A DNA stretch of 64,000 nucleotides from Octopus vulgaris. Taxonomy: Eukaryota. The translations under genes were made by a program, and so were the position numbers. The stretch's first letter is position 1; each line of letters starts with the position of its first letter. Under the pieces are notes generated by a model. The model saw nothing but the letters and a program-made list of their open reading frames with translations. It was not told the DNA's origin and made no database searches. Positions 1 to 64,000 of this stretch are shown piece after piece. Location: positions 124,001 to 188,000 of the forward strand of contig OX597815.1 of NCBI GenBank assembly GCA_951406725.2, in the 5' to 3' direction.

Positions 1-124
1 TGTAATTTAAAGGATGAAAAATTTAGATATTTTCCTAAATCTCTTCAGAATTTTTCATTATTTTCTAAATGAATTAAAACATAGAGCCTGTTTTTAATTA
101 GGAATATAGTTATGGAAGGGTTAA
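1..124. mobile_element. Right end of a piggyBac-type MITE (partial)
   Basis: Ends ...GAAGGG-TTAA; resembles the right end of the TTAA-flanked element at 59806-60096. Confidence 0.45.
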
Positions 125-179
125 TGCATGTCTTATAGATTCCAGGAGAAACATTATTTATTTTTCTTTCCATTTTCAG

Positions 180-265
180 TTTGAGTCATCTGATGACTTG
201 TTATAGAATCTGATTTGCTCTCAGTGACGTTTCCACCAAAACTGGACCAGATTAATATCATTGAG
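180..265 (+). other. Candidate non-coding exon
   Basis: Polypyrimidine tract plus TTTTCAG acceptor ending 179; GAG|GTAAGA donor at 266; stops in all three frames. Confidence 0.3.
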
Positions 266-271
266 GTAAGA

Positions 272-500
272 TTAATCCTTTAGCAGTTGGATTACTCTGT
301 CAAATGTAATGCTTATTTATACACATTGTTTGGAATTAATCAGACCTGATCTTATAGCTTTGAGATTTCAATGATGTGATTGTTTATTATTAGAATGACA
401 TTGTAGGGTAAGTGTAAGAGGCTTAATCTGGCCAGGTTGAACATAAACAGAGGTCAGATATTTGGGTCAAATATGCCCTATTTAAATGCTAAAGGGTTAA
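272..500. mobile_element. piggyBac-type MITE
   Basis: TTAA-TCCTTTAGCA...TGCTAAAGGG-TTAA terminal inverted repeats with TTAA TSD; second copy at 26211-26420. Confidence 0.8.
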
Positions 501-982
501 TATTTTCATTAATTTCCTCATACCTATAGGATGGTTTAAATGTTAATGAGTTGCAAGTTAATGAAACACTCATTTTTGTGTGCACTGATATAAGGCTGAG
601 CTACACTTACCCATTGTGCTTATTGCATACATGGCTTATTTCACTGATTTGTTGACAATAGGTACCCAGTCAGTTGAGTGTGTTACCTCAGGTAAATTGG
701 TCTCTTAGCTAAGGAATATTTTTCCTTCGTTTGTTTAAATGGATTAAAAAATTAGAATTAATTGAAAGCTCCTTCATGATCAAAAGACATCTTCTATGTC
801 TATGTCCTGGTTGAATTAGGATTAAAAGTATCTTCATCAAGGAGATGGTGTAATGGTGATGAACACAAACCATCAAACAGGTTCAGCTTGGTAACAGTTG
901 CTCTTTTAACACTACAGTAGGATGGCTGCACTAGTCTGAAGCAGTTCCAGAAGTTTTTTTAATACTTTCTCAAGATCTAGAG

Positions 983-1293
983 CAGTGACTCTCAACCATA
1001 TGAACTCCTTTGATTTCTATTTTATTCTGGTGGGCCCCCATAACCATTTAATGTTTAAAATCATGTTTCATAAATACTTCTTTCAAAATTACTATTTTTT
1101 TTTTCACACATTAACTTGTGTAGGTAAAGCTATGTAAAACATTTAAGAAAGAAATTTAGCTGTTTCTTGCAATAAACACATCCGATTCAAAACTTTTTGA
1201 TGGACCCTTAATATACTATTGTAGGTTCCCAATTTACTATCTTGCTTGAGTGGACCTCCAAAAATCATATATGAACCCAGTTGAAAACCACTG
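983..1293. mobile_element. hAT (Charlie-like) MITE
   Basis: TIRs CAGTGACTCTCAAC / GTTGAAAACCACTG; 8-bp TSD ATCTAGAG (975-982) / ATCTTGAG (1294-1301). Confidence 0.8.
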
Positions 1294-1544
1294 ATCTTGA
1301 GAAAGACTTTAGTCTAGCAAGCTCTGCAGGCTAGGAAAACTCCAATAAATTATAAAGTGCTTCGAGTGTTTAAGAGTGAACTATAATTATTTACAATTAG
1401 ATTGGAGTTTTGTGTGTTAAAGCCAACAGAATAGTCTTGGGGATGTAATACCGAATGGTATCAATTAGCTGTATGTTTTAGTTGAAATGAAAAATGTCTA
1501 TGAGCTAGGAGCAAATGAGCAGATTACAGGCCAACAACAGAGTT

Positions 1545-1705
1545 TCTATGTAGTCACTGGAACTGCCAGAAACAACAGCATAAACTGTCTCAAATTACAC
1601 TGTATCATCTTTAAGGACACACAATATCTAAAAGAAGGTTAGAATGGTCATGGATCATCATGGAATGATCATATGATCATCTTTAATCATAGGTCTGGCC
1701 TAAAG
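1545..1705 (+). repeat. Dispersed repeat 'family D' fragment
   Basis: Similar to 7316-7495, 31865-32032 and 45400-45550 (motifs CTAGAAATAGCAGCCAAATCTC, GATGGTCATGGCTGGAATG, TTTGATCATAGGTCTG). Confidence 0.5.
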
Positions 1706-1709
1706 AGGA

Positions 1710-2073
1710 ATCAGATGTGGTATGCAGGAAAGAGGACTGCATTGTTATGAACTTGTGGTGCATATGGATGAAGACAGCCAATTGCTTAACATAATCAAAT
1801 GGAAATTGTAGTTGTGGCCATTACCAGTGCTGGTGGCACATGATAAGCACCATTCATTCATGCGTGGGTCACTGCCTGACTGGCTCCCTGTGCCAGGGGT
1901 ACGTAAAAAGTACCCACTACACTCTTGGAGTGGTTGGCATTAGGAAAGGCATCCAGCTGTAGAAACATTGCCAGATCAAGATTGGAGCCTGTGCAGCCTC
2001 CTGGCTTTCCAGTCTCCAATCAAACCATCCAAACCATGCCAGCATGGAAAGCGGACATTAAACGATGATGATG
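1710..2073 (+). mobile_element. RTE-clade LINE 3' fragment (ORF remnant, 3' UTR, (GAT)n tail)
   Basis: IRCGMQERGL..HMDEDS remnant, then GTTGGCATTAGGAAAGGCATCCAGCTG...GCGGACATTAAACGATGATGATG. Confidence 0.8.
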
Positions 2074-2208
2074 GATAGAGTTTGTGAATGAGGAATACAC
2101 AAAAAGACACAAAATGAAATTTTGGAGATGACAAAAGATTGGGATGACTGGTGATATGTGGTGCATGAGAAAACCCATCCATCTTGGTGAAACTGAGATT
2201 TTGGAAGC

Positions 2209-2243
<35 letters not shown>

Positions 2244-2560
2244 TCACATACATAACTGGGCCACTTGTGAAATTTCTATGTCAAATCATCTCCACAAATT
2301 TTTCATCTCACTATCTCTAATCCCTCCATTACGTGCCGAACTTCAATGTTCTGCTACTGTAATTAAATTAGGGTAGAATTAAATATTTCATCATCTTCTT
2401 TTTCTGTGATACCTTCTGTTACCACTCTCACCTTATATTTCTTCACATCCATCTTTTATTCTTAACATTGTCTCTCTCCACTCATATCTTACTTTGATCA
2501 CCCTTCTATGCTACTAAATTATCTGTTCCTCTCCACCACCAAATAAGCTCACTAGTGTTC

Positions 2561-2855
2561 CTCATCATCATCATCATTGTTTAACGTCTGTTTTCCGTGC
2601 TAGCACAGGTTGGTCTGTTCGACCGGGGTCTGGGAAGCCAGGGGCTGCACCAGGCTCCAGTCTGATCTGGCAGAGTTTCTACAGCTGGATGCCCTTCCTA
2701 ATGCCAACCACTCCGCGAGTGTAGTGGGTGCTTTTTACGTGCCACCTGCACAGGTGCCAGGGGGGTCTGGCATTGGCCACGATTGGTTGGAGCTTTTTAT
2801 GTGGAAGCCAGCCAAGGCGGCGCTGGCAACGGCCATGTTCGGATGGTGTTTTTTG
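2561..2855 (-). mobile_element. RTE 3'-UTR/tail copy
   Basis: (CAT)n-TGTTTAACGTC...GGATGCCCTTCCTAATGCCAACC...GGTGCTTTTTACGTGCC, reverse complement of the RTE tail. Confidence 0.85.
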
Positions 2856-5035
2856 AATTGTGGTAAAATTCTTTTACACAATGTTTTATGTTAAATTGAC
2901 TTTTAGTCTAAAATCTTTGCGGTGAAGATATTCTTTTTAACTACTTATCATGTTTCGTTTTTGGATTTGGTTTGCAAGATTCTTTATGTGAATTCGTGTG
3001 TTGAAGCATATTTTGTTGTGTCTGGGGAGAATCATGACTCTCTGTTGCCATCCAATTCTATTATTATGAATTTGAATTGGAAGCTTGAGCCAGAGTGAAT
3101 CTTTCATTAGCTGATTACACACAGCCATGGACCCCCCCCCCGTCCCCAATGAATGTGTTGCAGTTACTCTTTTGATAAAGCTTGGGGATCCGGACCATTG
3201 ATCTTCTGGGATTCCTCCACTCAGCATCAATCTAAGAAACACCATTGGCTCAGTTGAGCTTTTCTGCTTCCCTAGCAAAAGGGTGGCCAAACGGGTGATA
3301 CACCTTGTCAAAATCAACTCATAACTATGCAGGGTACGGTTGTCATTCTGTGAGGTGTTTTCAAAATACCCGCATACCCAAGAATTAGCATTATGTTAAT
3401 TAACTTAATTAATTCAATTGTAAATTTAATTGATGAGTGTGAATTCACTTTGTCAGCAGACTATGAATATTGTTTTCCTTTTATCAGGAAAGATTCATGT
3501 AGAAAGATTATAAGATTTCTTTTATGTTGTTTGGCCATTTGTCAACAACGAATAAGAACCAAATGAAAGCCAATCTATTTGCAGACTTTCACAATTTAAT
3601 TTCTGTGCTCAGAGATATTTGCTTATTCTGTTGCTGTTAGTTTGTCTTCAATAGTTTAAGGTGATCGAACTCAGTGGAATTAACTATTTTGGTCAGATTT
3701 AGTTGTTTTGATTCAGTACAAAATTAATTGTTATTGGAGGAGAAGAATATATTTAATTGTATTGACACTAATCTAGAGAAGCTGAGGTTTTGTGACTCTT
3801 TTTTTTACCTGAATGAGAGAGAGAGAGGGGGGGAGAGACAGGGAAATTGATATTAAATGAAAAGTTAGGTAATACAGGAAGAGGATGAAAGGGAGAATAA
3901 TCAACACCAACAATTTGAACTGTAGAGGGAAAAGTTTATCTAAGAATGTAGGGGATTGAGAGTATATATTATAAATTATTTTAGTCCCTTGCTCAGCCAT
4001 TCCAGTTATAAGATATAAACTAATAATTCTCAACTCAAGACCCTCATCTCTTACTATCACCACCCTTCCTCCAACCACCCTTTACTACCACTCATCCTCC
4101 CACCACCTGATTCATTTTTGCTTGTATGTAGACGTAGTCCTGTGAGGCCTATAAAATATTTAGTAGAGCTTTTGAGGTTTGCAATATTATAGGCTTCATC
4201 TCCTCATGATACCTATTTAGAGTTAAGTAACTGAGCCAGTGATGGTTCATTGGTCATTGATACTTCGGACTACTGCTGACACTCAACAACTTGTGTTGCC
4301 CTTGGCAAACAGTTATATTTTGTGTCAATTTAGGCTCATTATCATTTAATGTCTGTCTTTCAGGTTATTCAATTGAAATACTTTATAGTTGGTCCAAGCT
4401 TAGTATTATCCTATGCTTTGATACTGGTTTAACAAGAACAGTTTTATACTCCAGCTCCATTTAATTAGAATTAATGATAATTTGGTTAGAATTTTGTGTT
4501 AAGCCATAATGAGAAAATCTGACTGACAAAAATGCCTTTTTTTTTATAAACAAATTTAGAAATGTAGATGAGTAAACTCACAAAAGTTGTACATTTGAAT
4601 AAGTTAAAAATATTCAATTCAGACGATGTGTTTAAGAAAATGTTATGCAATCAGGATTTTGCTAAAGGTATATTTTTGGGTTTGGGATAATGCCAATATG
4701 CCTTGAGTTTAACCTGTAACAAGTATAAAACAATAAATTGAAGTCACAATTTACCTACACAGTCATGCCTGCACTTATACTCCTTTTGTGTTAGTACACT
4801 GCTCTCAGTCAAACGGTGTTTGATATGGTTGTCTTCTTTCCTGCAGATTCTACATTTGCTGTTTGACTGAGTTTTCTTAATCTTTGCTTTTATCAGATTT
4901 GTTCTAATGGTTTGTTTCTGAATAGTTATAATTAGTGTTTTGAGCTCTCATTTCTGTCAGCCAGAGACAGTGTTGTTGTTGTTGTTGTTGCTGCTGCATA
5001 TATCAAATAGTTTTGGGCCACTAGAAATCATTATT

Positions 5036-5417
5036 TTATTTACTCTTTTACTTGTTTCATTTGACTGCGGCTATGCTGGAGAACTGCCTTTAGTTGAGCA
5101 AATCGACCCCAGGACTTACTCATTGTAAGCCTAGTACTGATTCTAGCGGTCTCTTTTTGCCGAACCACTAAGTTACGGGGTATGTAAACACACACCATCT
5201 GTTGTCAAGAGATGTTGGGGGGACAAACATAGACACACAAACATATACACACACATACATATATATACATATATACGATGGGTTTCTTTCAGTTTCTGTT
5301 TACCGAATCCACTCACAAGGCTTTGGTCGACCCAAGGCTATAGTAGAAGACGCTTGCCTAAAGTGCCACACAGTGGGAATGAACCCGAAACCATGTGGTT
5401 GGTAAGCAAGCTACTTG
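5036..5417 (-). mobile_element. tRNA-derived SINE 'family B' (OK-like)
   Basis: Reverse complement of 15097-15497: head, internal (TA/TG)n, CCAGCATAGCCGCAGTC tail. Confidence 0.8.
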
Positions 5418-7315
5418 TATGTATTAAAAATAATTGATGAAAATATGTTCTCTCTCAAATTGTTGTTTTATCCTCAAGTATAAATGTAGCAGCCACTGGT
5501 TCTAGAATCCAGAAATTATGACCTAAATATCAATGTTTTTAAGGAGACAACGGGTTTGTTATCCAGCTTCTTCAACTTGTGCTAAGCAGTATGTTTTTTT
5601 GATACAAAGATACTTTTTTTTAAAAGGAAAATACTTTTGTCAAGTAGAGCTATATTTCAGTCACTTGAAACAAATTTTATATCTGCTTGGTTTTAATAAT
5701 TTTTATAAATATTTATAAAATATGAAAAAAAAATTGCAACAAACATTTTCTGAGAGTAACAAAAAGGAACTGATATAAACAGTCAACTCTTTTGAAGACT
5801 TTCTTGTAGTGATTGCAGCTATAATAGTAGTGATAGTAATTGTTGTGGTCATGTTGGTGAGAGCATTAGTAAGAAAATGGCAACTTGTTTTATTTTTATT
5901 TAAGCCTCATCCTCCTCCTTATTGGAAATGGTCTAATATCATCTCTGTTCCAAGATGAATGGAACAGCTCCACACATCACCATGTTTTTCTTCAAGAAGC
6001 TGCAGCCAAGATATATTTCACTAGACTATGTCATTAATTTTGGTTGGTCCCTAATTCCATGTTGTGTATCTCTGCCAATGATGTTGATGTAGTTGAGTGG
6101 TCATCATTCTTTGTTGGTGTGGGGATAGCTCAAAAATATAATATCCAATATGGTCTGTTGTTCAGCACAAGAGCATTGGCCAGCAAAGCTTTCTTTGCAT
6201 TGAGTAACAATAGCAGAAATGGGTAGAGTATGTCCATAGATCTCTCTGGTCTTGTGCCCACACCATAAGATGTTTTAAACCCTCACAAAAAGCCTGGGGT
6301 ACATAACAATCATTGAGGATGACAACACCTGCCAACATGCCCCAATTATGGCACACAAACAGGTTAGCAAAGGGTTGCATCTCTTTCCTTTAATTTCACC
6401 CCTACATTCCTGGAGTTGTCTGGGGTGGGGTTTCAAGGAAGTTAGTCACTTCAAGAAGAGGTAGTGCCCTATTGGTCTTATCAGCATTACTTGTGTATCC
6501 CAGTGTCCTTCTCTTATCATAGGCTACAACAGTATCTAGAGGGGTTTCACTACACTTTCTTGTTTTCACAGTATTCCTGCATTCATTGAAGACTTACTGA
6601 ACTTTAGAATCTGTAATAAGTTTAATCCTTTCACTTTAACCACGTCTACCGAGAGTCTCTTTATAATATCCTGCATTATTATTGAATATTCTTTGATTAG
6701 CAGAAAGGTGGGATACTTTAATTGATAGCTTTCTGACTCATCAGTAATGGATCTGATATAATTCTAAATCTCTGGATGTAGGGGAGACTCTGGTTTGGTT
6801 TGTGGTAGGGTTAATGATAATACAGTTTGGAGTCTAGGTTCAATGGTAACATCTAAACAAGTTAGCTTTTTTTGTTACTCTTTTTGAAGGAGAGAGATAG
6901 GTTCAAGCTTCTAAAGAAGGAGTAGACATATTTTCTCAGCTTTCTAATTCAGCAGAACATCATTCCCATGTTTCCTCCTGGAAAGAGATAAGCATTCTCC
7001 CGAGCTAAAACAATAGTCTCCATCCTGTCTTTGGTCATATTTGTGCTCTTCATGACCTTGTTTAGTAAAAATCAAGGAAACAGATAGGTAGTAGTTATCT
7101 CTGTCAAATTGCACAAATGAAGTTCAGTCTTTATTATTGAGGTTCTCAAATCAATGGACAGCCTCACCAGTGTATTTCTACAGTTGTGTATATGTACACA
7201 TGTGTTTGTGTATATGTATCTGTTTGTCATTCTGTCTGTCTGTCTGTCTATTTATATTGGTGATGCAAGTGTGTTTATGAGTAGATATGCGAACTAATGA
7301 CAGAGCCGCTATATG

Positions 7316-7495
7316 CTTGATCTGTCAGAAATAGCCAAATCTCTCTCAAATTATACCATACTATCTTAAAGCAGAAAGGCCACATTGGATAAGGTAGTTC
7401 TTGCTATATAAATAATGGGATGGTTACAGCTGAAATGTCTTTGATCAAAGTTCTTCTTAGTCAGGGCTGTCTTGCTACTAAACAACTATAACAGG
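7316..7495 (+). repeat. Dispersed repeat 'family D' with (AAC)-like tail
   Basis: Shared motifs with 31865-32032; ends CTAAACAACTATAAC. Confidence 0.55.
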
Positions 7496-8074
7496 ACTAA
7501 GTTGGTATTTATTTTCAGTCAACTAAGTATTATTCCTTGACTGAAGGTAACACTAGAATGACTGTAACGCAGTTGCAGCTCACCATTATCATTGGGCATT
7601 AATCACTGAGCTTTCTTCTCTATTTATTTCCTCTTATTATATTTACCAAAATGAGCCATTGACTCATGAATGTCTGTCAAATACAAATAAAAGGATTTTT
7701 TCTTTTCTGAGACCACTTCCATTAAAATCAGACTTTCTTAAAATTTTACTTTCATTTTACAGACATTTCTATATTTTTCTCTTTCTTTTTTTTCTAAATT
7801 TCAATTTTTGGTTTTAAGACAGAGGCAGCCTAAAATATATATCTATTATTGGGCATGATGCATCCAGAGGACGACCTTTGACATCGGTCAGATTGTTAGG
7901 CAAAATAACTTAGAGTATGGTATTTGAATCAATTATGACTGCTGCATCATATTATATCTGTTATAAATTCACTTAACTTTCTGCCTTGGTTTCCAAGATT
8001 CTCCAGAGAATCTCATGGTCAGTGACTATATTGTCATCACCATCATCATATATAGACACTATTTCCTTTTCTAA

Positions 8075-8350
8075 GGAGGCACATGGCCTAGTGGTTAGAG
8101 CAGCAGACTCATGGTCAAGGGATTGCAGGTTCGAATCTCAGACCAGGCAGTGTGTGTTTTTGAATGAAACACTTAAGCTCCACGTGGCTCCAGCAGAAGC
8201 TAATGGCAAACCTCTACTGACTCTTTCGCCACAACTTTCTCTCTCTTTCCTCCTGCATCTAGCAGCTCACCTGGAGAACCAATATGCCAATGAAACCAGG
8301 AAACTGGCCTTTATGTGCCAGACATGGCTCAAGAAGGAACAAACAACAAC
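8075..8350 (+). mobile_element. tRNA-derived SINE with (AAC)n tail
   Basis: A box TGGCCTAGTGG, B box GGTTCGAATCT, tail AACAAACAACAAC. Confidence 0.75.
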
Positions 8351-8388
8351 ACTTCTTTTTTCTGTTTTTCTTTTTTGAACAATTATTT

Positions 8389-8432
8389 GAATAATAATAA
8401 TAATCATAATCATAATAATAATAATAATAACA
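8389..8432 (+). repeat. (AAT)n microsatellite, Dong target site
   Basis: Direct reading; abuts the LINE 5' end. Confidence 0.95.
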
Positions 8433-8530
8433 ACACCGGGGACGTTAAACAGAGAACACCGGGGACGTTAAACGAGAGAACACTGGGGACGTTAAACGAG
8501 AGCACACTGGGGATGTTAAACATGTGAGAG
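8433..8530 (+). repeat. Four ~24-bp tandem monomers at the LINE 5' end
   Basis: ACACYGGGGACGTTAAACGAGAGA-type units starting 8433, 8456, 8480, 8504. Confidence 0.9.
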
Positions 8531-8727
8531 CGATAAAACAGTGCTCCGAAATCTATCCACAAACATCGAAGACAAAGACATCGTATGGAGCCAAAAATTT
8601 ACTAACAAAGGACTGGACTATATCCAAGTAAGTAATACTCATTGAAATTTATTACTATTTTCGAAACGAAATGATGTATTTTAACTCGATATCATCTCCA
8701 CCTCTAACACAACACATGTAAACATGC

Positions 8728-11700
8728 ATGGAACATTACAATCCATCAACACCAGATCATCCCCGACCCCAAACACCATGTACAAAAAAAACTATGAAGA
8801 AATTAAATAACACTGATATTATTCAACCTAAGAATAACAATCGGGAAGTACGTACTTTAAACTTGTTACGCAAAATGTACGAAAAACTACACGTGCAAAA
8901 CAATGTGACAACAGAAATGAACGGACCGGTACCCTACGAAAATGACGACCGTCAAAATAATGGACCGGACGTTGTTCCTCATGTCCCGCAAATAAAACCC
9001 AAAAGACATAAATGGACACGTGAGGATTACATTTCTATTCTACACGCATAATTCACAGCAGTGCTCTACCCAAAAAATGTAAACACAACACATACATATA
9101 AAATATGGAAGGAAAATAACATAAATATAGACTTGGGTACAGCAATGAATCCTAATAAACTAGCAAACGTACGAAGATACATTCTCAACGCAAAAAAAAT
9201 ATCAGAAATAGAAATAGAACATCTAAAAGAAAAAATACATCAGGAAAATGTAGATAGAAGCCACACAACAATGCCCAATAATATAAACACTGAAACAGTA
9301 AAACACGAAGACAAACATAACATTCCCAACAAACACAATGTAAACAAAAAACAACAAACCCAGACCATAAGGATGCATGATAATACACGACAAACAAACA
9401 TACGAACGTGAAAAAAAGTGACACAAATGTAAAAGCTGGAAACAACGAAGGGGAGCCTAATGATTATGATACTACAAAAAGTAGAATAATCAAAGAACTG
9501 AAAAACACAGATCTCAAGATGGACCACCAACCATACCTCCCAAAAATCAAAATAGACGAAACAACAACATCAATTATAAACAGCATAAACCTAGCCGTCA
9601 CGGAACTAATAGCCACTGAAACAAAAAGCGATATCACTGAGCTAAATGACTTAGTATACGCAGCAGCCACTGCAGCCACAAAAGAAGCTGGATACTCACT
9701 TAAACCCATCCAAACAGGAGTACCACCACCCAAACAAACCCTGTGGATAAATAACATCCCAAATAAAATACAAAAAATGAGAAAAGATCTGTCGATTCTT
9801 AATGAAATCAGTAGACAATCAACGCTACTGAGCAACAAAAAGAAAACAAAAATACTCCGCAAATACAACATCACAGAAAAAGATTTACCTGAGATAAAAG
9901 AAAAACTAAAGCAAGATATCCTTGCCAAAGCACAAAGGATCCGCCGGTTCGAGAATCACCAGAAAGTCCAACTCCAACCCCCAAAAGTTCTACCAAGAAC
10001 TTGGCAAAAATAAAATAGAAATCACTGCAGCACCAACGGCAGAAGAAGTGGAAGAATTCTGGAGAGAAATATGGTCAGCGAACGAACAACCAAAAAAAAA
10101 AGAAGTATTAAAACAACAAACTCAGCATCTGAGCAACATTGGACCCCCATAACAACTGAGGAGGTCACCCAGGCACTGCAAAGACTAAGCAACCAGAAGG
10201 TACCCGGGCATGACAAGATCCCCAACTTCTGGTTGAAATATCTAACAGGAATGCACAAAAAGCTGGCTGAAAACTTTAACAACATACTAGCAGAGCCAGA
10301 GACAATGCCAGATTGGCTCACGAAGGGGAAAACTATCTTAATTCCCAAATCAAATGAGACAGCAAAACCAGAAAACTACAGACCTATAACCTGTCTCCCT
10401 ACAATGTACAAGGCATTTACTGCAGTGATATCGCAAGGGTTGAACAAGCACCTGGACGAAAACAACCTGTTTCCAACAGAGCAGAAAGGATGCCGCAAGG
10501 GCTCATATGGCTGTAAAGATCAACTAATGATTAATAAAGCCATAACTGAAGACAGCCACAGAAAGAAGAAAGGCCTCAGTATGGCCTGGATCGACTAAAA
10601 AAAGGCGTTTGATAGCATCCCCCACACATGGATCCTCGAAACACTAGCCATTAACAAAGTAGTACCAACAATTATAAAATTCATAGGACACTCTATGAAT
10701 AAATGGCAAACAGCGCTACAGCTCCAAACAAAAGAGGGACTCATGAAAACCAAAGACATCCCCATTAGAAGAGGAATATTCCAGGGAAACATGCTCTCTC
10801 CACTCCTTTTCTGCTTGGCACTGTCACCTCTATCTGATATGCTAAATAGAACTGGATGCGGATATAAATGTTACGGCAAAACGATCAGCCACCTTTTATA
10901 TATGGATGACCTAAAACTATACGCTGCAAATGACAAACAGCTGGAAACACTATTAAAGACATTTCATGGATTTAGCAAAGAAATAGATATGAAATTTGGA
11001 TTAGAAAAATGTGCCAAAGTAACCCTGAAAAGAGGAAAACTAGTTAAGAGTAGCAACATCACACTAGATAAAACCAATGAAATAAAAGAATTAGACCAAA
11101 GCCAAACTTACAAATACTTAGGAATCCATGAACTAGATAAGACACAACACACACAAATGAAAGAGAAAATAAAAAAAGGATATTATAGACGAGCTAGATC
11201 AATACTAAAAACAGAGCTCAATGCTAAAAACAAGATAATAGGTATCAACACTTTAGCTGTCCCAGTTATAAGTTACAGCTACAATATCCTTAACTGGACA
11301 CTAAATGAGCTGACCAAAATAGATAGGAAAACAAGAAAAATAATGACAGGATCTAGGATGCATCACCCAAAATCTGACATAGAAAGACTATATATACAAC
11401 GTATAGAAGGTGGTAGAGGCCTTATACAGCTGGAAAACTACTATAAAATAACCACCATAGGACTGCAAAAATATCTACTTCAGAAGTAAGGAAAACTGAT
11501 ACAAATAGCGGCAAAACACAAGCAAAACAAAAACTGTTCTCAGTATTTAAGGAAGCTGACAAATACAAACAAGAAATCATACCACCTAACAAATATGAAG
11601 AAGAAGATGAAGAAACAACAAAAGCTATAAAACAAATGAAATCCAAACTAAAACTAGAACAGCAAAAAACCATGGTAAAGTGATGGCAAGAAAAGCCCCT

Positions 11701-12492
11701 TCATGGTAAATACTGGACTAAACTAAATGCAAAAGAAATAGACAAAGAAAAATCCCAGCAATGGTTGAGAAGCTCAGGACTCAAAGCAGAGACAGAGGGA
11801 TTTTTAATTGCAGTGCAAGACCAAAGCCTCCCCACCAGAAATTACCAAAAACATGTAATGAAAAGAAATATAACAAGTAAGTACAGAATATGTGGAGATG
11901 GACTAGAAACAATAGATCATATTATCTCTGGCTGCCCAGTCCTGGCTAAGAAGGAATATATTCACAGACACGACAGAGTTGGAACCTACATACACTGGAA
12001 GCTATGCCAACATTATGGAATAACAACAGAAAAAAGATGGTATAGGCACACACCAGAAAAGGTCACAGAAAACGAGAAAGCAACCATCCTCGTCGCTATT
12101 TAAAGATTACTATTCCTCCGTGGTGTTTTGCATTCATAATGCCAATACACACAGATAGAGAAATTAAGGCCAACAGACCAGATATAGTTGTTAGAGATCA
12201 TGAAGAAAAATAATGTTTTCTAATTGATGTATCAATACCAGCAGATGACAACGTGTCTCTAAAAGAGATGGAGAAACTTTCAAAATACAAAGACCTGGAA
12301 ATAGAGGTAACCAGAATGTGGAATCTAAAAACAGAAACAATTCCTATCTTAGTAGGTGCATTAGGCATGATAAAAAAATATTCAGACAAATACATAACAA
12401 AAACACCAGGACTTACAAACACATATAACATACAGAAAATTGCACTACTAGGCACTGCACACATCCTACGCAGAACACTTTCCATACAATAA
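8728..12492 (+). pseudogene. Disrupted Dong/R4 polyprotein (Myb-like N-terminus, RT, CCHC, PD-(D/E)xK endonuclease)
   Basis: RHKWTREDY; YRPITCLPTMYK; AWID*KKAFDSIPH; GIFQGNMLSPLLF; YMDDLK; YKYLG; RICGDGLETIDHIISGC; RHD; RPDIV..IDVSIP..KYKDL; several stops and frameshifts. Confidence 0.9.
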
Positions 12493-12653
12493 CCATCAGA
12501 GCATCACAACAAATCACAGCACATACCCAAGGCACACAGAGCTGCGCTCGGTAGTGAAGTGAAAGCACGCTATAAAAATAAAACTACTGAATAATAATAA
12601 TAAGGCTGACGATATGTGCATCTCTGATCACGAGCAGAAGTAGTGGGGGAGCA

Positions 12654-13209
12654 ATGCCCTGATGCAGTACCAGGCAGTGGCTCTCATGGCTTCTGATCTT
12701 AACTGATTGGAAGTGTTATCATGTACATTGTTTTGTCTTGGTATAAAAGATGGGCTACAGCAAATATTCTGCTCAATACCACAGATTTGCTTGTCAGTTG
12801 TTTGACCTTAACCAGTTGAGCATGTCCCTTTGTGGCTGACGATATGTGCATCTCTGATCACGAGCAGAAGTAGTGGGGGAGCATCATAGCCATGTGTTGA
12901 GAGGGATTCTTTGGGGTTTGAATAGTTCACCTCTGGAAACATGGGTGCTTCATTCAACATCCTTAAACAACCCTTATTCAGGGACCGTTTGAGCGGGATG
13001 GGCTACTCAACCTGAAGAAAATTCTAACTGGGCCCCACCTGCAAGGTCATGTGCTGTTTATCTTGATATGAGATCACCATGTCGCGCACATATGGTTGTG
13101 ATGCAGGTGCCTGGTGTACCTTTATCAGACGGGTAGTCATGATGGGTATATTGGGCTTCGTATATTTTACCCCAGTGTCACTTTGATGGCATGAACTGCT
13201 CTCTCACTC
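12654..13209 (+). mobile_element. Family C ~555-nt non-coding element, full length
   Basis: Starts ATGCCCTGATGCAGTACCAGGC, ends CTCTCTCACTC+(AAT)n; 5 copies in window. Confidence 0.85.
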
Positions 13210-13236
13210 AATAATAATAATAATAATAATAATATA

Positions 13237-13490
13237 TGTCCTTGGGAACATTATCAGAAGGCACCAAGAGGAATATAAAAAAAATTGGAATAGAGTGCCC
13301 AGTAGAACTATTACAAAAGGTTTGCCTCCTTGACACAGCCAGAATAAACAGGAAAGTATTAGATAGCTGAAAAGAACAAACAGCATGGTACTGTAGGCTG
13401 CAGGTAGTTAGCCTGTTGCACATGCAAAACCCCAGAAGCTCCAACAAAACATGTGATAAAGAGAAGATAATAATAATAATAATAATAATT
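13237..13490 (+). mobile_element. Dong-type LINE 3' fragment
   Basis: SLGTLSEG..IGIECPVELLQKVCLLDTARINRKVLDS*, then 3' UTR and (AAT)n. Confidence 0.75.
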
Positions 13491-13491
13491 T

Positions 13492-13943
13492 ATGCCCTGA
13501 TGCAGTACCAGGCACTAACTCTCATAGTTTCTAATCTTAACTGATTAGAAGTGTTATTATGTACATGTCTTGTCTTGGTATAAAAGATGGACTACAGCAA
13601 ATATTTTGCTCAATACCACAGATTTGCTTGTCAGCTGTTTAACCTTAATGATTTGAGCTTGTCCTTTGGTGGCTGACAATATGTACATCTCTGATCATGA
13701 GCAGGAGTTGTGGATGAACATCATAGCCATATGTTGAAGAAAATTCTAACTGGGCTCCATCTGCAAGATCATGCACTGTTTATCTTGATATGAGATTACC
13801 ATGTCGTGCACATATGGTTGTGATGCATGTGCCTGGTGTACCCTTATCAAATGGGTAGTCATGTTGGGTATACTGGGCTTTGTATATTTTACCCCAATGT
13901 TATTTTGATGGCATACACTGCTCTCTCACTCAATAATAATAAT
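13492..13943 (+). mobile_element. Family C, diverged, with internal deletion
   Basis: Same 5' end (ATGCCCTGATGCAG) and 3' end (CTCTCACTCAATAAT); about 115 nt missing centrally. Confidence 0.85.
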
Positions 13944-14420
13944 TAGATTGAGGAAAAAAGGAAACCAAGGTTATAGATATTGTAATACCTGGGGACGCAT
14001 GCATAAGTGACAACGAACTAGAAAAGATTGAAAACTACAGACTACTAAAAGATGAAATTGCAAGAATGTGAGCAATGAGGAGAGTAACTGCTATCCCAGT
14101 ATTGTGGGTGCATTCAGTGCACTAACAACCAAGTTTGAGAAATATGTCAGAGAAATTGGAATTGACATGAGAGCAGAGCCAGACCAAGAAACTGGTGGGG
14201 ACAGTTAGGATTTTGAGATTGGTACCTGGATGTTGAATATCTCCCACGATAATTAACAACTATCAAAGTTTATAATATGTAGAAAGATACCCTGTGAGAT
14301 CTCTGACAACAGGCTGCTGTCCACTCTCATAGAATCAACCAGAGCAAACAAGACCAGGCACTCTGAGAAGTAAAACACCATGACCACCACCTCCACCACC
14401 AACAATAACAATAATAAAAT
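13944..14420 (+). mobile_element. Dong-type LINE 3' fragment (different family)
   Basis: IDIVIPGD..EKIENYRLLKDEIARM endonuclease remnant; A/AAT-rich tail. Confidence 0.75.
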
Positions 14421-14740
14421 CCCTTAAAATTTGAAATGATAAGAATTTGGAGTATGAAAACTGTAAAGGTTGTGCCTGTAATAATTGGTGCTTTGGGAAC
14501 TGTGAGCAAAGATATAGACAAATGGTTGATAGAGATTGGAATAGATGTTCTATAGAGTTTCTACAGAAAGTTTGCCTCTTAGGGACAGGAAAGATTATTA
14601 GGAGGGATTTAAGCACTTGAAAGACAGCTAAAAGCTTGTGGATACCTAAGGTTCCAGGTAGTAACCCACTACCCACATAAATTCTACCAGGAATAAGAAC
14701 AGGCCTGACTCAAATCAATAACAATAATAATAATAATGAT
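14421..14740 (+). mobile_element. Dong-type LINE 3' fragment (different family)
   Basis: LKFEMIRIWSMKTVKVVPVIIGALG..FLQKVCLLGTGKIIRRDLST*; same 3' UTR as 41850-42090. Confidence 0.8.
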
Positions 14741-14741
14741 T

Positions 14742-14940
14742 ATAAATTTTGACACAAAGCCAGCAATTTTGCAGGAGTACATTGACCCCAGTGTTCAACT
14801 GATATTTTTTTTATTGACCCCCAAAGGATGAAAGGCAAAATCTTCTACAGCGAAATTTCAACTTTGGACATTAAGACAGACAAAATGCTGCTAAGCTTTT
14901 TGCTTGGCATGCAAACAGTTCTGCCAGTTTGCTGCCTTCA
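14742..14940 (-). mobile_element. SINE with Nin/Deu-like core
   Basis: Reverse complement of 62237-62455 (TTTGCCTTTCATCCTTTGGGGGTCAATAAA core). Confidence 0.7.
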
Positions 14941-15016
14941 AATGCATTACAACAACAACAACAACAACAGTTAGTTCAGTAAACATTCACATCTCCATAA
15001 AAGAAATTGGGAAATC

Positions 15017-15087
15017 AGCATCACCGACTGGTTAAAATGTTTGCCTTGTAATCCTGGGTTCTTGGGTTCGATCCTAGAACCCAGCAT
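15017..15087 (+). pseudogene. Degenerate tRNA-like sequence or SINE head
   Basis: A-box-like ACCGACTGGTTA, CTTGTAA loop, B box GGTTCGATCC; no intact cloverleaf. Confidence 0.45.
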
Positions 15088-15096
15088 TTTACATTT

Positions 15097-15497
15097 AGGT
15101 GCAGACGTGGTTGTGTGGTAAGAAGTTTGCTTCACAACTGCACAGTTCTGGGTTCACTCTCACTGCATGGCACCTTCAGCAAGTGTTTACTGTAGTCTCA
15201 GGCCAACCAAAGCCTTGTGAGTGGATTTGGTAGAAAGAAACTGAAAGAAGCCCATCGTATATATATATGTGTGTGTGTGTTTGCGTTTATGTTTGTCCTC
15301 CACCACTGCTTGACAACTGGTGTTGGTATGTTTACATCCTTATAACTTAGCAGTTTGGCAAAAGAGACTGATAGAACAAGTACTGGGCTTAAAAATAATA
15401 AATATTGAGGTTGATTCTTGCAACTAAAATTGCTCAGGGTAGTGCTCCAGCATGACCGCAGCCTATTGACTAAAACAAGCAAAAGATAGATGATAAA
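15097..15497 (+). mobile_element. tRNA-derived SINE family B (OK-like), full length
   Basis: Head GGTGCAGACGTGGTTGTGTGGTAAG..GGGTTCACTCT; internal (TA)(TG); tail GTGCTCCAGCATGACCGCAG..ACTAAAACAAG. Confidence 0.8.
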
Positions 15498-15619
15498 CAC
15501 AAAAACCTTGGATAAGAAATATCAAATTCTTTTTTTTTTTTAATTAATTGAAACAAAGGCAGTGTATTCCAGCAGATATTTGGTAACAAAAGGGCTGAAA
15601 AACCACAACAACCCTAATA

Positions 15620-15920
15620 TTATCATCATCATCATCATCATTGTTTAACGTCTGCTTTCCATGCTGGCATGGGTTGGATGGTTTGACTGTGGACTGGCAA
15701 GCCAGGAGGCTGCATTAGACTCCACTCTGATCCGGCAAGGTTTCTACAGCTGGATGCCCTTCCTAACGCCAACCACTCTGAGAGTGTAGTGGGTGCTTTT
15801 TACATGCCATTGACATGGGGGCTAGTCAGGTGGCACTGATATTGACCACACTCAAATGGTGTTTTTCACGTTCCACCGGCACAGGAGCCAGTCAGGTGAC
15901 ACTGGCAACAACCACGCTCT
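15620..15920 (-). mobile_element. RTE 3'-UTR/tail copy
   Basis: (CAT)n followed by GGATGCCCTTCCTAACGCCAACC module. Confidence 0.85.
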
Positions 15921-16954
15921 GTCAAATTCAGTGGAATCAGCTTCAGCCTTTTTGTAGCTTAGATTTCATTTTTATATATATTTTTGAATGGTGTTTTGGA
16001 ACTAGATTGAAACCAAATTCCCTGAATGTTAAATAACTTCACCATTAGCTTTACTGGTCGTCACTTTAAGTCTACTGTAGACATGAGCACACTTAATTCT
16101 GCATTATGTCAGCTCAGCAAAAGAAAATTGGTACAAAAGCATTTTTTTTTTCTGGATGAATTACCAGCAAAAGACTTATGCCAGAGAAGGAATCTAATCT
16201 CAACCACTTAATACTGCAGAAACCCAGAATCAAAGACTGGTTTTTATGGATTCTTGTAATTCTTGACAGGAATAATTTTTTCATCTTTAAACTGCTCTAA
16301 GATTTAGTGAAGCAATCATTTTTATGACCCTGTTAAAAGATTTAGTTTTCCTCTTTTATCTGACTTCAATTTATTCTATCACAAACAACTCAAACAAAAT
16401 ATAATGGAACAAATTTCCAAAATGTAGAATTTTCAGGAAACTGAAGGATTTCCATTTCCATTTATATTTCATCTCATTCTTCTCCTTTATTTCTTTCTGT
16501 GATCTATTAATTCATGGGTTACTGATAAAAACATTAAGAAAACAAATGTTTATTAACTGCACAAAATGACAGCACCCACTTTCTATGTATAAATCTTTAC
16601 TCACTCCATCATAGAGGAGAGAGTAGTGGTACTGGCGAATGATGGTGGTAAATAATGCTCATGGTGGCTGTCATCATCATCATCATCCACTCTATTACTA
16701 TGCATTACATCACTTTAACCTAACAAGTTTATCAGAACATTCTCTCTCTGTACACACACACACACACACACACACACATTTGGGATTCAGTCCCATTGTG
16801 CAGCAACTTGAATAAATGTCTTCTTCTGCTCTAGCCTTGGCTCAACTGAAGCCTTGTGAGTGAATTTGGTTGGTAGCTAAAGAAAAGAAACCCATTGTAT
16901 AAATATATGTATGTATATACATATGCCTGTATGTGGCTAGCTTAGTAAGTATGT

Positions 16955-17202
16955 ATCATCATCATCGTCATTTAACGTCCACTTTCCATGCTGGTATGGG
17001 TTGGACAGTTTGACTGAGGTCTGGAGAGCCAGCTGTTGCACCAGGCTCCAATCTGATCCGGCAATGTTTCTACATCTGGGTGCCCTTCGTAATGCCAACC
17101 ACTCCAGGAGTGTAGTGGGTGCTTTTTATGTGCCACCAGTTATAGGGGAGCCAGTCAGGCAGGCCTGGCATCGATCACATTCAGATAGTGCTTTTAACGT
17201 GC
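16955..17202 (-). mobile_element. RTE 3'-UTR/tail copy
   Basis: (CAT)n-TTTAACGTCC...GGTGCTTTTTATGTGCC. Confidence 0.85.
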
Positions 17203-17231
17203 ACACACACACACAAAACACACACATATAA

Positions 17232-17602
17232 AATGGCTGTATGGTTAAGAATTTCGTTTCCCAAACATGAGGTTTTGGGGTTCAGTGTTATTGTGTGACA
17301 TCTTGGACAAGCAAACCCTTAGCTGACTAAAGCTCTTCAGTAGATTTGCAAGACAGAAACTGAAAGAAGTGTGTGTGCGTGCATACATATGTGTGTCTTT
17401 TCTTTTGATGTAATGTGATAGTTGTAAATGAGTATAACCAGCATCTAGACAGTACCCTTCATTTCTGGTCTTCTGTGAAATCATCTCCAACTACGGGAAA
17501 TTTATTACCTTATTTAGAAATGGGAAGAGCATCTGGCTATCAAAAATCTGCCTCTACAAATTCTGCCTGACCCATGAAAGCATGGAAATGTTAAAGTGAT
17601 GA
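17232..17602 (+). mobile_element. tRNA-headed SINE ending in an RTE-like tail
   Basis: Family-B-like head, different body, tail ACCCATGAAAGCATGGAAATGTTAAAGTGATGAT. Confidence 0.6.
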
Positions 17603-17953
17603 TATCATCATCATTGTTTTAACATCCATTTTTCCATGTTTATATGGGTCAGGCGGATTGAAACAGATTTTCTACGACTGGATGCTCTTTCTGTTGCCAA
17701 CCGTCACTTGTTTCCAAGTAAAGTAATATTTCCCCATGGCTAGATATTTTTCATGGAAGAGTGTATGCTTGTATGATGGTGTGTGTGTGTGTGTGTGTGT
17801 AATTATACCTTTGGTGGTGTTTATCTACACAGCACAACTGTTGAACCCAATCAGAGTATGATCTATCTTTGAAATTTATGCTTTTCTCCTTTTTATTGTA
17901 AATAGGAGTTGCTCTTAAGGATCATTTCATTTTAACCAACAATGTATGTATTG

Positions 17954-17995
<42 letters not shown>

Positions 17996-18142
17996 TTTGT
18001 CTTCCACTGGATTTTAATGCAATGTAATAACCTGTTAAATGTTTAATGAATTGTTATTAATTGAGCTCTCAATTACTGTGGATCTATCCTTTGATGTTTA
18101 TACACAAATTATACAGCCAACACATACACACACAGACACACA

Positions 18143-18190
<48 letters not shown>

Positions 18191-19975
18191 AAGCTAAATT
18201 GTATTTGTTGTCGTTTAGATTGATGTCAATTCTGATTGAGCAAATCTGTTGGAAGATGCTTCTATTGAGGTTGATGTTATTTTTGGGTCTTGTGTCCCCC
18301 CAAACATTGTAATGTATATACATCATCCAGTGTTCCTGTCACTCACCACTTTCTGCAATGTTAGTTTCTTTGAAGGCAACCATCTAGTGACCTCCCGATG
18401 ATCAATTTGCTGGTGAGGACTTAACACATGGAGAGTTACCCTTGATGACATGTTTTTATTGCATCCATCAACTTGCAAATTATTCTAGTGGACCATTAAT
18501 TGTGTTAATTTCTCCAGTCTTGAAGAATCTGTGAAGAGCTGGATACAGCCCCTTTTTACTGATCAAAAATGGAAATCCCCTCCACAGAGAACATCCCTTT
18601 CTAAACCATAGTCACTGGAGTTGAACTCAGTACCACTAGTTTTCGAAATACTTGTTAATTTTACCATTTTCTGTAGAGAGTGCTTCTTATTGTGTATTAC
18701 CTAATTGTAGTTAAGTTGAGAGTGAAGTGCCTAAGTTACATACTATGTGTCTAATATACTATTTAACTCTACCATCTGGTCCTTATGTGACACTAATGTA
18801 CAACTTATTGACCAGTGTAACACCACCTCCACTATCTCCAACACCACCATCACCGCCTAGTCCTTATGTGCTCTTAGTAATATATAACAAACCTAAGCTG
18901 TTATCTCTTATACTACCATCACCACCTGACCAGATTCCTAATTCCGTCCTCCATAATCTGCAAATATTCAGACTGGACATTGTGACATGGTGACCACTGC
19001 CCCTTGTTCCTTGACCATCTTATTAAAAAAAAATTACAAGAAAGGAATTGCTGACCACTTGGCCTGTTATCTGGGATTCAATCAACCCAGTCATCATTTT
19101 ACATTATAAATTAGCTTCACGAAATAAGATGCCATTTCCAGTTTAGAAGTCTGTAAATAGTAGAACCATCTCTGTAAATTCTTCAACTCTTGTTTTTCAT
19201 TTTGTTTTTATCTTTCTTTTTATATTTCTCCAGCTGCTCTAAAGACTATTTATTTTGATTGGCATTCTCTTACTTTATTTCTTCCTACCATGTTTAGCTC
19301 TACACATTTCTGAGTTAAGCTTTTAACATATTATCTTACAACACTACTCTCTTATCCACCCTGATTTTTCTCCCTTTTTTTCCCCCCTGCCCCACCTTTC
19401 TGGCATTTTCACTCCTACTTTTCACTTTCCTAAACCGGCACCCCCCTCACTCCCCATCACCTCACCTACATGCTTCAGTTTAGTGAATGTTCAGTGTAGT
19501 AATCAACTACTTGGGCTGATAGTAGTGACTCACTGATGCTAAGTGTTGACATTTTGACCACAAGTAGTGTTAAATTGACTACAGATGCACTATGGCTACT
19601 GTTATGTCTTCCTTGCCCATAACGTAGCCTCTTTCACCAGTTCTACCTCTCTTTCATGATAATTGGGAACATACTTCAACTAACCAATCGGCACAGAAAT
19701 ATTATTCTCTGCTACTGTTAATCTGGTTCCTGTTGTTACTAGTCGACCAAATCAATAATAATTCAGTGAGAGACAATTTGCTTTAGTCTGCTGCACCAAT
19801 CTTAAAAACACCGCAGTTGACGATGTAGACGTAATACTATTTCTTTGTCATCTCATTAAACTTACATTTCTGCTTGCTTAGATGAGTTGTGTTCATTTTA
19901 TTACTCAACACAAAGATGATAGAATTTGATTGTAGCAGACATTACTGGACAAAAATTTATCATATAAATATAACA

Positions 19976-20013
<38 letters not shown>

Positions 20014-20534
20014 AAACAGGTGTTAGTGTGTCAGTTTTACTCTGAAAAATTTGCCTTATTCTGCGAAATATTGTCTTCACATTTGCCATTCTATATTTCA
20101 TGACAATTGTCTGTATTCTGTATGTCTCTGTATATCCCCTCCAGTCTATTTTTATTCCAGTTAATTTGAGTATCTTGTATACAATTTTCTCTGTTCTCTC
20201 TATAAGGTCATTATGCCAAATCTGCCTCCACCTACACACAAAGCCATTCCTCCAACTTCTGACTTTAATGTTTCCTATATTACAGTCACATGAATCTGTC
20301 AGCATTCTGGAAACTAATTAAATCTTGTAAAAATATGATAGGGTAAAATTTGCTAAAATCATTTCAAATTTGAAGATAAAAGATTAAACTGGATAGTAAA
20401 AGTAATATAAACTTGCTTTCCAAAATACATTAATTATTTACAAAGCTATTTCAATGTTAAGTTCCAGTTGTTTAGGTTTTGCTTCGAATAATTTCTGACA
20501 GCTCAGAAGTTTTACTTGTAGCTTATTTATTTAT

Positions 20535-20915
20535 TCTTTTATTCTTTTACTTGTTTCAGTCATTAGACTGTGGCCATGCTGGGGCACCACCTTGAAGAAT
20601 TTTAATTGAACGAATCAAGCCCAGTACTTATTTTTTAAGCCTGGTACTTATTCTACCAATCTCTTTTGCCAAACTGCTAAGTTATGGGGACATAAACACA
20701 CCAACACCAGTTGTCAAGTGGTGGTGGGGAACAAACACACACACACATGGTTTATACAGTAGGCTTCTTTCAGTTTCTGTCTACCAAATCCATTCACAAG
20801 ATGTTGGTTGGTTCAAGGCTATAGTAGAAAACATTTGTCCGAGGTGACATGCAGTGGGACTGAACTTGGAACTATGTGGCTGGGAAGCAAACATCGTACA
20901 AAACCGCCATGCCTC
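20535..20915 (-). mobile_element. tRNA-derived SINE family B
   Basis: Reverse complement of 15097-15497. Confidence 0.8.
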
Positions 20916-20930
20916 TGCCTATATATATAT

Positions 20931-21070
20931 CATCATCATCATCATCATCGTTTAGTGTCCGTTTTCCATGCTAGCATGGGTTGGACGGTTCAACTGGGGT
21001 CTGTGAAGCCGGAAGGCTTCATCAGGCCCAGTCAGATCTGGCAGTGTTTCTACGGCTGGATGCCCTTCCT
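20931..21070 (-). mobile_element. RTE tail fragment
   Basis: (CAT)n-CGTTTAGTGTCCG..GGATGCCCTTCCTA. Confidence 0.8.
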
Positions 21071-22640
21071 ACGCCCTTCCTATATAATGTATGTTTGTAT
21101 ATATGTATGTGTGTGCACACTTGTGTGTTTGTGTTAATATTATCTCCCATGCTCACCTGGAAATAGCATTGAGCTACAACAAACAGTGATCTTTGAAGAT
21201 AATTTCCTGCCAACAAATTGCTTGCTAGCTCTGTGCTTTTGAAAAACATTTAGAAAGGACATCACTGACTGTAAAATGCCTCAGTAATATATTGATATAT
21301 ATGACCCATGTTAGAATAGAAAAATAAGTGTAAAATGAATGAATGATGTGTGTGTGTGTACACGCACACATGGTTGTGGGGTTGTGGGGGTTAATCATGT
21401 GGCTTTAGGTTTGGTCCTACTTCATGCCTTATTAGGAATGTGTTGTCTAAAATAGCCTCAAGCTGACCAATGTCTTGTGAATAGAAATGGTTGATGAAAA
21501 CAATCCAGAAGCTTGCCATCTGATGTGTATCATCCAACTACTAAAGTAGGAGTTGAATAATATTCTTAAAGCCGGAAGTTACTCACGTGCAGCATCTTTC
21601 AGAGCTTGTTGCTAATTCAGTTCTTAACCAAATTGAAAGCTGTTAACATTGTTGAAGAGGACTGGTCCCTAGCTACATTTTGGCATAAAAAATTGAGATT
21701 TGATCCTAGGAGAGTAAGTAACATCACCAATCAAGTTTAGATCTAAATAACTTTTTTATTTTAAAAGCAAAATATATTTATCTTAGCTTCAATGACAGAA
21801 AAAAGCATGAAGAATTTCATAGTTTTGTTCTCATGCAACAAAAATTTGTATCAAAAAAGTTGTGAAGCAAGATATGAAAAAATACATAAGTAAGGCAAAA
21901 AATTGGATTTAAGTATAATTTACTTTTTTTATTTTAAAAACAAACTTAAGCTTAAATGATAGAGCTCAATTCGAGGAATTTCATGGTATCAATCTCATGC
22001 AATGAAGTTTTAAAAGGAAAAGGTTATGAGTGTTTGTTTCTCAAATTTGTGGCTGATAATATAGTTCTATACTTTTTTATGAATATAGTTCTATAAGGGG
22101 ACTTTTAATATATGTTACCAGCGTCATTGAGGTAAGGAAAAAATTATCAACAACACCACTAATTGACACATTTGACACATTGTTAATTAGTGTAATAGCT
22201 TGGCCTGGAAAAAACATGGATTATATGGAAAAATGCAAGCAAGAGAAATAATATTCTTAACGTTATAAACCTGGAAAATTAGAGGACAAGTTAAAATATT
22301 GACACTAGAATGCTTAAAAGATGAGAGCCAGAAGTACGAATATAGCTAAAGTTTTATGCAAAGTAGAATAGTATATATGGTAGGCAAATTCATTATTTAA
22401 AAAATAGGGTCAAGACTAAAAATGTGAAGATTTGGCAATAACTCAAGCAAATTTTACTGTGAAATTGTTGTTATAGGAAGATTTTAATATAATATATAAC
22501 TAATTTTTGTATTATTCTATTTGTTGTACTGACTGATTATATACTAGTATTATCTTTTATACCCTATTTTCAAATTTCTAATTATTAATTAATAATAAAA
22601 AAAAAATGAATTTTTTAAAGTGCAAAAAATATTTTAATAA

Positions 22641-23770
22641 CCTTCCTAATGCCAACCACCCTGAGAGTCTAATGGGTGCTTTTACGTGCCACTGGCATGT
22701 GTGCCATTTGCATGACACCAGTATCTGCCATGACTGCAATTTTATTTGGCTTGATGGGTCTTCTTCTCAAGCACAGCATAATACCAAGGGTCTCAGTCAT
22801 TCATCATTGCCTCTGCAATGCCCAACATTCGAAAGGTGCTTTTTACATGCCACCTTGACTTTGTGAGGTCCAACACTTGAAAGGTGCTTTTTATGTGCCA
22901 CCAGCATGGGTGTCAGTTATGTGACACCAGCATCGGCCACGACTATGATTTCACTTAATTTGGCAGGTCTTCTCAAGCACAGCATATTGCCAAAAGTCTT
23001 GGTCACTAGTCATTGCTTCTGTGAGGCCCAAAGTTCAAAGATCATGCTTCACCACCTCATCTCATATCTTCCTGGGTCTACCTCTGCCCACAGGTTCCCT
23101 CCACAGTTAAAGATTGGCTCTTCTTTACACAGCTGTCCTTGTCCATATGTATCACATGACCATACCAGTGCAGTCATCTCTCTTGCACACCACATCTGAT
23201 GCCTCTTATGCCCAACCTTTCTCTCAAGATGCTTACACTCTCGTACACGCACACTGACATTGCACATCCAGCAAAGCATACTGGCTCCATTTCTTTCAAG
23301 CTTACACATGTCCTCGGCTATCACAGCCCAGGTTTCACTGCTGTGTAGCATGGCTGTTCACACACAGGCATCACACAATCTACCTTTCACTCTGAGTGAG
23401 AGGCCTTTGCTACCAGCAGAGGTAGGAGCTCTCTGAACTTTGTCCAGGCTATTCTTATTCTCACAGCTATGCTCTCAGAGCATCTACCTCCACTACTAAC
23501 TGGGTCACCTAGATAACAGAATCTATCTACTACCTCTAGCTTACCCCACTGGCATTTGATGGAGTCTATTTCCTGTACATTTTCAGTGTTAATTGTACCT
23601 GTGCACCTTCCACACATGCTATAACCTTCCTCTGATTGTTGCTGCACCTCTTACGTGTCCATAGCTTACACCAGGTACATCTTATGGAGTTTGTACCTAT
23701 GCCTTTTCTACAAATCGAGCAGGGCCATCTACCTGAAGGGATTTGTGATTTGTCTGCCTTCCTACTTACT
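22641..23770 (-). mobile_element. RTE LINE fragment with PHD-type insert, degraded
   Basis: CGRCTG..LEVVDRFCYLG..RIRIAWTKFREL; SETW; LCWMCNV; followed by 3'-UTR motifs. Confidence 0.85.
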
Positions 23771-23825
<55 letters not shown>

Positions 23826-26210
23826 TACATACTGATTAGCTACAGGATTCATTATAATCTAGGTGCATCAACACATAGGATGCCAAGACTGTTTGGATAC
23901 CATAACATTGCGTTCACAGTGAATAAAACAAACATTAGGTGTCATTTGTTGGTGACCTCTTTGCTCCTAAAATGTCTATTTACTTCTCCAATCTCACTAT
24001 AAACTCTGATTGTTCTTTTTTTAAATATCACTTATTCTTCATGTTAAATCCTTAATAGGTCATTACCAGGGTTTTACCTTGCCTGTTTATATGTTTAAAA
24101 TTTTATCTGAGGATGGTGGCTTTATGCAATTTGTAATTTATGAAGCATCAACGAAATGCTACCAAAACAGCTGTAGTAAATCTTAAACCCCATTTGTGTT
24201 CTTTTTATACATACTTACATATACATGTGTGTGACTTAATTTTTTGTGTTTTTTTTAAATATTGTTTGAGTAAAAGTACCATTGTTTACACTCTCCTGTA
24301 AATAAAGATATCTTAGTTGAGTGACCACATGTGAGGACCAGTGCAATAAGAATGGATGTAAAAAGAATGCTGATGAGTATATGTGTGTTTGTGTACATAC
24401 ACACACACACACACACACACATGACAGCCTTCTGCACAGTTTCCTTTTACCAAAATTCATTCATGAGGTATTCATCACCCAATATTATGGTTGATGACAA
24501 ACCCAGTACCATGTGATTACAAAATTAATTTGTTAACCACACAGCTATGTCTGTCACTCTTTGGTCATAATGCCATTGACAGGAATAAACTTGCAATATG
24601 TCTATTTTACCATTCCAAATCACAGTGAAAGTCAATTTTCTTCACTTACATTAATGTTTTCTTCAGGAAATGAATAAATGTCATATCATCATAAATCTAT
24701 GGCTTTGTTTCATTTTCTCTTCTTTTTTTTTGTGACATGTTGAGATTGTATAAAGCACAACTGAAATCTAAAAATTTAAATAATTAAGGTTGTTTTATAT
24801 GACTCCATGTAACCTACTGGCTGGAACATTCTAGAATACATCAGATATTGACTGCTAATTCCAGTTTCAACTGCTCATAATGAGCTTGTCACATTTTAAC
24901 ATGAAATACTGCTAATGAAGTGAATACGGTCTGCATCTGCACACATTGTGTGTGTGTGTGTGTGCATGCGTGCGTGTGTGTATGACTGTTTATGTGCAAC
25001 AAGTTTATTCACTGAGATGGTGATATTCAACATTTAATGTAACTTCACTAATTGTATTGAAAAACAACGCAGTAAAAGTTAGTTCACTTCTAAATTTGTT
25101 CTTTTTTTGACTTTGGTTGAAGTTCTCAGGGTCTTCGATGTAAATTACTCAGATTTAGTTTCAGAGATGAATGAGTTTGTTTTTTATCCAATGGAATTTA
25201 CATTTCAAATTATTCATTCTTTGAATTAATTTGAAAGCTTCTTTTTCAGATGTAAAATTTGAGTTGGAATTTGACTCTTTTAGCTGTGACACTAAATAGC
25301 CTCGAGTTGGCATGAAATGAAGCTTGTCACATCATCTGGAATACTAACTCATTATAGCAACAACAGTTCTACTATGAAATACAGCATTGTTTTACCTATT
25401 TACTGCTGCTGGATCAGTGTGGGAGAGGAGAGGCATTAGGCCACCACGTTGAAGGTGTCTTAAGCAATTGTATATTCGCTATGCTGCACCTATAAGACTT
25501 GGACAGTTTACAAATGTCACAGCAAAAAGCTAAACCTCTTCCCCATGAACTGCCTGAGAAAGATGATGAAAGTGATGTGGCAGGACTAAGGTCCTAGTCA
25601 TAGAGATCCTCTCTGGAGCTGATCTGCCAAGCATTTACACATTGCTGAGCAGAGCACAAATCAGGTGGGCAAGCCATTTTGTCCGAATGCCTGACACAAT
25701 GTGGACTGAAAAATTACTTCAAGGGCACATGCAAAGCCTCACTGAAGAGCTTTGGGATCAACCCTGACACCTAGAAATGCAAGCACAAAACTCTCCTTCC
25801 TGGTGAAGCTGCACCAACAGGTGTCACCTCCGATGAATTGAACAGGATTTCAGGGGCACCAAAAAATCCCCAAAAAACATAAACTATGCCAGTCCAGAGC
25901 CAATACCTTACCTTTAGTCCCAATAGACTGTCAGTGCCCAACCTGTGGCAGAGCCCGCCAAGCATGCATCGGACTAATGGGCCACAGTCAGACACATGTA
26001 CCCTATCTTCTTCCTCCATGAGATATCCATGGTCATCATTAACAATGACAGACAAACTAATAACAGATGAATTTACTTCTGTTGCTTTATCAAATGTTCA
26101 TTCTGTGTCCAATTGTTGTTCTTGTGGTTCAGAGTAGAATAGTGTCTTTGTTGTTTCTCTAACATATTGAAAATAATTTTAAAATACATTTTTGTCTACC
26201 ATGACAATAT

Positions 26211-26420
26211 TTAACCTTTCAGTATTTAAACCATTCATACCCAGCCCAAAATATTCTACCTGTTTTACATTCAGACTGACTAGATCCTACAATACCAGTC
26301 TAAAAATAAACAATCACATCACTGAAATCTCAAAGCTACAAGATAATTCATGATTAATTCAAAACGGAATAAATGAGCAGGACACTTGACGACAAGGTAA
26401 TCTGAATGCTAAAGAGTTAA
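26211..26420. mobile_element. piggyBac-type MITE (same family as 272-500, opposite orientation)
   Basis: TTAA-CCTTTCAGTA...TGCTAAAGAG-TTAA. Confidence 0.7.
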
Positions 26421-26639
26421 GGGTTACTTTAACACATTTATGCCCGTACATAAATGACGCACATACATTTGTGTACAAAAGGACATACACATCCACTGCA
26501 TGAGTGCAAGTTTATATACACTCACATGCCCACATATATGCACATACAGATGCATACACCAACCAATTCAGATATTCACAAACCCCAAGACCTGTCCTCA
26601 CTTAAACAAGTTCTGCCAGTTTGTGAGCAACTTGTTTGA

Positions 26640-27010
26640 ATTGTACGGGGCTAGCACCTATTGAAAGCTATACCAACCCCGAAACTGGATGTAACCTCAC
26701 AGAATCAAAGGTCCCACACTCTCAATCTTAAATAAGCTAGGGCTTAAGGACACCCAACTTTTCAATACCTTGCCAAAACACCTCAGAGATCTATGAGGCA
26801 CATATGTGAATGTATTCAAGTGGCACTTAAACTTTTATCTGAGCTACCAGATAAACTAATGGCAAGAAACACAAATAAGGGTGTCTTTGTTCAACTCATT
26901 AATTCACCAGGACCAAACATTAAGAGAAGCCACTGAGAATGAAATGAAATAAGCCAGCAATCACCTAATTGGTGGTACTGCAGCATGGTCACAGACTCTG
27001 GCTGAAACAT
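26640..27010 (+). mobile_element. Degraded CR1-type LINE 3' end
   Basis: IESYTNPETG; LGLKDTQL/FNTLPKHLRDL; FKWHL; tail GGTGGTACTGCAGCATGGTCACAG..GCTGAAAC. Confidence 0.6.
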
Positions 27011-27077
27011 ATAATAATGTGACTATTTTTATACACTTATATGTTTATATAGATGTTTGTGCTGGTATGGTCATGTA

Positions 27078-27430
27078 CTATGAATGTGTGAAGAAGTGCC
27101 ACTCCCTAACAGTTGAAGGAATCCGGGGTAGAGGTAGACCCAGGAAGACATGGGATGAGGTGGTCAAGCATGACCTTCGAAGTTGGGCCTCACAGAGGCA
27201 ATGATGAAAGACTGAGACCTCTGGAGATATGTTGTGACTGCGAAGACCCAACAAATAAAGTGAGTTCATGGCTGGCAGGACGTCCTGCGGTGCTTACCTT
27301 GGATTGTAGGGTGACCTGCTGTACTTGAGGAGACCTATTGAGTCAAGTACATCAACATCAAAATACATTATACTCTCATCTGGGCTATACATGAATGGAA
27401 AAATGGACATTAAAACAACAATGACAATGA
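27078..27430 (+). mobile_element. RTE LINE 3' fragment
   Basis: CVKKCHSLTVEGIRGRGRPRKTWDEVVKHDLR; tail remnant at about 27390-27430. Confidence 0.85.
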
Positions 27431-27453
27431 GAATGGTAGATGTGCATGCCTGT

Positions 27454-29225
27454 GTTAGTTAGTTAGTTAGTTAATTTGGCTCAAAAGCAAATAGCAAGGC
27501 CATGTAGGGGGACATGGAGTTACGTACAGGGTGGTGTTCATGTAAAGAGTTCAGGCCACTTGAGGTCCAGGGAGGCTTTGAACAAAGCGGTCATCGGCAT
27601 CTTCACCATCTCGTCTGGCAGCTTGTTCCACGGATCCGCAACCCAGACGGAGAAAGCTCCTCTCCTCCGATTGAGATGAAATCGTCGCAGGTAGAACTTT
27701 TCGGAATGACCCCGCAGCCGACGCTCTGGAGCAGGAGTGAAGAACAGCTCTTTCGAGAGGTTACACTTTCCGCTTATGATGTGGGCGAGAATGAGATCAC
27801 CACGGCGGCGGCGTTTTTCAAGAGAATAAAGGTCGAGCGTCCTCAGCCTTTCTTCGTAGGACAAATTTTTGAGACCATGAACCATGCGGGTAGCCAGCTT
27901 CTGGACTCTTTCGAGATGCTGTATGTCTTTGAGGAGATAAGGAGAAGAGGCTTGAATCCCATACTCCAATATGGGTCTCACCAGCGTGACATAGAGTGGT
28001 AGGAATATGGCTGCTGTGAGCATTCCGAATGACCGTCGAATCAAGAACAGAATTCCGCGTGCTTTGTTGGCAGCATGGACGCACTGGGCCGAAGGTGAAA
28101 AGGAGGAATCCACCAAGATACCCAGGTCCTTTACCTGATCGGTCCTCTCCAGCAGCAGACGACCCGGCTCGAAATCCAGTTGAGTTGCAGGAGTAGAGCC
28201 GACAGGCAGATGACAGCACTTTGACACGTTCAGACACAGGTGCCAATCGTTAGACCACTTCCAAATTTGGTGGAGGCATCGACGAAGATCCTCTATATTA
28301 CCGCGAGGAGCGACCAGTTTGATATCGTTGGCAAATAGAAGGGTGTGTTGCGTGAGGTCGTCGGGCAAGTCATTTATGAAGACTAAGAACAACAAGGGCC
28401 CAAGCACTGAACCTTGAGGCACGCCACTGCTCGCACTGGAGACGTCGGACCGCGAACCATTAACTTGGACTTGGAAGGAGCGATCTGAGAGGAAGGCACC
28501 AACCCATCGTATAATATCTGGATGGAAACTATATGCTTGAAGCTTGACAAGTAATAGGCGGTGGTTTACCGAGTCAAAAGCTTTGGCAAAGTCCAATAAA
28601 ACGATGTCAACAGCATCACTATCATCGAGGATGCGTGTCACCAATTCTTCCATTACTAGTAAGTTGGTCAAGCATGATCTCTTCGGCACGAAGCCGTGTT
28701 GGGAATCAGAGATAGAGGCTGTGTTTAGGAGGTGGAGCATCATACTTTTCTTAAGGATGGTTTCGAACATCTTGCTGATTATTGATGTAAGGGAAACCGG
28801 TCGGTAGTTAAGCGGGTCTTCGCGGCTCCCTTTCTTGAAAATTGGGCAGATTATCGCTGTTCTCCAGTCTGCAGGTATAACACCCGTCGCCAATGACATA
28901 TTGAATAGTCGTGTTAAGGGCTCGCAGATGACCGGAGCCAACGCTTTGATAACCCGTGGGTGTATGCCGTCAGGGCCGTGACCCTTGTTGACATCGAGGC
29001 CTTGAATAACACGTTTGACTTTGTCCCGCGTGATGACCAATCGAAGCATTGGAGGTACCGATCTATCAAATGGAGGGGGTTTACGACCATCATCTTGTTT
29101 GAAAATAGTTGAAAAAGCCTCGGCAAATAATTGACTCTGTTGATAAGAGTCCTCAATCGATACGCCTGTTGAGTCTACCAACGTTGCAATCTGGTTGTTC
29201 AAGCAGGAATTCCGCTGGACATGTT
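27454..29225 (-). mobile_element. Young 5'-truncated CR1-clade LINE with (TAAC)n tail
   Basis: Open RT ORF, ~60-nt 3' UTR, tail reads (GTTA)n on plus strand; CpG-rich relative to flanks. Confidence 0.92.
27538..29202 (-). CDS. CR1 ORF2 fragment, reverse transcriptase (554 aa; catalytic FADD reads FAND)
   Basis: [82 protein letters not shown]. Confidence 0.9.
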
Positions 29226-29265
29226 TATCTGTCTATCTATCTCTATCTCTTTCTCTCCCTCTCTC

Positions 29266-29410
<145 letters not shown>

Positions 29411-29534
29411 ATGTGTGTGTATTAACCCATGCTAGCATGGAAAGCGGACGTTAAAAGATGATGATGATGATATATATTTATATGTATGTATGTATGTATG
29501 CATGTATGTATGTATGTTTTGTATACACACGCAC

Positions 29535-29757
29535 AAATGTGTGTGTGTGGGTATGTATTTGACCCCCACCACCACTTGATGACTGGTGTTGTTTTGTTTA
29601 CATCCTTGTAATTTAACAGCTAGGCAAAAGATATTGATAGAATAAGTACCAGGTTTAAAAAAATGAAAAAAAGTACAAGGGTCAATTAGATTAAAGCCCT
29701 CCAAAGTGGTGCCCCAACATAGCCACAGTCAAATGACTGAAACAAGTAAAAGAAAAG
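29535..29757 (+). mobile_element. SINE family B, 3' half
   Basis: CCACCACTTGATGACTGGTGTTG..GATAGAATAAGTACCAGG..GGTGCCCCAACATAGCCACAGTCAAATGACTGAAACAAGTAAAAG. Confidence 0.75.
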
Positions 29758-29772
29758 TTAAGTACGTATATA

Positions 29773-29816
<44 letters not shown>

Positions 29817-30582
29817 TATATATCCATATATATGTATGGTCACTAGTTTTTTTATCCTGTCTCTTGTTTTTTTTTTTTTTTTTTAGAAAGAGTTGAGGAC
29901 ATTGACTGAAAGTTGATGTCTGCATTGTAAGACAATGGTAGCAGCAATAGTTGTAGTAGTAGAAGTGGTGTGTGACACGGTTTGTATTTGGAGGAAGAAT
30001 AACTGATTCCAGTTCCAGTCTGATGCCTAATTCCATCTGTTTGTTGTTTGTTGATTCCACAACTAAACTTGCCTCTGCGTATCTGATAACAGCAAATCTT
30101 ACTTCCCAAAATATGGTTCAGTACCTCTCTCTCCCCCTCTGTCTCTTTTCGTCTCTCTCTTTCCCCTTCTCTCTCTTTTCATCTCTCTCTTTCCCCCTCT
30201 CTCTTGCTCTCTTTCCTTCATACTATCAATTACATCTGCTATCTTGCTATCCTATGTGGTGGTGTATATTAAGACAGTGGTATATGTGTGCAGGAGTATT
30301 ATTGTTGTTGTTATAGTGTGTTGGAAGAGGATAGGCAGTTCTCATCCCTGCCTTTGTTGTTGTTTTTGTCTGTTTTGTTTAAGATTCCCTTCATTAGAGT
30401 TGGGTGTATAAGACAAATGGGTGAGGTCAATGTAGTTCATGTGGAGGGGAGAATTCTTGAGAGAGACATAGGGTGGGGGAGGCAGTTTTTGAAGGGTGCA
30501 CTTCTCTTAAGACTGGATGGTTGGGGCCAAGTCACTGGTCTGGGGAATGGGAGATAAAGGCATAGTAAGGATGATGGCTGGA

Positions 30583-30623
<41 letters not shown>

Positions 30624-31715
30624 ACTTACATGTGGGTGCAGTGAGTGGATCAAATAGGTTGGTTTGCAGTGTTAGGATAGAATAAAGCCTTCTCTGATAG
30701 GATTACACAACAGACTCTCTGTCAGTCTGCTTTATGAGTGTTTTGTGTCAGAATGGAGAAAATAAAGTAATTTTCATGACAGATGGTGAAGGTGGTTTTA
30801 GTGTGTGTGTGTGTGTCTGCGTGTGCGCATGTGTGTATGTGTGTGTGTGTGTGCGTGTGCGTGTGCGCATGTGTGTGTGTGTGTGTGTGCGCGTGTGCAC
30901 ATGTGCTTAGTGAAAGTATACATGTAAGCACTCACACACACAAAGAACCAATCCCTTCACTTATTGTGGCTACAGGAAGAAAAGCAGGGTGAGAAATCTC
31001 ACCACCCACTCTCTCAGCTTCTTCAGTTTATGACTGAGTTGTGTAGCCCAACCCTAACCGTATGAAATCTGTTGGCAATGTTATATAGCCACACACACAC
31101 ACATATCAACACACATATATCTACATGTGTATATATATAACTATTCTAGTAGCAGTATGTAAATCTGTGCCCATCTACATGTGTGTGCGTGTGATGGTAT
31201 GTACAAATGTTTTGTGTGGGCATGAATGGAGTGGCTGTGCAAATGTTTTTTTTTGTTTGATTTTTTTTGCTGTAAAACTGAGGTAGTTTCCTAAATCTAG
31301 ATGAAAAAGGGGAAAGTATTTTGGGGTGGAGGGAAAACAAAAACAGAAAGAAACATTTTTTCAGCTATTTAAATGTCAGTTATATTTTTTTTATGAGTTT
31401 AAATTTGGATTTCATTTAAAAACCTATATCCATCATTATCATCATCATCATATCTTATATATATATTTAAAAATATCAATTTTGTGTTTATTTAAACATT
31501 TTAGGAGGTTGAAAAATTGGAGTTTAATGTAACATATAGACTGATGCTGATGCTGATGGTGGTGGTGGTGGTGAGGGACCATACCTAATGTGAAGTGCAT
31601 CCTATACTTGATGGAGAGAGAGAGGGTATAGACAAGTGTAAGTCAATTGTTTTAGTTCATTAATTAACCATTAATTAACAATATGAGAAATAGGAAGATA
31701 AAGTGAAGGAGAGAA

Positions 31716-32032
31716 GTTGTTTAGCCCTAGGTCAGCCCTGATTGAACAGACTACTAATCAAAGACTCTCCACTCATGATTCTCTTGTTTATCTGTTTAGC
31801 TAGAATCATGTCTTGTATCTACTTTCATTTTAAAGTGTGATTTAAGAGAAATTTTAGCCTCTAAATGATTGCTGGACCTGCTAGAAATAGCAGTCAATCT
31901 GCTTCAATTTACACCCTACTGTCTGAAAGAAAGGGATACATTTAACAATGTAGTATTAAAGATACACCTTGGTTTCATTTGATCATAGGTCTGTTTGAAC
32001 AAGGTTGACCACTGCTAAACAACATCAGCAAC
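31716..32032. repeat. Head-to-head inverted pair of family D repeats
   Basis: GTTGTTTAGCCCTAGGTCAGCCCTGATTGAACAGAC (minus copy) vs GTCTGTTTGAACAAGGTTGACCACTGCTAAACAAC (plus copy). Confidence 0.6.
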
Positions 32033-32289
32033 TCTTTTGATGTTAGAATTTCTGGTAGAATATGTCATCATTGGAATGGATTGACTTCATTCCACAGAAA
32101 TTAGTCTCTGTTAAATGTGAAACTTGTTTATGCTGCAGAGAAATAGGAACTGGTGGTGGTGGTGGTGGGTGTTCTGTTCTAATTGCTACTTCAATTAGTT
32201 TCTACTAAAATGTCTTTGAAACACAATGGAAGAATGAAATTCCAATATTTTTAGTTGTTCTATTGACTAATGTAGAACAGGAGTGATTT

Positions 32290-32490
32290 TGCTGCTCATA
32301 GAATTACTAGCATGTTGTGCAAAATACTCTGCTGTATTCTTTTCAGAGTTGAAATTCCACTTGAGTCGACTTTGCTTTTTATCTGTCCAGGGTTGATAAA
32401 ATAAAGTACCAGTCATGTACAAGGGTTAATGGTATTGACTAATAACTGACCTAAAAACTGCTGACTTGTCCCAAAACTATTAATATTGTG
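32290..32490 (+). mobile_element. SINE with Nin/Deu-like core, degraded
   Basis: GTCGACTTTGCTTTTTATC..GATAAAATAAAGTACCAG. Confidence 0.6.
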
Positions 32491-33064
32491 AATGTTGGGA
32501 AATTCTCAACTGTGGCTGTGAGGGTTGCCTGAAGCCCTCAAGCACACTTCTGGTGGCCTTCCCTCTAGAAATATAAATTTTTCTTTAATTGATTTGTGTT
32601 TTACTTTTTTTGGTGTGGGCTCCCTAAAACAATCCAGATGTTAGATCTGGCCAGGATATTAAAAAAATATTGAGATATGTGCAAGTATACACACCCATAT
32701 GCATATGCAGAGATGGGCAAGTACACATACAGGCATACATAGAGATGTGCAACTACATACACACATATAGAAATGTACAAATATACATAAGCACATGCAC
32801 ACATATACAGCAGTGTGTATATACTTACATACAACTGTTTTCCATTCCCCTGCCACCACTCTCATCACTTAAACCCATCTTGAAGCCTATGTATTGGTCC
32901 TATATTTATAGGGCCCCTTGTGCCCAGTTTACTCTACTTCTACCCTTCTATCATGTCCTGCATGTCATCATCCTATATTCACTCTGAGTGCCAGCACACT
33001 CATGATCTTTCTCACTCATTCATCCTAGGTCTATGTCATCACTGTGGATCATGTAATAATAGAA

Positions 33065-33257
33065 TATAATAATAATGAAATTATTGTGTATAATGTTCAG
33101 GTGCGCTACAACTTATCAAAGGTCCATGTATGGTACATAGAATTACGTGCAAATGTCAGGAAAGTGAACAGTGTATGAGTCATGATATACCGGTGTGCTT
33201 GCATATGGAGGGGAGGATAGGGGGATATCAGGTGTAGTGTTGGCGAATTTCAGGAAG
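33065..33257 (-). mobile_element. Probable LINE (CR1-like) extreme 3' end
   Basis: LPEIRQHYT* followed by a UTR-like stretch and T/ATT-rich tail; fused to the RTE fragment. Confidence 0.4.
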
Positions 33258-33985
33258 TAAGGGCCTCTCGCTCAGAGTAAAAGGTAGACTGTATGACGCA
33301 TGTGTACGAACAGCCATGCTACCTGGCAGTGAAACATGGGCCATAACTGCTGAGGACATGCGTAAGCTCACAAGGAATGAAGCCAGTATGCTCCGATGGA
33401 TGTGTAATGTCAGTGTGCTTACTCGACTGAGTGTAAGTACCTTGAGAGAAAAGTTGGACATAAGAAGCATCAGATGTGGTGTGCAAGGGAGACAACTGCG
33501 CTGGTATGGTCATGTGGCAAGAATGGATGAGGACAGCTGTGTGAAAAAGTGCCACACCCTAGAGGTTGAGGGAGCCTGTGGAAGTGGTAGACCCAGGAAG
33601 ACCTGGGATGAAGTAGTGAAGCACGACCTTCGAACATTAGGCCTTACCGAGGCAATGACTAGTGACCGAGACCTTCAGAAATATGCTGTATGTGAGAAGA
33701 CCCGGCAAGCCAAGTGAGACCATAACCTCGTGGCCTATACCAGTGGGTGTAACCAGACCATTTATGCATACCTTTCTTTCTTTGGACACTAAACTCTGCC
33801 TGTGAAGACCTGTTGAGGCAAGTGAAATCGAAATCAAATTTGATGACTGGCATCCATGCTAGTGGGGCACTAAGAGCACCATCTAAGCATGATCGTTGAC
33901 AGAGCGGCTAATTGGCTTCTGTGCCTGTGGCACGTAAAAGGTACCATTCGAGTGTGATCATTACCAGTGTCACCTTACTTGCATA
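33257..33985 (+). mobile_element. RTE LINE 3' fragment
   Basis: GSETWAITAEDMRKL..LRWYGHVARMDE..GRPRKTWDEVV; 3'-UTR motif repeats. Confidence 0.9.
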
Positions 33986-34006
33986 TACCTTACTTACTTA
34001 TATATA

Positions 34007-34149
34007 TATCTGTAAATATAATATCTGATAATTATTTGGTAGCCATGATAAAACTCTGAGTTTCGGATGTCAAGGCGGAACTCCGGCATCCGAAACTCGG
34101 AGTTTTATCTTGGCTACCAAATAATTGTCACATATTATATTTACAGATA
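34007..34149. repeat. 143-bp palindrome (65-bp arms, 13-nt loop)
   Basis: Arms 34007-34071 and 34085-34149 are reverse complements with 5 mismatches. Confidence 0.95.
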
Positions 34150-34206
34150 AATTCCTCTATTTACACAATATTGTGGTCTCTTTCATTCTCTTGTTGTCTT
34201 GCCATT

Positions 34207-34247
<41 letters not shown>

Positions 34248-34417
34248 GTATATACATGCTTGTGGTTGGATGGATGGATGGATGGATGAGTGTAAGGGTT
34301 AAAAATCGGAAACAGATCTGTTTGTAGAATATGTGTTGACGTTAATTTAATGATGTTGATGATGATAATATATTTTGTGTGTGTGTATGAATGTTTACAT
34401 GTGTATGTGTGTATAAG

Positions 34418-34469
<52 letters not shown>

Positions 34470-35713
34470 TTTACATTCAATTTAAAGGCTTACTGTCCAC
34501 CAGTAATTAAGATGGTCATATGTTCATTACTGTTAATTGCTTCTAGTCTGTACGTTTGCTTCATTATGAGGAAGCATCTGAGTGGGATGACACACCCTTC
34601 CAACTCTACCCCTTTCAACCAAAAGTTGCCCTGTACTTTTACATCTCTAGTGCCTTCCAGATGACAGTGTTCAATGGAACTCTAATTGAAACCAATCTAT
34701 TTCATTCTGCTTCAGAAGTTCGTTACATTAATTAATAATTAGCATTAATTGAATACCAACAAAATATTTTAGTCAGTTGTAATTGAAACGAGCTTCAAAA
34801 TAAAACAAATTTTAATAATAGATTCTGTATTACAATATATATTCATGTGCATGTAAATGTTCATTGAGGTTTGTGTGCGCACGCGCGCGTGTGTGTGTGT
34901 GTACATGTGTGTCTGTTGTAATTCTATAAAGGTCATTCTGCTGATTCTACCAAAGATTTCATTTTATATTGAAGCCAATCACTCCATTGATTCATGACAA
35001 ATTGCTTCTATGAGTAGGAAGTGAAATGACTTAACTAAGAATTGAACCCATATCTTAAAATTGCCATGCCAGTAGTTCTCCACCATTACTTTACTACATT
35101 CACTTACCCCCAAATTTTTATATATTTATTGTATTGGGCTGAAATACGAGTGTCTTCTAGGGACAGATACACATAGTTTATTGAAACATTTGAGATACAC
35201 AACTTTTGTAATTTTCTCTGGGAATACTCAGTGATTAATCCATTTTTTTTTACTGGTTTCAGTCATTGAACTGTGGCCAAACTGGGGCACCACCTTCTAC
35301 AATGTAGTCTACATCTACTCTAGTATTTATCAACCACCTCTGGTTCTATGATATAAAATTCCTACTTTACAATGTTTCTATTCAAATTAAAACCTTTCAT
35401 TGTAATTTTGATTAAGATACTTTTGTTATGTTCCAAACATCTGCTTTAAAAGGAAAATGCTATTTTATTATTAATTCTTCCAAATTATTGACTACTTAAT
35501 AATTAATTGAAACGTAGAAGCAATGGTTTTTGTTAGAAATGTGGTCACAGAACATTAAAAGTGGATACTACAGGTTACTACAATTCGAATTGTAGCAGTG
35601 TTTGGTAACCAAGGAACAGAAACTAATCATTCTTCTGTGGGAGAAACAAAGTTTAGCCTCATTTTAGTAAGAACTTCCTGTTGAAAGACTTTTTTTTTCC
35701 ACCATTAGTATTT

Positions 35714-36066
35714 CATCATCATCATCATCATCGTTTAACGTCTGCTTTCCATGCTTGCATACGTGTTGGACGATTTTGACTGAGGGCTGGCGAACCAGAT
35801 GGCTGCACCAGGCTCCAATCTTGATTTGGCAGAGTTTCTACAGCTGGATGCCCTTCCTAACGCTAACCACTCCGAGAGTGTAGTGGGTGCTTTTTACATG
35901 CCACCGGCACGGGGGCCAGTCAGGCGGTACTGGTAATGACCTTGCTCAAATCTTTTTACACATGCCACCAGCACAGGTGCCCAGTAAGGCGATGTTGGTA
36001 ACGATCACATTCAAATGATGCCCTTTTACGTGCCACTGGCACGGGAGCCACTTGGCTGCTCTGGCG
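35714..36066 (-). mobile_element. RTE 3'-UTR/tail copy with three motif units
   Basis: (CAT)n tail, GGATGCCCTTCC module and repeated TTTTACRTGCCA. Confidence 0.85.
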
Positions 36067-36605
36067 GTTTTTTTTTATTCAGTGAATTTATTTACATATT
36101 CTTATTGCTTCAATATTTTGAGCATCTTGGTTGGGTACTTAACTATTTTGTTACCTTATTTTTTTAAAAATTCACTGCCTTTGTTTTCGTTAATTTAGAA
36201 AATAATGCAGAATTTAATAAAATAACTGCCTTTATTAAGTTAGTGTTTGAAACCAATTAACATAAAATTTTAAAGGGAAGTGTTTATATTGCTTTAAAAG
36301 AGAAATTTGTATTGTGGAACCAAAATTAGTCTCAGGTGAGTTAGTGTTAACGGAATTAACATAAAATTAAGGCTCGTTTACCCTTCTTAAGTTCTTTTCA
36401 CTCTTTAACCAACATATAGTTTGTGTTCTACAAATCCTAAAAAGGAGGCCTGAAAGTGAGCCTAATCACCCATAGTTACTACTGTCCTATTCTGCTGCCA
36501 TTTTTCTATTCAATCTCCTTACCAACAACCAGGATGTAGCTATTACTATCTCTCTTTCTTTACTTTTTCTACACAATTCTTTTTCTCTGTTGCCCCCTCC
36601 CTCCA

Positions 36606-37120
36606 CATCATCATCATCATCATCATTTAACATCTGTCTTCCATGCTGGCATAGGCTGGATGGTTTGACAGGAGCTGGCTACACAGAAAATTGCACCTTG
36701 CTTCAGTGCCTGTTTTGACAGGGTCTTCATGACTGGATGCCCTTCCTAACACAAACCACCCTGCAGAGAGGACTGTGCTTTTTACATGGCACCAGCACAG
36801 GGGAAGTCAGTTTTGGCAGATTTTTTTTTATAGCTGGGTGCCCTTCCAAATGCCAATCACTTTATAGTGTGAACTGGATGCTTTTTACATGGCACCAGCA
36901 CTGGCAGGGTCACCAAGTAACATATAATTTTTCTTGTTAAGTGACATTATAAAATGCACTCAGTAAAATGGTTAGCGTTCGGAAGGGTATCCAGCCATGG
37001 AACCAAGCCGAATGTAAGAACTTCTTTGTTCTATTTAGGAGGGGGGCAGTAATTCAAAATAAGGATGATTTGGACTGTGTCAATACATCCAACCTATGCC
37101 AACATGGGAAGCAGATGTAA
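36606..37120. mobile_element. Diverged RTE-tail copies in inverted arrangement
   Basis: Minus copy 36606-36925; plus copy about 36940-37120 (GTTAGCGTTCGGAAGGGTATCCAGCC..CCAACCTATGCCAACATGG). Confidence 0.6.
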
Positions 37121-37199
37121 AGCGATTAGCAATACGGCTGATGTTCTGTTCTCATCACCACATTGTTATTTCTAATAAGATGTTTGATAGACTGCATTA

Positions 37200-38895
37200 A
37201 ATATGACCACCCTTGGTCCATCCAGAATCATGGCTAAGATGCTCAAAATATCCGGTAAGGTACTATACAGGCTAGTCACCCACATAGTTTAATCAGGTCA
37301 TTCAGGAAGGTGTTATACTCAAGGATTGGCATAGCAGCATTATTGTTAGCTGCTACAAGGGTAAAGGTGATGCTTTAGATAGAAGCAATTATAGAGGCAT
37401 CAAACACCTGGACCAGGTGGTGGAAATTAGAGAGAGAGAGTCATAGCCCAATTAATTAGGAGAGCAGAATTAGGTTAGACAAAATGCAGTTAGGCTTTGT
37501 CCAGGGAAGAAGCACTACTGACACTATTTTCATAGTCAGGCAACTGCAAGAGAAGTGCTTAGCTAAGAATAAGCCATTATGCTTGGTATTTGTTGATCTA
37601 GAGAAAGTCTTCAATAGAGCACCCTGCTATATGATATGGTGAGCTGTGAGGAGGCTAGGGATTAACAAATGGCTGGTGAAAGCTGTACAGGCCATGTACA
37701 GAGACATTGTCAGTAAGGTGAGAGTTAACCATAAGTAAAAGTGAAGAACCTGGTGTACAGGTAGGGATCTAAAAAGGCTCAGGCCTCAGTCCCCTCCTTT
37801 TCATCATTGTCCTCCAGGCTGTAGCAGAAAAAATTCAAGACCGGCAGCCCCTGAGAATTGCTATATGCTGATGATCTTGCCCTCATTGCAGATTCCATAT
37901 CAGAGCTAAAAGGTTATCTGAGAAGGTAGTGTTCATATGTGGAAGATGCACAGGATCCATAGAAGCTATAGAGACTCGGGAAATTGAATCTCTCAAATGC
38001 CTTGGTGGATCATTAGAGGTAGTAGACAATTTCTGCTACCCAGGGGACCAAATTAGTTGTGGGCAAAAATATATGGAGAGTGTGACAGCCAGAATAAGAA
38101 TAGGGTGTAGGAAATTCAGAGACCTGTTAGCTCTAATGGCTACAAAAGGTTTCTTTCTCCAAGTGTAAGGAAGATTGTATGATGCATGCATACGGACAGC
38201 ATTTCTACATGGTAGTGAGATGTAGGCACTGAATGCAGAGGACATGTGAAGGTTAGATGTGTAATGTAAGTGTCCATGTTCAACAGGGAACTAGTTTATT
38301 GAGAGAAGAGTTAGGCATAAGAGGAATTAGTTGTGTGCATGAGAGAAGACTGTGCTGGTTTGATCATATGATGCAGATGAATACCAACAGCCTCATAAAG
38401 AAGTGCCATTCTCTCAAAGTAGATGGAAGATGTGGAAGTGGGAAACCCAGGAAGACAGGAGATGAATACTGAAGGACGACCTCAGCATATTGAACCTTCC
38501 AGGCAAGATGACAAAAGACCTGAATGCCTGGTACCTTGCTCTACTCAAGATGACCTGTGCTCCACAGCAGAAGTGTTTAGGCCACTCCCCCTGGTGGAGA
38601 ATAGACTCCTCTGCCTGTGCCATGTAAAAAGAACTTGTGGTGCCATATATAGCCCATGCGATGCCCTGTAAAAGCACCCATATGGTGCCGTGTGAAAGCA
38701 CCTGTATGGTGTCATGTAAAAGCACCCATCACACTTCGTACAGTGGTTGGTATTAGGAAGGGCATCTATCCATAAAAACCATGCCAAATCAGGTTGGAGC
38801 CTGGTGCAGCTCTCCAGCTTGCCAGCTCTGGTCAAACTGTCCAACCCATGCCAGCATGGACAATGTACATTAAATGAGGATGATGATGATGATGA
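37200..38895 (+). mobile_element. Degraded RTE LINE (RT to tail)
   Basis: NYRGIK, GFVQGRSTTD, FVDLEKVF, LLYADDL, CGRC, LCWFDH, GKPRKT; 3' UTR and (GAT)n. Confidence 0.85.
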
Positions 38896-38949
38896 CCTCT
38901 CTGTAGGCAAATTTCTCTGATGTGTCATTTTTTTACCGCGTTGCCTTAC

Positions 38950-39248
38950 TTGCACTTGTGCTGGTGGCATGTGAAATATTCAAGCGAGGTCGTCGCCAGT
39001 GCCGCTAGACTGGCTCCTGTGCAGGTGGCTGCATTTGGGCATAGCTGTTGCCAGTACCACCAAACTGGCCCTCGTGCCGGTGGCATGTAAAAACACCCAC
39101 TACACTCTTGGAGTGGTTGGTGTTAGGAAGGGTATCCAGCTGTAGAAACTCTGCCAGATCAGATTGGAGTCTGGCTCGCCAGACCTCAGTCAAATCATCC
39201 AACCCATGCTAGCACGGAAAGTGGACGTTAAATGATGATGATGATGAT
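38950..39248 (+). mobile_element. RTE 3'-UTR/tail copy
   Basis: GGCATGTAAAAACACCC..GGACGTTAAATGATGATGATG. Confidence 0.85.
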
Positions 39249-39495
39249 AGCAGTTTGGCTATTGTCTTTTATATCAGACGAGCTTTTCAACTCAATAGCA
39301 CATTCATCATCATCATCATCATCATAAACCAGAAATAATATAATGGCTTCAAATCCATAGAAACGCTCTAACAAGTAGCAATACCAATCAAGTAGTAATC
39401 ATTGATGTAGACAAAACAAATAAAACTCATCTTGTTACTTGGGAGAGTCATTACATCTATAATAATAATAATAATAATAATAATAACATGCATGT

Positions 39496-40925
39496 CTTAT
39501 TATTATTATTATTATCATTATTTTATTGTCTTTGCACAGCTTCTAATACTGGAGATGTACTACCAGTGGACTAAGGTAACACCCCTTATTTTCCAAGCAC
39601 CATTCAGAGTATCCAAGCAGTGCTTTTTTCTGCAAGTTCTCCACCCTTATTGCAGCCTCTATTTGTTCTATTTACTTCTCAAGATTTTTACTCACTGTTC
39701 CCAGGGCTCTGAAAATGATTGCTACTACTACCACCTTTTTCATAACTGCTTAACCTCCTGATCGCATACCTTGTTGTCAGCTGGGCATGCTATATCTATG
39801 ATCAAGCATCGTTTGCTTTCTTTCTCAATTAACACTATGTCTGGTTTCCTATTCTCTATCTCATGGTCATACTGAATCACAAAATCCCATAGCATCTTTG
39901 CATTATCATTTTCGATGATGCCTTTGGGTTTATGTTTGTACCACATTTTTGCTCTGTCAAGTCCATACTTGTTGCAAAAGTGTCCAATGGACAATCCTTG
40001 CTATGTTGTCATGATGGCTCTTATATTCTTTCTGGGCTAGTGGCATACATTGGCTGGTAATATGCCATACGGTTTCACCATTCTGTCCACAAATTCTGCA
40101 CTTGTCACTTTCTGATGTGCTGTCTATTCTGTATTTGATGTAATTGGTTCTTAATGCTTGCTCTTGGGCAGCACAGATTAGAGCCCCCATTTCTGGTTTT
40201 AAATCATCCATAGCCATCTTTTTTCTCTGTCTTCAACATCCCTATGAAATTATCCATGCATTCTTTTTCTTTATCCACCTGTTTTCAGTTTTATTCATTC
40301 TCAAGTGCTTCTACAGTGCTTTATCTTTGCAATCTTCCATTCTACACAATCCTGACCGTCTAGCGGTTCTGTAGCATTTTTCACATACCATACTATGTGG
40401 TTTTCTTCTGCTCTAATGCTGTGTTCACATCCAATCATTCCTTTTCCCCCTCTTTTTCTTGGTACATACAGTCTGTCTGTGTCATTTTTTGGGTGGAGTA
40501 TCCCATATCTAGTCAGCAACTTCTTTGTCTTTCTGTCTAAGCTGTTTAGTTCGTTTACTGTCCATGCGATTACCCCTGCTCCATATCTAAGGAGTGAAAC
40601 CACCCAGATGTTGATATCTTCAATCTTATTCCATCCATTTGATTTTGACTTAAGGATCAGTCTCAGTCTGCACAAGTACTCCACCTCAAATTTTTCTGTT
40701 ATTTCTTTCTCCATCAATTTATCCATTTCCAGTATCCCTAAGCACTTATAGCCCGTCACTTCTATCTACTTCATAACCTCCCTTGACGGTATTGCTAGCC
40801 AGTCCATACATTTGATTTTGCCTCTCTTCAAGTCTTACTCCATTCTGATATCAGCATTGAAAGTATACACTGTTTTAACAAGGGAACTGACTTAGGATTC
40901 ATCTTTACCATAAAGTTTGAGGTCA
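39496..40925 (-). mobile_element. Dong/R4-type LINE 3' part, degraded
   Basis: YKCLGILE; AAQEQALRTNY; CRICGQNGETVWHITSQC; WDFVIQYDHEIENRKPDIVLI; (ATT)n flank. Confidence 0.88.
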
Positions 40926-40939
40926 TATTATTATCCTCA

Positions 40940-41830
40940 TTATCAGAAGCCTCTACTCAAAACCTTGACCTGCCATAAAAGAAATGAACTGTGGCAGGGC
41001 TGCAGGAGCAGATGGAATTTCTGCTGAACTGTACAAGACACTTTCAGTGCATTCCATGACATCCTTGTATCTGTTTTTTTTTGGGGGGGGAGTGTATGCC
41101 AGCAGACTCTACAAGAACAAAGGAGCCAAATCAGACTGTGGAAATTACAGGGGCATTTCCCTGCTTTCCATTGCTTGAAAAATCCTGGCTCACATCCTCT
41201 TCAACAAGCTCATCACCAGTGTATCTGAGAGCAACTTGCCTGAAGCCCAGTGTGGCTTCAGCCCTTGCTGCAGCACCATACTCATGGTGTTTGTTGTGTG
41301 TCAAGTCAAGGAGAAATGTATTGAACAACAAATGGATTTGTACTGTGTTCATAGACCTGACCAAAGCTTTTGACACAGTCATAAGAGAAGCTTTCTGGAC
41401 CATGGTAACCAAGCTGGGCTGCCCACACAAATTCTCTGCAATGTGACTGCACTAACTCTTCCAACATCTCCAATGGTGTGAAACCAGGCTATGTACTCAC
41501 CCACCGTCTTGTTCAACTTGTTCTTCACACTGGTCCTACTTTACACAGTGAAAATCCTAAATCTTTATACATTAAATATCACTCAGACGGCTCTGTTTTT
41601 GACCTCCGTTGACTCTCTACTCAAACCATCAGAAAAAGCTCATCATTGAAGCCCTATTTGCAGAAGACTTTATCCTTATGGCACACAAGGAGAATCACCT
41701 GCTGCCCATTGCTGATTGTTTTACAGAAGCATGAAGGCTTTATGGACTGACCATAAACCTTGAGAAAACAGAGGTCCTAGTCCATGCAGCTTCAAACACA
41801 ATTCTCCCCCAAGCAAACATCAGCATTAAA
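40940..41830 (+). mobile_element. RTE-BovB-type RT fragment, degraded
   Basis: GRAAGADGISAELYK; KGAKSDCGNYRGISLLS; PEAQCGF; FIDLTKAFDTV; LFAED; GLTINLEKTEV. Confidence 0.85.
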
Positions 41831-41849
41831 ACAATAATAATAATCATAA

Positions 41850-42090
41850 GCAAAGTTATAGACAAATGGCTGAAGGAGATTGGAATGGAATGCCCTGTAG
41901 AGCTTAAACAGTAAAGTTTGCCTCATAGGGATAGGAAAAATTATTGCGGGTGGGTGGGGGGGTTCTTAAGCACATGAAAGACAATTGAAAGCTTGTGGCT
42001 TGTGGATACCTAAGGTTACAGGTAGTACCCACATAAATTCTACCAGGAATAAGAACTAACCTGAGTCAAATTGATGATGATGATACAATA
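41850..42090 (+). mobile_element. Dong-type 3' fragment
   Basis: Homologous to 14505-14735 (GGATACCTAAGG..AATTCTACCAGGAATAAGAAC); preceded by (AAT)n. Confidence 0.75.
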
Positions 42091-42845
42091 AGAAGTTCTA
42101 TCTGACACTTCTTCCATACACCTCTGTAAGCAGTTTAACACTATATCCCTCCCGTGCCATAATTTTCCACATTTCCACTTTTTTTCAACGTTTGTTTCAC
42201 TATTTTCTTTATCACTTCTTTGTTAAATTTCAGCCCCTTATCTACAACTGTTCTTCTACCAGTTCAACTCTACATCAGCCCCTAATCTCATGTCTCTGTT
42301 TCATTTGTCTAAATATCTACTGTATTAACTTTTAAGTTTTACATTCTTTTGGTAATTTCTACTAAAGATCATGACATAAAGTCATATTGGGTTTGAAATA
42401 ATCTTCAAGTTATAGAACAGACTGTTCCGTTAAAGTAAGACAACAACAACAAAAATGTCAGGGAGGAAATAAAGTGAAAAAGAAAATTCTTTCAAAATAA
42501 AGAATGGTGTGTTTAGCTTGTAGCTATACAACTTGACATGGTGCTGTCAGGCTCTTAGATTAGGAATAAGAAGGTGCCAACCGAGCAAGGCTTGGTTCTT
42601 ATTATTCTCATCTACTTCAACAAAATATCTTTATTTCTAAGCCAAAAGAGTTGTTCTTGTGACTCTTTTTAATTATTGATTGTTTGCAAAAATCAATAAT
42701 TCCTTTTTGTGCTTCCATCTTCAGTAGTGGAGATGGCTAATTTCCTTTCCGATCTTTTGTACAGAATGTTGAGTTTCAGTAAAATTGGAATCAGAAAAGA
42801 AAAAGAGAAAATACAATGAAAGAAAGAAAGAGTCAAACAAGAAGA

Positions 42846-42974
<129 letters not shown>

Positions 42975-43942
42975 GGGGGTGATGGAGAAGAATGAAAATG
43001 ATTACAACGAACACTCTAGAATTAAACAGAAATGATGTTGTTCACAATTAAGAAAGAAAAAGTGTCTGATTCTGATATTTTATGAATTTTCTTAAAATGG
43101 AAAATGTTGTAGATATTGAGAATGAGCAGAAAGATCAAAGTTTTAGCCTTGTCTTTTGTGTTGTGTTGAGGCTCCTCATGGTTTTATAACTTGATATCTT
43201 TTTAGTTAAGCTCCTACATATATTTTACTTATTGGATTAATTAAATATCATCATCATCTTTTCCCCTTATTTGTGGGTTGGATTAATTTTTTTCCGCTAC
43301 TTCTTTCTACAAACCATGAGCTCTTATTATTTCTGAGCTTCAGTATTCTGTGATCAGCCTTCACTATATCTTTCTATATCTTTCTCTTCTACAGACTCAT
43401 TCTACAATTGTTATCTGTCTGTCTATCCATTCATCTCTCTTGTTTACCTGTCTCTATCAATCTATCTGCCTGTCTGTTAATCTATCTGCCTGTCTCAATG
43501 TCAATCTGTCTGTCTATTTGTCACTCTATTTCTCTGTTTGTCCATCTGTCTGTCTATCTGTCAGTTTCTCTGCCTGCTAGTCTGTCTGTCTGTCTATCTC
43601 TGTGTCTGTTTGTCAAATCAACCCACCTACCCCTCAAAGCTAACTTAACATATTATTTAAAAGAGAAATACATAAATAAGTTGCCTTATTTTTTACTTAC
43701 TACTAGTTGTTATTGTATAAGCCTAGATTTTCTTGTTTAGTGTTGGTTCATCCCTGGCCAACAGACCCCTAAGTAAACATATCTTATTTTTTTCCAGACT
43801 ACATTATCCAGTGTGTCTTGTTTATAAGACAGAATAATTTGGTTTAAGGGAGATTTAGCTGCTACATCTACCACAACGAGGCTCCTTTACAAGTGACCAC
43901 TGCATGTAGTTGGTCAAACAAAAATAAATGTAGACACTACAC

Positions 43943-44172
43943 CAGTGGTTCTCAACCATGACCGTAGAGCTCCACATGACCCTGGGGACACTACATGATT
44001 CTAGGGGCTCCATGTAAGATTTTGTTTTAAAAAGTTACATGTGCAGTAAATCAACTGTAATTCTACAAAGCACAGAATATTTTATTAATTTTTCTTTACA
44101 CAATTCCTAATAATATTTGATTAAAAATATAATGAATTTCTTTTAAAACTTCAAATGGCTATGGGGGTCCAT
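43943..44172. mobile_element. hAT MITE, partial
   Basis: Begins CAGTGGTTCTCAACC, matching the TIR of 983-1293. Confidence 0.55.
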
Positions 44173-44346
44173 CTCAGAGGATAATATTGTGAAAAGAGAT
44201 GGTAAAAGAGAATAGGATAGTGAAAGAATTGTGAACAGGAAGAACAAATTTGTTGGGGTGGGGTTCTTAGAAGAGAGAGTAACAGAAGTGAAAGTGTTTG
44301 GAGAATATTAGAAGAGAAAAACAGTAATGGCAGAGGTTTTTAGGTG

Positions 44347-44386
<40 letters not shown>

Positions 44387-45789
44387 GGCAACTTCCTGTT
44401 TAGTGGTGAGAGGGGGAGTGAGTGATGGATAGTTATAGAAATAGGCAGCAGCAAGTGAGGAGTGTCAATGTTTGTCAATCATTATGGAGTGGGTGAAGTG
44501 ATGGTTAACACCAGTGTGATGGTGGATGGTGGAGAGAAAATGAATTCCTAAATTAAGGGCATTGTGATGCAGGGAGAGAGAGAGGACGATGGGGGTGATA
44601 AAGATGATAAGGTAGGGTGTCTAACCAATATAAAGTCATGATTGTGGAGTGAATGTTTTGGTTGGTCGTTCTCCTGATACAGGTTCTTTGAAGGCTGTTG
44701 TTACTGAAAGTTTAATATCAGTGGTGTGTGTGTGTGTGTGGGGGGGCATGTGCTGTAAGAGTGTGTCACTGTATCCACCATTCCCTTCGACTCTTGGTGA
44801 ATGATGCCTCTACACCACCCAGGCAACAACCCTCCAACCCATGGGTATATTTGGGTAGTTGTTGCTGGTTTACATGGTTTTACAAGGCTGGAGTGCAAAT
44901 CCTCAACCTCTTTTAGTCCCCTTCTACAACACACATCAGAAACGTTGGGTGGTCTAATCTTTGACATGTTGGTCCCTACACAGTACTACAGTATCATGAA
45001 ATGAAGCTGAAACAAAACAACCCACCCAGTCTGGGAATCAAACCCATGATCTGACACTTGTGAGTGCAACATCCTAACCATGAAGCCACTAGGCAGTACA
45101 ATAGATAAAGTATAAACTCTCAATCACAAGGCTTGATGTAGACAATACCTGAGTCTTTGAACAGTAAATGTGAAGAAGAGCTGCAAAATAACAAAATGAA
45201 TTAAAAACATTAGTGGTGAGGAGGTGGTCAAGTGAGTGTGGAGTATTCATGGTCACTGCAAGTGGTTTTGTCATTTTCATCAGTTTTGGGATGAATTCTA
45301 GTGTGCAGTGTAAAGCCGTGTGGGTAACAACAGTCTTTTACTATACCTTCAAGTTGGTAAAAGCTGTGTTAGTGAAACTCGCCAGAACAGAAGCTACTTG
45401 GTGGTCACTGGCTGTGTTAGACAAAACAGCTAAATCTCTCTGAAAACTTATTTGACTCTCCAAAACAGGGAAAATACATTAAATAACATAATCCTACTTA
45501 ATCCTAATATGACAGGATGGTCATGGCTGGAGTCTTTTGTTCAACAATAACTTTATTTCCTCCTACTCTGTATCCTGATTTTATACTTCCATCTTGATAA
45601 GTTAATAATTTTATCTTCAAAATATTCATCATCCTCATCATTATCTTTGCCCCCCCCCACACACACACACTAAAATTGTTAGTGTGCTGGACAAAAACTT
45701 AATGGCATTTCTCCCAGCTCTTTATGATCAGAGTGCAAATTCCACCAAGCTCAATTTTGCCTTTCATTCTTAAGTTTACAACATATTGT

Positions 45790-46470
45790 ATGAGTAGAGA
45801 GATTTTTCATTCAAGATGATATTGGAACTGAGTATGTGAGTTTCTCACTGTGTCTGGGAAGATCTTTGAACATCTTGATGTTGGCCACCAGCTCAGCCTT
45901 GGTATTGCAAGCAGAGTGGTTGATGTCTTTCGCAAATGTACCCCACACATCTATGGAATTGCAATTGGAGGAATTAGGAGGCCAGAAATTAATGATGATA
46001 AAGTCATAAAAATTCTCCAACAATCACTTCTAATTTTTTTCTGGAAGTATAGCAAGGAGCTGAGTCCTGCTGCTACCCCTATGGCCTTCCAGCAGCAACC
46101 CTCTCCAGCTAGGGATTGACCAGTCCCCAGTACCTCTGAATTGGGTGTAAGGCCCTGTTCATCAGTTTTTGGTTGAATTCTAGTGTGCAGAATGCCTGCT
46201 GTTTCTCTTCCTGCCAGCCACAGCTTCATAGTCACTGTTACAGCTGTCTATGTCACATCTGACAGCCTTTTCAGTGTTCACAGAGCGCTCAGCCACAGTC
46301 ATGATGTCAGCATTTTGATACCCGGCACAAATATGATACAGGTGAATATTTTCCAATATTCAGATAACTTTCTGTCCTCCATGCTCTCCAATGCCATTGA
46401 CTGTTCACTCAACTGTTCCGGAAAAAAGGTGACACAAGAAATTGTCAAATTCAGTCTGAACACCCTGCAT
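45790..46470 (-). pseudogene. Tc1/mariner-superfamily transposase remnant
   Basis: FWPPNSSNCNSIDVWG..NTKAELVANIK..LP resembles the WPPxSPDxNPxDxxVW catalytic motif. Confidence 0.7.
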
Positions 46471-46499
46471 ATGGTAAGATATATCCATACACATGCATA

Positions 46500-46670
46500 A
46501 ATATATACGATGGGCTTTCACACAGTTTAGGTCTACTGAATTTCAGTCTAAGTTTTGGTTAACTTCAGGCTATAATAGAAGTTACTTGGACAAAGTGCTG
46601 TACATAGACTCGAACCTGGAACCATGTGGTTACAAAGCAAACTTATTAACTCCGTAGCCACCCTTGCATT
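46500..46670 (-). mobile_element. SINE family B head
   Basis: ACGATGGGCTTTC..CTCGAACCTGGAACCATGTGGTT is the reverse complement of the head. Confidence 0.65.
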
Positions 46671-47430
46671 CATGTGGCAAATATCATTGTAGAAATGATG
46701 CAAAACCATGACCTATCTTTTTTGACTACTGATGTTGAAATGACACCAGAAGTTGAAGTCAGTCTTAAATAATTCAAGAAATTTATATTGTCTGCTGTGT
46801 CATGGTGTGATGTTAAGGAGAGATCATTAAGTTTTTAGGGAGTTGATTGCAACATGGGGTCTTCACTGAAACACTAATGAATAAGTTAAAATATAAGAAG
46901 TGTAACACCTAATGATGGATAAAGTAGGCCAAAATCACACGGGTCACAAACAAAAGGAACACTTGGCTCATTCTCAGTTCGAGCATATTTTCCTTTTTCT
47001 ACACAATCAACTTGATCTTGAGTTTGTTACTATTTTATATCTTTCTTCATTTCTTCTCTTTGAAGTTGACCTTTCGCATAGAAAGAGCAAACGAAACAAT
47101 TAGAACCAACCCATTCGCCTGTTATCTGAAAATATTCTTTTAAGAAGTTGATTAGCTTAAGATAGTTTACAGAATTTGGGGATTTGGTTGAGAACAAGAG
47201 AAATCTAAAGTTGACTGGAAGAACAATAACAATATTCCTTCTTATCCACAATTTGTCTATTTTTTATGTCTTTAAAATTTTTTAATAAAAGACCTCAATG
47301 TGCTATCATGTGTGATGTTTGCTGCTGGTGACTGAAAATGTATTTCTAGGGCTGTATGTAGAAGTAAGAAGCAACACTTGGGAACATTAACAAAAAATCT
47401 ATTTACTGCACATGATGTTTTCTGTGATGG

Positions 47431-47773
47431 TCATCATCATCATCATCATCGTTTAGCATCCGTTTTCCATGCTGGCATGGGTTGGACGGTGCAACTGGGG
47501 TCTGGGAAGCCAGAAGGCTGCACCAGGCCCAGTCTGATCTGGCAATGTTTCTACTGCTGGATGCCCTTCCTAATGCCAACCACTCCATGAGTGTAGTGGG
47601 TGCTTTTTATGTGCCACCGGCACAGGTGCCAGATGAGGCTGGCAAACGGCCACGATCGGATGGTGCTTTTTACGTGCCATCCGATCGTGGCCGTTTGCCA
47701 GCCTTGTCTGGCACGTAAAAAGCACCCACTACACTCATGGAGTGGTTGGCGTTAGGAAGGGCATCCAGCCGTA
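47431..47773 (-). mobile_element. RTE tail copy with fold-back inversion at its 5' end
   Basis: 47677-47773 is the reverse complement of 47552-47663, skipping 14 nt. Confidence 0.9.
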
Positions 47774-47794
47774 TCAAAAAAACCCTCAAAAATC

Positions 47795-48105
47795 AAATCA
47801 CAATCAAATGGAAATTGTAGTTGTGGCCGATGCCAGTGTCACCTGACTGGCTCCCTATGCCAGTGGAACGTAAAAAGCACCATCCAAATGTGGTTGATGC
47901 CAGTGCCACCTGACTGGCTCTCCCGTGCCAGTGGCATGTAAAAAGCACCCATTACCCTCTCAGAGTGGTTGGTGTTAGGAAGGGCATCCAGTTGTAGAAA
48001 CATTGCCAGATCAGATTGGAGCTTGGTGCAGCCTCATGGCTTGCCAATCCCCAGTCAAACTTTCCAGCCCATGCCGGCATGGAAAACGGACATTAAACGA
48101 TGATG
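47795..48105 (+). mobile_element. RTE 3'-UTR/tail copy
   Basis: AATCAAATGGAAATTGTAGTTGTGGCC..GGACATTAAACGATGATG. Confidence 0.85.
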
Positions 48106-48471
48106 TGACACTTACACATAGAGACATACTACTGGGATCTACGACAATTTAACTGATATAGCAATCTGTGGTTGGCCCATCACAACTGGGAAATAATCAC
48201 GCTATATTCATGGCAACAAAATCTGTGTCTTCTGTCTGCCAATGGCTGGTGGTGGATGAGAATGGAGACATTGAGTGGCTGTCTCAACATTTCTGGGATT
48301 ACCACCAAAACCCACCTTTATACAGGGTTTAATGAGAAAGTTCTAGAAAGTCAAATCACATGATGGCTTGATACTGATTGGTTGCTTAATCAGCTGATTG
48401 CATGAAATTACTGTAGCTTGGCTGTGATATCTACTTGGTTACCTAGCAATTTAGTTTCAAATCTGCTACAG

Positions 48472-49712
48472 TCATCATCATCATTTAGTATTCGTTTTCC
48501 ATGCTGGCTTGGATTAGATGATTTGACTGGAACTGGTAAATTAGAGAGTTGCACCAGGCTCCAGTCTGTTTTCGTTTGGTTTCCATAGTTGGATGCCTTT
48601 CCTAATACCAGCCACTCCACAGATTGTACAGGGTGCCTTTGTGTGTCACCACTACAGGTACCTTTTAAGTGTCACTGCCATGGGTGCCTTTTGCATGTCA
48701 TTGCCACAGGTGCCATTTATGTGTCACCACCATGGGTGCCTTTTTCGTGTCACTGGCACTGGCCATCACTGTGATTTCATTCAGCTTCATAGATCTTCTC
48801 AAGCACAGCAAACTGCCAAGTCCTGGTCACTTGTCATTGCCTCTCTGAGACTCAACATCTGAAGATCACATTTCACCACCACATCCCATGTCATCTTCCA
48901 CCATATTTCATTTAGCTTCATCCATGTCATCTTCCACAGGTTCCCTCCACAGTTAGGGCTTGGCACTTCTTTATGCATCTGTCCTCATCCATATGCATTA
49001 CACAGCTATACCAGCACAATCTTCTCTCTTGTACACCACATCTGATGCCTCTTATATCCAATTTTTCTCTCAAGACACTTGCACTCTGTTGTGTATACAC
49101 ACTGATATTGCACCTCCAGTGAAGCATACTGGTTTCATTTCTGTCAAGCCTTTGCATGGCCCCTGTAGTCACAGCCATGTTTCACTGCCATGTGGCATGG
49201 CTGTTTGCACATGAGCATCATACAATTTGCCTTTCATTCTGAGGGAAAGACTCTTTGTTACCAATAAAGGTAGCAGCTCTCTGAACCTGGCCCAGCCCAT
49301 TCTTATTCCAGCAGCTACACTCTCAGAGCATCCTCCTCCATTGCTGATTTTGTCACCAAGGTAACAGAAGCTATCTACCATTTCTAAATATCTCGCTGGG
49401 CATTTGAAGAAGTCTATACTTTGTACATTCCTAGTGTTCATTGTGGACTACACATCTGCCACACACAAAGACCTTCCTCTGATACTGCTGCACCTCTTAT
49501 GTGTCCATAGCTTGCACTGGGGACATCTTATAGAGGTTCTACCTACACTTTTTCTACATATCAAGCAGGGCCATCTCCCCCAAAGGGATTTGTGATTTGT
49601 CTGGTTTCCTTCTTGCTAAGACTTTGGTGTTCACTAAATTAATTCTAAGGCCTTTTGATTCCAGACCTTGCTTCCACACATGAAATTATTTTTCTCTCTA
49701 GTTCTGGTAGTG
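48472..49712 (-). mobile_element. RTE LINE with PHD-type insert, degraded
   Basis: GLRINLVNTKVL..WPCLICRKSVGR..CPQCKLWTHKRC; DSFCYLG; GSETW; tail. Confidence 0.88.
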
Positions 49713-50283
49713 ATTAAGTCCAATACTCTTGACAAATCTTGATTAAATCTCTGCTTATTAGATAGAAGCTAGGACTTATGTTCATTTTCAGCTTCCTTAG
49801 AGTAAGGTTAGATAAGTGCTGGGATATTCTTTTGAATAGAAGGCTAATTGTCTGGTTTCAGGAACATTAGAACATTGGAGACTGTTTAGTATTATTTGGT
49901 GAGAGAGGGGGGGGGGGGGCAAAGATGTGTGTGTGTGTGGGTGGGGTGTCAGTGATGGAATTTCATTTCTAGTGATTTGTAGTCTTAGGAACAAGAATAA
50001 TTGTGGAGTCCCAGGAAGACAGTGGGATGTGGGGGGTGGAAACAGTTTTGTAGCCCTTACACAAGTTTCACAATGATGAGGTCTCTGATGTGTAGTCAGT
50101 ATGGGACAGGGAATAGAGATGTAGACAATGTGGAAATGTGGAGAGAAGAGAAAAGGAGAAGGGGAAATGTAAATGTATTGAATGGGTTTGGGTAGGGACA
50201 ACAGTTTCAGAAGAGCAGAGGCCATTGTAGTGTCAGTAAATGATGCAGTGGAGAGGACACATTGTAACAGAGCACCACTAGTT

Positions 50284-50348
<65 letters not shown>

Positions 50349-50866
50349 TAAACCAGTGGTCTTGTGTGGAAAAGTAGGAAAAGCTGCAGTAGTACGGTTT
50401 TCTTGTGGTGGTGGAATCAGTAATTGGTCAAGTAAACTTGCTGAAAGAATTATCAATGCAATTGCGACAGACTTGCAGATGTTTTACTGTGTATTGTGCG
50501 GCAATGGACTGCAACAAGTCTACCTGCAGAGTGAAGCAATCAGTAGAGTCTGCAGTTGTCAGAATTGCTCTGCCTATTCTCTGCAACTGTGACATCAATC
50601 TAACTAGTTGCTGCTGCTGCTGCTGCTACTACTACTATTACTGCTATTAGGTTTGGTGACACACTGCTACCCTCATTACATCAGACATTTACCATTATAA
50701 ACAGAGTTCAAAAGCTTACACACACACACCACACAAATATATACATGAGTCATAGACAGCATGTACACACACAATCTCACAATAGTCTCTCAGAGACATA
50801 TACAAATGTATACAAACACACACACATGGATTTTAATATACAGCATGTATGCGCTTATTGATGCAT

Positions 50867-50933
<67 letters not shown>

Positions 50934-51608
50934 CACACATGCATATACACTCACATGCTCATTCAGACAGACAAGTCACACACACGCACACACAACCTCA
51001 CATGATTATGTCTTATCATATTTCTATATATATTTTATAATCACAAAACACATGTGTATATGCATGTGTACACATGCACACACTTGCATTGAACCTCACA
51101 CACACTCTCTCTCTATCTCTCTCTTTCTCTCTCATGCACACACATACTTCATGCACATTCATTTACACATAAACAAACACATATAAACAAAATGCACATT
51201 GACACGCACATGTAAATATCACACACAAACAAACACATATATGTACACACACATACAAGAAAATTGTGCATTTACACACACACACACACATGCAGTTGCG
51301 CAGCTGGTTTTACATTCATGGCCAGATGTGTCAAATTTAAAATCTACAATTCTAAGGCAAGTCCATCCAATCCCTGCTACCCATTGTCTGTCTTTTACCT
51401 TCACATATTTTCCTCATAATTCTGTCTTTTTTTCTTTTATATTCCCATTTAACATTATGTCTTTTCATCATAATAATCCTGCTACACCCTTTTTCGTCTT
51501 CATATAATTCTATCATCTTACCCTTTTTCATTCTACATATAATCCCCTGTCATTCATTTATTTCTCTTCATTGTTATTGTCTTTTCCTTATTATCCCCCC
51601 ATGCAATT

Positions 51609-52982
51609 CATCATCATCATTTAACGTCCATTTTCCATGCTGGCATGGGTTGGATGGTTCGACTGGGGTCTGGGAAGCCAGGAGGCTGCACCAGGCTCCA
51701 TTCTGATCTGGCAAGGTTTCTACAGCTGGATGCCCTTCCTAGCGCCAACCACTCCGAGAGTGTAGTGGGTGCTTTTTATGTGCCACCAGCACAGGAGCCA
51801 GAGGAGCTTAGCAATGACCATGATCAGTTGGTGCTCTTTATGTGCCACTGGCACAGAAGCCAGTCAAGGTGGTGCTGGCATCAGCTACGTTCGGTTGGTG
51901 CTTTTTACACGCCACCAGCACGGGTATCACAACTACAATTTCCATTTGATTTTGATGTACTTGACTCAATAGGTCTCCTCAAGCACAGCATGTCCCCCTA
52001 TGAACCAAGGTACGTTTGAGTGGGCTGGGAATGGTTATGCGACACTGATGTAGGTTACAGCTGTGAACTCACTTTATTTGCCGGGTCTTTGCAGTCACAG
52101 CATATCTCCAGAGGTCTTAGTCTTTCATCATTGCCTCTGTGAGGCCCAACAGTTGACGGTCATGCTTGACCACCTTATCCCATGTCTTCCTGGGTCTACT
52201 TCTACCCTGGATCACTTCAACTGTTTGGGAGTGGCACTTCTTCACACAGCTCTCCTCATCCATTCGTAGTACATGACCATACCAACACAAACGTCTCTCT
52301 TGCACACCACATCCGATGCTTGTTACGTCTAACATTTCTCTAAGGGCGCTTACACTCTGTCGTGCATGGACACTGACATTACACATCCAGGGGATCATGC
52401 TAATTTCATTTCTTTTGAGCCTCTGCATGTCCTCTGCAGTCATGGCCCATGTTTCACTGCTGTGCAGCATGGCCGTTCGTACACATGCTTCGTACAATCT
52501 ACCTTTCACTCTGAGCAAGAGGCCCTTTGTCACCAGTTGGGGTAGAAGCTTTCTGAACTTTGCCCAGGCTATTCTTATTCTAGAGGCAATGCTCTCAGAA
52601 CATCCACCCCTGCTACAGACTTGGTCACCTAGGTAGCGGAAGCTATCAACTACTAGTTTCTCCCCCTGGCATGTGATGGAATCTGTTTTCTGAGCATCTG
52701 TGGTGTTTATTGCCCCTGTGCATCGGCTGCACACGAAAGTTGTCTTCCCGGTTAATTTTCCTTTGATATTGCTGCACCTCTTATGTGTCCATAGCTTACA
52801 CTGGGTACATCTTATGGAGTTTCTACCTACACCTTTACTACAGATTGAGCAGGGCCACCTCTCTGAAGCGGTGTGTGATGAGTTCGCCTTCCTACTAGAA
52901 CTTTGGTCTTTGGGTCTTTGCAACAGTGACTCTAAGGCCCTTGCTTCCACACCTGACATTTCTTCTCTAGTTCTGGTAGTAA
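51609..52982 (-). mobile_element. RTE LINE 3' part with PHD-type insert, 3' UTR and (GAT)n tail
   Basis: ORF 52117-52959 is contiguous with the 3'-UTR module, linking the short 'tail' repeats to this LINE. Confidence 0.92.
52117..52959 (-). CDS. RTE ORF fragment: PHD-type finger plus RT thumb and C-terminus (280 aa)
   Basis: WPCSICSKGVGRNSIRCTQCKLWTHKRC..VCSRC; DSFRYLG; SETW; LCWYGHVLRMDE; RPRKTW. Confidence 0.85.
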   Translation of the reverse strand: MSGVEARALESLLQRPKDQSSSRKANSSHTASERWPCSICSKGVGRNSIRCTQCKLWTHKRCSNIKGKLTGKTTFVCSRCTGAINTTDAQKTDSITCQGEKLVVDSFRYLGDQVCSRGGCSESIASRIRIAWAKFRKLLPQLVTKGLLLRVKGRLYEACVRTAMLHSSETWAMTAEDMQRLKRNEISMIPWMCNVSVHARQSVSALREMLDVTSIGCGVQERRLCWYGHVLRMDEESCVKKCHSQTVEVIQGRSRPRKTWDKVVKHDRQLLGLTEAMMKD

Positions 52983-54139
52983 TTTCTTCTACTTCTATCC
53001 CCAGTTTTCTTTCCCCTTATCTAATCAACCTTAATTGTCACCTCACATATGTCACTTTTACTCTGACACATTTCTCTCTCCTTATCATCTAACTTCAAAT
53101 ATCTTCTCTATTCACACCATTTCACTTAAACTTCTTCCCTACCCAACATTTTTTTCATATTTCTCTGTTACTTATGGAATAGTTAAATTGTTGTCAATAG
53201 CTCAAAACAATACTGCACTCTTTCTTTACTGAATTTATTTCTAAGTTGAAGCCCATGTGTCAAAATTATTTTGGAAGCAGCCATTTGACTCAATACCATC
53301 TATTTGCTTGTATTGAGTTCACTTAGGGCTGACAAAGCAAAGAACCTTATCATCATCATCATCATCATCATTGTCATTGTCATCTCATTAATGGTTTATT
53401 TCCATCTTTCATAAGTTGAAGGGTTCTGCAAATGGCTTTGGCTGTTATTTCTACCATCAGATCTTCCGTCTTATTGCTATGACCCATGCCACATTGGCTG
53501 TATTTATTATGACACCAGCAGTCAAGAGGTTGCTTTTTCAACTTGGAGGTTTGGGATATTTCTGTTGATTTTTAGCAGACATTAGGTGTCTTGAATAGAT
53601 GGGCTACCGTCACTGCAGATGAACCATCATAAAAAGTTAGTTGTTCCTGTGAGAGGAACTGAACTTGTGTGAAAGCACACACACTCATACATGTGTGTGT
53701 GTGTTTTGGTCCTTAAACAGCACCCTTCTAAAATACCCTCCTGGTCAGCAATTATACTTAAAAGGATAAAATTCAAGAATCTGAATGGTATTAGTAGAAG
53801 TTGTTTTTAGAAATGTGATAATAGTGAATAATAGTTTGTGACAGAGAAACCATTTCTGATATAGAAATCATGCCAAAGCCAGCACTGGAGCCCAACATAA
53901 CCCATCAGGTCCTGTCAAACTGTCCAACCCATGCTAGCAAGGAAAATGGATGTTAAATGGTGATGATGTGAGGACTGAAAACACAAACAAGTTCTATACC
54001 ACAGGAATTATTAGAAACCATAAAAATAACTATATCAATCATTGATTTTGGAGTTATTCTCCCCTCCCTCCATACATTGCTCCACCCCCTCTTTTTCTTT
54101 CAGTTTATTCAGAATTCCATCAGATTTTCAGTTTTTATA

Positions 54140-54451
54140 CAGGTGGCACGTAAAAAGCACCATCCGATCGTGGCCGTTGCCAGCCTTGTCTGGCCCCCAT
54201 GCCCGCGGCACGTAAAAAGCACCATCCGTCCGTGGCTGTTTGCCAGCCCCGTCTGGCACCTGTGCAGGTGGCACGTAAAAAGCACCCACTACACTCACGG
54301 AGTGGTTGGCGTTAGGAAGGGCATCCAGCCGTAGAAACACTGCCAGATCAGACTGGGCCTGGTGCAGCCTTCTGGCTTCCCAGACCCCAGTTGAACCGTC
54401 CAACCCATGCTAGCATGGAAAGCGGACGCTAAATGATGAATGATGATGATA
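54140..54451 (+). mobile_element. Young RTE 3'-UTR/tail copy
   Basis: Three exact GGCACGTAAAAAGCACC motifs; CpGs retained. Confidence 0.9.
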
Positions 54452-55426
54452 CTAAGAACTGAAATTTATACAATTCTAGAAAAAGATACCGTCCATCACA
54501 CCTTTTCCTTGCCTTCTCTAGGAATGATGGAAGAGGGTTCCTTCAGTTTCCTAGTCAGTTCTTAGAACTGGGGATAAGACGATGTCACATGGAGTTTCCT
54601 GAGCAGCAGTTGGTGGTGACTAGTAATCCTTGAGGTCTGCTGCTGCTGTTACTGCCTGAGCTATTCTTCCCCTTTCAGCTTCTCCAGCTCTTCTGGGGAG
54701 ACACCCCTTAAATCACCTTCATTATTGTATGTAGCAACTGAGATTTTTGCCCTGTACCACCAGTTGCAGGATCTAATGCGTTGGAGGACTGCATTGTGTC
54801 TGTTTCTAGAACTGGATGCCCTTCCTAATGCAGGCCATTTTACAGTGTGTCCTGGGTGCTTTTTTTTTCATGGCAGCAGAATTCATGATGCAATTTCTAA
54901 AACTAAGATCTCCTTCAACTAAGTGGGGCTACAGAAGATTGGGAGATAGCCTTGTAGTAGGGTATGAGAGGTTAAAGTGTGAGAGAAAAAGCCAGAATAG
55001 AATTGGTTTCCTGCTTCAAGAGAACTACATGGTTACATTATAGAAGAGAGGGTGGGCATGATCAGGATGAAGCTAGAATGCATGCACACACACGCACGTG
55101 TATATATATGTGTATCTCTGTTGGTGTTTGTGTGAGTTTGTATTTCCCTCATCTTTGCTGACTGTAAACAAAAAGTTCATTCAAATCGTATCATCTGTTT
55201 CCAGCTCCCTGCATAACTATGTCCAGATTGTTTGTTAGATTTGGGGATTATCACCTTGTTTAGAAACAGGTATGGGTTGGTGACAGGAAAAGCATCCAGT
55301 CCTAGAAAACAGACTTCAAAGAATTCTGCCTGAGTATCAAAAAGTGAATGAGGATGTTTTTATTTATTTTGTCAAGTTGTCATGCAGTGGGGCTTGCCTT
55401 TCCTCCAACTTAATTATTCAGTTGTG

Positions 55427-56955
55427 ATCATCATCATCGTCATTTAAGGGGCCACTTTCCATACTGGCATGGGTGGGATTGTTTGACTGAGGGCTGGCAA
55501 GCCAGGAGGCTGCACCAAGCTCCATTCTGATCTGGCAAGGTTTCTACAGCTGGATACCCTTCTTAATGCCAACCACTCTGAGAGTGTAGTGGGTGCTTTT
55601 TACGTGCCACTGGCATTGACCACACTTGAATGGTGCTTTTTACGTGCCAGTCAGGCCACAACTGTGATTGATCCAACAAGCCTTCTCAAGCACAGCATAT
55701 TGCCCGACGATTGATGGGTACTTTTAAACAGGCCAGTTATGTGACACTGGCACAATTATGTGACTTGGCTATGATCTCACTTGGCTTGCTCGGTCCTCTC
55801 AAGCACAGCATATCTCCAAAGGTCTCGGTCACTTGTCATTGCCTCTGTGAGGCACAACATTCGAAGGTTGTGTTTCACCACCTCATCCCAGGTCTTCCCG
55901 GGTCTACCTCTTCCACAGATTCCTTCCTCTGTTAGGGTGTGATACTTCACATAACTGTCCTCATCCATACACAACACATGACCACACCAGTGCAGTTGTC
56001 TCTCTTGCACACCACATCTGATACTTTTTAGGACCAACTTTTCTCTCAGGGTGCTTACACTCTGTCGTGCATGCACACTGACATTACATTACTAGCTTCG
56101 TTTCTTTTAAGCCTATGCATGTCCTCAGCAGTTGCAGCTCATATTTCACTGCCGTGTAGTATGGCTGTTCGCGCACATGCGTCATACAGTCTACCTTTCA
56201 CTCTGCGTGAGAGGCCCTTTGTTACCAGCAGAAGTAGGAGCTCCCTGAACTTTGCCCAGGCTCTTCTTATTCTAGCAGCTATGCTCTCATAGCATCCACC
56301 CCTGCTACTGACTAGGTCACCTAGGTAACAGAAGCTATCAACTATTTCTAGTTTTTCCTCCTGGCATGTGATGGAATCTGTTCTCTGCACATTTTCAGTG
56401 TTTATTGCTCCTGAGCATCTACCACATACAAAAACTATCTTCCCATTTAGCCTTCCTTTGATGTTGCTGCACATCTTATGTGTCCATAGCTTACACTGGG
56501 TACATCTTATGGAATTTCTACCTACACCTTTCCAACAGATTGAGCAGGGCCATCTACCTGAAGGGATTTGTGATTTGTCTGCCTTCCTACTTATTAAGAC
56601 TTTGGTATTTGCTAGATTAACTCTAAGGCCCTTCTATTCTAATCCTTTTTTCCACACCTGAAAATTTTCCTCTAGTTCTGATAGTGACTCAACTATTAGA
56701 GCAAGGTCATCAGCATAGAAGAGTTCCCAGGGGTAGCCTGTCTTGAATTCCTCTGTTATTGCCTGGAGGACTTTGATGAATAAGAGGGGGCTGAGGACTG
56801 ATCCATGTTGAACCCCTACTTTTACCTGGAATTCTTTACTATACTCATTGCCAACCCTCACCTTACTGATAGCATCCCTGTACATTGCTTGTACAGCTCT
56901 CACCAGCCACTCATCTATCCCTTGTTTCTGCATTGACCACCAGATAAGGGATCGG
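55427..56955 (-). mobile_element. RTE LINE from mid-RT to tail, with PHD-type insert
   Basis: GVQHGSVLSPLLF; FYADDL (56706-56717); PHD; FCYLG (56319-56327); GRGRPGKTW; tail. Confidence 0.92.
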
Positions 56956-58290
56956 ATCCCCGATCCCTTATCTGGCGGTGTAGGAATAAAACACATTGTC
57001 AGCGAGGTTCTGTGAGACAAACATAGGTATGTGTCCTGTTGTTTCTCCAGCTACATCTATGTTTTGATGCTGTTGTTTTCAGTGGAGACAATTTATTTCA
57101 GATCTGAACTTGCTTTGTTTGCAAGTCATGGAGACAAGATGAGGCCGAGTTATGTCCCTTGCCCAGTCACAACAAAATCCCATGAGTAAAGTTTCACATC
57201 ACAGATGGGTTACTAGTAACCCAGCATCTTAACCTCCCTGCTTTCTTTCAGACCCTAGACTCAAAATTGCTATGTTTGACACTTTATGGTTGAGTATCAA
57301 GTTTTGATACTTTATGTATTTGTCCCTCTACACTTTGGACTGCAGAGGCCCATGCATTCCCACCCACCACTGACTGTTGAGACCACAGACTAAGTCTTCA
57401 TCAGAGATCAATGGACTACGAAGACTTAATGTGAGAAAGAGAAGCAGAGGAGAATTGTTTTGCCATCAAATATTTTTACATACAGGCTAATAAAAACAAA
57501 AATCAGCAGAGTATATTAAATTGTATTTGGCGAAATTGTTTATAAAGTACTAAGTTATAGTTATTATGATGTTGGTAGTGATGGTGATGATGATTATAAT
57601 GTGTGTAAGAATTAATCTATATTTTAAAAGCTTTAAGTTGATTGTAAAAAGTGAAATGATTGATTGATTGATTGATTGATTCTAGTTTCAGCTTATGAGC
57701 TGTGGCCATGCTGGGGCACCGCCATTTGGTGTTGCTACTTGGTTTCACTTCATGGAGGCTTTCTAGCAACTGCTATTTGGTGCATGAGAGAGTTGTCTAA
57801 TTTTTTTCACAGTAGAAGTTTCTAGAAATTATAGTAACAAGATAATTAAAATTTTAAGAAATATAAAAACATTCAAAAAACAAGAAAAAATTTTAAAATA
57901 TTTTATAGTTTAATTTTGTTGGTGAATCAATTTAAGAGACTCATCAACCTAACTTGAAATAAAGACAATCAACAGAAAAGTTGTTTCATTATATTTTTGT
58001 CAAACCTAAATGGAAATGAAATTTTTTTTTAATGAACAATGGCAGCATACTGGAAGTAGTTGAACTGACTTTGTTTTCCATCTCTTTCTTGGGGCTGAAA
58101 AAAATAAAATACCAGATGTACATTAGGGTTGAATTCAATTTTGTCGTGGGAACAGTCTAGATTTACTTTCGGCTGTGTTTTTACCAGAAACAATGTATCA
58201 AGTCATCCAGAGATGTTAGCTTTAAACAGACAAGGTGAATGAGACAGAGAGAGAGAGAGAGAGAGAGGTGGGGTGTTTATTCCTAACTCT

Positions 58291-58361
58291 TTACAACCCC
58301 TAAACCCTTACAACCCCTGAACCCTTACAGCCCCTGTACCTTTATAGCCTCTGAACCCTTA
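58291..58361. repeat. 17-bp minisatellite x4
   Basis: TTACAACCCCTRAACCC-type units. Confidence 0.85.
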
Positions 58362-58384
58362 CTGAATTTAAACAAAGAATTCAA

Positions 58385-58600
58385 ATCATCATCATCTTTT
58401 AATGCTGCCTCTTCCATGCTGGCTTGGGTTGGATGGTTTGACAGCATCCAATGAGCCAGAGGCCTGCATTGAGCCCTACTGTCTGTTTTGGTATGGTTTT
58501 TGTGGTTGAGTACCCTTCCCAATGCTAATCATTTTACAGAGTGAACTGGGTGATGTTTCCAAGACACTGATGCAGGTAGGGTTGCCTAGCAACTTGCAAG
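58385..58600 (-). mobile_element. Diverged RTE tail copy
   Basis: (CAT)n..TTCCATGCTGGCTTGGGTTGGATGG..TACCCTTCCCAATGC. Confidence 0.6.
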
Positions 58601-58951
58601 ATAAAGAAAAAAAGCCTTCAACTAAGTGGGGGAGTGTAGTTGAGGAAGAGGTGGTTTTATGCCAGCTGTTGAGAGGTTAAAGTATGATAGAGGGACAGGT
58701 GACAGGTGTCCTGCTTTGGAGGATATATATGGCCACCCTGTTTTATATAAGGATGGGTGGGAGTAGGTGGAAAGAAGATGAAGATGGTGGTGATGAGGTG
58801 TCAGAGTGTACTCTCAAAGTTCAATAAAGTGAGTACCAGAGAGAGAATATGGACAAAGAATGAGGAAGGGTGAGGGGATAAGTTTACAAGCGTGTGAGAG
58901 GGGAGTGAGTGATTAGAGATGGGAGTAGAGGTGAATGTACTAAATGTTAAC

Positions 58952-59393
58952 TATGGGAAGTCAATGGGAAATAGAGTTTGGGAACAAGGTGAAAGAGATA
59001 TGAATAGGTGAGGAAGGAAGGGGTGAGAGCTGATGTATAATAGAACTGTGGGAAATATAGAGTTTGGGAACAAGGTGAAAGAGATATGAATAGGTGAGGA
59101 AGGAAGGGGTGAGAGCTGAATTATGGGTAGTCAATGGGAAATATAGTGTTTGGGAACAAGGTGAAAGAGATATGAATAGGTGAGGAAGGAAGGGGTGAGA
59201 GCTGAATTATGGGTAGTCAATGGGAAATATAGTGTTTGGGAACAAGGTGAAAGAGATATGAATAGGTGAGGAAGGAAAGGGTGAGAGCTGAATTATGGGT
59301 AGTCAATGGGAAATATAGAGTTTGGGAACGAGGTGAAAGAAATATGAATAGGTGAGGAAGGAAGGGGTGAGAGCTGAAGTATAATAGAACTGT
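58952..59393. repeat. 86-bp tandem repeat x5
   Basis: GGAACRAGGTGAAAGA anchor at 58981, 59067, 59153, 59239, 59325. Confidence 0.95.
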
Positions 59394-59805
59394 AAACAGA
59401 TGAGAAAAACAGAGCTTATGTGTGGAGAGACGGAGGTGAGAGAGAGACGGAGGTTAGTAGTATGTAGGAGTTGGTTTAAAGACAAACAAATGTTGGGTGG
59501 CATTGATGGTAGATATGGAAGGATGTTAAGGATGTCCTAAGATGTAGCTCAAGGGAAAGACAGCTGGTGGTACAGAAGGATGGATGTTAAGAGAAATAGT
59601 TCCAAGGAGAGTGAGAGGGATCACTTGTAGGACAAATGTATGTGGTTCTACTCTCATATAGTGACAGCAGTGGAGATACTTTCACTTTCATTTGTAAAAT
59701 AGGATTTATTTAATCAAATGTAGCCCAGCCCTCAAAAACATTTAGGCTGATACTTGCTAAAAAATAAAATGCATTTCTTTGCCAGAGACTTAGAAAAATT
59801 AGTCT

Positions 59806-60096
59806 TTAACCGTTTCGATACCAACCCAGCTGAAACTGCCCCTGGTCCTGTATTACAAATATCTTGTTTTCATAAGTTTTTAATTAAAATCTTCCACCAA
59901 ACCTTAGTCACAATTTGTTCCTAACACCAGCTGAATAATAACTAAGTTATTTTGCTCAGCCATCTGGTTCACCAGACCTCAGTCAAATCATCCAACCCAT
60001 GCTAGCATGGAAAGCAGACATTAAACGATGATGATTTAAAATTAATTGAAAGAAACACAGAGCATCTCAAAATAAATACGGTAGCAAAAGGGTTAA
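59806..60096. mobile_element. piggyBac-type MITE with nested RTE tail (about 59957-60035)
   Basis: TTAA-CCGTTTCGATACC...GGTAGCAAAAGGG-TTAA. Confidence 0.75.
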
Positions 60097-60469
60097 GGAG
60101 GTGTCTCCAACTTTAGCAAATCCTCCCAGTTTAGTGTGATTGTTAGGGCTGTTGTACAACTTCTGATGGGGAAACATGATGTAAAGTGGTGGTGGTGGTG
60201 GTGGGGGTTAGAATGATGAATATTGACATAATTTCTAAAGACACTTAAGGAGATGTGTATGTGTGTGTGTAGGGGTCAGATCTAGTTCACCTTCAGGAAA
60301 TAGCTTTTGTTAATTCATTTAAATGTAATTAGGGTGGGAGTTGGGTTTAAGCTTGAACATGGAGAAAATATTGCAAGGGACAAATGTCAAGTGATGCAAA
60401 TCAATATGAGCTGCGAATAATAGCAGCCAAATAGCCCAGAAATAACACTGCCGTCTTAAAAAGTGAAGG

Positions 60470-60633
60470 ATATCACCATCACTACCAGCATCATCCTCAT
60501 TATCACTACCTTCACAGTGAACATATTCACCATCATCATCACCATCACTCACCACTATCCAGCACAAACATCTCTACCACCACCACCACCACCACCATCA
60601 ACATCGTCACCACACCATTGCTGCTACCATCAC

Positions 60634-60665
<32 letters not shown>

Positions 60666-60755
60666 CCACCACCACTACCATCACCACCATCATCATCCTC
60701 ATCATAATCATCATCATTATACTCCCCAACACTACCACCACCACCACCACCACTA
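60470..60755. repeat. Compound (CAC)n/(CAT)n microsatellite
   Basis: Direct reading. Confidence 0.9.
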
Positions 60756-61087
60756 TAATTTGTTATCAGTTACTCAATTCAAGATTAAAGTTTATCAACA
60801 TTTATTGATTAGACTTCATTGATTAGAAATATTGTGTTTTTATATAGGAATCATATCATATGATAGTTAATGTAGCTTATTGAATTGAGGAAATTATTAT
60901 TATTATTATCATTATCATCTTTCAATTTTGTTTCCATTTTTTGCCAAGTATATTCCTGACACCTAGGGCAGAGAAACTCACTTTATACATTGGTAGAGTA
61001 CACTCACACGTCCATACTGAGTTTAGACAAAGAATTCAAGTCATCATCATCATTTAATGCCTGTCTTCCATACTGGCATGAGTTATT

Positions 61088-61576
61088 AAGTCCAGTATAC
61101 CCATCTGATAAGGGTACACCAGGCACATGCATCACAACCATATGTATGCAACATGGTGATCTCATCAAGATAAACAACACATGACCTTGCAGGTGGGGCC
61201 CAGTTAGAATTTTCTTTTAGTCGAGTAACCCATCCCGCTCAGAAGGTCCCTGAATAAGGGTTGTTTAAGGATGTTGAACAAAACACCCACGCCTCCAGAG
61301 GTGGATTATTCAAACCCCAAAGAGCTCCTCTCAGCACATGGCTATGATGCTCCCCCACTACTTGTGCTCGTGATCAGTGATGCACATATCGTCAGCCACT
61401 GAGGAACATGGTCAACTGGTTAAGGTCAAACAACTGACAAGCAAATCTGTGGTATTGAGCAGAATATTTGCTGTAGCCCATCTTTTATACGAAGACAAAA
61501 CAATGTACATTTTAACACTTCTAATCAGTTAAGATCAGAAGCCATGGGAGCCACTGCCTGATACTACACAGGGCAT
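61088..61576 (-). mobile_element. Family C element, 3'-clipped
   Basis: Reverse complement of 12654-13160; ends ...CAGGGCAT+(TTA)n. Confidence 0.85.
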
Positions 61577-61605
61577 TTATTATTATTACTATTATTATTA
61601 TTATT

Positions 61606-62159
61606 GTGCGAGAGAGCAGTGCATGCCATCAAATTGACACTGGGGTAAAATATACAAAGCCCAATATACCCATCATGACTACCCGTCTGATAAAGGTACA
61701 CCAGGCACCTGCATCACAACCATATGTGCGCGACATGGTGATCTCATATCAAGATAAACAGCACATGACCTTGCAGGTGGGGCCCAGTTAGAATTTTCTT
61801 CAGGTTGAGTAGCCCATCCCGCTCAAACGGTCCCTGAATAAGGGTTGTTTAAGGATGTTGAATGAAGCACCCATGTTTCCAGAGGTGAACTATTCAAACC
61901 CCAAAGAATCCCTCTCAACACATGGCTATGATGCTCCCCCACTACTTCTGCTCGTGATCAGAGATGCACATATCGTCAGCCACTAAGGGACATGCTCAAC
62001 TGGTTATGGACAAACAACTGACAAGCAAATCTGTGGTATTGAGCAGAATATTTGCTGTAGCCCATCTTTTATACCAAGACAAAACAATGTACATGATAAC
62101 ACTTCCAATCAGTTAAGATCAGAAGCCATGAACCACTGTCTGTCACTGCATCAGGGCAT
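61606..62159 (-). mobile_element. Family C element, full length
   Basis: Near-identical reverse complement of 12654-13209; (TTA)n on both sides. Confidence 0.9.
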
Positions 62160-62173
62160 TTTATTATTGTTAC

Positions 62174-62236
<63 letters not shown>

Positions 62237-62455
62237 GATGGAGAGCTGGCAGAATCATTACCAGAAGAAATGTTTAGTAGCATTTGCTCCCTCTTTATGT
62301 TTTGAGTTAAAATTCTGCTGAGGTCGACTTTACTTTTTATCCTTTTGGGATCAATAAAATAAGTGCCAGTGAAGTACGGGGATCGATGTAATCAACTTTA
62401 CCCTCCTCTCAAAAACTGTAGGTCCTCTACCAAAATTTGAGACCCTTATTGTTGT
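62237..62455 (+). mobile_element. SINE with Nin/Deu-like core
   Basis: GAGCTGGCAGAATCATTA..TGAGTTAAAATTC..GAGGTCGACTTTACTTTTTATCCTTTTGGGATCAATAAAATAAGT. Confidence 0.7.
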
Positions 62456-62519
62456 TCTTATGGCATCCTTTCATTCAAGTGTAACTCTATGCTCAGTGTT
62501 TTGCTCAGTAGTTTGAGCA

Positions 62520-63298
62520 GATAGTAGTAGTGAGACATGGTTATGGTTGCAGAAAGGAAGGCTGAAAAGGGAGATAGAAAGTTTGTTAGTAACAGCACAA
62601 GATCAAGCATTGAGGACTAATTGGATAAAAGCCAAGATAGACAAAAACCAAGTAGATTCCCAATGTAGGTTATGCAAATCAAAAGAGGAATGTGTTACTT
62701 ATATAGTAAGTGAATGTAGCATGCTGACATAGAAAGAGTACAAGAAAAGACATGACAACCTAGGGAGAGTAATCCAGTGGGAGTTATATAGAAAGCTAGG
62801 ATTTGACTAACTGATAAATGGTATGAACATGAACCTAGTAAAGTACTAGAAAGTAAGAAGTATAAGACATTGTGAGACTTTAACATTCACATTGACAAAG
62901 TAATAGAAGCTAGAAGGCCTGATCTAGTAGTTGTAGATAAAGAGAATAGAAAGTGCCTGATAATTGACTTTACAGTCCCAAATGATGAAAAAAAATCAAT
63001 ATGAGAGGTATAGAAAAGAAATAATACCAGGACCTAGCTTTTGAATTACAGAGACTATGGAAAGTGCAGGTAAAATGTATCCCAGTAGTTATAGGGGCAT
63101 TGGGAACTATCCCTAAAGATTTGAACAGATGGACAGAGGAAATAGGCATAAAACCCAGTTTAGTACAGCCCCAGAAAAGAGTGTTATTAGGGACAGCTAT
63201 GATACATAGGAGGGTCCTTGGCATCTAAGGTTCCTTGTTGTAGTCAGATGTTAGGAATTTTTATTTTCCAACTAGAGTCTGTTGTGAATGTATGAATA

Positions 63299-63352
<54 letters not shown>
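62520..63352 (+). mobile_element. Dong/R4-type LINE 3' part
   Basis: AQDQALRTNW..CRLCKSKEECVTYIVSEC; RHD; RPDLVVVD; IPVVIGALG; (AAT)n tail. Confidence 0.88.
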
Positions 63353-63360
<8 letters not shown>

Positions 63361-63361
<1 letters not shown>

Positions 63362-63752
63362 TAAACAAACTAAACAAACTATGCTGGATCATAGATATAG
63401 CATGCCCAGCTGACAACAAGGTAAGCGATAAGGAAGAATGAAAAGTCGAGAGATATGACAGGTTAGCTTGGGAAGTTAAGCAGTTGAAGTCAATGAAAAG
63501 GTAGCAGTAGTACCAATAATTGTCAGAGCCCTGGGAACAGTGAGCAAAAATCTCAAGAAGTACGTGGAACAAATAAGGGCTGCAATAAGGGTGGAGCACT
63601 TGCAGAAAACAGCACTACTTGGAACTGTTCGAATACTCTGGAAGGTACTTGAAAAATAAGAGGTGTTACCTTAGTTCACTGGTAGTGAACAGCTGACACT
63701 GTAGTACATCTCCAGTGTTAGAAGCTGTGCAAAGGTAATGACAATAATAATA
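63361..63752 (+). mobile_element. Dong-type 3' fragment (same family as 39496-40925)
   Basis: CWIIDIACPADNKV; EHLQKTALLGTVRIL; shared 3' UTR; (AAT)n flanks. Confidence 0.85.
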
Positions 63753-63754
63753 AT

Positions 63755-64000
63755 GCTCTCATGGCTTTTGAGCTTAACTGATTGGAAGTGTTATCATGTA
63801 CATTGTTTTGTCTTGGTATAAAAGATGGGCTACAGCAAATATTCTGCTCAGTACTACAGATTTGCTTGTCAGCTGTTTGAACTTAACCAGTTGAGCATGT
63901 CCCTGATCATAGATGATATGTGCATCTCTGATCATGAGCAGAAGTAGTGGGGGAGCATCATAGCCATGTGTTGAGAGGGATTCTTTTGGGTTTGAATAAT
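63755..64000 (+). mobile_element. Family C element, runs off window end
   Basis: GCTCTCATGGC..GGGCTACAGCAAATATTCTGCTC..GGGTTTGAATAAT; follows (AAT)n. Confidence 0.85.

What the first reader, a model, noticed from the sequence alone, without database searches (positions are those of the whole stretch)
12654..13209. Family C: ~555-nt structured non-coding element with fixed ends, candidate non-autonomous partner of Dong/R4
Seen: five copies; four begin at the same ATGCCCTG and three end CTCTCTC(A/G)C(T/A)C+(AAT)n. All adjoin AAT tracts on the Dong strand. There is no ORF, no tRNA A/B boxes and no visible similarity to the Dong 3' UTRs here. Stems found by eye: TGCC(C)TG/CAGGCA; GCTTCTGATC/GATTGGAAGT; AGCAAAT/ATTTGCT; GTCAGTTG/TGGCTGAC; ACTGGGC..ACCTGCA/TGCAGGT-GCCTGGT; ATA(T/C)TGGG/CCCAGTGT with a U-G to C-G change between copies; and 5' ATGCC can pair with 3' GGCAT. 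Inference: a SINE/SIDE-like structured RNA of unknown origin using a site-specific RLE retrotransposase. Its defined 5' end implies an unknown promoter or processing step. I cannot tell whether it is already catalogued.
Basis: partly seen in the sequence, partly recalled or inferred. Interest (0 to 1): 0.72.

Follow-up and report, generated by a model that had tools for sequence, protein, structure and literature searches.

The report
Headless SINE-like parasite of Dong retrotransposons
This 556-base non-coding repeat has tens of thousands of copies that sit in one orientation inside AAT microsatellites; it is likely copied by the enzyme of the Dong/R4 jumping genes that use the same sites, although it lacks both the tRNA-type promoter and the borrowed tail that such parasites normally carry.

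Summary
Real and abundant. The window holds five copies plus a 50-nt stub. The genome has 13,330 exact 3'-end and 5,991 exact 5'-end matches; sampling suggests about 60,000 insertions, about 0.8% of bases. The 3' end is fixed and followed by AAT (85 of 94, never ATT). Of 95 copies, 40 reach nt 1-3, the rest are 5'-truncated, and none extends further, so it is not a clipped LINE 3'UTR. It shares target, polarity and a locus-specific tandem 'stutter' of the 5' end with Dong/R4, which points to Dong reverse transcriptase acting in trans (inferred). No tRNA/5S head, Pol III boxes, ribozyme or significant Dong tail homology was found. Closest known: Entamoeba EhSINE1 and R2 SIDEs. The promoter or processing step is unknown; Dfam and Repbase could not be checked. 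The scan's notes showed no earlier report of this sequence.

The parts
12654..13209 (+). Family C copy 1, full length 556 nt, 1.4% from the family majority sequence
12604..12653 (+). 50-nt stub identical to nt 181-230 of copy 1, joined directly to its 5' end; likely a template-jump product of the same insertion
   Evidence: 100% identity; similar extra pieces at 9 of 82 full-length copies
13210..13234 (+). (AAT)8 tract at the 3' end of copy 1 (tail/target)
13109..13156 (+). Best-supported 3' hairpin, element nt 456-503 (13-bp G.U-rich lower stem, pair probability 0.97-0.99)
   Evidence: prediction only
13168..13195 (+). Degenerate look-alike of the Dong 3'UTR hairpin motif (element nt 515-542); candidate recognition signal, not above chance
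   Evidence: 7.2 bits, reached by 62 of 1000 shuffles of the last 70 nt and 117 of 1500 genomic windows
12756..12925 (+). Element nt 103-272, the segment also carried inside an unrelated MITE-like family
   Evidence: 96% identity between majority sequences
13492..13931 (+). Copy 2, both ends intact, nt 248-359 deleted, 88-90% identical, AAT on both sides
61606..62159 (-). Copy 3, full length, 97.8% identical, between AAT tracts on its own strand
61098..61576 (-). Copy 4, 5' end intact, 91% identical, 3' end lost or replaced by an unrelated tail ending in (GAT)n
63755..64000 (+). Copy 5, 5'-truncated at nt 27, follows the AAT tail of a Dong fragment, runs off the window
8432..12590 (+). Full-length but frameshifted Dong/R4 element ('Dong A'): RT domain, CCHC knuckle, restriction-like endonuclease motif, 100-nt 3'UTR, 5' stutter of 3.8 x 24 nt; candidate source family of the enzyme
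   Evidence: Pfam RVT_1 E 5e-18

Best explanation
Family C is a 556-nt non-coding repeat, estimated at about 60,000 insertions, that lies in one orientation in (AAT)n tracts and is likely copied in trans from a discrete RNA by the reverse transcriptase-endonuclease of the Dong/R4 retrotransposons that use the same tracts. Shown: fixed 3' end followed by AAT, graded 5' truncation, a hard 5' limit, target and strand shared with Dong, the same 5' stutter as Dong, no coding capacity, no tRNA/5S head. Inferred steps: (1) a roughly 556-nt RNA is made with its 5' end at nt 1 (plus or minus 1), most likely by Pol II from a compact internal promoter, less likely by self-cleavage; (2) Dong protein binds the structured 3' region without needing sequence identity to its own 3'UTR; (3) it nicks the ATT strand of a tract and reverse-transcribes from the RNA 3' end; (4) about four in ten events reach nt 1, and on reaching it the enzyme sometimes jumps to another fragment of the same RNA, giving stubs and tandem 5' units. 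The youngest abundant family in these tracts ('Dong A') is the most likely donor of the enzyme.
For: Abundance: 13,330 and 5,991 exact end matches, reversed controls 0; 17 profile hits in 600 kb of arbitrary DNA, 13 insertions after removing one MITE hit, one weak hit and merging two split copies; all 13 touch an AAT-type tract although such tracts are 0.9% of that DNA. Polarity: 85 of 94 unselected 3' ends have AAT, 0 of 94 ATT. Truncation: 40 of 95 start at nt 1-3, 50 at nt 20 or less, 45 further in; none continues upstream in shared sequence; one 5' inversion (L042). Stutter: 9 of 82 full-length copies, up to 13 x 68 nt (L200) and at least 16 x 30 nt (L333); Dong A shows the same in 12 of 25 full-length 5' ends by eye, 14 by regular expression. 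Stutter units carry no AAT repeats between them, so the cDNA ends at nt 1 rather than in a target-derived leader. Both C (L073) and Dong (L180, L266, L272) also occur at (GAA)n tracts. Direct C-Dong fusions in both orders: L021, L066, L034. Dong targets TAA microsatellites (PMC3812793, passages); R2 enzymes jump templates in vivo and move SIDEs (PMC3414825, abstract).
Against: No tail homology: none of 46-47 Dong 3'UTRs from about 13 families matches significantly (best single copy z 2.8, its three family mates z 1.1, 1.0, -1.0). The hairpin motif shared by Dong 3'UTRs (leave-one-out 3-25 bits) scores only 3.6-7.2 bits in C's tail, not above chance. The C-Dong fusions could equally be DNA deletions between neighbours in one tract. 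Three T4 runs and no A/B box argue against Pol III, but no Pol II element was identified. No expression or biochemical data. Selection on the fold is not shown: substitution rates at paired and unpaired sites are alike (2.9% v 2.6%) and the excess of pair-keeping shared variants vanishes when only transitions are counted (21:12 against 137:108 opportunities). The 95-copy sample comes from the first 19 Mb of one contig and needs an intact 3' 21-mer.
Confidence: 0.72

Rival explanations
1. Origin rival (compatible with Dong mobilisation): C is a SIDE or bipartite remnant, the 5' end and 3'UTR of a rare or extinct Dong/R4 family not sampled here.
For: Right size and target; R2 SIDEs and RTE/Ingi/Vingi bipartite elements arise this way (PMC3414825 abstract; PMC5786205 section 23). 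A weak Dong-like hairpin lies at nt 515-542. 5' ends of only two of about 13 Dong families were examined.
Against: No match to the 5' regions of Dong A or F7; no Dong ORF end directly before C's tail motif in the whole genome for the one pattern tried (0 hits); the best-supported loose ends of contigs from four runs show no alternative upstream sequence for the tail (480 rows not shown); no coding remnant.
Confidence: 0.25
2. Origin rival: copies are retro-copies of a host non-coding RNA from one or a few master genes with an external promoter, captured by Dong protein.
For: Sharp 5' end without an internal promoter signature; stable sense-strand fold.
Against: No Rfam family; allele spectra differ between organism labels, as expected for evolving subfamilies rather than a conserved gene; all 10 copies with G/C-rich upstream flanks were stutters or stubs of C itself (this pattern would catch only a small share of possible master loci).
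Confidence: 0.15
3. C is moved by another enzyme (an RTE or L2/CR1 LINE with an AAT tail, or the Penelope-like elements found at the same tracts) and reaches AAT tracts by tail annealing.
For: No Dong tail homology; RTE and Penelope elements are abundant in octopus genomes (PMC13282606 Table 1); 5' inversions are known for Penelope and L1 (recalled).
Against: Long tracts on both sides in most copies (75 of 95 5' flanks microsatellite-like or A/T-only) indicate a sequence-specific nuclease; one copy sits in (GAA)n with no AAT tail at all (L073); the 5' stutter matches Dong. RTE and Penelope tails were not compared systematically.
Confidence: 0.12
4. C is just the 3'UTR of an autonomous LINE with random 5' truncation.
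For: Fixed 3' end, graded 5' truncation.
Against: 40 of 95 copies pile up at nt 1-3 and none passes it; 30 of 30 5'-anchored loci have a tract or a C-derived stub upstream; pattern search 0.
Confidence: 0.03
5. C is a DNA-level element (Helentron-like or MITE-like).
For: A 5-nt inverted word at nt 1-5 and 534-538 and a possible 5' hairpin loosely recall Helentron ends (recalled).
Against: No terminal inverted repeats; strict strand polarity with respect to AAT; truncation only from the 5' side; stutter shared with an RT-encoding element.
Confidence: 0.03

Closest known systems
EhSINE1 of Entamoeba histolytica (PMC2996970, passages; its partner EhLINE1 being an R4-clade element is recalled, not from a call)
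   Same: 500-600 nt, non-coding, non-autonomous, no precursor small RNA identified, no clear Pol III boxes, moved by a LINE with a restriction-like endonuclease.
   Different: EhSINE1 shares about 70 nt of 3' end with EhLINE1 and inserts without a specific target; C shows no significant tail identity with any Dong family tested, is microsatellite-targeted, and has tens of thousands of copies in an animal.
R2 SIDEs and R2/R1 hybrid SIDEs of Drosophila (PMC3414825, abstract; PMC3774820, passages)
   Same: Short non-coding parasites of a site-specific retrotransposase, inserted at the partner's target, with partner-like 5' junction variation and template jumps.
   Different: SIDEs are a 5' HDV-like ribozyme plus the partner's 3'UTR; neither part is detectable in C. 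SIDEs are rare and confined to rDNA.
Dong (R4 clade) of Bombyx mori, Anopheles, Biomphalaria; Dong-R4 families of octopus (PMC3812793, PMC3774820, PMC13282606; passages)
   Same: TAA-repeat target, orientation, 5' truncation and 5' stutter as seen for Dong copies here.
   Different: C encodes nothing and lacks a significant match to the hairpin motif shared by the Dong 3'UTRs; B. mori Dong has a 5' HDV-like ribozyme, not found in C (nor in Dong A by my descriptor).
Bipartite non-autonomous LINEs (RIME, NARTc, RTESINE, Vingi derivatives; PMC5786205 section 23)
   Same: ORF-less, about 0.3-0.6 kb, thought to be Pol II transcripts.
   Different: Reported only from RTE, Ingi, Vingi and R2 as of that paper; defined by matching both ends of a parent, which is not shown for C.

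Membership tests
SINE (tRNA, 5S or 7SL head, Pol III) | Head derived from a small RNA | tested here: not met
   No Rfam match at E<=10; no tRNA; alignment to this genome's 5S reached by 83 of 1000 (whole) and 432 of 1000 (head) shuffles
SINE (tRNA, 5S or 7SL head, Pol III) | Internal A and B boxes, no internal T runs | tested here: not met
   No box match with recalled consensus patterns; T4 runs at nt 78, 334, 512
SINE (tRNA, 5S or 7SL head, Pol III) | Short, non-coding, fixed 3' end with simple-repeat tail, 5' truncation | tested here: met
SINE (tRNA, 5S or 7SL head, Pol III) | 3' tail shared with the partner LINE | tested here: not met
   46-47 Dong 3'UTRs, none significant after considering family mates; other LINE clades not compared
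SIDE / bipartite non-autonomous LINE | 5' end identical in origin to a parent LINE's 5' end | tested here: inconclusive
   No match to Dong A or F7 5' regions; about 11 other families not examined
SIDE / bipartite non-autonomous LINE | HDV-like ribozyme at the 5' end | tested here: inconclusive
   No fold starting at the 5' end at strict settings; best relaxed folds no better than 40 shuffles. The descriptor had no positive control, and Rfam also missed the minimal hammerhead seen by eye in L045
SIDE / bipartite non-autonomous LINE | Insertion at the parent's specific target | tested here: met
Dong/R4-dependent element | (TAA)n target, same strand as Dong, same junction signatures | tested here: met
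Dong/R4-dependent element | Dong-type 3' hairpin signal | tested here: inconclusive
   Fixed-loop model: no signal; variable-loop model, refined after seeing the data: 7.2 bits, 62 of 1000 shuffles
Dong/R4-dependent element | Priming of cDNA from the RNA by Dong protein | not testable with these tools
   needs in-vitro TPRT
MITE / DNA transposon | Terminal inverted repeats | tested here: not met
   Ends are not complementary; only a 5-nt word 18 nt inside the 3' end
Catalogued repeat (Dfam, Repbase, de novo octopus libraries) | Sequence match to a library entry | not testable with these tools
   No such library on hand; the library of PMC13282606 is on Zenodo and its one held supplement gave only counts in the passages seen

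The most novel reading that the evidence does not exclude
Family C is a self-sufficient parasitic RNA with no ancestry in tRNA, 5S or any LINE end: it defines its own 5' end with an unrecognised ribozyme or promoter module and is bound by a microsatellite-specific R4 retrotransposase through shape alone, making it the first mass-amplified Dong/R4 parasite in an animal and a natural minimal template for a site-specific gene-insertion enzyme.
Probability: 0.25. Interest if true: 0.72.

Novelty: new variant of a known kind. Interest (0 to 1): 0.47.

Why it matters
Non-autonomous partners of restriction-like-endonuclease retrotransposons are rare in print (R2 SIDEs, Entamoeba SINEs), and in nine paper searches I found none described for Dong in an animal. 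A family that fills about 0.8% of a genome, completes about four in ten insertions and lacks both a Pol III head and a borrowed tail makes two open questions testable: what a Dong/R4 enzyme actually recognises in its template, and how a headless short element gets a defined 5' end. The shared 5' stutter is also a cheap genomic fingerprint for pairing orphan repeats with their enzyme. It is still a transposable-element finding of a known general kind, and it probably already sits as an unnamed consensus in de novo repeat libraries.

Tried and rejected
5S origin: suggested by eye, rejected by shuffles. Locus L045 as autonomous partner: it is a 17-nt 5'-truncated stub. The family sharing nt 103-272 as partner: it is a MITE-like element with long inverted ends. 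C nt 1-290 as the 5'UTR of Dong F7 (suggested by L021): 0 of 29 other F7 copies have C at that junction. Likeness of C's tail to the Dong 3'UTR at window 63651-63750: 0 of 200 shuffles for that copy, but best of 46 and not repeated in three family mates; 16 of 300 in local alignment. One search ran the motif model with two wrong training rows and is superseded. Covariation: an apparent excess of pair-keeping shared variants (21:18 v 47:166, p 1e-4) is explained by transition bias; the only recurrent two-sided change is G252-C318 to A-U in 5 of 106 copies, and in one other organism label the common variants at these sites would give A.A. Hammerhead core, HDV-like fold, Rfam ribozymes: none, with weak controls. 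Circular form: no head-to-tail junction among 192 complete 3' ends. Expression: no RNA holder listed as on record; runs guessed to be RNA hold the sequence only as contigs, so nothing is concluded. In one search the RT query was translated in the wrong frame, so only its N-terminal query and start-clustering results were used. PMC2718515 (passages) describes template jumping and microhomology at R2 junctions but I saw no description of tandem duplication of the element's own 5' end there. Paper searches returned no description of this element; subscription journals and Repbase reports are not covered.

Full report
Observation. The element at 12654-13209 is real. BLAST of it against the window finds five copies and one 50-nt stub: two full-length young copies (12654 +, 62159 -; 97.8% alike), one with an internal deletion (13492), one with its 3' end replaced (61576 -) and one 5'-truncated copy cut by the window end (63755). 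No frame is open for long. The copy lies directly behind a full-length, frameshifted retrotransposon (8432-12590) with an RT domain (Pfam RVT_1, E 5e-18), a CCHC knuckle and a restriction-like endonuclease motif (read from the translation); with its TAA-tract target this makes it a Dong/R4 element (established knowledge; Dong's TAA target in PMC3812793, passages). The genome appears to be an octopus (inference from recalled repeat motifs; the scan's notes say the same); it is cited here as G000.

Abundance. G000 (2.8 Gb) has 13,330 exact matches to the last 15 nt plus AATAAT and 5,991 to the first 22 nt; reversed controls give 0. In 60 arbitrary 10-kb stretches a profile finds 17 hits covering 0.8% of bases (raw extrapolation 79,000, 95% interval 46,000-127,000). 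Dropping one MITE hit and one weak hit and merging two split copies leaves 13 insertions, about 60,000 genome-wide. All 13 touch an AAT-type tract, whereas tracts of five or more AAT units are 0.9% of that DNA. Contigs of public runs under several organism labels carry the family with shifted allele frequencies, so it is not peculiar to one assembly. Median divergence from the majority sequence among 3'-anchored copies is 3.75%, with many at 1-2%, and sampled old copies reach 77-83% identity.

Ends. I took copies anchored on the 3' end (95 rows from the first 100 listed matches; all from the first 19 Mb of one contig; one row is a mis-mapped duplicate). Forty start at nt 1-3, ten at nt 4-20, 45 further in, down to 17-19-nt stubs; none continues upstream in shared sequence; 75 have a microsatellite-like or A/T-only 5' flank. 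Of 192 complete 3' ends, 190 run into a trinucleotide repeat; in loci not chosen by their 3' end 85 of 94 have AAT and 0 of 94 ATT. This is the footprint of target-primed reverse transcription from a template with a hard 5' limit.

Link to Dong. Beyond target and strand, C and Dong share a junction signature. Of 25 full-length Dong A 5' ends, 12 by eye (14 by regular expression) carry locus-specific tandem copies of their own first 20-25 nt. Of 82 distinct full-length C copies, 9 carry extra C pieces at the 5' junction, from single stubs such as 12604-12653 to 13 x 68 nt (L200) and at least 16 x 30 nt (L333); all 10 hits of a search for G/C-rich upstream flanks were of this kind. Some stubs start inside the element (nt 181, 28, 18), which fits first-strand jumps to RNA fragments better than re-priming of the second strand (inference; template jumping by R2 in PMC3414825, abstract, and PMC2718515, passages). 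The units have no AAT repeats between them, usually just one extra A, so the cDNA ends at nt 1 and not in a target-derived leader; this argues for a discrete RNA 5' end. Both elements also occur at (GAA)n tracts. Three direct C-Dong fusions were seen (L021, L066, L034); they fit template switching but also deletion between neighbours.

What is missing. About 13 Dong families were recovered from the same tracts. Their 3'UTRs share a motif, CC-NN-AG, a 5-bp stem, a short loop and the stem's other strand (leave-one-out scores 3-25 bits), in agreement with an earlier unreviewed note of this scan (e1-9809270). C's tail does not match any of 46-47 UTRs significantly and holds only a degenerate form of the motif at nt 515-542 (7.2 bits without loop letters, 62 of 1000 shuffles; 3.6 bits with them, 252 of 1000; the variable loop was added after seeing the data). 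C's 5' part does not match the 5' regions of the two Dong families examined. There is no Rfam family, tRNA, 5S likeness, A/B box, hammerhead core or HDV-like fold at the 5' end; the ribozyme negatives are weak because the descriptor had no positive control and Rfam missed a minimal hammerhead in L045. Three T4 runs speak against Pol III.

Structure. The sense strand folds better than shuffles (z -3.29, 0 of 100; majority sequence z -4.0, 40 shuffles), the antisense strand does not. The strongest 120-nt windows are nt 401-520 (z -2.8), 321-440 (-2.2) and 1-120 (-1.7). In 106 copies, paired and unpaired sites mutate alike, the apparent preference for pair-keeping variants disappears among transitions, and only one pair changes on both sides repeatedly (5 copies). 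Decayed genomic copies are a poor test bed, so this is inconclusive rather than negative.

Mechanism. Most likely a ~556-nt RNA is transcribed from nt 1 (probably Pol II, internal promoter; inferred by exclusion), bound at its structured 3' region by Dong protein in trans, and reverse-transcribed at a nick in an AAT tract. Confidence 0.72 for Dong-dependence; the origin of the sequence is open (remnant of an unsampled Dong family 0.25, host RNA master gene 0.15, otherwise unknown).

Comparison. It works like a SINE or SIDE but fails the defining head test for SINEs and, so far, the two-ends test for SIDEs. The closest analogue is EhSINE1 (500-600 nt, no precursor RNA, about 70 nt shared with EhLINE1; PMC2996970, passages). 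PMC5786205 (section 23) lists only RTE, Ingi, Vingi and R2 as sources of bipartite elements. PMC3774820 (passages) shows a 5' ribozyme in silkmoth Dong. Octopus repeat papers (PMC13282606, parts 1-2 of 3 and supplement passages; PMC8967140 and PMC9115989, passages) report abundant Dong-R4 and many unclassified SINE and unknown families but, in what I read, do not describe this one; their libraries could not be inspected. PMC8501958 (abstract) shows other ribozyme classes can define LINE 5' ends.

Verdict. A genuine, very abundant, headless non-autonomous retroelement, likely a parasite of Dong/R4; a new variant of a known kind; interest 0.47.

Noticed in passing
L115-L174 (G000); shares window 12756-12925: A ~500-bp MITE-like family with long inverted ends and TA-like flanks carries nt 103-272 of family C internally (96% between majority sequences); 402 and 211 exact hits of its two junction motifs genome-wide. 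Looks like a DNA transposon derivative that captured a piece of C.
   Followed up: partly
window 8432-8521; L175-L199: Full-length Dong A copies carry 0 to about 5 extra tandem copies of their own 5' terminus with locus-specific unit length; I did not find this described in the papers read.
   Followed up: yes
window 12491-12590, 63651-63750, 14615-14720; L010, L020, L028, L067, L101 and others: About 13 Dong/R4 families pile up in the same AAT tracts; their unalignable 3'UTRs share a short CC-NN-AG plus 5-bp hairpin motif.
   Followed up: yes
L260-L288, 5' end of Dong family F7: The first ~55 nt of F7 can be drawn by eye as two crossing stems (a compact pseudoknot, not a canonical HDV fold), and F7 and Dong A share a short ACACCGGG word near their 5' ends. 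No Rfam match.
   Followed up: no
L045 1557-1680; L009, L029, L055, L139: A Penelope-like end with a minimal hammerhead-type core starts at a fixed point behind AAT tracts, often in inverted pairs.
   Followed up: no
L042 790-1515: A family C copy with an inverted 5' part (nt 86-352 reversed, then 97-556), like twin priming, unusual for a restriction-like-endonuclease system.
   Followed up: no
G000:C4:35.20-35.34 Mb (L111, L112, L114): A cluster of 5S rRNA genes on both strands.
   Followed up: no
element nt 76-122 (window 12729-12775): 5' truncation points appear to cluster here (15 of 95 at nt 71-135), just 3' of the first predicted domain and around an A/T-rich TATA-like word; may reflect microhomology with the target or an RT pause.
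   Followed up: partly
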